DNA of 55,013 nucleotides, filler included, from Sphacelaria rigidula (lineage: Eukaryota), in NCBI GenBank assembly GCA_964200075.2. It is 5 parts of 5 records of this genome, joined end to end, with 100 filler letters (N's around TTAATTAATTAA, not from the genome) between each part and the next. Parts side by side here need not be neighbours in the genome. Positions count along the whole stretch, not along the records: positions 44,092 to 55,013 come from CAXNAA020005674.1; 4 more parts are not named here. One strand, given 5' to 3'. Each line of letters starts with the position of its first letter. Position 1 is the stretch's first letter. The notes beneath the pieces are model-generated. The model was not told the origin of the DNA. It ran no database searches and worked only from the letters and a program-made list of their open reading frames with translations. A program made the translations under genes and the position numbers. Below are positions 1-55,013 of this stretch, piece after piece.

Positions 1-63
1 CAATAGATGACCTACTCTCGCTGTCTAAGGGTTAACCAACCATCCATACAATTCCAACCAATT

Positions 64-109
64 AATTAGTTAGTTAGTTAGTTACTTAGTTAGTTAGTTA
101 CTTAGTTAG
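64..109. repeat. (TTAG)n-type microsatellite
   Basis: ttagttagttagtta... seen directly. Confidence 0.8.
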
Positions 110-215
110 AGATCGGACTAATGTGCGGAAATTAAAAAAAAATCGTCAGTCATTATTCCTGTAGGTGTAGATGAACGCCAAATTGACGTTAACGCGTACA
201 CTACACAACAACAGC

Positions 216-371
216 GTGTGTGTGTTGTCATCCCATCTACAATATCCTGAACGCTAGCCTATATCTTTCGGTATACGTGGACGCACCAGCGGGGGTCACA
301 CAGGAGAAAGGCCAACGCAGAGTTTTTTTGTCTTTTATTTGTTTCAGTTCTCCACCTTCATTCTGCGGTGT
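216..371 (-). mobile_element. Partial copy (3' part) of the tRNA-derived SINE
   Basis: Matches the 41537-41690 and 43689-43835 copies (ctttcggtata..gcaccagc.ggggtcacacagga..aggccaac). Confidence 0.7.
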
Positions 372-1071
372 ACATCATGAAAAGTATGTTAGTCAACATG
401 ATCAACCAGTAATGGTTCCGAACCTCCTCGAAGGCCTCCTGAATGGCATCCAACTAGTGTCCCGGACTCTTCATTATTATCATGATTTCCGCACATGAGT
501 GCGATCCCTCGAACCCGGGGTCTAACTGGACTAAACTCGACTGCTGGTACAGAGCGGGTCAGAGGGCGAGGTCTGGGTCATAACAGGCAGCAAGTTGACA
601 TGTCAAACGGAATCAACTGCACTAGGGGGTACAGGTACGCCAGGCTCTTGGTCCACCGTATAATGTGTCTTCTGATACTGTTCTACACACGTTTGTCTCT
701 CCGAGTGTCGCTGACTCTCTGAAGGCTCGACCACCTGTGAGCAGCGTCACCGGCGGTTTATAGCGGCATTTTGGGGTCATAGTAATGGTTGATTTATTTG
801 GGGTCATCGTGCAAATGGTTGGAGTTGTGGTCATTTGGCATACATCACTAGTAGGTACAAACGTCAACACGAGTGAAAACGATATCTCCCAACAGTGCAC
901 AGTACAGTGAGCAAAATCAAACACGTGCATTGTGGCGGCGGGTGCAAAAACCGCTGGCAATACCAACATTTTGCTGTTCATGCACGATCGTGACGTGCTG
1001 TATTCATGCAATACCCTCGCAGCAGTCGGTACCGTACGGGGCACGTCGGCCTCCTGAACCAACGGGCAGCC

Positions 1072-4000
1072 ATGGCTGAGGCAGGCGGGGGGCCAAGGGG
1101 CTCACAGCAGCAGCAGCCGCATCGTCAACAACATCCACCACAACAGCAACAGCATCATGTGCAGCAACAATATTTCCAACAGGTTCAACTACAACAGCAG
1201 CAGCAGCAGCAGCAGCAGATGCAGCTGCGGAGCGGGGCAGCGGCTGGGGGTGCAATAGGGGGGGGGGGGGGGGGGGGCCGCGGCGAACACCACATCCACC
1301 CCCCGCGGGAATGGTGTTTCCACCAAGAATGGGGCTCCCAGCTGCGGGATATCACCCGCCGCCACCGCCGCCACCACCACCCGCGTTTTTCCCGGGGTCT
1401 GCGAGTTTGTTTGAGCAACTCGACAAGAAAGTTATGGTGAGAATACTTGCTGTCACAAATATGTGCTTATATGTACACTTCGAGATACAGTAGAGGTACG
1501 TCCAGGTGTGGTGAAAATCTCTGAAAATCTGTGTAGTGTAAATAGATGGCAGCCTCGTAGTTTGGTCGTCGCATGCCGTGCGGGTAAATGGTCTGCTGTT
1601 CACAAGAATAAAATGAACCGAAGCGCGCCGTGGGTTTTTACCTTTACCTTTTGGTCACCAAGAAAGGTTGGTGATTCTTCACTGAAAAGCGGCCGTATAC
1701 AAGAATCTGACCACAAAGAAAAGCAGTGGCGTACCGTATCGTGTTGTACGGTGCCTGATAGACGGTACTGTAGAACCTTATTTTCCCCCACCAGGGTTAC
1801 TGTATAAAGATATAGTCATCAGAATCGATGTCCATCTGCTCGAGAGGAGAAGGCCCTCAGTGAACTGTGAGAAAAAAAATAGCCGCCGTGCGTGTAGGAC
1901 AGACGACTCGTAGATCTGGCCCGGAGCTCTCCAAATAGAACGTTTTTCAGGCAGTACTCGTATACCCATGCAACATTTGCGAACCCCGTGAAAAATGAGA
2001 ACGCAAGGATCATGCTTGGTGGGGAGCGACGGGGTATCTCTACACCTTCGGCGCATGAATAACAAACTTTTTTAGGTCAAGAATACGGGGATCTTTGTGG
2101 GAGCGTACATCGAACTAGAAAACATCATCACTTGAATGAGGGTACTTCATCGCATGCGGTGCAGGTGTGTGCTGGCCCTCCGACCACTGGGCGTGGCGCT
2201 GGGGTCTGTTGGGTAGATGCGAGGTACTAACCCTTGAGGTAACGGCAACTGCTGACACCTTAGATATACTGTACTGGGCAAGTTTGCAGGGTTGTTCACG
2301 ACGTCGTGCACTTGTCATCGCTGTCGCGGGGGTCGAACCATGGTCATATTTTACCGTGCATCTGACCGGGGTCAGGATCATGCTGTCGACCACGAGTGGG
2401 GCTCATGATCTCTCATTGCCGTCTTTGCCCCTTCACTCAAAGAGTGGGTACTGTGCTGTACTCCCTTGGTTACCAGGGTGGGTCACGTGAGTCGTTCTCA
2501 TTTTTCAAGCGATGCAGGCCCGATAGATGAACCACCCTGGCTGTCAGTGGGTTAATCAACAGGTCGCAGAGGGGTATCTGAACTCCACCTATTCTGAAAG
2601 TGAACGTGATGCCGATTTGACAATTGGACATGCCTGGAACGGACTAAGAGTGAGGCCTCAAAATGTACCGTCGACTTGAGGGCATCCCATTGGACAATTC
2701 TTTATTTCTTGACCACCAACATGTGGGGACTTGGCACTTAGGGAGCATTCGTGCGTTAGGATCAAGTCACAAACGTCTCCGTTGTTATTGAGGGACGGAC
2801 TGTACTCTCCAGTCTAGCCATGACGCACTAGCGCACTAGCGAGCGAGGTTAAGTTTGACATTGCCCCCAGACCTTCGAATTTCAAGTACACGTGAGAGCC
2901 AGCTCTCAGTTTCGCCTGGCCTCATCGGCACATCTCATTTTGTTTCGAGCTGGTGAATACAAATCCGAAATTCGCACATGAAGTGGAAAAATCAGAGTTG
3001 CTTATACCAGTCGTGGTAGGGGTTACTCTCTCCTTCCCCTACCTACGGCGTAGACACTGGTCGAAAAACTACATCTACATGGTAGGGATTCGCTCCCAAG
3101 CCGACATCTTGATGGAACATATGTCGCTGCGCCCCGAGGTTTGGAGCGAGGTCATGGCAGTCTGCTTTCAAAATGGAAATAATTTAAAGTGAGATATCAT
3201 TGAGATGAGTGGTCATTCAGGTGTCCATATTTCACTGCCAGATTTGCTTTTCAAGGATTCTCCTCGAGCGTTTCGCGTGTACAGTACAGTGCAGCGAGTA
3301 GCGGTCCACTACAAGTAGTCGTAGTGAAAGCATTGCAAGAGGTTCGTTTGTTGAGAGCTCCAGGCTCCTTTTCGGGGGTGGGTGGGAGGTGTGGCCTCAA
3401 CAGTCAGGTTAAACTTTTCACCTCATACTAATCCCCATCTATTAGTAGGGTTGATGAAGTTATTGTATATACTAAGCGTGCGTGGGTCACAAACCATGTT
3501 TTTTGCGGTGTATAGCAGGAGGCCGCTACCCATGTACTGAAGCGCCATACGTTGGTGTTGTTTTTTTACACCCGATACAACATCATGCATTCTGTGTGGT
3601 GGTGTCGGGCTATGTTGACTTTGTGGCACCCGGTCGCCCCGGTGGCTCAGTTGGTAACCTCGAAACCTTCTGACGGTCGGGTCGTGGGTTCGAATCTCGG
3701 AGCGACCTGGGATTTTTTCCCGTACAATGCCCCACAGTGGAGAGCGACCATGTCGTGGGTACACGAAATTCCACTTTACGATCGATGAGGAAAAGGGACT
3801 ACCGAACCCATATTGTGATGAAAAATAAATGCAAGCACCGCAGAAGGAAGGTTTGGAATTTAAAAAAAAAGAAAGAGAAAAAAACTCCTCCTGCTGGCCC
3901 TTCTCCCGTGTGACCCCCGGCTGGTGCTCCCTCATTTACCGAAAGGTGTAGACCGGCGTCCAGAAAAGATAGGACGCAACATCACGTGAAACACAATATA

Positions 4001-5677
4001 CTGGGTCAGTTTGCAAGGAGTATCTTTGGCTCCATCAGTGGCGTCACAGAAGCCTTAATTACTAGAGGCAGGCGAGCGGCATGGATGAGCCCGATGGAAG
4101 TGTTGCTGTTCCCGCTGAGACCATATCAGACAGGAATCATATTTAACGCGGCATGGACATCGGACGTGTGCGTTTTTCTCTCCGCGGGCGACTGGTAGCA
4201 TCCATAGCAGTAGCGCCGTTGCTCCCAGAATGCTCTTCACGGGACCTCAGACCTCCTCTAGGCCACACTGGACTACATCCGTCTCGTGTCTCATGAACTC
4301 GATCATCAGCTGTGTTCTCAGCTCTGTTGTGGTCGTAAAGCAGGACATGCACATATCCACACTTGAATAAAAATCCTCCCCTGTCCCCTGCCAGGAAGGA
4401 GTGTTTGCGCAAACTGGCACCGTTTTCAGACCCCCCGCCTCATCCGTCCTTCCTGAAGTCCCCGGTATGGCACGTTTGCACTCGGTGACATCTGGAGATT
4501 GTCAGGAGCTAGTACTTCAAAGACTCGCCTTCACCACGTGTACACCGAATTCTACTGCTGATAGCCTAGGGAAATGTCGAGCTTTCCGGTTGGCGCTCGC
4601 ATGCCGTTTGGTCTATTGCACAGGATATGCACGGGACAGGGGGTGACACAAGAGTAGCGAGAGCACCCCTTGCCCCCTCCCCCTTCTGCCCGTCCGAGCA
4701 AAGTTTTCTCGTTTCTCCCAATCCCGGGGCTTCTCCTCAAGCCGACTCTCTACATTTATGCTCATACATGCTTTCCTTTTATCCAACTCTAAGATCACCA
4801 CCAACCCCGTCCCCACCCCACGGCAGAGAACGTTACGGAGGGTGACACACCTATGCTGCTTCAAACGAAACGTGTGCTGACTATCCTCGTCAAGCTCTTG
4901 GGACTGAGCCCCTCAAATATCCAAATATGATTATTTAGGCCGAAATAAAGTACGTTTTAACCCTTACGTTGCGAAATTGGGCAATCTGTTGAGTCGGCAT
5001 CAACTTCACTAGAAAGAAGTATGCATGGTCCAGATAGAGTACCCTTGCGGTCTGAGGGTTAACCATGGATTTGGGTAAAAGCCAGTTTAGGGAGAAATCT
5101 ACCAGAGGGCCTTTAAGGATTTTGGGAGGTTTCACTTTTCGTATTTCAACCGTGGTGGTACCACTCCCGTGTGGGGGTAGGGATCGAGACTGGGCAGGTG
5201 ACCATCTTGTTCTGTGACGTCCGCATGGCTCGCTGCAGCTTGCCTGGATTTATCATGTACAGGGCTATCATGCCATAACATCGACGGCGGACAGAAACAA
5301 CGGTCCTATTGTGAGTCTTAAATTTTCCGATCGGTAAAGGAGTTACACCGCCCACAATTGAGTCTTTGGAGGTCGTTTTATGGAGCGGATATTCGTGTGT
5401 CTTCCGGGATCTCCTCTTATAGAAAACCCATTTGATTGACTGACCGCGCGGGGTGGAGTATATATGTACCGTACCCTTCATCCACGGCACGCGGTCATCC
5501 TCACATGTGTACTCACGTTGCAATCGCACATGGGTCCTCCCACGGCCGGGTTGTTATGGTCGCGTGTATGGCAGGTGGTACTGCGCGATGGCAGGCATCT
5601 TGTGGGGGTGATGCGGAGCTACGACCAGTTTTCGAACATCGTACTGGAGGATACGCACGAGCGACACTTTGTGGGAA
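1072..5677 (+). CDS. LSM1: LSm1-like Sm-fold protein (mRNA decapping activator), spliced, 3'-partial; exons 1072-1436 and 5575-5677
   Basis: Exon 1 ends ...[18 protein letters not shown] at a GTGAGA donor (1437). Exon 2 follows GCAG (5571-5574) and reads [34 protein letters not shown], ending at a GTGAGT donor (5678). The joined sequence is the Sm1 motif with LSm1-type PGxASL..LDKK and LRDGR..G..RSYDQF.N.VL. The ATG at 1072 needs a frame change in the G-run near 1258-1277; the alternative in-frame ATG is at 1311. The Sm2 exon was not found. Confidence 0.85.
1311..1436 (+). CDS. LSM1: LSm1 exon 1, in-frame portion (Pro-rich stretch plus start of the Sm domain)
   Basis: [42 protein letters not shown], then a phase-0 GT donor at 1437. 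Confidence 0.8.
1800..5400 (-). mobile_element. Degenerate Ty1/copia retrotransposon pol relic (integrase-RT-RNase H order) in LSm1 intron 1
   Basis: Frameshifted minus-strand remnants in copia order. Integrase-like: [19 protein letters not shown] and TGKLD..GY (~4550-4830). RT-like: YTRNARGE (~3260-3285). RNase H-like: GFANVAW..RSTS (~1900-1990). A SINE interrupts it at 3632-3995. Boundaries are approximate. Confidence 0.5.
3632..3995 (+). mobile_element. tRNA-derived SINE, near full-length copy
   Basis: The head at 3632-3707 has an A box TGGCTCAGTTGG, a B box GGTTCGAATC and GGTCGC/GCGACC end pairing. The ~290-bp body is shared with four other copies in the window. Confidence 0.8.
5575..5677 (+). 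CDS. LSM1: LSm1 exon 2 (Sm1 motif)
   Basis: CAG acceptor, [34 protein letters not shown], phase-1 GTGAGT donor. Confidence 0.88.
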
Positions 5678-6699
5678 GTGAGTGCAAGGCTTCGATATGT
5701 ACCTGATTCTGTAGTTGTCAGACATTCTTGATAAATTGAAGCACAGCATAATGTGAAGATAACACAAATACTTCCGATTTTACCGTAACGTCAAGAATGA
5801 AATGCACCAGAGGGAGGAGGAGGGGAAGGACCCGTTTGGAACGCTTGTCCCGGCAGCACAAGCGCTACTGACGATAATCAGTCGAATGTGGCAATCGAAA
5901 GTGTTTGGAAGACGTCGGTACCGTGTTCGGAACATAACTCACATGAACACGGCTCCCTAGTTGCCTACATGAATGCGGTATAAATCGACCACATTCGGGC
6001 GCCGCGCTCTCTACGTTCTCAGGAGTTGTACCGAGTTACAGCCGTCAATATACAGTTTGGCGTGTGAGGTTCTCCAAGGGAGGGACCACTCCACTCTGAA
6101 AATCGCTGGTGCAGAGGCAGATGTAGACGAAATAGTTGAACCGCACACACCATCAACGTCCCCAGAAGAATAGATGGTACAAAGACTTGCCGCGGGGGGT
6201 GTTATCTATCGCAGTATGTGTTATGCCTCAAAGACCTCGTGAGAAATCTTGTCACATTGTCTTGTGATCAACTACGATATCGGTCGTATCCCAGAGATGC
6301 ATCCGTGTTTCGGGTGTTGAAAAGCTTCGTATGGCATCTGGCTTCGCGTGGTTTAAGGGAGGGGCTTGCACAAGGTGTCCCTCGGTTCCTGTTTTTCACG
6401 TCGGATACTGTACGAGTGCTTGTGGCTCTTGTATACTACTATTAACACATGGGCTGATGTCTTGGTCCCTGTCTTGTCCCGTCTTATCGTATCACACCGA
6501 TCGGCTCTATCGATCGGCCATCGCTTACCCCGTTGTTTTCAAAAGCTGTTCCTCCGTGCATCATGCATGGTCACATCGCCTTGTACTTGCCTTGATTTGC
6601 CTTGACAGCACTTTGCTCCACCGTTCACGTGGGTGCTGGGCTGTCTACACCCGAATGGGTACTGCGTCGACTAAATGGTGCTGGCATTCGTAAGCGTAT

Positions 6700-7110
6700 T
6701 GTGTAGTCATGGCTTCAAGTATAGATAGCCCTGTCCTACATTGACGTCTTGACGGTTGATACATCGACCTCTTAGTACATGTCAATCGACGCCTTGTTCC
6801 AACACAGTTGAAACTTTGGAACCCGAGGGATATACGGAAGCAGAGGCACGGGTGCTCCGCCATGCACCCACCGTCTCTCGCTTAGCCTGTCCAAGACCGC
6901 GTCCCTACACCAATCTTTCCCCTACTCGGAGTGAGAAGCTATAGCCTACGCATACACCCATTGTCCCGGCTTAGATAAGCCACGGCCGCTGTCCACAGGC
7001 CTGTCTTGTACAGGGCATAATTACAAAGCCCGAGCTTCACCATGCCAGATATTGCTATGTCATGTTGCCGTCCTTGTGGCCTTGGTACTGGTGGAGATGT
7101 TTTGATGTTG
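6700..7110 (-). mobile_element. Copia-like integrase relic
   Basis: Frameshifted minus-strand remnants resembling GGE..F..Y...TG and LSER.G..M...R.LL...G.PKF. Confidence 0.35.
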
Positions 7111-7354
7111 CTATGATGAGGCCGTTTACTACTATAATAGTATTCACCTCAAAGATCCCTCGAGGTCCAGAAAACGCAATCCATTCCCGAAGTCAGCTAC
7201 ACAAATAATACCCCCCCCCCCCCCCAGCTGCATGATGGTCATGATGGTCCGGCGGAAACCCGGCGTGCACCGTCCCGGCTTCGTAGAGGCGGACCCCCCT
7301 TTTGTGTTGGCGTAGGTTGGCAATGATAGTATACGACATGCTACTCAACGCGTA

Positions 7355-7815
7355 AGCTAGGCAACCAGGTTACCGCTTTTGTTTTTGGACGCTTGCGTTT
7401 TTTCGCGGTACCATGATGGTGTTCGAGCTAGATTGAATTGTGCGGGGTGAGAGAACCACATTTACGCGCAAAGGGCATGACCATACTACGCAGCGTTTGA
7501 AGAGTGTGAAGCCCATGAGGCAGTCAGTGAGCCTTGGCTGTCTCTGGAAGTGGTGATGCCAAAAAACGAAGCAACACTCGGAGGCTGGCATCCAAATGCA
7601 ATACAATCAGTAGGCTTCGGGCCGACTAGTTTTGGCAGGATGTAGCTGACCCTTCATGCAACTTGCCGAACACATCACGATGCTTCGCGCTTGGTGATTG
7701 ATGCGAGCCTGGTCCGGCGGGAACCCGGCGTGCTCCGTCCCGGCTTTGTAGGGAGGGATGCGAGGTCATCAATCATACTCCTACGGCATGGAAGATGATG
7801 AGTACACCCCCCCCC
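7355..7815 (+). repeat. Dispersed ~450-bp repeat, copy 1 (copy 2 at 24817-25267)
   Basis: Shared ctaggcaaccaggttacc..., gaacacatcacga.gattcgcgcttggtgattga, cccggcgtgctccgtcccggctttgta and atgagtacacccccc. Confidence 0.75.
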
Positions 7816-9565
7816 CCCTCCCGCTGCATGACGAATTGTATTGCCCCCCGCTGGGTGGGTGGGGGTGGGAAACAAAAAGCGCTGCCTGTGCTTGGTTGAG
7901 AGCACTTATCGATCCTGGACTGGACTGCAGGTGCCATGTCTATGATATGGACAGCTGTCTTCTTCTCTCCTCCAGCGACCAAAACAACCTTTGGTCAAGG
8001 GTGTAAGGGGTGTGCAAATATTACCCCGGGCAAGGTGTGTGTTGGCAGGTCTTTCATCGGCGCCTGTGGCACCGATTTGGACATAATTGTGTTGCTCAGC
8101 GCACGATAGGAGCACTTGGGACTGTCAGTCCGATTAAAGATCATAATCTCGATGTTCACGCTCAAATAAAAGTAACTTCAACCATGGATATAATGTTCCC
8201 GAACGGGACAAACTCTATAATACTGAATTTCAAGAGTTGTAGTTTTTTTTTATGCTGACTTTGCTCCAATGTTTATCGCGTCAATAAGTTGTCGCAAAGA
8301 TACACCAAGGCCGTGTTTCATCGAGCCAGGTAAAGTCAGATTTGTGCCCACGAAAGCCACCTTCAGTCCCATTGAGGACACATTTTCCGTACAGCAGATA
8401 CTGCGACTTGGTCGAAGGGTACTTCCAGGGTATTTTTTTACTTGATGTTGGTGTGAACACTGCTATTTAGCTCTTTGATAGGGCTGATAATCCCAGACGC
8501 TGCTAATCGGCGCAGGACGGTTTTCGGTTGAAATCGACGTTACGTGTCCCTCCTTTGTCCGAGAGTTCTCGGTTCGCCTTGGGTTTGCTGAGGGTTAGGG
8601 TTAGTGATGCTATTACGACATTATATATTTCTGGGAAGTTTTGACACAGTCATTGGACCGAGTGGTGAGGCCATGTCTCACGGGGCTAAAACGTACGGCG
8701 AAGAACAAGGCAAGCACCCAAAATCACCATTTCGATCAGTCATCCTGCCGCGTGATATCACGGCGACCAATCAGCATGCTGCTTTTGAACGCTTGCTTTG
8801 CTCATCGCTGTTTGTTTTTCTGCTCGTAAGATGGGTGCCAGTACGAGCTCCAGATTCTCGCTATCCAAATGCAAGCCAGATCTGCGCACAGCTTCAAAAT
8901 GCGGCGGTTCTAGCAGTGGCCGTCGGTCGAATCTCTCTCTGCTGATATGAAGGAGCCGCGACAAGAAAGCACAGCACGCACTCACCGATCCCCGAAAAAG
9001 CACGCGCATTAGCTTCACCGGTAGTCCTTGCTTCTACACAGTAGCATTGTTCGACCACTCCGTTAGATATTGGGGGAACGGTGACCGCGTACGTGTCAAT
9101 CGCAACCGAAAACGTGCCTTCGCTGACCTTCGTGTGTAGGTGTTTTTCGGGGCGCGTCTCACACAACCTAGTGCTTCTCGATGGATTCTGATCGATTTGA
9201 TCAAAGCAAGGCCCAACGTGCTCAGCTGATGAGGAGAACCGGCTTGAGTTCCATGTCTTTCGTCGGCGGGAGTAGTGAGGAGTGTGGCCCTCGGTTTGAC
9301 GTGGTTTTGTGTCGGGTCACGTGTCACGTGTCACACCCTTGTACTACCCTCACGTTCATGTTCCCCTGCGAGCAAACACTTGCCGGTTCGCACACACACA
9401 TCTTTCTGGGTCTTTTTAGAGGGTGGTCTTACACTCGACCAATCATGTTCGAACAGATTTTGCTGCCTCGGTAAGACATGATCTAATCCTTCGAAGGCCT
9501 GAATCTCTACCGTAGTACGCCCTGCGCAAGATCCCCGCGTAGTGAGTGATCCCCCCCCCCCCCCT

Positions 9566-9637
9566 CCGTCTCGAAAGGGATGCGTGGTCGATGGTCAAAC
9601 GACTAAGGCAAGCAACAAATGAGTACGCCCCCCCCCC
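9566..9637 (+). repeat. Short ~70-bp dispersed repeat (also at 23428-23490 on + and 37946-38014 on -)
   Basis: tctcgaaagggatgcgtggtc(g/a)atggt..aacgact.a.g.aagcaacaaatgagtac is present in three places. Confidence 0.8.
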
Positions 9638-9934
9638 TCCCCGGCGCGCTCTGATTGAACCCAGAGAGTTAATATGTCGGTCATCTCCTACACCATGCTG
9701 GTGTTGTATGATTGGTCTGCTGTCCTGAACGTCAACCAAACGACATGCGATTCCTCGAAAGTTCGCCAAAAACCAACACATGCCCAAAATCGAAAAGTTG
9801 AACGCTTTTTTTTATCGAAAAAGCTTCATCATGAGGTGTTGAGATGCTACGAAGATGCAAACGTGTGCCTCAATATTTCAGAGCATGCAGCATTACGTAC
9901 AGGCATTGGTAACGGGAAAACCCATGCACTCATA

Positions 9935-10848
9935 CGAGCTAGACCGGCCTAGATGCGGATTTTGACTCTCAAAGCAATATGTCATCGACACATACGAGTT
10001 GGACCGTGATCTGCATATATCGTATTATTTGTCTACTCAAGGGAAAGGTGCCCATCTGCTCAAAAGTATGGGCCATTTTTTTCTCCCTGATTAAATGCCA
10101 TGTCTAGTAATTCCTATACCATACGGAGATAGCGTCGATACTGAAGTCTACATGAAACTCCGAACGATATATACAGCGGATGATAACAATTTTTGGTGTG
10201 GACATTCCCTGGAGCACGGAAACCGATCGATACCTCCACTTTTGCCTAATTTGTCATCTGTCTCGCGATATGGCGCGCATCAGGTTCTATTATACTATAA
10301 TCAATACATTTCAAGCAGAGGCACTTGATGCACTGAATGTGGATATTGCGTCTCAGTTTTTGAGAGTTGTGCTTAAAAACTTCGTATGGAAAATCGCTAG
10401 TGTATAATGAAGAAAAACATCGTATTTCGTTTTCTTCGTTTTTTCTTCAATTTTTTAGGGGAGTTACAAAAATGGGTAATGGTCTCGGACCTCATCTCAG
10501 TTTTCCAGCTCAATTTTGAAAAAAGATGTGAAACTCATCATGGAAAGTTGCAAAGGCATGCCGAAGAAGAACGATACGGGCCTTCTCGTGAAAATATGGT
10601 CTTGACCATCCTCGAGCGTCCTGAGGAAGTGAAGAAAAAAATGTTTATCAACCTTTCCCACTTTTTTTGGTTGGTAGTGGCCTAGCGAGGTCCCCCACAA
10701 AGATTCAAGACACAAGTACCAAACCTGGGCCGGTAAATGGCCTGGAAAATATTGTTCGGAATTTCGCCCAGCCCGGTTCCTAAATCATCCCGTCGACACT
10801 CAATTTTGGGAGTTGGACTTTCAAAATTGGTATGAGCTGGTCCAGCTG
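9935..10848. mobile_element. Non-autonomous DNA transposon (MITE-like) of the TA-CGAGCTGGGCC terminal family
   Basis: Begins TA|CGAGCT at 9933-9940. 9935-10420 is an inverted homolog of 22343-22826. It ends in a degenerate tggtccagctg. Confidence 0.55.
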
Positions 10849-12299
10849 TGAAAGAGAACATTTCCCGAGAACACCACAACTTGTCAGGTTTACCGAATCA
10901 GTGCGAATTGAGCATATCGCTGTNNNNNNNNNNNNNNNNNNNNNNNNNNNNNNNNNNNNNNNNNNNNTTAATTAATTAANNNNNNNNNNNNNNNNNNNNN
11001 NNNNNNNNNNNNNNNNNNNNNNNCGCCGTTATACATACTCCTGGTGCAGCGTAGGCGGGGGGCGTTACTTTGGAATATCCGATACAGGCTGTCACTTTGT
11101 AGGCTGTGATCTTACGGCATATCTTATCCTGCACTTTGTGCTGTACGTTCCCACGACACCACCTCTATACTGGGGTTGGTCATGTCTGACCGTTGCACAA
11201 CCGTACTTTGTGCTGCGTGAGGTGTATTACTCCGGCTGGCGCTGTCGCGTTTGGACCGTCTGTCCTTGTGGGTGGCGTTGGGGTTTCATGCAATAATATT
11301 GTATACCTTCTGTCTTCTGGTATGGAAGACCGTTACATCGTTAGTCAGTTATACTGGACTGTAGTGAGGTGTAGTTACTGACTGTAGTTGTAGTTGGGTT
11401 AGGCTAGTTGCGAAAGACTGTCCCGGTCGATTGTCGACCGTTTGCTAGAATATCGTCTGTCTGGAAGCTTGCAATCACGTCCGCCTGGTGTCTTCTACAT
11501 AATCCTGCGTGCCTCGCAGCGTTTTCACTTGCCGCGGTTACTGTATTTACGTTTGGTGAGCGAGCGGGGGGGGGGCGGTGTGCGCCGGGGGGTAATGGGC
11601 TGCCCCCAACCGCTCTTGCAGCTTTTTCAGCGAAACGCCTGGCAGCGTCCTGGCCGTACTTCTCAGCCACGTCTTCCAGCTGAACGTGAATTGCATATGG
11701 GTCGCACTTCAGCGCTTCCACATGTGGCGACGGGATTTCCACGTGCTCTGCCATATCGTTGTCGCCGGTCGTACAGTGTGGCTTCCTGCGCTCGCCAACT
11801 CTTGATGATTCAGCCCACCAAAGCGGCGCACTACTCCAAGTTCAAGTATACTCGTGCGCCAGTTCGAGTTCAAGTATACTGATGTGACGTATTCGTCCAC
11901 CGAACTCGAAATGAGGTATTTCACAAATTCTGCTGACAAAAATCACATATATAAGAGTTTGTACTGTTTTGCGAGAGTTTTGTGGATGCACACAATTGGA
12001 CACACTTCGCCCGTCGCGTGATACCATTGGACAAACCCAACCCGACCGCTCCGGGATTTCATTTTCGGTATCTCCATGACGTGTGCGTCTGGAGCCTTCT
12101 CTGGTCTTCAACAGAAAAAATGGTCGCCGTCGGCATTTTCTGTTCCATCTCTTCTTTGTCAGGGCTTCTCAATGAGGCGTCTGGCCCGGGGACGGGAGGG
12201 GAGGGTTCCAAAGGAGTTAATTCAATCCGTAATACGTTCAAAATATTGAGCGCAAGGTCATTTCTGTATCGGAATTGGATGCCTCTATCTCCCCATCTC

Positions 12300-13050
12300 C
12301 AAACTTAGAGATCAAACGTTCACTGGGATGAGCGGTAAAAACTATTTCAGCCGAAAACTCCTATATTCAACCCGATCATGTCCTACGCAACGTATCGTAG
12401 CCATGATAACACTAGCCCTTGAAGAGTCTGTCGCATGAAAGCGTGAACAAGTGCGATAGCACATTACTTGGACAGTAATCTACGCACTGAAAACTATGCC
12501 GGTTCAACAAATCGACGATGCTAGGCGGTCAAACAAAGACCGACTCTAGTGGCAGGCGATCTGGATCTCCGAAAAGTAAGTTCAGTCATTCGAGTGCATT
12601 GAGCTATCTTCAATTCCCGGTGTAGCATGAGTTATGGTCGAACGATAGGGACTGCAAACGAACAACGTCGCAAGGTGTTGAACGCACCGTACACGAGACC
12701 CGTCCAACGATTTTTTTACAACTCGGGTACCGCGATGCCCTTGTGGGCCAGACTATATTAGTCTGATGATCATCTTTTTTCGGAACAGATAAAAGAGTAA
12801 TCCGAAATGTTCCGGTTATCGGATTGCCCTCCCAAAAGGATTGTTCAGGCGATCTCACTCATTGGTGATATGGCGAATCGTAACATTTGACATCCGTCAC
12901 CTGCCACTGTGTGCCAACACAACCAGTGTGTAGCAACATTTGGTGATACTCTACACTTTTATTACCGTTCCCCGTCCTCCAACGAAAGCCATGACCGGTC
13001 CTGTCGGTACGGTGTGGGGAGGGTCTTCTTGGCGGGTGCAGGGCCGGACT
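12300..13050 (-). mobile_element. Degenerate LINE reverse-transcriptase relic
   Basis: Minus-strand remnants ITLLSVPKKDD..KGIAV and PYRST resemble the PKKGD..NYRGI and GFRP.RST blocks of non-LTR RTs; heavily frameshifted. Confidence 0.35.
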
Positions 13051-13699
13051 CACCCTCAAGTAGTGACTCTTTCTCGCTACTAACCCTGGCCTAGGCCGTG
13101 GTGTGGTGGTAGAGGTGGGTCAGCACGGTACTCATCAGGCACGCCCACCCCTGTTGTAATACAGCAGTATAATATGACAACACCCTGAGTGCGGGCATGT
13201 TGAGATTCGGTGTGTGCGCGGAGGCAGATGACACCGCTGTCAAAAGCTGGCACGCACACCTTTGATACAAAGGAGCATGTGCCGGTGTGTAGGGTGGTTT
13301 CGGCGACCAGGATAGAGAAGCGGTTGTCGACGGACGGGTTAAGTCTGGTTGAGCCTCTTGGACGAGACACTCGAAGACCAGAACTAGAGTGCATCAGGAA
13401 GGAAGTGTTTCACACGAAAGAAAGGAGAGGGGGCACTGACTACGAACATCGACGAGAACTTGGCGAGGATGGGCGGTTGCGTTGGCCATTAACGCTAGTG
13501 AGGATAGATGGAAGCGTCAGGAGGTCAATTTCGAAGAGGACCTTTCAGCGGATAAGAGCGGAGCAGGGCGGCTGATTTCGTTGAGGGCGGAATATTATTT
13601 TCATGTTGGGTTTTTGATATTGTTTTGTTATGGATATTACATTCAGATGGTATCCCATGTTTTCATGGTTGACTATAGGACACTCTGAACAGATTCTGT

Positions 13700-16600
13700 A
13701 TTTTGCTGATGACGCTATGCGGGTGTCGGCTAGACAGCAGAAGCAGCAACCACTGAGGTGGGGAATCGGAGATCGACGCCTCAACAGCTGCTTCCCCCTA
13801 GAGACCCGCCCTCTCCGCCGCACGACACACTCCCTATATCACAAGGAGCAACTCCTGGCGCAACCCTGCGACAACAGCGGCAACACGATCCTGCACGGGC
13901 TTCACGATCGAAGGAGCCAAAAACGGCAAATCTTCGAGCGTGGTACAAAAACATGATCGCATTCTCGAACGCCTGATGCACGGCGTGACCCATCTCCTCA
14001 GCGTCCAGGCACCGCCGGCCCAGCAGCAACAGCAACAGCACCACCACCAGCACCTCCTCAATCACAACAACATCAGCGCAAGTCAACCGACACATTACAA
14101 GTAGCTTAACAAGCCCAAGGCTGCTCGCACCTACAGCAGCAACAACAGCAACAAGATCACCAGTGACAGCTTCCTCAGCAACATCTCACACTGCAGGATG
14201 TCTCCCGGCCGACTTTTCGGTACCAGTTCTACGACCTGCAACAGTGGGCCACACAAGCAGCACCTCCTGTGACGGCGGATTTCACTACGGCGAAGAAGAA
14301 GAGGACCGTGGCAGTAACTGCGAAAAAAAGGGGTGTCTCGCTGGCAAACTGACCCCCCGACTCGAAATAGCATGAGCTGCGAGGGGGACACAATTCGAAT
14401 TTCCCGTTGTCCAATGAAAAGCTCAAGTCCATTTGCCTCGATCTCGCGGCGCTCCACTCGCGAATGCCCCACATGCAAACACTGCAGAGATTTGACATCG
14501 CGGCGCTCGGCCCTCCGCTTCCAACGGGCTGGATTCCCACGCCACAGCGTTTGGGAATTCACATGTACACATAAAATGCACTGATCGCCATCAAGGGCGG
14601 CATCATGGGCGGCGCTGTTGGCTCTTCATTGCTGGCGGCCAGCACACGGGTTCACCACAATTGCGGAGTTACAGGTACTGGCGGAGAAGGTAACTGACTT
14701 CGTCACTTTACATCTAGCGGAGCGTCTGCGTGGACGCAGTACATGCAATTAAGTGTTGTTGCGTGGATTACGACATCCTAGTAGCCGAAGTCTGCCTCGC
14801 ACTCAGTTGGACGGGGTCCCCCGGTTTCCAGGTTTGATCTCGCAAGCAATAGAGCATGCTCACTGTCACACAACCCCAAACGATTAAAATATACTCAATG
14901 AAAGAACGAAGATGATGCAGAATGTGCGTGTAGTACCGCCTTAGAGTAGGATCGCCCACCCCAGTGCTACCGAGTATCTCGGTATCTCCTTCAAAAGTTG
15001 TTGGTGGTGGGGGGTGTACTTATGGTCATGCATGCCATAGTCATAAGACCATTGATCACGCATCCCAACAAAGCCGTGACGGAGCACGCCGGTGGGGGGG
15101 GGAGGCAACGTTCCTTTTTGCGCCGTTGTATATACGTTCATGACTCCATACTGGCCAAGGTGTAGCACGACGACAATGACCAATCTGCGCTACTCGGATC
15201 AGCATTACTCGCGTCCGATCATCTGAGATTGTTCGGCATGGGAAAAGTAGGTGAAACCCCAACCTTGGCTCCAAGTATTAGTACCGACTGGGACACTACC
15301 GTGAAGGCGCTGGGGTGCACGATAACCACACACAGTATGCGAATCTCGGTACCCACCAAAAATTCCCAAAAAATGCGAGTTGTTGACAAACGAATGGCTC
15401 AGCAATGAATAAATAGCACGCCTGCGTCGCCGAAATCTCAAGTGTGGCCGACAAGCTATAAACGCTCACATGCGTAGTCAGAGCTGGTGAATATTCTGCC
15501 TGGCAACTATTATGAGATACCGGCCCCCACCGAGCAGGGCGAGGAAAACATGACAACATGAACCAACTGAGACTAGGGTGAGTTTGGGCGATTGACCAGC
15601 AACTACTTGATCAAGGGCAGGCGCTTAGCGCCCTACTCTTTCCTCGAGTGGAACGCAAAGCCACTCACCGATATCTGTCCGAGGCAAGCTTGTGTGCTGT
15701 CGGAGGCTACTGCCCGGAGTTGAAAGTTTTTTGGCGATACACCCTCCCTTCTGCTCTTATGGCTGAACTAATTCGAAAAGCAGACGCCAGAGAAAGCTAT
15801 GCCATTACGATCAATCTACTAGAACTATGCGGTATGACGGTGACAGTATATATCATCCAAATGTTTCGTAAGAGGGAAGGAACACGCCGAACAAGGAGAA
15901 CTCATATTAATGCGGGGTGATAACGCATCAATTGTTCCTTGGGTGAACAGGTGCGGGGACTCACGAGAAAGACAAGCTGGCTGGACTCATGATGAGAATG
16001 ATAGATCTAACGGAAATTACGATGGTCTGGTGTCCCGTAGCGAAGCATATTCGAGGCATTAATAAGATGCTGGCAGACGGGATCTCGAGATGGCCCGCGG
16101 ATCAGGTACACGACAAGATTAACCAATTAACGGGAGAGCAGGCTTGGAAATACCATGACATCGGTAGTAGGGGAAAAGACATATCCGAAGTGGTACTGCA
16201 AGAGCCGTTTCCGAAACGGCGACTGGACGATAAACTATGGTCGGTCATTACCGAACGAGAAAATTCCAACTGAAAAATCAAAACGTGTTCACCCCACCTC
16301 GGTACCCCCACTTTCCCCATACGCTCTCATTTTCGACCAGGAGGACTACACGGTCACGTGCGAGATAGGCAGGAGCTGGTGCGAACGTTACTACTCGCGT
16401 CAGTCCGTAGTAGTACCAAGAAAGGTTGCATTAGATAGTTCGACGCATAGGTAACATGGAGAAAAGCTCGGGGGGGGGGGGGGGGGGGGGGGCGACGGAC
16501 AGGAGAGGGAAGGGACGGGGGGGGCACGAGGCACACAACTCACACAAAACATACGANNNNNNNNNNGGGTGAGGGTGGATGGGGGGGGGGGGGGGGGGGG

Positions 16601-17260
16601 GGGGGGCACGCGTTCCTATGAGAAGGCGACGGGGAGCTGACCGTCATGACAGTTACCTCAATCACTACGTTCATGGCGAGTGGAGTTTTCGGTCACGGAA
16701 ACCAAAGCTGGACGGTGCGGTCGTATTTGGCTGCTATCCCAACATTTTCATAAGATGTTAGAGGGATGAGAGTTACCCGTCCGGTACTGTATGTTGACCG
16801 CTGTCTACAAAGGTATCGACTGGATGCACGGACAGGGTGACGCCAAGACTAGGACCTGAATACCTCTGACGATATATATCCTGCGTGCTAACAAGACAGA
16901 GGGACCGGAGTCGGCGGAGAGTCGCATAAAGCGGATTGAATTGACCCTTTCGGGGTTTTTTGTGTAGAGCATCCGAAATCTGGGCGCACAACTACGGGTT
17001 AGTGCACTCCGAGCTCTGCCTCACCAGTGAAGCCACCAAACTAGCAGCGCAAGGGGCAACCCCACTACAAACCCAAAGGACGGGTCGTTGGAAATGACAA
17101 GCATTCATGATGTACGTTAGAGTAGAAGGGGGGGGAGATAGAGAGTGAATGTGTGAATCAAGATAGAGGCTCAGCATATCGGGCCGCCTAAAGGGGGAGT
17201 GTGTTGACCAGCCCCGCAAAAAACAAGGCCAGGTCAAAAATTAAGAACAGAAATCACGGG
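13700..17260 (+). mobile_element. DIRS-order (Ngaro-like) tyrosine-recombinase retrotransposon, decayed
   Basis: Gln-rich gag-like region at ~13750-14330. RT remnants: LALSWTGSPGF (~14797-14829), YVHD in place of YVDD (15133-15144), TPTLAPSISTDWDTTVKALG. RNase H: SEASLCAVGGY..INLLELCGM..KHIRGINKMLADGISRW (15648-16273). Tyrosine recombinase C-terminus: VHS....ATKLAAQGATPLQTQRTGRWK*QAFMMYVR (~17000-17121). Contains stops and frameshifts. Confidence 0.78.
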
Positions 17261-18219
17261 TTAGCCCGATAGCTAGAGTACCCACTGCGACGAGGTTGCA
17301 GCTGGGCAAAAAATGTCTCTTCTTCTATTGCCTTGTTTTGTTTTCTTGGGTTCTTTCTCTGACTTTTTCAAGTCTTGGCTTGTCTTGAAAAAATGTATGA
17401 TTGTCGAGCAATGAACAAACAAATGGTAGTATTTCGTGGAAGTATGAGGTTTGTGTTGGCGGGTGACGAATATAGGAGCCGAGGTTCTGGGGTGGCGGAT
17501 GACGATGCAGTAGTATGGTAAGGGTCAACTCGTCAGGGCAAAACTCTCGGCCCCACGCTCTCAGCTGTGTTCAATTTTGAAGCCCAATGCACTCCACACT
17601 CGTCAGTGTTGAGCACGGCAACGAGCACTTGCGCGTGCAAGACAGTCAAGTACAGTACAGTAGTGGTTCTCGAACTGTTCCAAATCATTTACTGCGCCCA
17701 CCGCCCCATTACTCGAGAGAGAGTGGAATCAGGGCAGAGCGAATGGTTCGTTTTTCTTCAGGCTTTGGTTCCGTATGCGCGCATAAAGTTCAGCTTATTT
17801 GGGGGTTTTGGAGCTTGAACAGGCATTTTTTTTATCGCAAATCTTGTAATTAGCTTAATATGCTTGAAACGGGCTCGACATGCTTGAAGCTCGCATAAAT
17901 CGCGCATAAAGTTGTGGTAATTTTTTGTGCGCCTCCTGCAGCCAGCTGCCCGCAAGTGCTCCATGTGGCGTGACTCGTCACCAGACAGGCCGACAGGCTT
18001 CAGGCTTCAATACTTCAAACTCCCATGGTCGTGTTTCGTGTTCCTATTTTGTTCCCGGTCTTATCAGCAGAACGTTCCACTTTATACATGGTGCTATATT
18101 GTTTTCAAAGATATGTCTGAGACTAGTGCACTTGTACAGCGTACAGCTGTAGTACAGCAGCAGCAACAATGAGAAGCGATACATCATACAAGCTGTTTAT
18201 TCGTCATGTAACCACCGAG

Positions 18220-18480
18220 GTCATGGCGAGCCTACCGTCCGAGAAAGACGACTTTTTGGTCGCGGCCTCAGGCGCACATTCAGAGTACGCTTCGCTGTCG
18301 TTTGGGATGACAACAAGAACAGGCTTCCCAGTTGGTATCTCGTGGCAATCGATTTTGTACTTATCCAGCCATCGTCCGCGTCTATGGAGCGAGTGTTTTC
18401 AATTTTGAAGGGGTTCTCGAACTCCCGGCAAGAGAAGGCGTTGACCGGATCGAATCCGCGGTTATGAAGTACAATCGGTA
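18220..18480 (+). pseudogene. hAT transposase C-terminal dimerisation-domain fragment
   Basis: WDDNKNRLPSWYLVAIDFVLIQPSSASMERVFSILKG (~18303-18413) contains the hAT PSSAxxERxFS motif; frameshifted on both sides. Confidence 0.7.
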
Positions 18481-18966
18481 CCGGTAGTTCGACAATATTC
18501 CTAATGTCGACTGACGGTAGATGATGGCGGAGGGGGTTGGTAGCTTGTAGCTTGTAGCTGGCCAGGCGAGAGGCCAAAGCCTGCAATGTCTCGTGTCCAG
18601 AGGTTACATCGCCCTACTGCTGTATCGTGTATCATAAGTGTAGTGGCATTTGTCGTTCCCGTACGTGGGTTAGGGCGTTGGTGTGCAGGTTGTTGCCTTC
18701 ACACTCGGTGACTAAAGAAAGGCTTCATTTTTTAATTAAAAATGAACATCAAAAACCTTGAATGCCCAACTTGTCTTGTCCTCATGCTAGAAACCGCGCC
18801 TCAAGAGGGGATACTGCCACAACGCCACAATGAGGACGGGAATAAGGTGCACAAGGCGCGCCTAATTGCGCTGGAAAGCTTTACCCTTTTGGAACCGTTG
18901 ATGGAAAAGTGACGATTTACGCTTTACGTTTTCTTGGGCAGGATATGCTTGTTCTTCTGCAATGTT

Positions 18967-19045
18967 GATGATGCAGCCCACCAAAGCGGTGCACCACTTT
19001 AAGTTTAAGTGTACTAATGTGACAAATTCGTGCACCGAACTCGTA
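18967..19045 (+). repeat. Short dispersed repeat shared with 11803-11910
   Basis: gatgat.cagcccaccaaagcgg.gcac.act..aagtt.aagt.tact..tgtgac...ttcgt.caccgaactcg at both sites. Confidence 0.7.
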
Positions 19046-20339
19046 TTGACGTCTGCCGGGTGACGAAAAGTCCACGGGAACGGCAGGTAAGGTACCGTAC
19101 CGAGCGTACCCCCGGTATTTACTGGGGTATCTCATACCATGGTATGCGTGGGTTCCGCAGGTATGAGTTTTGAAAATATCTGATTGGGCGGGTACGGTAG
19201 GTATTGAAATATCGAAATATCGTGGTATCGCAGGTATCGTAGGTATGAGCTTTGAGAATACCCATTTCGGTCGGTAGCGGTGCGAGCTGGGCCAGCCAAC
19301 AGTGGGTGGTTTTCACGCTCAGGCGACGCACGGCGTGATTGTGGGAGTTGGGCGCTGAAATTTTGACAGCAGCTTTTCATGATTGACATGAAGAACATCT
19401 GTGAGCAGCAAAGAAAAAAAAAAAAGTTATAGGGATTTGAAATTTCAGCAAAAACAAGATAGTGTCGTAAGTCCAGGAAAAGAATGAGAATCTGTAGATG
19501 CTCACAGGATGTATAATTACCTGGGGGGTAGGTCTTTTTGAAATTTCAGCTCAAGACTCGTCGAATTGGGCCGTGCGTGCAACGTTTTGCGTGACGCTGC
19601 TGCACTTCTATAATTCAAGTGATGGGAGACTCCACTTATGGAGGTCGTTAGTTCGAATCCCGATAGATTCTCTTTTTTTTTCGTCCGTCGTTAAGGTCAT
19701 GTATTATGAAGTACATTATTTTCTTCTTTTTCAGCGGCGGCGCCGTGTGTTACCAGGTGGGTCTGCACTTCACAGTTATGGGTAGGAATGGGGACCCTAA
19801 CGACCAAAAATCGGCACAAGATTTAAAATAAAAAATAACGCGGAGGAATAATGAACACGTCAGTAGGTGACCGGACCTGTGCCGAGGCCCCCTCGAACAG
19901 AACACACGCTTCATCACTTATTAAGTTGGTGCAGTATGGGAAAGCTGTAGCACTGGAGATCGCGCGGTTTTCGACACAGGAAGCAAGCCGGTCCACGGCA
20001 CTTGACAGCCCCCCGCACACACACAATATCCAGGGGAACTGATTTGATATTTTGCTGGCGTCGCGTCAGCGGCACGGAAATCCCCTCTCAGAGCGGAAAA
20101 CACCCTACTTTAGTATATTTAGGTCATTTGCGAGTCAGCATCACGCGCATACGCAAAAACCAAACTAGGCGACATAGCTTGGGTGTGTGGGAAGCGCACG
20201 CAAGAAACCGCAGTCCAATCCCCCGCTTCGTTGCCGAGTTGTAAGCGTTGCGCGATGGGCACCTTTGGGTTGAGGATCAGCACCGTCTTTCGAGGTCGGA
20301 TGGCAAATTCAGAAAAATCGGTGCGCATACTACTTTTCC

Positions 20340-20860
20340 TGCCGGAAGCAAGTTGTGACAACATGCACTTGGGTTGCGTGCCCCTAGGCGCTGCTTTGTT
20401 CTGAGCGGCTGTGCACAAAGGGCATATTCGCCTTTCAACGGCGAGTATCCTTTCAAGTGTCGAATTACAGAGGGAGAGTTGACAGAAGAAAGACAAAGCT
20501 GGCGACTGCTTCATGTCAGGGCTCCAGTGCAGAAGCCAAGGCGTCGAGAGCGATTTTAGTACGAGTATGTGCGTTACATCTGCTGGTGACCGCGGTCATG
20601 TATTTAGTAACTATCCGTATATAGTATTAATAGTATCAGAATGAGATGCAAACTATGCCATCTTCGACAAGCTTCGTTTTGGGCTCCGTGTTTTTTTCTT
20701 GCGGCGAGCAGTGTGTGACGGATGGCATTTGACTTTGTGCCATGCCACCAGGTGCTGCTTTGTTCTGTACGGCTGTGCACGAAGGCCAAATTCGCCTTTC
20801 AACAGCGAGTACCCTTCATGTATTGAGTTGCAGAGAGCGAGGTCACACATGAACTTCGGC
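20340..20860 (-). pseudogene. Duplicated zinc-finger-like (BED-like) coding relic, probably from a DNA transposase
   Basis: 20340-20500 and 20700-20860 are diverged direct duplicates (ttcgcctttcaac.gcgagta.cc.ttc). The minus strand reads FMCDLALCNS...KQHLVAWH and FFCQLSLCNS. Confidence 0.35.
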
Positions 20861-22120
20861 TTTTGTGTCTGAGGGTTCCAGTTGATTTCAGACTTCAAAC
20901 TATGTGTGCCCAGGTCGGCAGAGCCACGATGTTTCAAGTGACTGCCTGTACATACTGAAAATAGGGGGGAAATGACGTTGAAGATGTTGATCTGGACAGA
21001 GAGAACCAGACCGTGCTCAAGCGATGGACATGATGGGATTCCTTCCATCCATGCCATGACCCTGACCCCATGGGGCCTATGAGAAATCCACTCTCTAATT
21101 CGCACGGCATGAACCTCTTGATCGTCAACACCATCAGCATCGTTCTCAGTAATTTTTGGATGCGCGACGCTGCTGCTCATGATCTCCAAATTTCCGTACT
21201 TTCTCATCCTAGCACCATGTCAGGCACGTCCTTCACCGCAGTTACATTGGTGTGTAGCGGCCACAACAGCTGCTGTTCGTGCTCTTGTTTGGTTATCTTC
21301 GCAATTACGGGAAACGTGAGGTAGCACCTCGCGGGCGTGTGCTTCCCGACCGGTGCAGACAGATGCAGGACACTAGCTAGTGCAACAAGATTGTCCATCT
21401 ACTGATGTTAAGCGAGCTTTGCGGAGGAACAAAATCACCTAAACACCGACCACTCCCAGGCTTGAATAGATGTACTAGAAATATAGTTCATTTCTTATGA
21501 GCCAAATCGTCATTTGTAGGTGACGCGTGTATTTTCCATTGATATGATTCGTTGGATTACGGACCACTTCTGACACATGTAGCGTTCAGCTTGCATCTTC
21601 CATGAATATAGTACCCCAAATCGGCCCCCATTCCTACCTATAACAGTAATATGCTTACATCGGGTTCATTGGGGAAACTGAGGAAGCTGTGGTGTGGGCA
21701 ACTTTTAGCCGCTTTCAACCCTTTTGGGACCGGACCCCCGCTAACACAGGGTTGACCCTGTGTTCGTGAAATAATTAAAAATAAGTCTTCGAGCGACCTG
21801 CCCAATCACGGCGAGGCGAAATTTATCGACCAGACCCGAACGACCAGCGCAGGGATTGTTGTCGAGTGTGATGCCACTGCAAATATCGTGTGGGGGCCCT
21901 ATCCATGGCCCAAACAAGCCTCTCCAGGTTTTGAAGTGCATGGTGGNNNNNNNNNNNNNNNNNNNNNNNNNNNNNNNNNNNNNNNNNNNNTTAATTAATT
22001 AANNNNNNNNNNNNNNNNNNNNNNNNNNNNNNNNNNNNNNNNNNNNCTCCCCAAGGTATATACCTGTGCTCATACCTGCAATCGGGTATATCTATAACGG
22101 TATACCCTAACCCCGGGTAG

Positions 22121-22285
22121 GGGTATGGGAGCCTTACAGAGCTCACAGAACTTGTCGGGTACGGTATGGGAAGCTTACAGAGATTGCGGAAGTATCGGGT
22201 AAGGGTATGGAAGTCTTGCAGAAACTACAGAACTACCGGATACCGGTATGAAAGTCCTACAGAAGTCACAGAACTGTCGGGTACG
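22121..22285 (+). repeat. Minisatellite, about 41-bp unit x4 (ggtatg..ag.cttacagaa.t.acagaact.tcgggta)
   Basis: Four diverged units seen directly; probably the subterminal array of a DNA transposon ending cacaaccttg at ~22341. Confidence 0.7.
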
Positions 22286-22342
22286 ACCCGGCAGAATACC
22301 TCGGGTATACAGAAAACCATACCTTACAGAACACAACCTTGA

Positions 22343-22826
22343 TTTTTTTCATTATGCACTAGCGATTCTCGATACGAAATTTCAAAGCACAACTCTCAAA
22401 AACTGAGACGCAATATCCGGATTTAGTGCATAAAGTGCCTCTGCTCGAAAAATTTAATTTTTAGTAAAGAACGTTATGTGCACCATATCTCGAGATAGAT
22501 AACGAATTAGGCAAAAGTGGAGGTATCGATCGTTTTCCCATGCTCCAGGAAACATCCACACGAAAAATCGTCATCATCCGCTGTTTATATCGTTCGGGGT
22601 TTCATACAGAATTCAGTATGGACGCTAGCTCCGTACGTTATAGGAATCACTGTTATAGACATGGGATTTAATCAACGAGAAGAAAAATGTCCCAGAATTT
22701 GGAGCACATGGGCACCTTCCTTATGGTCAGACGATTAATACGATACGCAGATCACGGCCCAACTCGTCTGTGTCGACGAGATATTGCTTTGAGAGCTTAA
22801 ATTCGTATCTAGGGCGGCCCAGCTCG
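22343..22826. mobile_element. Half copy of the TA-CGAGCTGGGCC family MITE
   Basis: Inverted homolog of 9935-10420; ends GGCCCAGCTCG. Confidence 0.55.
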
Positions 22827-22984
22827 TCATAGAACATTCAGTGTCTGCGTTGTGTACGTGATGCACGAGGTAAAAATACAAGCTGGGCCATTCAACCTAA
22901 AAATTGATTTATGCACTCACAGCCATACCTCATCGACAAAATATCACGAGTAGCGGCACTACTGATGTACTTATCTGAGGGTCT

Positions 22985-23589
22985 CACCTTAATTTTGAAA
23001 GTTGTGCTTTGAAATTTGGTATGGAGTATCGCAGGAGCATGCTGAAAAAGGAACTGCCGGGATATCCCCTCCCCCCTGATTTACCGTTTTTTTTTTGTGA
23101 AAATTGATGATGTTTTTGGTCCTTAACTCAGTTTCTCAGCTCAGTTTTCAGATTTTGTGTTTTGAAAATTTAGGCCGCTTCTTAAGGCAAACAGACACAT
23201 AAATCTGGAAAGCTGCCTCTTGGATCTGCGTCGTTTTAAGCCCTGAAAGAGAGCGAAGCAGAGGTTGGCACCTTGGAATGCCTTACTGTTATGTTTTAAC
23301 GGTTCCAGGACACCTTCAACGGTGTTTTCGGGAGATTACGGGTAGGAGATACGATTGAGAGTGACAAGCGTTCAATAGGTGAACGAACAGTTTCAGTTCC
23401 GAAATGCCGCCTCACCAGGCCCGGTGCTCCATCTCGAAAGGGATGCGTGGTCAATGGTCGAACGACTTAAGCAAGCAACAAATGAGTACAAGGCCCGATA
23501 CGCTTTCTGTTGTAGCTTGCTCTGAAGCCCTTGATACCCCAGAGTAGGATATCGGCGTGTAGCTGTAAGCACACGGCAGGGTTACGAGG

Positions 23590-23623
<34 letters not shown>

Positions 23624-26600
23624 TGTGCAATTGGTCACGTTAAAGCGAGTGAGAAAACCCACTCTCAAGCAATGCTTTACTCTCAGTATCACTAAAACAG
23701 GGTTCCTTGCGTTCTCCGGTCGCCGCAGATTTTTTTCAACAGAGCTGCACTCTTCTCGGAGACCACTCATTTTTTTCGGAGACCGGTCTACCAGAAAGTT
23801 GAACGGTCTCTGAGGAAAACGCAAGTTTGGCAAAAAGAGGGGCTCCCTTTTCAGCTAAAAGGGGTGGTACTAGCAAAATATAGGTATAGGCTCCGCCCGT
23901 GCTTCCCCGAAGTCGATCTAAATTTGATCTTGACGCGAAGGCGAGATGACCACGGCCTACGCAGAGCACGGGAATAGACTTTCACGAGAACAGGGCCGCG
24001 GGAAACTAAGACTGCGTAGGAGGCGCCCGTAGTCTGAGAACGGGGTGGGGCGACCCACCGCCGTTTACAAGTTTCATCCCTCCCCCCACATTCCCCCATT
24101 TTTCTACCCTCTTTTCCCCGAAGTATGCCCACTGTTGGCCACTCTCCGCCCCTCGAAACTCGCCCTCCACGCCTCCGCACGGCTGAACACCACAAGACCT
24201 GAAAATATCCACCGGCTCTTTCCGTGGCCTGGAGAAATCCCCCTTACACACACTAGACCGCATCGAGATGTCTAGCTGGTCTCTACCTCACGGCACAACA
24301 ACGAAAAATTGCGACACTGATCTCTCACCAATTATTGTTCTGCGACACTTGCAGAGACCGCAACCAATATAACGGGTCGCGGCCCCAGATAATATGGCGA
24401 AACAATGCTGAAGGGGCGAACAGGATCGCTGCGTGACGTCTCTGGACGAAAAGTTTGATTTCTTTCTCGGTCAAATTCTCGAACACTTTCGTAGCGTTGC
24501 TAGTTTCCCGACATCATGTATGTGAGGGCAGGTTTCTTATCCGATTCATCCCATAGATCAATGATGAATTTCCGCTTTTTTTCATTGACACAATGGTTTT
24601 TTGTTTGACAACGACAACGCTCGTACGGTAGCACAACAGCCCTGGACACTATCGAGACAGCACTGCAGACCAAAAATCGTGTCAAATGTCCTGAACTGAA
24701 AACAGTATCCCCCCCTCCCACCCCCAAACCAAACCGAACCAACTCCCCAATAGCGCCCTTCAAGGGTTGGCTTTGATTCGCAACTGCGCTGTAAAGCACG
24801 CCCATCACTGCGTACCCTAGGCAACCAGGTTACCTTTTTGTTTTGCTCGCGTTTTATTGCGGTAAGCATGATGGCAGTCGAGCTAGATCATGTTGTGCGG
24901 CGTGAGAGAACCTCAACTCCGCACAATGAGGATTATCGTACCACGTAGTGTTGAAATGGTAAGACACCCATGACGCAGTGTATAAGCTGTGGCTGTCTCA
25001 GGAATTGGCGATACCAGAAAATGAAGCAACTCATTGGAGGCTGTCATCCATATTCAAGATAAACGGAACGCTTCGGACCGAATAACCTTAGCAGGATGCA
25101 GCACACCCTTCATGCGACTCGCCGAACACATCACGACGATTCGCGCTTGGTGATTGACTGCGAGCTCGGTCCGGAAAAAACCCGGCGTGCTCCGTCCCGG
25201 CTTTGTATGGGTGCGAGATCGACGGTCTTACGGCTACGGCATGCAAAATTTATGAGTACACCCCCCAAGACCAACCGTAAAAAACGGTCTCAGGGCGTGA
25301 TAGAATACCTCCTGAAATTCCCATCGCAAAATGGAATTTGTGAACACCTCGAACGGGAACGTAAATGTCCCTTAGACAGGAGCACATGCAAAGGCTTCCC
25401 ACACAACCCAACACTATCAGAGGAGAATCTAAAGGGCGCATTGGCCGCGCAACTCGAGACGCACAGCTCGAGCCGTAGCTACTAACTACGCACGTTATGC
25501 GTGACCTTGCTAAAATCTGTTGAGAATTTCATGAAGAACGATTATTTGTGTGGGACGCGCGCACAGAACATGAGCACAAAAGGTCAGTAACGGCACATTC
25601 TCGGTTTTAATTTGACACGCATTCGACCGCCTTTTATACAAGACAAAACGGATTTCTGTAAAACAAATACTGCCGTGTGTAGAACGACAACGTCTAGGGC
25701 TGCCGAAAATGCGCGTGAGTAGTGGATGTCTGCGTGTGTTTTTCTCGGGGCTCGGTGTGTACATGTCGTGCTGCCTTTTTGCGTGTTGTCTGTATAGTTT
25801 GGTAATAGCAGTACATAGATATTGCACTAACGACCACTGTCGGAATCGTCGCGCTTTTCTAACCTTGTCTGAACCTCTGTGCACATCTGGACGTCGACCT
25901 GAAAAAAAGAGCCGCTTCTCGATTAAACTGGACGTTGTGGAGGTGATCCTTTTTCTACAAACGGATTTTTGTAAAGGGATCATCCCCTTCGATAACAATC
26001 CGCCTGAGCCATCTCTGACAGCAGATATAAGTGCCGCGGGTCTGCTGTAATCACCCCCTCAAGCCGGGGAAGGAGGGAATACAAGATGCCGTACACACAC
26101 GGGAGATACCACCCGTTGGACAGTATCATGTACATAATGAGAGCGGTAGCGGAAGGAGACCTAGGTCCGTTACACAAGAACATGTGCGTTCCTTGTGTAT
26201 GCATGTACGTAAATATAATCATATATGAGAGGTCATTGTCGGCCTTTCGCTGTTGGTGTGCCGTGAGGTAGAGACTACCTAGACATCCCGAGAGGGTCTG
26301 GTGTGTGTGCGGGGGAATTCTCCAGGCCGTGAAAAGAGCCGGTGGATGCTTTAGGTCCTATGCTGTGGCGTGAGAGCGAGTTTCGAGGGGCAGAGGGTGG
26401 TCAACAGTGGACATATTTCGGAGAAGACGGGCACTGTTTGGCCAATAGGCGCGCCTCAAAGTTCGTGGAAGTCTATACCCGTGCTTTGCGTAGGCTGTGG
26501 TCGTCTTGCCTTCGCGTCAGGATTTCATTTAGATTGATTCCAGGGGAGCACGGGCAGAGCCTACACCCGTGTTTTGCTACCAACCCCTTTTGGCTGAAAC

Positions 26601-26997
26601 GGGGGTGGGTCCCCAAAAATCTGCGGTCACCGGAATTTGCGAAGGTGTCTCGGAATCGTCACAAGGAGTACAAGAAAGCATTCTGAGGTGTCAATCGCCG
26701 CCTAGCCCTCTTTTAGGACATCAACGACGTGGAAGGTCCAAAAATGCAATTTTGCATGTTTTCATTTTTGCTGTCTATAAGAAACGGCCTTAATATTGAG
26801 AAACGCAAGGACAAGAGAAGGACCAAAAATGATATTGTAATCGTGAGCTGAGGATATTCTCATCAAAAAAATGTCCTGATTACACTAGAACGTCCTCAAC
26901 TCACGAAAAGAAGAACGATATCCCGCAGATTATTTTCTCATCATGCCCATGCGATTCTCATCGCAAAATTCCAAAGCACAACTCTCAAAACTGAGCT
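22985..26997. mobile_element. Long-inverted-repeat (foldback-like) DNA element, arms ~22985-24300 and ~26250-26997
   Basis: Arms are imperfect reverse complements: gttgtgctttgaaattt / aaattccaaagcacaac; cagctaaaaggggtggta / taccaaccccttttggctg; ccggctctttccgtggcctggaga / tctccaggccgtgaaaagagccgg; tctctacctcacggcaca / tgtgccgtgaggtagaga. The left arm carries a secondary insertion at ~23284-23710. Confidence 0.7.
24817..25267 (+). repeat. Dispersed ~450-bp repeat, copy 2
   Basis: Colinear with 7355-7815. Confidence 0.75.
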
Positions 26998-27029
26998 GCT
27001 AAATGGCCTGCAACATACAGCTCCGTTTG

Positions 27030-27747
27030 TACGGTGGCCCAGCCTGTGAATCTGGGATTCTCACCTCAAACGTGAGAGTTGCAACATAAAATTGATGTGG
27101 AGAATCGGTAGCGCATACTGAGACATGTGATTTCCACACCCTGAGATTGTTTCTTTCATGAGTGAGAAACGTTATAGTAAAAACTGGGTCGTATTTTTTT
27201 CCCTTGAGGCCGCTTCTTCTGGCGAACAAAAACGAAAACCTGGAAAACTGCCTTTTCAGACCTTCTGCGTCGTTTTATGCCCTGAAAAAGGGCTAGGCGG
27301 AGTCTGACACATTGGAATGCCTCGCTGTACTCGTGGGGACATGTCCAAGATATCTTGCGTTTTCCAGTGGCTGCAGTTGATTGTTTGGACACACTTGTAT
27401 TTTTCGCGTAGACCGCTCCTTTTCCTCGGAGACCGGTCAAGGCCAGAGAAACCGTCCGAGGGAGTTTATCAAGCATTCCAAGGTGTCAAATCCGCCTAGC
27501 CCTCTTTTAGGGCATGTAATGACGCAGAAGGTCCGAAAATCAGTTTTCCAGGTTTTATTTTTGTCTGCCATACATGTAACCCAACTCAGGCAAAGGGTAA
27601 AATCTCAGCGTGCGGGAATTGCTTTTTTTAATATCCCCTACCAATTCTCCATACTGTACCAAATTTGGAATTGGAATACAGTTACCCAAAATTGAGGTGA
27701 GAATCCTCCTGCAACCTATAGATCCGCTTCTAAGCTGGCCCAGCTCG
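27030..27747. mobile_element. Palindromic MITE of the same TIR family
   Basis: 27235-27320 is the reverse complement of 27473-27556; ggattctcacctcaa pairs with ttgaggtgagaatcc; right end GGCCCAGCTCG|TA. Confidence 0.65.
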
Positions 27748-28059
27748 TAGTGCCACATATCTAGCGTTTGGGGCGAGGATGTATTTCGGAACAGAAATGA
27801 TCACCGGCTGACTGACTTCCAAACGTGGCTAGCTACGGCGCTCAAGCTGAGCATCTCGTCTCTGTGTGTAAGTACCAGTACAATTGCTCCCAACCCTGAC
27901 TCATGTTTTTTTCGTTTTATCAAAGCAGTTGTCTTCGCATTCCGAGTGTTCTTCGTCGGACCACTTGCCGATGAGGTGACAGAGGGTTCCCTCATGTCTC
28001 TGCTGTACCAAGTGGTCCCCCTAACCCTCCTGCCAATGTCGGTTATCTCACCAGCCGGA

Positions 28060-28105
28060 CCCTAGCCCTAACCCTAATCCTAGCCGTAAACCTAACCCTA
28101 GCCCC
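28060..28105 (+). repeat. Interstitial degenerate telomere-like (CCCTAA)n tract
   Basis: ccctagccctaaccctaatcctagccgtaaacctaaccctagcccc. Confidence 0.6.
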
Positions 28106-28668
28106 AACGAAATACAGACCGTGAACCCTCGGGCACAGGGAGTTCCAAAGTGCAGCCAGAGGGCCAAACAAAAGTCAAGACGTGAATATGACGTCATCTT
28201 GTAACTTTCTTCGTCCCGCGAAAACGGAATGTACGTAGTCTCCGGTTTTTGTGCCAACCATGCTTCTGCCGGTTTGAGGAATTCTGCTGATATTCGCTGT
28301 GGCGGTTTCGGGGTCGATCGGTGGCATCTCGTATCTTGCACCCGAGGTGTTACGGCCTGTTGAGGCCAAATTTTGCATAGAGAATAAACGATGTTTACCA
28401 GGATTCATTGGCTTGCAAATGCGTTCTTCTGATAGGGCTAGATCTGGAGTTACATAAGAGAAAATGCGAGAGTTGTGATTTCCATCCCTTTCTTCATCCG
28501 ACACGCCTAGGTACAAGCCCAAGGCTTCCCATCTTGATACAATATTTAGTGCCCATTCCTGCCCAGGTATTGCCGCACTTCTTCTTGGGTGTGCGGGACA
28601 GTCCCCCCTTGAGACGATCTACTTCCCAATGACTCTTCTTGCATCCCAGCAAAAAGTTGTACAACGAA

Positions 28669-28862
28669 CAGGCGATATAAAAAATGGGAACAATATTTTT
28701 CTCTGGTAACGAACGAAGGTCGAAGTTGTTCATGATACTGAACGTAGGACCCGTCAAACGTACGTTGAAGGCAACCTGTGACTGGTACTACGTTCAATAC
28801 CATGTACAATTTCGACCTCCGTTCCCATAGAAAAACGCGTCTCCATTTTTCAGGATCACCTG
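28669..28862. mobile_element. Tc1/mariner-type MITE (~190 bp)
   Basis: Imperfect ~60-bp TIRs caggcgat..aaaaatgg..aggtcgaagttgt / acaatttcgacct..ccattttt..atcacctg, followed by TA. Confidence 0.6.
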
Positions 28863-29169
28863 TAAATTTCTAACAACTAGACGCATCACACGCGCTGTGA
28901 AATCCCCACAGGGTAACAAGCTATCCCCCGAACAACATCAGTTCTGGGTAAGGTGGCGTGGATTGGCTGTCCTTGGATCACTTCGCAGATGAACGAAAAC
29001 TTGCATCAAATACATTCGCTGGTTTATCCAACATTGTCGTGGTTCTGACCTTAACGGCGATTGTTATGTCGCCGCCTCGATTATTATAGCCAACGCGTGA
29101 TAGCAGGCGAACGACATGCATGGGTGCTGCGATGCTTGCCGATCACTATCGATGTCTGTCACACAATAG

Positions 29170-29351
29170 GTGGCGTTCACGTGGTGGAAGCAAGAAGTGC
29201 GAAAGGTTGTCTCATTTCGCCGACGGAAAGCGGCGGTCTTGAAGTTACAACGGACGAGAGCAAAAACACAACGGCCCCGGAGGACGCGCCCTCTCCCGTT
29301 TTCGATTCGTCGTCCAGCTACGGCAACGGGCTTCGACAGCCATGATAATGG
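29170..29351 (+). CDS. Candidate upstream exon of the protein kinase (possible N-lobe AxxK region)
   Basis: TAG acceptor at 29167-29169 and GTGAGT donor at 29352. The open frame contains RRRKAAVLKL. Its phase-2 end (GG) joins the phase-2 start (T) of the 34215 exon. An assembly gap lies between the two. Confidence 0.35.
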
Positions 29352-30909
29352 GTGAGTTCACGGCACACACCATGGATGACTTGCTGATTATATGCACAAG
29401 CGCAGCAGGTCAGTGCACATCTCGCGGGGGGGGGGGGAGAGTACGGAAACACAAGTTTACTGTGGTAGATCACGAGGCCGGCAAGCACAGCGAATAAGTG
29501 TACAATTGAACCTACGGTACCGTGTTCCCAATCGCCTCATGGTGTGTAGGCGCGCACAAACAATTTGCAATTGGCTTCCACCTCAACCAATTCAGCACGG
29601 TACACTAGATGTTTACACCGGAGGCCTTCCAAATTGTATAGCCCAACGTCGGCCCTTCTGCAAAGTGCAGTATGCTGAAAGGATCCTCGCAAAAAATCCA
29701 TCAGGAGTACAAGGCAAGCGCAAGGACGTTGCTCGAGCTTGATCTATTCACATGGTGCTGGCAGAACCCGTGTAGGACTCTCTGGTAACGACCTGTTTTT
29801 TCGCGCCGATTGATGTGGAACTCCAACCTCGTGAAACATTCAGGGGGGCGGATAGTCAGCGATCCCCGGGGCTCCGGGGGCCAGATTTTTCGATGGCAGG
29901 ATCCAGAGAAAGACGATGCGCAGGATGTAAAGTTTTGGCACGTTCTGCAGGGTCACCCGAGGACTTCGTACCATTCGCTCTGCAGCTGCGCGCATCATCA
30001 GCGCCTACGGGTTCTCGACCGCCCATGAAAATCAGCTCGGTCTTGGGAATTCATCCAATCCCCCCGCCTCGTTCGCCCCCGCCGGCTGGTGCTAGTCGAA
30101 GCTGGCGATGTTGTGCCTGCAACAAGAGGGGCACCCCTATCGATCCCCGAAGATCGCCGACGAAAAATGAGGCTTGTGGTGTCTCTGCGATCTCGGGAAC
30201 CCTTGCGCCCCATCGAATACAAAATGCTGTCGAACGCTTGCTACGTTCTCCGGAGAGAAGGAAAGGCTTCGAATCTGGGGAAATATTCCGCCCCAGCCCG
30301 CCAACGCATACGAGTTTAGCGTGGTCGAGTATCACAAGTCGAGACACAGCAGCTACTACCAATGCTACGGGGGGTGCAATGCGTGGTCCATTTCTTGGAG
30401 GGTATTGTAGCAGGGCGGGCGGACAGCCGTCATGGCTGGTCACGGCTGGAAGTGGTTCGTCGTGTGGAACACAGCAAAGTTCGGTGCTGCAGTCATTGTC
30501 ATGGAGTGCGAAAACCGTGGATATTCTCTCTCATGCGGGCAGCTTGCCGGTGCCAGTGATTGGCGATAATTTTGATGGTGAATATCGTCCCCCGACTAAT
30601 TGTATTGGGAATCATGAACATAGAATACGGCGGCATGGTACGAGGATCAACGGCGGAGTTGTTGAAGGGTACACGCTCCTTTGTGATTCCATTAGTCCTT
30701 GTGTACTTGTTGGTGGCCCGAGATAGCAGTAGCATATGGTGTGGCTGAACACCTCTGGACGATAAACATACGAGGCTATTGCACCTGATCGATCGATTGA
30801 TCGGTTGTCGCATATAAACGGTTCCCCGAGGAATCTAGCAGTGGTCACAACATAGACGTCCCCTCGGCAGACAAAACGGTAACACTCGCTGATGGATACT
30901 CGACACAGA

Positions 30910-30911
<2 letters not shown>

Positions 30912-30944
<33 letters not shown>
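30912..30944. repeat. (TA)n microsatellite
   Basis: Seen directly. Confidence 0.9.
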
Positions 30945-30947
<3 letters not shown>

Positions 30948-32351
30948 AGAGAGACAAGTATACATGGAATCGGAATGAAGTGAAGAAGTGAGTAACGACT
31001 ATTGAGGTGATGAAAGCGAGGGAACACACAAGAAAAACGTCAAGATGGATCTAGTGCTGCCGGTTCCGATGGAAGTAATAGTTACAGAGAGTTTCGGAAA
31101 CGCGTTTTCTTTCTTAGCGTGTCGTTTTGTCAGCGGATATATCTCGTGATATTGGCATTTCCAAAAACTCGCGATACTCTCATCGTTTCGGTTCTCGCAT
31201 GCGTTATGTGGCAGGAATGTTTTCTTCGCAAGTATCAACCTCATGACATACATACGCTATAATGTTACAGAAATATTGGGTTCAGCATGGTTCGTACACT
31301 GCGGAGAAGCTGTGGCAACGCGACTTCAGGTAACTGAGGGACAATCACAGCAGATGACCGGACTTCATGCAAACAACTCATTTCCTGTGCGCCACTTCGT
31401 TCTAAGTTTATCAGCTACACAATATATTGAAATAGTCAGGTTGGTAAGACCTCTCAGCAGTGACAATCGGGAGATCGAATCCAAGCGAACATCATTGAAA
31501 CGGCATTCCTGGTTAGAAGTACCATGTTATGGACGTATTGTTATACGCTCATCTCATGCATAGACGCTGTAGAAACGTGGCTTCATGTGAATGAGAAGTA
31601 AAGACATCATGCGGTGACATGACTTCAAGCGTACAGCAATGGGCCCAGCACCAGTTCGTTCTGTTTTGATATACACAGCCAACACAATGTTTCATCGTAG
31701 TCACGGTTTATCAGATTGGATCTCACCGACATGCAGCACAGGGCAAGCGTCATCCAAACGCGGTATCCAGCAAACCGGTTAATCAATCCAAGCGGATAGC
31801 ATGTCTTCGGCACAGGCGCCATTTTCTTCTTGTGCATTGTTGTTGAGAACTCAACCAAGTGTCAGCTTCTCCTTCGTCTCTCAAGAGCATATTGTGAATA
31901 CCAGGGTTTTCAGATCGATTCAGTTACGTTTCAGCACAGAATCCAACTGGATGTAGGGAGGCATGTTTGTAACCGTCGTGAAGGGGCACGAGCACCCCTC
32001 AACTCCATGCTGAGTCATGCACCCGGTATCCTCAGCCAGCCCTCCGGGCATCGCTAGTCGAATCGCTAGTCCATCCTCGTAATGACCCTCAACCACTACG
32101 CCGCGATCCACACCAAAAAAACGTTTGAGCTGACATGAGAAACGCGTTTACGAAACTATCTGATACGAAAAATAGGAGAAATGACGGGCCCCTGCCACAT
32201 GACTTGAGCGAAGGACGCCGTAATAAACATACAAAGCAAACAATCGAACTGTTGAGTTTTTACAGCTGTTGCGAAATTCGGTGCGTGCATGTTGTTACGG
32301 TGACTGCTGTGCAGACGGCAGTCAGTTCAGTAGAGCAACGAAAGGTAGCTA

Positions 32352-32447
32352 TGTTCAGTAAGCGAACAAATTACCCATTGAAGCAGTGAGCTCTCACTGG
32401 TTCAACGGCTCACTGATTCAACGGGTAAACTGTTCGCTTCCTGAACA
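32352..32447. repeat. ~95-bp hairpin / mini-MITE
   Basis: tgttcagtaagcgaacaaattacccattgaagcagtgag is a near reverse complement of ctcactgattcaacgggtaaactgttcgcttcctgaaca. Confidence 0.7.
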
Positions 32448-32473
32448 AAATATATGCTGTGTGATCCCCCACC

Positions 32474-32516
32474 GTAGTACGAGCCTGGTAGTACGAGCCT
32501 GGTAGTACGAGCCTGG
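32474..32516 (+). repeat. 14-bp tandem repeat x3 (gtagtacgagcctg)
   Basis: Seen directly. Confidence 0.85.
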
Positions 32517-32559
32517 CCCGACGCCGCTAGACTTCACAGAGCGGATGGGATGTGGTGCT

Positions 32560-32969
32560 ATCGACATGGTATGGCCGTCCCTGGCTCAGTGCGTCGTGCC
32601 CTCCTCACGAACGTGGCAGCGGAGCAGCTTCACCGTCGCCGGTTTGCCGTCCGATGATGCTACTTGAACTCTGGCTCCCGCCGTTTTTCTGACCAGAGCC
32701 CTGAGCCTTTCCCGGTCTTTCCTTGCGGTGTGCACCGCTCGGTTTTCCGGTCCCACCCCTGGCAAGGAGAGCCTGATCGCCCGAGGACGAGTTTTTTCCC
32801 CGGACAAGTTCGTGCTTCAAAGCGGTCGATTCGAAGCGCTTTCGGACCGAAGTTCGCACAACCTCCCGTGTCAGCGGCCCCTCTCGATCCTCTAGCAACT
32901 TCTTCTGAATGTGATACTCGAAAGGCAATGCGTTGAGGTATTTCAAAAGGATGTGATTTTCGCTTAGTG
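32560..32969 (-). mobile_element. LTR retrotransposon (copia-like) gag fragment, cut by an assembly gap
   Basis: ILLKYLNALPFEYHIQKKLLEDREGPLTREVVRTSVRKRFE (gag L..LP.EY motif), a Gly/Lys-rich stretch and a decayed zinc knuckle (RCHV..GT.H). Confidence 0.55.
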
Positions 32970-33589
32970 NNNNNNNNNNNNNNNNNNNNNNNNNNNNNNN
33001 NNNNNNNNNNNNNTTAATTAATTAANNNNNNNNNNNNNNNNNNNNNNNNNNNNNNNNNNNNNNNNNNNNTGATTTTGATATTGAAAACAAGTTTTTTTTT
33101 CTTTTTTTTTTCTCAGTCAGCTTCGTCTGTACGTTATCTCTCTAAGGAGCCCAACTGTAGCATGATCGTGAGCATTGAAATACCCACACAATTAAACGTC
33201 CATAACGATACAGACTTATGGGACAGAGGAAGTATATATATCTATTGCTGTGTTTTTTTTTCTTTCCATGCCGTAGCGAGTACATACGTCCCGCTCCCGC
33301 AGAGCTCGCGAGTGAGAGATCATGTGTCAATATTGTCGTTCCTGAATAGCGGAGCCACAGTCTGGTTCCCCGGCCTTTTTCCCGTTTGTTCTTCGTGCAG
33401 CCTCCCTTCTCAAGCCCATGCGGCAGGGGTGGGTCTTTCCTTTCTGTTTTATGCGGAACCGGGACTGTACTAGGTCTTCCTTGACGCTTTTCTCGTTATT
33501 CTCCCCCCCTTTCTCTTCATACTCTTCTTGCGGTTATGTTCTGTTTCCTGTATTGTTTTTCACTCTGTTCTGCCCATCGCTACCCTGTT

Positions 33590-33710
33590 GAGGTCCCTTG
33601 GGCGGGCGGGGTGTCTCTGTTCCACGTGCTCACCTCGGGTACGCCCATGTTGTGACCACGGTTGGGATCCTGGTGGATCGGGTCATGTGCGACGATCAAT
33701 CGATCGATCA
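33590..33710 (+). repeat. Retroposon 3'-end family with (CAAT/CGAT)n tail; related ends at 36535-36650, ~41975-42050 and 30786-30870 (-)
   Basis: Shared tgtgacc.cg..tgg.atcct.g...tgcga..atcaatcgat motif followed by a tetranucleotide tail. Confidence 0.5.
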
Positions 33711-34214
33711 GCCCAGTTTTTATGGGTGTTGTCCGCATGGAAGCACGCAATATATAAGGCGGGTTTTAGGCTGAAAAATAAAGCACTTAGTCGACACCGC
33801 ACTGAAGTCAAGCAGCTCTCAAGCCGGGAACAAAGGACTATCCAATAAGGACAATTTGGTAAATATACGCCGCTCCACGCCATGTGAAACAAACTCACTA
33901 CCTGTAACATAGTGAAGAAAGAAATTGGCATATGCCCGTGTATTTTACTGGCCGACGAAAGTTACAGGCGCAGAGACCGACAAGAATCGGACATTTACAT
34001 TTCTTCACACCACGTGATAGCAGATTCGAGCCACACCTCTACCCTTCTCCTCGTTCGTGTTTCTTCTCTCTCCTCTTTGCCCTCTAGCCTTCCGAGGTCT
34101 CTACCAAAACTGGAGTGCCAGCACGTGATTCCACTCTGGTGCGCTGAATCACTGTGAGGTTGCTCCATTGACCAGGCTGTTCCCCACCTCTGCCCGTGCC
34201 CATTCACCCCACAG

Positions 34215-37200
34215 TCTTCCCGCCGAGGGACACCGATGTCTCATCGACGCGTATTCGCTGAGCTCGAAACGATGGACGCTCGTCATGCCTAGCATGGATA
34301 TGAGCCTTAAGGACCTGTTGGCCGGGAGGGACAGCAAGCTAGGCCAGCTCTCTGACCAGCAAATGATCAAGTGCGTGGCGTGATACAGATACTTTGCTGT
34401 AGCCGGTGTTGGCTCTGTTCAAAAACATATTTTGTCGCAGTACTGACTCAGGAGTGTATCGAAATGGATGGTGAGTAGTCGACAATTTGTGTTGCCATTC
34501 TTGTCTGCGCCGAGACGAAGACGAGCGTGCTGCCGGTGTGTACTACTCATGCTATGTTTTGAACGCGAGCGCACGACGAAAAAAAGACAGACATGCCGAG
34601 AGACACGAACAATGTATCCTCAGCGAGATTCTTGTACTTATAGTGCGTCTGTTTGTAAACGTTGAGTAATTTCAAGATTTCGCTCGTGCTCGTAGCTGCA
34701 CGTGTATGCTTTTCTTCACGCGCCAAGGAGAGTTTTTGACGTCGCTCCATAGTGGAAGAAAAATGAAGTACCGTCGCTAAGCCCAACTTCGCCCCTCCCG
34801 CGTTGTACTACTGTTGCTACTGCATATCTACTCGGTAGGCTGGGGCAAGACTGCGCGCTCGGACTTGGGTTCTTGCACTCGCACGAGCTGGTTCACTGCG
34901 ATGTGAAGCCCGACAACATGATGGTTAACTTCCTGCCGTCCGGGGAAGTGCACTTGAAGCTGGTGGACCTGGGCCACGCTGGACGTGAGTGTACGTACTC
35001 GCCCAATCACTGTGCTGTAGAGCGAGTGCACAGGAGGCTTGCTTGTTCTTGATGGGTAAAAATAGACGTAAGCTAGGCTGGAATTATGTCATCGTCAGCC
35101 GGAGTACCATGGTATTCTGAAGGAAGTCCCCCAGCTCTCTACGGTTGTCGTGTTTCCCCTGGCGCTGGTAAATATAATCGTCTCCCCTCTTACGAGGATC
35201 TAGCGACAACTTGTCGTTGTGCTCGCCCCACCGAAGCGTATGAGGACGTAATTTACAGAGAGAACGTGCCTGCCTTGCCTTGCCCCGTCATGGATGCAAA
35301 AAGCGAATCCACCGATACCGGTATTTGCGCTTGCAAATGCACCGCCCTCCCCTCCCCCTCGTTTCCAAATGAGAACACACGAAGAACCCCAACGACGGCA
35401 CCCGTATGCTTGGATCTCGGCGTGGCTCGTTGGTGAGTGTGGTTCGTTGTTGCGTCACTCATTCTCTTTCCCTCTTTGGCTGAAAACCGCACCGCGCGCA
35501 GCGTCGGGCACACGCAACACGGGAACCACGTTGGACACAAGCTGTCCGGAGGTGCTACACCTATGGGCCCAAGACGGCGTGCAGCGCGAACGTCCGCGGA
35601 GGTGTGCGTCCCAAGACGTGTACAGCGCCGGGCTCGTCGTGCAGATGCTCCTCTCCCGGACCGACGTGCCCATGACCGACCCAACAGTGAGTGAGGCGGG
35701 CTTGGTATAGGCGTATGACCACATGCATCTAGATGAGCGCCCGTCGTACGAGTAGTAGCCGGGGGTAGAGAAGGAAGGAATCGACCTCGACCACGGCAGC
35801 AGTGAGTGGGCAACATTTGAATGACCCTTCCCTGTTGATGGAGAAACGTACTTTCATCACAATCATGCAGGCAGGAATCAGCGCACCGCTGGGCAAGGTC
35901 TCCGTGCCACCATCTGCGATGCATATTGATTAGAGCTGCGTATTGGTACCGATACATTGTAGTCGTGACGACATTTCGATAGCAGAAATGAGCGACACCA
36001 ATATACCAATGTATGGCCATTAGTGCTGCCATCATTATCTAACCGAATGTACACATGCTATGGTAATTTTTCAGTGCAGTATACATGTTGCTTTCCCATC
36101 ATTATAATCTCTGGTTTATCCGTCGTTTGTAGTTTGTAGTATGGTTCACGTAAGACACTGTTCTCTCTTTCTTTCTCCATATTTCTCTCTGTGTATGTCT
36201 TCTTTCCTGCCGGCGTATTCTAGAGCCGTTTGTTGCCTCGCTTCCGTGAGGTTCATGTTCGCGGATGAGAGGTTTCTTACCCAGTAAAGTGAGGTCGTAG
36301 CGAATGAGCCGCAATCTTTGCCCACGGCCTTTTGTTTCCTACAAGTGTGTATGAGTGTGGTTCCTGCGCCAGACCTCTCCACTGAAGTCATGTGACAGAG
36401 GTCGGCCACTAATTTACATTCCTCTTCTTTTTTTATTATTATTATTTTTTTTGGTGGTCTGCCCTATTTGCCCGCTGTACCTTTTCCGCTTTTTCTTCTC
36501 TTTCCTTCAACAAGTGTCTCGGTTTTATTTTGTCTCGGAGGTACGTCTCCCATGTGACCGCGACTGGATCCTCGGGGGAAGGCTTCAAGTGCGATAATCA
36601 ATCGATACAATCAGTCAATACAATCAACCAGTCAGTCAGTCAAAGCAATCAGGATGTTTCATTGTGTGCCTTTTGCCATCATTTTCGAAAAACCGAGCTC
36701 AAAAGTGAAACAAAGATAGTTGCGACGGCGACGTTAAGCTACGTCGGTAGCCGCGGGGGTTTTGTTGCTGCTGCTGCTGCCGCTGCTGCTGCTATTGTTG
36801 GAGGGGGAGGAAAAACTGCAACGGTTTGGTCCGAAATTACCGCGACATGGCAAAGTTTACCCATGTTGGGTAGCCCCCCGCCGTGTTGCGTGCCTTCTTC
36901 CTTAGTCGCGGCGTCGTGCAAGTCTCAGCGAAAGGTGTTTATGGCCACTCACAGCAGTACTGATGTGTGTGTGTGAGTGTGTGCGTGTGTGTATATAGGG
37001 GAAGGGGGGATGTTTCACTCAAGAGCAAGACAAAATGTACGATATTTCCTTGAATGTCGTTTTGATGCGTCGAGTTTATTGGTGAGAGAAAGCGTCTTCT
37101 GCACCCTGTTTTGGAATCAAGAGGTCGAGCATTGAATGAAAAGGCCATCAAAATCACCTCCCCGATCCGTTTTTTTCTCAATATCGTCGTCTTTTTTTTA

Positions 37201-40200
37201 TATTCAGAAGAAAAACAAGCGCCTGTCGGGTGAATACCAAGATCCGTCCAAATGCGATGTCAGCTTTTTTTACTGGATTGTATGTACACGCCTCAGAGAA
37301 AAGCGAACAAGATTTTGAGACTTTGTACAAAAGGAGGCGAGGAACAAGAAAATGACCGCTTCCCACAGATGCCTTCGCTTGAAGACAGGGCCCTTGACGG
37401 TTTTTCCGAAATTCGCCACAATGGCCCCCTTTTGTTCCGAGAGAAGTGTACCTTTATGGTGTGTGACAGAATAGGAAATTGTCTTCCACGGACCGTGTGG
37501 AGTAGGAAAGCTGCTTGTGTATGTGCACAGCGGCCACAGCGTACCTCTCAGCAGACCAGTAGAGCAGATGCTAGGAGGAGCGACCCGAGCCTGAGCGTTG
37601 TCGTCCAACACCGGCAGTTTGGACAGCGAGTCCGATTATTCTGCTGTCGTGGTGAGCGCTCCCTCCAACTAGACGGCTAACGCTGCGACTAGTCCCCCGA
37701 ATTGGACGCTCAACCCTCGGGCAGCTGCAGCCGCACGCAGAATCGGATCCGTCCGCCGAAGCATTTCTTTCACAACGCACCATTCCTCCTTCTAATACAT
37801 GACTTTGCCGACGCCTGCACCTCATGCACGTGAAGTGCTGCTTCTTTGGGTGATCAATAATGGGCTCGATTGAGAGGATTGAAGCCAAAACGTGTGCTAT
37901 CCCCTGTCTCTAGCGGCACCTCTGGCGGCGCCCCCGTATCAGCCGCGGGGGGGGGGCGTACTCATTTGTTGCTTTCCTTAGTCGTTTTACCATTGACCAC
38001 GCATCCCTTTCGAGATCGAGCACCATTCCTACTCCTAATAAAGCAGAGACACCTCCAACATTCCGGCGCTCATTACGTATCTTCCATACATTACACAAAA
38101 CCTTTTACATATCTATCCCCGTCCTGAGTCATGCTACTACAGGGGGGGGTGTTCGATTCCGCGAAAAAATAGGCCTCTAGGTGCTTCAGATGATTTAACA
38201 CTCGCGGCGCGCTTGTATTTGGGTAAAAGCGGTGTCAATCAGTCTGAATGATCGTTATACATCGGAAGGAAGCGCGTTCGAACAACCGTTGTTGCCATCA
38301 ACGACGATAGCAAGTAGAATTTCGTGGAGGAAAACGGCCCAAAATCCCCCCCCCCCCCGCCCATCGTAGCATGACTCCTGTTTCGCCGTCTGTGGCCACC
38401 ATCTATCTCCTAGTACAGCCATCGTTTTCTACCTACTGTCTAATGCATCAAACGATTCCATGCCATCTTTGCTTACGTCCCGCATTTCCCCCTTTAGCAC
38501 GCCCCATTCCTCCTCGTCTAGTTCACATTTTGCCAATATAATGCTTCTGCTTTCTACTGCTTTTGCCACCGAGGCAATTCCGTCCATCTACTTCCTCCCC
38601 CTTTCGACGACTGGTCTATCTCTTTCTCTTTTCTGGCAGGTCCAGGTCCCCCACCCCAAATCGCACTTTCATATTTTTGCGGCGTCCATTGGGCCATGTA
38701 GATATGCCTTCATCCCTGTCCCCTCTCTCAACCCTCCCGTACATGTCCAGGTGTTCTTCCTCGTCTACTTTTAGTCTGAGCGTTCCTTTCTCCCCTTATT
38801 TCTATCGTATGTATCTCTTACTTTTGTCTTGTACCCCGCGCCTTCATACATGGACAATGTTTCGTCTTGGTTTCCTCCTGTCTCCTTACACACTTCCTCG
38901 ACTTCTATATCCCACCTCATTCCAGCGTTCCCTTTCGTACTTTTCTCCCATACAGCCTTATCAACTATAGTTGGTAGTCTCTTGCTCTGCATGTTCTTCA
39001 CGCTATATTACCATCGCAATTTTCTCCTGTGCCTGTTCGTTTCAAGAGGGTACATTCCCAACTCTGCTCTCAATGCTGTATTACCCATCGTTTTCGAGCA
39101 TCCCAGTATTTTCTTAGCTGCTGCCATCTGTTCTGTGTCCAACTTTCCCACCAATAATCACACTCATCAGGATACCTCTCTTATCCTTAGTGTCTAGATG
39201 CGGGTCTCTGAGGATCACGTCCAACCTGCTCATCTGTGCCTCACCCTTTTCTATTGCTCTTGTTTATGTGTGCATCCGAAGAACAATTTCTTGAGATCTC
39301 CACGCCATGGGAAGTATACTGAAACTCGGACCCATACATGGTTTTAATGTCTGTAGCGTGAGCTACTGCACGGAGTCCGTGCTGCGGCACGGTGATGCGT
39401 GCGACTGGCATCTGCTTGGTGTACTGAACGAGTGCTTTTGCGTTTAAACTTTGCTTCCCATGTGCAGACATCCAAGGTATGTTTGTGCGTCGTAACAACG
39501 AGAGGTGGCCGCAGAGTTGATGAGCGGTAGGTATAGGATCATGCAATCATCGAATCATCGAACGCGAGTAACACCACTCTCTTTTGTGGCGCTCTATCCC
39601 TCGTCCATCATACAGATCAACCTCTAACCCTTGTCGTACACCCTCAGGTTCTCGAGAGCCACGACGTCGCGCCATCCGCTGCGAAGGCCGACCTTCTCGC
39701 CATGCAGGGTCGGCGGAACGAGTTGCTGAGGGATTGCCTGGCCAACCCGGCCGATCGAGATGTGCTCGACAACTACAGGGCCCACCAAGAGTGGGTTCGT
39801 AATGCGTTGGTGAGTGTCACGAGTGTATAGCGCCGTATGACAACAGGGGCGCTGCGGCCTTCCTTCTTGCTCCCGTTTCGACCTGCATTGGTGTAGGTCC
39901 GCCACGATATTCGTGTGTATTTATTCCGTACGTTGGTGCTGCTCATTGGAATATGTGTTATTGTCCTGTACCCCAAAGGAAATTGTGTCGTTTCATATAC
40001 TGTAGTCAATGTTTGCATACAACGTCTGCTTTTCGTTTTTTGTCCGACAAGGGTGCCCGAAGAGTCGAATTTCGGACACCCAGCCTCTCTCCCGTCCCCC
40101 GCGAGAGGAAATGTCAACTTTTGGGCACTCAGAACTTGAAAACGTTCCAAGAATGGCACCGGTCGATCTCCCTATTGACGCATGCGCCTCTCGTGTCTCT

Positions 40201-42165
40201 TCGCGTACAGTAGTACCGACGCGTCTCGCTTCCGTGGCGTGACACCAGCTATCCTGAGCAAAGAGTTCCCCCATGGATTGGAACTTCTTACGCCTCACCC
40301 CTTACAGGAAAAGGGTTAACTACAAGTGTATAGAAGCGAACCAGAGTTCAAATCACAGTCTGGTGAGGTAGGAGATACCTAGTATCCCCCTCCCCTGGGG
40401 GGACAGCATCATGTTTTGTCGGACGAAAATGCGTGAAAACGAGCAGTACGTGGAGGATCGAGCGTGGCGTGATGAGGGGTCTTCGGATCGGCGACGAATC
40501 GTACAGTGCGCATCGTGCAGATCAATGAATCGCATCGGATCGAGAATCGCATGCATTGTCAGGGGCAGCCTTTTGTTCGCGCCGTGCACCTGCGGAGCTC
40601 GTGGGTTAAAGTTCATGAACAGTTGTTGTGGTGCCCCGACAGCTGCTTCGTCAGAGACACGGCAGGCAGTCATTCTCCTGATGCTGTTGACGAGACTACT
40701 TGGTCAGCCAGTCGCCTTGTTTTCCAATGGTGCAGCTCCCGGCGATGAAATAGCACGCTCAGACATCCCCGTCTCCATGAGCCAGAGGCTTTGAGGCGGG
40801 GCGGGGGGGGAGGGTGGTATCCAGCTATGTATGCTGGAGAATACTTTTCTACACATAGGGGGGAAGGGGGAAAATACTCGATGGATTTCACCCCCCCTAA
40901 AACCACGCGCACACACGCACGCACACACCAAGTTTCAATTTTCTCTTGGTTTCAATTTTTGACACCCTCAATTCCGGTCATATTCCGTCCAAAACGGATC
41001 TTGATGGTATCCGCAGACTGAGTGGCGGTTCTAGCTCGATCAATTTTGGTGAAGTGAAGAGCGTTTCTTGTTGTTTACTCTACGTGCCTGCTTGCTTCCG
41101 GTGTAGTTGGACGTTTCGGAGAGGAGGCAAGTTGAATCGTAGACTTGCTTGCACTCAGCAAGCGTATGTAATGCCCGCTGCTGCCCATGTGCAACGTCCG
41201 CTATTCGAAATTTGATCCATTTGATCATTTTCTCATCCGAAGTGTGACGTTTTGTCAAACGGGCGACCCCAGACCCTAACGGCAGGCATGGAAGTCAAGA
41301 CGAAGGACGCTGACGATTTCATCTTGGCGAGGCACGTGTGGACGGCTCGGGAGGACTTCGAGCACCCTGATGAGGTGCGCATGAACGCCGTTGCTATTTG
41401 TATGGTAGTGGTATCTGTATGTCCATTTTGCAAATGGAGATTGGCTGTAATTCTCGGCCGCGTTCCATAGGTCAATCAACATTCTTCGCATTCAATGAAC
41501 TTGTTCAGCGGAATCATCGGCGTGGAGGCTAAACAATGTGTTGTGTGTGTTGTCGTCCGGTTTGTTGTGGACGCCGGTCTACACCTTTCCGTATATGTGG
41601 GCGCACCAGCTGGGGTCACACAGGAGGAATGCCAACACAGGAGTTTTTTTGTTGTTGTTGTTTTAGTGGCCCACCTTCCTTCTGCGTTGCTTGCCTTTTT
41701 TTTTCATCGCGAGAGGGGTTTAGCAGTCCCTTTCCCCCGTCGACCGTTCGGTCGAATTTTATGTACCCGCGACATCGTCGCTCTCCACTGTTGAGCGTTG
41801 TATGAGAAAAAATCCCAGATGGCTCCGAGATGCGAACCCACGACCCAACCGTCAGAACGTTTCGAGGTTACCAACTGAGCCACCGGGGCGACCAGCTACA
41901 CCGTACTGATTAATGTATCATGAGCTTTGTACTCCGTACGTCCTCTTGACGGAGACGTTGTTGTTGTCTTGATTCCTGTGGCCACCGCGTCTGGTGATGT
42001 CATGATGTTATCATGTATGGTATAAAGTGCGACACTCAATCAATCAATCATGGTAGGCGGGGTCAAGGATGGCGTTGTTAGTGAGTCGGTGCGTAGCGTG
42101 GTGAGATGTGTCTCCACGTCCAGGTGCTGCAGTACATGTCTCGACACCAACTGGGTTGATAAGGA

Positions 42166-42226
<61 letters not shown>

Positions 42227-42666
42227 CAACCTATCTTGGTGGTAGGTAGGCAGCAGCTCCGTGCCTCTTACCCCGCGTGGGTACCTGGTCTTGTCACAAC
42301 TACTATAACGACCTCTTACTCCCCGTTCCCCCCGCCGTCCGATCCCTTTGACCCTCGTGTCCCTATCGCAACATGACAACACTGACTACACACAAACGCG
42401 AGTAGATCGCCGTTATGCTGCGGATAGCGCTACACCGAGATCCGGAGCGGCGCATGACGGCACGTCAGCTGGCGGTCATGCTGTCGCCCACCGACAGCCT
42501 ATTCGACAGGAAGGGGCCGGGAGCGCGCCCCCTAGGCCAGGAGGCTCTGGCAGGGATCAAGGGTCTCGGCGAAGACTTGCGGTGGGACCCCGCCATTCCG
42601 CCGTGGATAGCCGAAGCGGGCAGGTGGTGGGAGCGCACTCCGCCCAGACCGATCGCACAGCAATGA
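34215..42666 (+). CDS. Divergent Ser/Thr-type protein kinase, spliced, 5'-partial; exons 34215-34370, 34839-34984, 35502-35686, 39648-39809, 41273-41374, 42406-42666
   Basis: All junctions are GT-AG and phase-compatible (2,1,0,0,0). Motifs: WTLVMPSMDMSLKDLL (hinge), LGFLHSHELVHCDVKPDNMMV (catalytic loop), LKLVDLG (DFG-like), SCPE (APE-like), DVYSAGLVV (subdomain IX), DPERRMTA (subdomain XI). Stop TGA at 42664-42666. Confidence 0.8.
34839..34984 (+). CDS. Kinase exon carrying the catalytic loop HCDVKPDN and DLG
   Basis: TAG acceptor, LGQDCALGLGFLHSHELVHCDVKPDNMMVNFLPSGEVHLKLVDLGHAG, GTGAGT donor at 34985. Confidence 0.88.
35502..35686 (+). CDS. Kinase exon, activation segment to subdomain IX
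   Basis: CAG acceptor, SGTRNTGTTLDTSCPEVLHLW...QDVYSAGLVVQMLLS, GTGAGT donor at 35687. Confidence 0.8.
38430..39195 (-). mobile_element. 5'-truncated LINE, post-RT C-terminal region, inside a kinase intron
   Basis: Minus strand reads AAKKILGCSKTMGNTALRAELGMYPLETNRHRRKLRW*YSVKNMQSKRLPTIV, typical of the region after non-LTR RT domains. Confidence 0.65.
41537..41893 (-). mobile_element. tRNA-derived SINE, full-length copy
   Basis: Reverse complement of 3632-3995, including the A/B-box head and a (CA)-rich tail. Confidence 0.8.
42168..42223. repeat. (CA)n microsatellite
   Basis: Seen directly; a shorter (CA)n lies at 23592-23620. Confidence 0.9.
42406..42666 (+). CDS. Kinase terminal exon (subdomain XI plus C-terminal tail)
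   Basis: TAG acceptor, IAVMLRIALHRDPERRMTARQLAVML...PIAQQ then stop. Confidence 0.75.
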   Translation: MAVMLRIALHRDPERRMTARQLAVMLSPTDSLFDRKGPGARPLGQEALAGIKGLGEDLRWDPAIPPWIAEAGRWWERTPPRPIAQQ

Positions 42667-43688
42667 TGCGGCGCAGCGACGGCGGTGGTTGGGTTTGCAT
42701 ATCGTGGTCTGATTCGCTTGGTGAACAGTACCGTACGGTGCTGCGTTGCCCGAGGGCGGAGGTCATCGATCGGTCGGCGGTTAGGGCGGGTAGGGTGGGG
42801 TTATGGTGTAGGGGAAAGATGGGACTACTGTGCCTTGATGTGCCGATCAACGTCACCAGACGTGATTCATTGTCTTGATATGAGATCATACCGCGAATAT
42901 GTCGATGCCTGGCGTGTGTATTATATTGCAATTGAAGCTGGTGGCGGAGACAATCGTGTGAAGTAGTCATGCAGAATATGATAGTTTCGGGATTTGGAAG
43001 GTAAGCTGCATTTTTGTGAATTCACGGTCGTGGAATGACCACTTGTAGAAGGCTGGCAATGAAGAACTCAGCGAACAAACACATGGGGCGCGAGGTGGCA
43101 GAATAATGATGATTCGGGCCGTTCTTCGGTAAATGCACACCGTGGTTGTGTTTCGTGCCGGAAGATTTTTGTACCCGGTACAACAGCAAAACTAGAGAAG
43201 CACGGCAACGGGGCACATGGAATGGACGATAAAACTCATGCTGTTGGTTCAGGGTTCGATCAAAGGGCAGTAGTCGTGTTTCTTCGTCCGTGGGGTACCA
43301 AGTATGATGGGATAGCATCTCAACAGTCGAGCACACAGGGTACGAGGAGGCATGAAAAAGGGCCTCAGGAAAACGAGATGTTTGGAACATTCGTTGGCAA
43401 CTATACGCCCCGGACAAAACAATATGGTGTTCGACGTTAAGAAGGTATTCAGCAAACTAGGTCCCGTTTGCAGTGCACGGAACACTCGCCGCGACACGTG
43501 GGCTACGTGAATACGTACATGCGTGGATTTAGGAAGATTCAGACGGTGTGTAGCGTTTTGCCACCGCGTAGCCTTTCGCCACCAGGTACGAGCGGGTGTG
43601 ATTGACAGTCTCTTGTGAGCACGCAAGCAAAAAAGGTATCCAAGTTAAAAAATATATATATATTTCGTGCAGTTCGCTAAGTATTGGA

Positions 43689-43991
43689 GTGTTGTCGTCC
43701 CATCTATTCTGGACGCCGGTCTACACATTTCGGTATATGTGGGCGCATCAGCCGGGGTCACACAGGAAGAAGGTCAACACAGGAGCTTTTTCTTATTTAT
43801 TTGTTTTTTAGTACCCCACCTGCCGTCTGCGGTGCTTGTCCTTTTTTTTTTGTATCGCGAGAGGGGTTCAGCAGTCCCTTTGCCTCGTCGACCGTTAGGT
43901 CGATTTTTGTGTACCCACAACATTGCCGCTCTCCACTGTTGGGCATGGTGTGAGAAAAAATCCCAGATCGCTCCGAGAATTGAAGCCACGA
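43689..43991 (-). mobile_element. tRNA-derived SINE copy truncated by an assembly gap
   Basis: Colinear with 41545-41842. Confidence 0.75.
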
Positions 43992-44436
43992 NNNNNNNNN
44001 NNNNNNNNNNNNNNNNNNNNNNNNNNNNNNNNNNNTTAATTAATTAANNNNNNNNNNNNNNNNNNNNNNNNNNNNNNNNNNNNNNNNNNNNCAAAAAAAG
44101 GCAAAAGAAAAAAAAGACTAGGTGACCGGGGGGCCCCCCCCCCACCAAAAAAACTCCCCCCCAAATTAACCCCCCCCCCCCCCCCCCCCCCTGGTAAACT
44201 GTACTTTCTGTCGGCCAGAAATGTAAGAAAACTCAACATACGAAAAAACACAACTTGTTATGCTGGTGTTTACACCCGAAATAAGACTTCGAGCCTCAAC
44301 CCTAAATTGGCGTTTTTTCCTATCTCCGGGCCGCAACTGTATAGTACGTATATTTATTGTACTCTCTGAAGTAGAGACTCGCTCCCGAGCCATTTGCTGT
44401 AACTTATCGATCGCCGTCTGTCCTCTCCCTCCAAAG

Positions 44437-47400
44437 GGATATGAGAGAGTACCAGCAGCATACACGGGGTCTGTGCGTGGTATATGGAATGAAAAACGAA
44501 TATTCTCTGGCCTAGCTCGAATGATGTCGGAGATTCAAGAAGTCAGAATCTGAAAATCGTGCGGGGCTATTACGCATGCCCTACGCCGCATACATTCTTC
44601 ATATTTGAATAATCGAGATCACTGACTGGGTCATGGATAATGACGAAAAGCGACGCTAGCGCACACATCGTGTCGATATGTCATAAACCTCTCTACATCG
44701 GCCCGTCATTTTGGTGCACTCGCTCGCTGCGCTGCCCGCAGATCGGTGTACGACATCGAGAAACATGCAGACGCATATAATGGGGGAGGTGAGTGCTATT
44801 TAAAGAATTGTTGTGTGTGTACTAGATCGTGGAATGGACCATGCGTGTGCACACGTGTGCGTGTACGGGGTGTGTTTGTGTGTGTTGCCCGATTCCTTGG
44901 CGCAGGCACACGATATATGGTGTATATATTTCATTAGAGAGCACCCAAGTAATATTATAACTCGGGAAAGTGTAGAAGAGAGGGGAGGAGTCGACGAGTG
45001 ATCCGAGGTGGAGCTGTCTGCGCTGTCTGCACTGCCTGGCTACTGTACTGTACCACATTTGCACACTCTTGACCGTCAGTACTCGTACGTCACCCCGATC
45101 CCGTGTTCTGCGTGAATACACGGTATGGCCGGGTGTATCTGAGTCACTCGAACATGTTCCTGATTAGTGGCTGTATATTTCGAATAAAGCTTGTAAAGCA
45201 ACGAGCTTCCTCTACGGGTGGACGGAAAAGACGACCATCGAGCTATTTTCCCAAGGTACGACGACGGGGGTCGCCCCGGTGGCTCAGTTGGTAACCTTGG
45301 AACCTTCTGACGGTCGGGCCGTGGGTTCGGATCCCGGATCGATCTGGGTTTTTTTCTCACACAATGCCAAACTGTGGAAAGCGACTATGTCATTGGTATA
45401 TACAAAAACTCGACTTGATGGTCGACGAGGGCATCGGACTGCTGAACCCCTTTCGCGATAACAAAAATAAAAGGCAAGCACCGCAGAATTAAGGAGGAAA
45501 ACAAAAAACCAAATAGAAAACAAAAAGCTCCCGTGTTGACCTTCCTCCTGTGTGTCCCGACTGGTGCGCCCACATACACCAAAAGGTGTAGACCGGCGTC
45601 AAGAAAAGAAGGGACGAAAACACACACAACACACGACAAACGTGTTCCTCGTGCCGGTTTAGTCTTGTGCAATCTTGATTCTACGATGATGGGAGACCTT
45701 ATTTTTTGTGGGTGCACTGACGCCCGAATGATCTGGCTAACGACTACGCGAAGTCCTGTGATTTAGTGCGTGGTCTCGTAGTCAATCAAACCTCTAACGC
45801 ATGCACCCTGCTGTTTTAGCACATTATTCGTGATCAACTGACATGGTCAATACACGTGCGTTTCGCCTTTGCTGGCGATTGGGTTATGTAGGCCCTGACG
45901 TTGTGAAGGACAGGACGATCGAGAGAATGGATTCTGACCTGCTAGACACCTTAGGCGGAGGGAACGCCTGGTATCTTGCGGTTGCGTATGACCTGGGCAG
46001 TGTCAGTCCCAATGGCAACTACCTCGAGACCGATGCCATGGGGGTGGGCCACGGAATTTGCGGTGACACCCCGCAGGTGAGTGTACTTCCCCCCGTCTCG
46101 AGGGGAGGGGGGGGCAGTGCGGCATCAGCAGGTGTTGTCTGTGCGAATATTCAACAGCGCCAATGTTGAGCGGAGTTCCCACTCCCACTCGTGCCGATGA
46201 AGAATCAGATTGTATAAATGCACATTATTGGTTTGATGTCTCGACTCTCGACATATCAAGTAGGCAGTTCGGTTCTCATACACTGTACATCGTAATCATC
46301 TTGGCGAATCCATGCGATGTCCCTCGAAAGACGCAGCACCATTTCGCTCCATGCCGTTGTCGACAGGAGCTTTTACTGACGAAGGTCGTCCTGCTTCCCC
46401 CCCCCCCTCCCCCCACCCCACCCCCTTCCTTCCCTCCACTTTTTTGTTGTGAACCCCATCTTCGGCAAATAGAGTGGTGACGACAATCCGATCGTATACA
46501 GCACCCCCAACAGTGAGTGGCCAATTCTAACGGAGTACACGGCAGGCTCGATCATCGACATCAAGGTCGTCTTCACGAACTACCACTGGGTGCGTTATGG
46601 TTCTCTGAAATAATTTGAAATAAACACAGTGCACATGCACTTTGTCGTCATCGCGGCTCTCTCACACCTCGTGTATCTTGTTTTCATGCCACTCCTTCAG
46701 AAAATTAGCACCAGATATATGTAGTAGAATCCAGTAGCAATGAGGCCGCGCCCGCGAAACACAAGTTTCTCTCTTTTGTGTCAAATACGAGCTCTCCATC
46801 TTGCTCGCGAGCATGCCGCACACAAGTGTATCACAACCCTACACTCTACCTGCAGTATAAATGATTGAACTCAAATATCACCGCACTTGCCCTTCCGTCC
46901 CGTTTTCACAGGGCCACATCGAGTTTTTCTTGTGCGACACTGGCGACATGGCGGACCCCAACGGAGTAGTGACCCAGGAGTGCTTCAATACGTATCCGCT
47001 GGATCGTGCTCTCGATGATTCCTTCAACAGTCCTGTCGACCTGGACTACCCCGGGCGGTACTACATCGATCCCCCGTGCCGCGGTGCGACTGGCGAGACA
47101 GACCAGGAGAGACCGGAAATGGACGGCGTTTTGAATGAGGGTTACATTAATCATATGCGGTACCAGCTACCCGACATCACCTGCGAGAGATGCGTCCTCC
47201 AGACGCGTTACCGTGAGTTTTTATCAGTGTCGTGTGTGATGACTGTGGTAGGCACTCTCTCTTTGATAATGAACACCAGGACGTGACGAACGTGCCGAAG
47301 TATCATCGTTCTTGTCATAGGTGCCCCCACGGTCCTGCTCCCCCGAGTGAAGGACTTCATCTCGGGCGCGACCACATTTTCAGATCTCTCCCCATTAGGG

Positions 47401-50400
47401 GTTTTCAATGCCACTGTACTTTGTATAATTCCTGTTGCTCGTATTGTGCAAACGTTTGGGGCTGAAGCAGAGAAAATGCGATCGATGTGAGGATTTGTGG
47501 CATGGAATATGACCACTTCGTGTCAGGGCACAACAAGATGATGATATCTGCCGTGTTGCTACACTTGCCGGAGTCATCAATCACCCATTTTTAGCCACTC
47601 CATTACGCACTGATGCAGCCGCCCATGTTCCTGGGCTAGTGATGTGGTAACGCCATGACGTCATCCTGAAATTGGTGTGAATACTAATGCGAAATATTTG
47701 TTGCGCTGGTGCAAGTGATCGATTCATGAACGGAAATTATTTAGTAATTGTGAAAGTAGCGCAGTTTGGCGTCGAAGGTTCAGTCCTATTGTGCGTGGTA
47801 CTGCAGCGGTCAATTCTTGCGTGGTAGCTAGCTACGTGAGTAACACCCAGATTAAGAGGTACGTCAGATGTAGCGAACACGATAAGCGCACCGGATGGAA
47901 AAAGAGGCGAAGACCATAAGAACATGTTGCTTGTCACCACAGGTCACGATCTACTATGCTACTGTACACCGTCCGCGGTGCCTTTTGGGCCGTTGATTGT
48001 GTAGCTTACACGTACTTTAAAAATAGAATCATAGCCTTTGTAATATAGTTGTTGTGCGTTACGCAACAAATTTACGACGAAAGTAGCCATTAACCGACGG
48101 TGGAATGTGAGAACGTATGACCGGTTCGCGCGGCATCAGGGGCGTGCACGAAAATATTCGGTTCACAGGAAGCGTCTACGTGTCATACTGTATACTGTAC
48201 CATGAGTGGAGAGGTGAATGTTTGACCGCATAACCAAGATACCCCTACCAACAAACTTAATACTTTTTCAGTAAAATCTGACGTGGGGGCGCCGTTTCTG
48301 TCTAGAATGTGGCTTGCCGCGATTGCACGACCCATATTGTCACCTGCTACACCGGTGCGTGCGTGTGTGCATTTATTTTGTGATCATTTTGCGCGCATTT
48401 CCAAGACTTTTATGATATTCGGGCCACTTTCCGGATCGGTTCACGTGTCTTTTGAAGTGTTTCAGTATATGGCATGATCTGGGCGCGCATGCTATTGTTA
48501 GTTGGTACTCCTTCTTCTCTGACGACTCAGCTCTTACGCAGCGCGTCGACGTGCCCATGTGTGAACTCCGTACAACTTCCGGTCATACTAAAGAGTAATT
48601 GCCTGAGCCAGTCGAGTCGATACTCATCACGATCCGCGCACCCGTTGATATACGTACGTGCCGCTCGCCACCCCTGTTATTCCTTGTTGGAAGACTCGGG
48701 TAAGGGCTGCAAGAGCCGCGGATACGATGAATTCGAGCCTGACTCATGGCCAAGTGTTTGCGCCCCAAACAAGGAGGATTGGATCGCGGTAGACAGCCAC
48801 GAGTGTCAGCAACCAGATAGGACATGGGGCAACCTGTTCTGGGCGTGCACGGACATCACCCTGGTGGCAGGTGGGAATCAATTTGCTGGGGGAAAGTGAT
48901 AATTGCGACATATTGTGCGTTCACTTGAACGTGTCGGAAATGCAGATACGATACGAAGCCTTCGCAGTATACTCGTACTCATGATTGATACGAGCTGGGC
49001 CAGCAGTAAATCACGCATTCACATTTTACAACACAACTCATCATGTTTACCAAAGCAGTCCGACTTGAGCATATCCCCTGTGAACTGCAGACCAATCTGA
49101 TAACGCACGGTACCGCCGTTGAACGAAGAAGAACAAATAAAAAATATGCAGTGCACAGTACATGGCCTTGATGACGAAGCGAAAAAATATACACCGTGTC
49201 AGGATTCGAAGTCGTGACTCCATGACTGAAGTCTCCCGTATAAGTTTGGTCGAAACTCAAAAACGATATACAGTTTTTCTCGTCCCAACATTGAAGTCAG
49301 TCAGAGAAGATGTACTCGTTCTAAAACAAAGTAGTTGGGAGCTAGCACATTTCAAGTCGTCGTCGTACAAAAGCGCAAACCTTCACAACGTTTCTGGGAA
49401 AGAGACCTTGAACCTTCGCACCAATCTGCTATGCAACTTTTAAAGGTCAAGATGTTTTTTGTTCACTCGATTTTCATCTTGACCTTTTGACCGTTTTTGG
49501 GGGGTCCGACGGGATCCAAGTGCCCCCGGAAACCCTGGGACCCCCAGAAAAAGGTAAGGTGGTCAAGAAATTGAAGAAAAGACTCGATCTCTGAAAGTGC
49601 CTCAACGACCCATAGCATATTTGTGCAAAATTCCATGCTCTAAGTTATTCTCGAGACAGCGTGAAGTTTTGTGGATGAGTGTTCGGAGATGATGAGCGTG
49701 AACGAGCTTGCCTCTGTACACCTTGTGAGACGGCACAAGATCCTCCAATGAGGCAACGTCGCCGTGTATTGGATATTGACGTAGATCACGTGCAGCGACT
49801 GTTTATCACAGTAGGATATTGTTGTCAAGTGGCTAGGCCATATAGCGTGCACTTGATCAATTGTGAGAACTGGAAAGACTAGTAGTAAGCTGTCAGCAGA
49901 ATATATATCTTGAAGCAAATGACCCCAGGGTTAAATGACCACGCGTTCCGGTGACGTAGGGTTGATCTGGTGGGAAGAGTAGTCACAGGGTGGGTTCGAC
50001 GAACTCGATCGTCCACTGTTGTCAGCCTCGTACGGTCCACATCAGCTCTCCGCTCTCCGGGTGATCTACATGAGTAATGCTACTGCACGGGTGAACTTTT
50101 CTGCCCAAACGTTTTCTGAGGCTGCACACTAAGGCCCAGATATTTATCATTGAGAGGCTCCTACGACAAAGAGCATTGTAGCCTTGCTTCGGCCAAAAAT
50201 GTGCTCGTGAAAATCGTCTGAATTCCTTTTCCGCTGCACGATTCCAGCGAGCTCCACAGCGACTGTGCATCCTCTCCAAATGCTACTACCCACTTGGTAG
50301 CACACGCGGCCATTTATTTGGCTCTCCCCCCCAACCCCTCCACACGACCATTGATCCATCCCTGCGGAGGGGTCAATTTTGTCTGTGGAGGTGTTTGATT

Positions 50401-53400
50401 CCTCCACGGGGTCAAGTTTGACCCCTCCAGAGGGATTAAACACCGCTAGAGCAACAGTGACCTTTGGTGGGATTTCATGTTGTGTTGGATCCTCCAAAGT
50501 GCACACAACCCTTGCAGGGAGGCTCCATCTCCCTCCCTCTAGAGTGACTTCGTGTGGGCTATTCCTCTAGTGGTGTTTATTCCTTGAGGAGGAGGATACT
50601 ATCCACCCTCTAGGTGGAGTAAACACCTCCACGGGCTCTTTCCCGTCTGGAGCGGTAGAATTTCGTGTGGAGGCAGTTTTGGGGGTAGCCAAATCGCCGC
50701 GTGTGAGGGACATGCTGCCGTGAAGGCAAAGTCGCAAACACAGTTTGAAGTTCACCACTTCAGCGCACATAGTGAGTGGGCTGCTGCCTTTTCCCCTCCG
50801 TTGGGGGTTTGGAATCGTTGTTTGTTGCAAACGAAAACTCCGTTCCTCTCAAGTGTTACGAGATGTAGAGATGAGATGGTTTTCATGCCCGTGTTTGATT
50901 CGTTGATTGGTTGTCGCTCATCAACAAATCCCCCGGGAATCCAGCCGTGCCACATCATAGACCTACTCAAGATGAAACAAAACGGAAACGCCCAATGGAT
51001 ACAACGGAAGAAAACAGAAAAGTAGAACAGACCGAGAACTGAGATCTAAAACTGGTCAATATACGGTTGGTTTTATCGCAAGATATTGGACAAATCGTTG
51101 GCTCGACGAAGCAACGTACCACGAAACTGTTCTACCGTATACCTTTGCGATGCAGAGATCTTTTGATGTGACAACACTTTTTACGCAGTGGATATTGACG
51201 TGAAAAACATTTCGGCACTGTTTTTTACGGTAGGATACTGTAACCGATTGACTACGCCACACATCTCGAAGCTTATTTTGTAAGAGCAAACAAGATAAAC
51301 CCGGATCAACAGTTCAGTATCCTGAAACCGATGGCGCAGTCTATGTTGATCACGTAGAATGGACTTTCGTTGTGAAGGGCAATCGCAGCGTGGGTTTCAC
51401 GGTTGCGATTCCCGACCGTCTTCATTCTCACACTCCCCTACTATGGTCATCTGCTTTCTGGAAAGACTGTTATTTTTGCTTTGGCCGAGTAAACACTGGT
51501 GGTGCAACACAGGTGAATACTTTGCTACACCCTCAGAACACCTCCCGCAGGTAGAGACCCTTTAGAGATCCTCTATAGGTCCAGAACCCCCTCCGGCGAC
51601 CCTCTGCACCCCCCCACAAGGTCCCGAACCCCTAGTGGCGACCCTTTGCACACCCTCTACGATATGCAGCCTTGCGGCGAGAGAAAAATGTCCGCCAGTG
51701 AAACACTCGGACTTCTATCGTTTTGTTCAACGATGCAAGTAAACGTCCCAGCATCTGTACATTTATCCTCTACGACGAGTGTGTCGAGTGGGGCAGTATC
51801 ACACCAAATTAGCCATTTTTCAACAAGGAGTACACATGTTTTGCACCCACGACGGGCGCCGAGACTGTCCTCCGCGCTCGCTCGTGGTGTGTACTCTCGG
51901 ATCCACTAGCCACTTATATACCTTACCGTCGTGACCGTGTATACAACGAATATCTGTATACAGTTTGCGCCGACCTCTGAAACGGATATGTTCAGTGCCT
52001 AGCCGCATACAGCTAACCACCGTCACTGCGTTCATGCTTTTGTAAACTTGGTATCGCGCGACATTGGGAGAGAGCAGAAGGGGTAGGTACGGCACAAGCC
52101 TCTCCCACCCTCGCACCAGCACAAGATGCAGGTCCGACACCAACGCCTTCCGCCTTCGCAGCAGCACAAGAGGGGGGTTCGACACCAACCCCTCCCACCC
52201 TTGCACCAGCACAAGATGCAGATCCGACACCAACCCCGTCCGCCTTCGCAGCAGCACAAGAGGGCGGTTCGACACCAACCCCTTCCACCCTCGTATCAGC
52301 ACAAGAGGGGGGTTCGACACCAACCCCTTCCACCCTCGCACCAGCACAGCAGGCAGGTCCGACAACGACCGCTTCCACCTCCGCAGCAGCAGAAGGGGGG
52401 GGTTCGACACCAACGCCTTCCACCTTCACAGCTTTCCCCAATCCGGTTTCCTCGACCAATACAACATCTCCCATCGTCGACGAGCCAGTATACCTTGGAT
52501 GCTTTACCGACAAAAATAATGCGGGGCGCATAATGATACTTGGCTTGAAGGCCCCGGGGAATATGACAACGGCGGTGAGCAGGGGGGCAGGAGGGCTGCT
52601 GACTTATGTGAAACAGGGGTGGTATGCACGATTGTCTGTGAGATTTGTTCTGTGTTGGTAATTGTGCGTGTCGTTGACCATGTAGTGTTACGCACATGGT
52701 ATCCCTGGTACTGCACACCGCCGTGGTTCTTACACAAACGAAGGCCGTGTACCGCTGTTTTTTCTCCCTGTTTGATCCAGACAGGAATGAATCTTGTCAC
52801 TTTCCCAGCATCTCGAAGTACGTTTCCCAACCATCATATCCGCAGACAGTAGTACCGATATTACGTTTGGTTGTCGAAAGCACGATATCAATGAAACTGA
52901 GCGCGTTTCAGCTGAACAACAAAGCAAGCCGAAAGTCGTGAACGACGCTGCGATATGTTGTGCGTCATTGCTGCTTGAGGTATTACCGCAAAAATCCGTT
53001 TGAGATAACATAGTGTTTCATTGCTTTTGGTGTGCCTTTTGATCGCTCTCGTCTGTCGCTACAAAAAACCGACACAGATGTGCGCGCTGGAATGTGAAGG
53101 CTCCCAGCTTTTCGGGACACAGTATGGTTACGAGGTGAGCATACTATATTGTGCTGACTTTAAGTTGAATCTGGACACTGCTTCTGGATCGTTCCAGCCG
53201 CAATGCGGGATAGGAGGCCATAATGGAATGAGGAACCTTTGCCTGGTATGGGGTGATTGACCATGGCATCTCTGACCGTTGCGCTAGCGTGTCGAAGTGT
53301 AAGGTTACTCAGATGTAGGAGCACGTTCACATCTGATACGCAAACGTCGAATGTCTTTCACTGCCCGGGGAGTAATGATACGATGAGCCTGGGGGGGCGG

Positions 53401-53887
53401 GGGGAGAGGTATTTGGGCCACTTTCCCCCCAACATCTAGCTTTATTCATCGCTGAAATCAGTCACGCTTGTTCCAACGCGCTTGTGCCCAGTAAGCCCCA
53501 CTCATTCATACCATCTGACACCGTTTTCACCCAAATACAAACGCACCGCGAGCCGATAGGGTCGACTGACACACCTGTGAGCTCTTGTGTTTCGTCGAAT
53601 CAAACATCCCCGCCGCCCCCCTGTTGTAGCGTGTCGCTCCGGGGCTCTCACGGACAAACATATGTGTACTCGTATGTGTCTTCACAACAGCTATTTGTCT
53701 CGTACCTGACGTGGTACGTCCATTCTTTTTATTCAACGTTGTTCGACACCACGAGCAGTGTTGGTGCGGTGACGAAGAAACGAACCACCTACAGCATGGA
53801 GAGTCCGAGATGTGTGACTACTCGTGTGAAGGAAAAGCTGATGAGGTCTGCGGAGGATATTGGAGCATGAGCGTGTGGGAATATTGA
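44437..53887 (+). CDS. LPMO-like (AA15 / chitin-binding type 3) domain + PTS-rich repeat linker + WSC domain protein, spliced, 5'-partial; exons 44437-44468 (tentative), 44742-44788, 45892-46076, 46473-46589, 46912-47212, 48694-48870, 52078 (or 52087)-52574, 53078-53134, 53759-53887
   Basis: Phase-compatible GT-AG exons give GYERVPAA..YNGGGPDVV..HGICGDTPQ..YTAGSIIDIKVVFTNYHWGHIEFFLCD..TQECFNTYPL..RYQLPDITCERCVLQTRYHSGKGC..GNLFWACTDITL, matching the AA15-type LPMO motif order. A repeat linker follows, then the WSC domain YLGCFTD..MTTAMCALEC..FGTQYGYECWCG..CDYSCEGKADEVCGGYWSMSVWEY and stop TGA at 53885-53887. Confidence 0.82.
45269..45640 (+). mobile_element. tRNA-derived SINE, full-length copy in an LPMO-gene intron
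   Basis: Head ggtcgccccggtggctcagttggtaacc...gtgggttcgg, body matching 3632-3995, acacacaacacacg tail. Confidence 0.8.
45892..46076 (+). CDS. LPMO-like gene exon (HGICGD motif)
   Basis: TAG acceptor, GPDVVKDRT...GVGHGICGDTPQ, GTGAGT donor at 46077. Confidence 0.82.
46473..46589 (+). CDS. LPMO-like gene exon ending in the putative second His-brace histidine (TNYHW)
   Basis: TAG acceptor, 117 nt phase 0-0, SGDDNPIVYSTPNSEWPILTEYTAGSIIDIKVVFTNYHW, GTGCGT donor. Confidence 0.82.
46912..47212 (+). CDS. LPMO-like gene exon (GHIEFFLC...CERCVLQ)
   Basis: CAG acceptor, lies within ORF 46861-47286, GTGAGT donor at 47213. Confidence 0.85.
48694..48870 (+). CDS. LPMO-like gene exon, end of the LPMO domain (LFWACTDI)
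   Basis: AAG acceptor, phase 1-1, HSGKGCKSRGYDEF...GNLFWACTDITLVA, GTGGGA donor at 48871. Confidence 0.8.
52078..52574 (+). CDS. Linker-repeat exon plus start of the WSC domain (YLGCFTD)
   Basis: Open + frame not listed in the ORF track: PTLAPAQDAGPTPTPSAFAAAQEGGS... then VYLGCFTDKNNAGRIM..NMTTA. GTGAGC donor at 52575. The acceptor is at 52078 or 52087 (both phase 1). Confidence 0.78.
52095..52430 (+). repeat. Coding 45-bp (15-aa) tandem repeat, about 7.5 copies
   Basis: GACACCAAC-like anchor recurs at 52136, 52181, 52226, 52271, 52316, 52361 and 52406. Confidence 0.9.
53078..53134 (+). CDS. WSC domain middle exon
   Basis: CAG acceptor, MCALECEGSQLFGTQYGYE, GTGAGC donor. Confidence 0.85.
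53759..53887 (+). CDS. WSC domain terminal exon
   Basis: CAG acceptor, CWCGDEETNHLQHGESEMCDYSCEGKADEVCGGYWSMSVWEY then stop. Confidence 0.85.
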   Translation, partial: CWCGDEETNHLQHGESEMCDYSCEGKADEVCGGYWSMSVWEY

Positions 53888-55013
53888 GCCGATACAGGCG
53901 GTCTGTGGGTAAGAAGCGAGTTGCGTTTCTATCTGCTACAGCGTAGTCTACGCTGTATCCGATTTTTTGTTAGTGCTACGTTTCGCAAGCTCTCATGAAC
54001 GGACCCGACCAGACTCTCCGGAAAACCCGTGAGCCACAGCGCCCGGCGTTTCACCCATTTGATGTGGCACGGACTTGTCTCCTGACGTCTATTCCTTTAT
54101 CTTACGCATGAGTGTTTACCAATGTGCTTCTTTTGTAACTAAATAGTGTTTGACTATTGTAGTAACGGTTTATGTGAAGTAACGGTGTACGACACACTTC
54201 TCCCTGAGCAATGTGCAATCAACTGGTACACGTCGGAATACTTTTTCTTTGCTTTGTCGTGGCATCATTTGTGGGTTCCAAGCCTGTCTGTGGCATGCTT
54301 CCGTACAGCCGGTTGTGCACGAGTGACTGGCCATTTGGAGCTGTAAGTCTGCCCAAGGCCTGGGTATCCTGTTGGCCTAGCTTCATACGGTTAATCCTCG
54401 TACAAGTGACTATTAATTGAGAGCTATAGTAGACTGGTATTGCTTTTAGTTGACCATAGTTCAGGTGACATATAACAGACTAGCCGAGCTGGGTCGAACC
54501 CGTACCTGACCAGCGCCAGGATTAAGCTGCTGTCCTAACGGTATGGCGAAAATCCGAAAATCCCTGGATGCGGGCTGCGGTGACCCAGAACGGAAGGGTT
54601 TCCGAGCGATCGATCGAGGTGTGCATTATTTTTCTTACTGTGAAAGGTATCAGCAATGAAATCTCTACGTCGTATGGCGATCTGGAGTTGGTTCCGGAAT
54701 GGTGACGCGAAACCGTTTGGTACGAAAGGCACTGCCGCCTAGTCGGGCGACCGCCTGACCGGGGCTGCACGGGTGACTACTTCGTACTTTATCTTTATCG
54801 GCATTTTGGAGCGTCCCCAGTTTTTCTTCACAACCACTTGTTTTCCACGTTTCGGTATGAGTGTCGCTTCCGTGCAAGACCGTTTCCCCCGAAGCCATGC
54901 GGCAGAGGCCGACCGATTGGGAGCTTGTTTTTTTGCTCTTTCTATTTTTTTTTTAATCTTTTTTGTCATCTCTTTGTCTACTTTATTTGCTCTTTTATTT
55001 TTTCTGTTTTTCT

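What the first reader, a model, noticed from the sequence alone, without database searches (positions are those of the whole stretch)
44437..53887. Hidden multi-exon gene for an LPMO-like enzyme fused by a mucin/AGP-like stalk to a WSC carbohydrate-binding domain
Seen: nine exons (the first tentative) joined by phase-compatible GT-AG introns, mostly invisible in the ORF track. They encode HGICGD, YTAGSIIDIKV..TNYHWGHIEFFLC, CERCVLQ and LFWACTDI, then a Pro/Thr/Ser/Ala repeat and a complete WSC domain. Established: this motif order is that of copper lytic polysaccharide monooxygenases of the AA15/chitin-binding-type-3 group, and WSC domains bind polysaccharides. Inference: a secreted wall-remodelling or defence protein that the WSC module tethers to algal wall glycans. 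LPMOs usually carry CBMs, so the WSC partner and the substrate (cellulose, glucan, alginate or fucan) deserve testing.
Basis: partly seen in the sequence, partly recalled or inferred. Interest (0 to 1): 0.75.

Follow-up and report, generated by a model that had tools for sequence, protein, structure and literature searches.

The report
Seaweed copper enzyme lacking catalytic glutamate
This is a real, transcribed brown-seaweed gene of a known copper-enzyme family with a known wall-binding tail, but it belongs to an old subgroup that has swapped the glutamate these enzymes normally need for an asparagine, so it may do something other than ordinary cellulose or chitin cutting.

Summary
The gene is real. 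Eight GT-AG exons (44742-53887) form one open frame; RNA contigs bridge five of seven introns, including the one from the LPMO exon into the stalk/WSC exon. The product has an AA15 LPMO fold, a Pro/Thr/Ala/Ser stalk and a complete WSC domain. It is not hidden: a 5'-truncated public model exists (Sphacelaria rigidula). AA15 in brown algae and AA15+WSC are both in print. All 13 paralogues checked and the viral homologue keep Glu. Best reading: a secreted, wall-tethered copper-brace protein with a rewired active site, an atypical LPMO (0.45) or a non-lytic oxidase/copper binder (0.35). A Glu supplied by another loop was not excluded.

The parts
44742..44788 (+). First exon present (second exon of the gene by homology): L2-loop motif EKHADAYN; Lys at the TdAA15A Tyr24 position (44761-44763), Asn at the Asn30 position (44779-44781)
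   Evidence: tblastn to P0002/P0004; AG/GT ends and phase; column mapping to 5MSZ. No RNA contig covers it.
45892..46076 (+). Exon with the brown-algal insertion and HGICGD; the public model starts at an internal Met here (45927)
   Evidence: no RNA contig covers it
46473..46589 (+). Exon with the second brace histidine (46584-46586) and Asn at the Ala89 position (46578-46580)
   Evidence: RNA joint to next exon
46912..47212 (+). Largest catalytic-domain exon (GHIEFFLC to CERCVLQ)
   Evidence: both joints in RNA contigs
48694..48870 (+). Last catalytic-domain exon: Asn at the Glu182 position (48831-48833), Phe at the axial Tyr184 position (48837-48839)
   Evidence: spliced to 52078 in 3 of 3 RNA runs
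52078..52574 (+). Exon with the P/T/A/S stalk (45-nt unit, 8 copies, 52073-52432) and the start of the WSC domain (from 52491)
   Evidence: pLDDT < 50 over residues 254-381; RNA cover
53078..53134 (+). Middle WSC exon
53759..53887 (+). Last coding exon: end of WSC domain and stop; no membrane or GPI tail follows
   Evidence: PF01822
53888..54991 (+). 3' untranslated region, about 1.1 kb
   Evidence: RNA contigs run on to 54991 (X1) and 54891 (X2)
44092..44741 (+). Remainder of intron 1 up to the contig start; the signal-peptide/His1 exon is inferred to lie beyond it
   Evidence: Linker at 43992-44091; no His1-exon match in this stretch; paralogues have about 1.5 kb between the His1 exon and the next

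Best explanation
A secreted brown-algal AA15-fold protein that binds one copper in a histidine brace and is held in the cell wall by a flexible stalk and a WSC domain. Its clade has rewired the surface around the copper (Glu182 to Asn, Tyr24 to Lys, Ala89 mostly to Asn), so it most likely works as an atypical, attenuated or re-targeted LPMO on a non-crystalline or anionic wall glycan during wall remodelling, beside 13 or more conventional Glu-type, mostly CBM1-bearing paralogues that would handle cellulose. Shown: gene, splicing of five introns, fold, domains, residue changes, single clade. Inferred: signal peptide and His1 (from orthologues), copper binding, wall location, activity and substrate.
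For: Fold: the Laminaria orthologue model matches TdAA15A 5MSZ first (Foldseek E 5.5e-10; Z 18.8, rmsd 2.9, 184 aligned, model 11-305 on chain 1-195); the window's own truncated protein gives Z 12.1, rmsd 3.4, 147 aligned to 5MSZ and Z 16.2, rmsd 1.2, 88 aligned to the Kremen WSC domain. His1 in 7 of 7 clade rows that have an N-terminus, His2 and axial Phe in 9 of 9. The 9 Asn rows of 49 form one side of a branch (SH-aLRT 100, quick tree) and are 54-67% identical to the window's domain, in Sphacelaria, Laminaria, Ectocarpus, Pylaiella and Scytosiphon: long conservation. WSC in 12 of 14 clade proteins scanned, CBM1 as well in 3. SmAA10A E60N keeps 28% of the initial rate (bioRxiv 541292), and the effect of this residue is context-dependent (PMC12186267), so Asn need not abolish cleavage.
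Against: Every functionally characterised LPMO has Gln or Glu there, and NcAA9C Q164N gave minimal product through rapid inactivation (PMC10472438); Glu60 mutants lost 83-97% of final yield. His1 is not seen for this gene. No substrate evidence at all; the anionic-glycan idea rests on one Tyr-to-Lys column, and the domains are strongly acidic overall (45-55 D+E against 18-30 K+R in 7 clade rows). P0001 has no PF03067 hit.
Confidence: 0.45

Rival explanations
1. Non-lytic histidine-brace protein: it binds copper in the wall and acts as an O2-to-H2O2 oxidase or a copper buffer, for example feeding neighbouring LPMOs or wall peroxidases, without cutting glycan itself.
For: Asn at both positions of the Glu/Asn pair (pair described in PMC9344471); no column gains a clade-specific invariant Glu/Gln; surface Tyr24 lost in 7 of 7; Q164N keeps oxidase activity but loses product formation; brace proteins without lytic activity exist (X325/Bim1, PMC10952591).
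Against: No fourth protein ligand shown; no GPI tail as in Bim1 (the frame ends with the WSC domain); 3 clade members carry a cellulose-type CBM1; the alternative-site mapping is from a profile alignment, not coordinates.
Confidence: 0.35
2. An ordinary AA15 LPMO on cellulose or a similar beta-glucan, with the catalytic Glu/Gln supplied from another loop of the roughly 100-residue-larger algal domain.
For: In AA10s the Glu can sit at different backbone positions. Eleven columns are at least 85% Glu/Gln in the clade (P0002 numbering 21, 37, 83, 92, 108, 151, 169, 207, 210, 258, 273), and their distance to the copper could not be measured.
Against: These columns are shared, wholly or partly, with Glu-type relatives; three active-site-surface changes coincide in one clade.
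Confidence: 0.12
3. This copy lacks the signal-peptide/His1 exon and is a metal-free, glycan-binding or decaying gene.
For: His1 exon not on the contig and not found in the genome; no RNA contig over the first two exons present; the public model starts at an internal Met.
Against: The contig ends 650 bases upstream at a repeat; the same protein search also missed the His1 exons of paralogues known to be present, so the blank is uninformative; the frame is intact and five introns are spliced.
Confidence: 0.08

Closest known systems
CAZy AA15 LPMOs (TdAA15A, PDB 5MSZ; AaAA15A)
   Same: Fold, His2 at His91, aromatic axial residue (Phe as in AaAA15A Phe187), His1 in orthologues; family already reported in Phaeophyceae (PMC5823890) and amplified in brown algae (bioRxiv 2024.02.19.579948).
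   Different: Asn for Glu182, Lys for surface Tyr24, Asn for Ala89; domain about 293 residues against 195; substrate unknown.
AA15+WSC multimodular proteins (PMC8615602)
   Same: The paper lists WSC (PF01822) among modules attached to AA15.
   Different: The passage names no organism, active-site variant or function.
Glu-type brown-algal AA15-like proteins and the viral homologue (Ectocarpus proteins annotated 'EsV-1-166'; L031:2962-4089)
   Same: 41% identity over 243 residues to the viral ORF; same exon boundaries in the paralogues at the GH and last-exon junctions.
   Different: They keep E-x-F/Y (13 of 13 paralogues; viral ORF), mostly the CPHC loop, and mostly carry CBM1.
Chitin-active AA10 (SmAA10A/CBP21, CbpD)
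   Same: Asn as one member of a Glu/Asn pair beside the copper; the pair can flip (PMC9344471).
   Different: They always keep one Glu; this clade appears to be Asn/Asn.
X325/Bim1 LPMO-like copper proteins
   Same: Histidine brace without shown lytic activity, at the cell surface.
   Different: Fungal, GPI-anchored, Asp as fourth ligand; not found as sequence relatives here.

Membership tests
AA15 LPMO | Signal peptide followed by N-terminal His1 | tested here: inconclusive
   Exon absent from the contig and not found; present in 7 of 7 clade rows with an N-terminus
AA15 LPMO | Second brace His (TdAA15A His91) | tested here: met
   His at 46584-46586 aligns to the His of QAPH in 5MSZ
AA15 LPMO | Axial Tyr/Phe (Tyr184) | tested here: met
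   Phe at 48837-48839
AA15 LPMO | LPMO beta-sandwich fold, closest to AA15 | tested here: met
   5MSZ best LPMO match for both models; profile E 1.4e-22 to 5MSZ
AA15 LPMO | CAZy/dbCAN AA15 HMM hit | not testable with these tools
PF03067 (LPMO_10) | Score above the gathering cut-off | tested here: inconclusive
   No hit for the truncated P0001; hits for P0002, P0004, P0005 and P0011, P0013, P0014, P0041, P0042; full-length P0012 also missed
Catalytically canonical LPMO | Second-sphere Glu/Gln at one of the two known backbone positions | tested here: not met
   Asn two residues before the axial Phe (9 of 9) and Asn at the Asn30 column (7 of 7, and in the window's exon); by sequence alignment only
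Catalytically canonical LPMO | A Glu/Gln headgroup near the copper from any other position | not testable with these tools
   Model coordinates are not returned
Catalytically canonical LPMO | Cu binding and oxidative glycan cleavage | not testable with these tools
   Needs bench work
WSC domain (PF01822) | Pfam hit above cut-off, eight Cys, WSC fold | tested here: met
   58.9 bits against 27.8, profile 1-82 of 82; 8 Cys; Z 16.2 to Kremen, 14.6 to yeast Wsc1
Chimeric arabinogalactan protein | PAST-rich region with clustered AP/PA/SP/TP glycomodules, glycosylated | tested here: inconclusive
   67% P+A+S+T over 136 residues; TP 12, PT 11, AP 3, PA 3, SP 2; glycosylation not testable
X325/Bim1 | GPI anchor | tested here: not met
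   The frame ends directly after the WSC domain; judged from the sequence, no predictor run

The most novel reading that the evidence does not exclude
An old, brown-alga-specific branch of AA15 has naturally replaced the Glu/Gln that every characterised LPMO carries, and acts either as an oxidative enzyme on an algal wall polymer such as alginate or fucan with a new amide-only second sphere, or as a WSC-tethered wall copper oxidase that supplies H2O2 for wall remodelling or cross-linking.
Probability: 0.3. Interest if true: 0.8.

Novelty: new variant of a known kind. Interest (0 to 1): 0.47.

Why it matters
The architecture is ordinary, the active site is not. The role of the second-sphere Glu/Gln is an active question in LPMO chemistry and has been probed with engineered mutants that inactivate. 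A natural clade that kept the brace but carries Asn across three brown-algal orders, with Glu-type paralogues in the same genome as controls, makes the question testable in an evolved protein. I found no characterised brown-algal LPMO in the searches run, so it could also show how seaweeds remodel their walls oxidatively.

Tried and rejected
Tentative exon at 44437: the only stop-free, phase-compatible readings resemble nothing in the homologues' N-termini; rejected. Upstream DNA (before 43992) as part of the locus: it is another contig behind a linker; rejected. Search for the His1 exon in the genome: N-terminal protein query, 0 candidates; degenerate pattern, 1 hit without His, control also 1; full-length orthologue, 57 matches, none covering residues 11-28. 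These blanks say nothing, since known paralogue His1 exons were missed too; a profile search of this genome was not available. No RNA contig covers 44742-44788 or 45892-46076: not used as evidence. No run is on record as RNA; the four small-share runs are guesses, three were laid. Single exons give no LPMO Pfam hit. The careful tree did not finish; the quick tree is quoted. A viral origin of this gene was considered: the viral ORF is Glu-type, CBM1-bearing and sits on another branch; direction of any transfer not tested. 'EsV-1-166' gave 0 papers. Earlier scan findings: none. No complex prediction was run: no partner is proposed.
Full report
Setting. The window is five contigs of about 10.9 kb joined by N-plus-linker spacers; the finding lies on the last, window 44092-55013 = C5674. 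DNA before 43992 is another contig and is not known to be adjacent. A public protein, P0001 (CAM9480330.1, 475 aa, named Sphacelaria rigidula by its source, contig 10922 bases), is 100% identical to the largest exon.

The observation. All quoted motifs are present. Eight exons with AG/GT ends give one open frame that contains P0001 from codon 28 on. A profile from 40 Glu-type homologues ranks four of these exons first among 2421 six-frame segments. In one search, contigs of 3 of 3 putative RNA runs (one study; RNA status is a guess, but the joints are GT..AG and absent from the DNA-like run X5) bridge introns 3, 4 and 5; one X2 contig bridges introns 6 and 7 and continues about 1 kb past the stop (X1 shows the two outer pieces with 56 letters between). 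Introns 1 and 2 rest on homology only. Orthologues begin with a signal peptide and His, followed about 20 residues later by the motif found in exon 44742-44788. In two paralogues the His1 exon lies about 1.5 kb upstream of the next; here the contig ends 650 bases upstream. Three searches did not find that exon, but one search also missed paralogue His1 exons seen.

What the protein is. P0001 has a full WSC domain and no PF03067 hit; full-length orthologues hit PF03067 (P0012 did not). The model of the Laminaria orthologue P0002 (pLDDT 80.6) matches AA15 5MSZ first (E 5.5e-10; Z 18.8, rmsd 2.9, 184 aligned, its His on His1), then AA13 and AA10s. The model of P0001 (pLDDT 72.4; residues 254-381 disordered) matches Kremen and Wsc1 WSC domains (Z 16.2, rmsd 1.2, 88 aligned; Z 14.6, rmsd 3.5, 92 aligned) and 5MSZ (Z 12.1, rmsd 3.4, 147 aligned). 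The stalk is eight copies of a 45-nt unit, 67% P/A/S/T. The frame ends with the WSC domain, so the product should be soluble and held by binding.

What is already known. AA15 was reported in Phaeophyceae and viruses (PMC5823890; passages and sections 7 and 9). AA15 is listed among families amplified in brown algae, and WSC orthogroups expanded (bioRxiv 2024.02.19.579948; passages). WSC is named as a module on AA15 proteins (PMC8615602; passages). Ectocarpus genomes hold 320-444 WSC proteins (bioRxiv 307165; passages). In my own searches WSC is on 12 of 14 clade proteins scanned and on Glu-type P0024 and P0067. The architecture is therefore not new. PMC11468063 and PMC10154629 (term searches) do not mention WSC. 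Supplements were not read; those of PMC5823890 (domain architectures, alignments) and the brown-algal genomics preprint may bear on novelty.

What is unusual. Profile alignments place the family's E-E-F on Glu182-Glu183-Tyr184 of TdAA15A, its second His on His91 and its L2 loop Tyr and Asn on Tyr24 and Asn30. That Glu182 is the second-sphere residue is my inference from its place two residues before the axial aromatic, as Glu139/Tyr141 in AfAA11B (PMC12186267; passages). The window's gene has G-N-L-F there. Of 201 proteins held, 114 show this motif: 86 Glu, 26 Asn, 1 Gln, 1 Phe (the set includes fragments and near-duplicates). In a tree of 49 rows that I chose (48 of these proteins and the viral ORF), the 9 Asn rows form one side of a branch (SH-aLRT 100; quick method, the careful search did not finish), inside the brown-algal/viral Glu-type group and next to Glu-type rows that also lack the CPHC loop, two of which carry WSC (support 86). 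In the clade His1 is kept in 7 of 7 rows with an N-terminus, His2 and Phe in 9 of 9; Asn stands at Glu182 in 9 of 9 (Glu in 40 of 40 others), at Asn30 in 7 of 7, at Ala89 in 8 of 9 (1 of 40 others); Lys stands at Tyr24 in 7 of 7. Tyr24 borders the flat binding surface in TdAA15A. Named clade members come from Sphacelaria, Laminaria, Ectocarpus, Pylaiella and Scytosiphon; many others are unnamed. In the own genome the last-exon search gave 14 matches including this gene; all 13 others keep Glu and 9 of 13 show a CBM1-like motif in the DNA fetched. The one viral relative found (L031, 1 of 39 candidate stretches; its 335,593-base contig length fits EsV-1 by my recall) keeps Glu and carries CBM1.

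What that residue does. Gln/Glu is conserved in over 96% of AA9, AA10 and AA11 sequences and in all characterised LPMOs; NcAA9C Q164N keeps oxidase activity but gives minimal product (PMC10472438; passages). SmAA10A E60N keeps 28% of the initial rate, and Glu60 mutants lose 83-97% of yield (bioRxiv 541292; passages). The residue belongs to a Glu/Asn pair that can flip between two backbone positions (PMC9344471; PMC10154617; passages). If Asn30 is the other position, which I infer from the alignment and did not test on coordinates, this clade is Asn/Asn. Against over-reading: up to 4% of sequences in other families also lack the residue; eleven columns are at least 85% Glu/Gln in the clade, none clearly clade-specific but some only partly shared (37, 83, 273), and the algal domain is about 100 residues larger than TdAA15A, so a loop could supply a substitute.

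How it most likely works. Secretion and signal cleavage expose His1 (inferred); His1 and His2 bind Cu over the Phe (inferred from conservation and fold); WSC binds a wall glycan and the stalk lets the domain reach its target (established for WSC as a class from my own knowledge, untested here). I give 0.45 to an atypical LPMO acting on a non-crystalline or anionic wall glycan, 0.35 to a non-lytic oxidase or copper binder (cf. X325/Bim1, PMC10952591; passages), 0.12 to an ordinary LPMO with a hidden Glu, 0.08 to a His1-less copy. The acidic overall composition argues against a simple cationic alginate-binding surface. The axial Phe is as in the chitin-active AaAA15A (PMC8393829; passages), so chitin of epiphytes or pathogens is not excluded.

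Verdict. Real gene, known family, known architecture, with an active-site variant that I did not see described in the listings of searches (an open-access library only). It works like an AA15 protein; I file it as an AA15-like variant, not as a canonical LPMO. Interest 0.47.

Noticed in passing
window 10924-11023, 21947-22046, 32970-33069, 43992-44091: Four identical N-plus-linker spacers: the window is five contigs of nearly equal length, probably sorted by size, so neighbourhood across them means nothing.
   Followed up: yes
window 45268-45600; similar reverse-strand copies near 41570-41890 and 43700-43990: A very high-copy dispersed repeat in intron 2 of the gene (DNA depth about 100,000 against about 28 in unique DNA, also abundant in RNA contigs); the other two copies were judged by eye.
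   Followed up: no
window 42406-42666 +: An 86-codon frame that looks by recall like the end of a protein-kinase domain; Pfam gives no hit. It lies on another contig.
   Followed up: partly
G000 contigs C14905, C20753, C8572, C20539, C13973, C16052, C14963: Contigs that match only 5' exons of the family: the assembly splits these genes, and the family may exceed 14 copies.
   Followed up: no
L031:2962-6741: The algal-virus AA15-like+CBM1 gene lies near a staphylococcal-nuclease-like ORF and a thaumatin-family ORF: two possible wall-directed proteins close together.
   Followed up: partly
P0020 (Pylaiella littoralis): A family member whose His1 position aligns to Gly: a second kind of non-canonical copy, or a gene-model error.
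   Followed up: no
P0006, P0007: Public models with a methyltransferase domain in front of the LPMO domain; probably two neighbouring genes merged, since His1 must be N-terminal.
   Followed up: no
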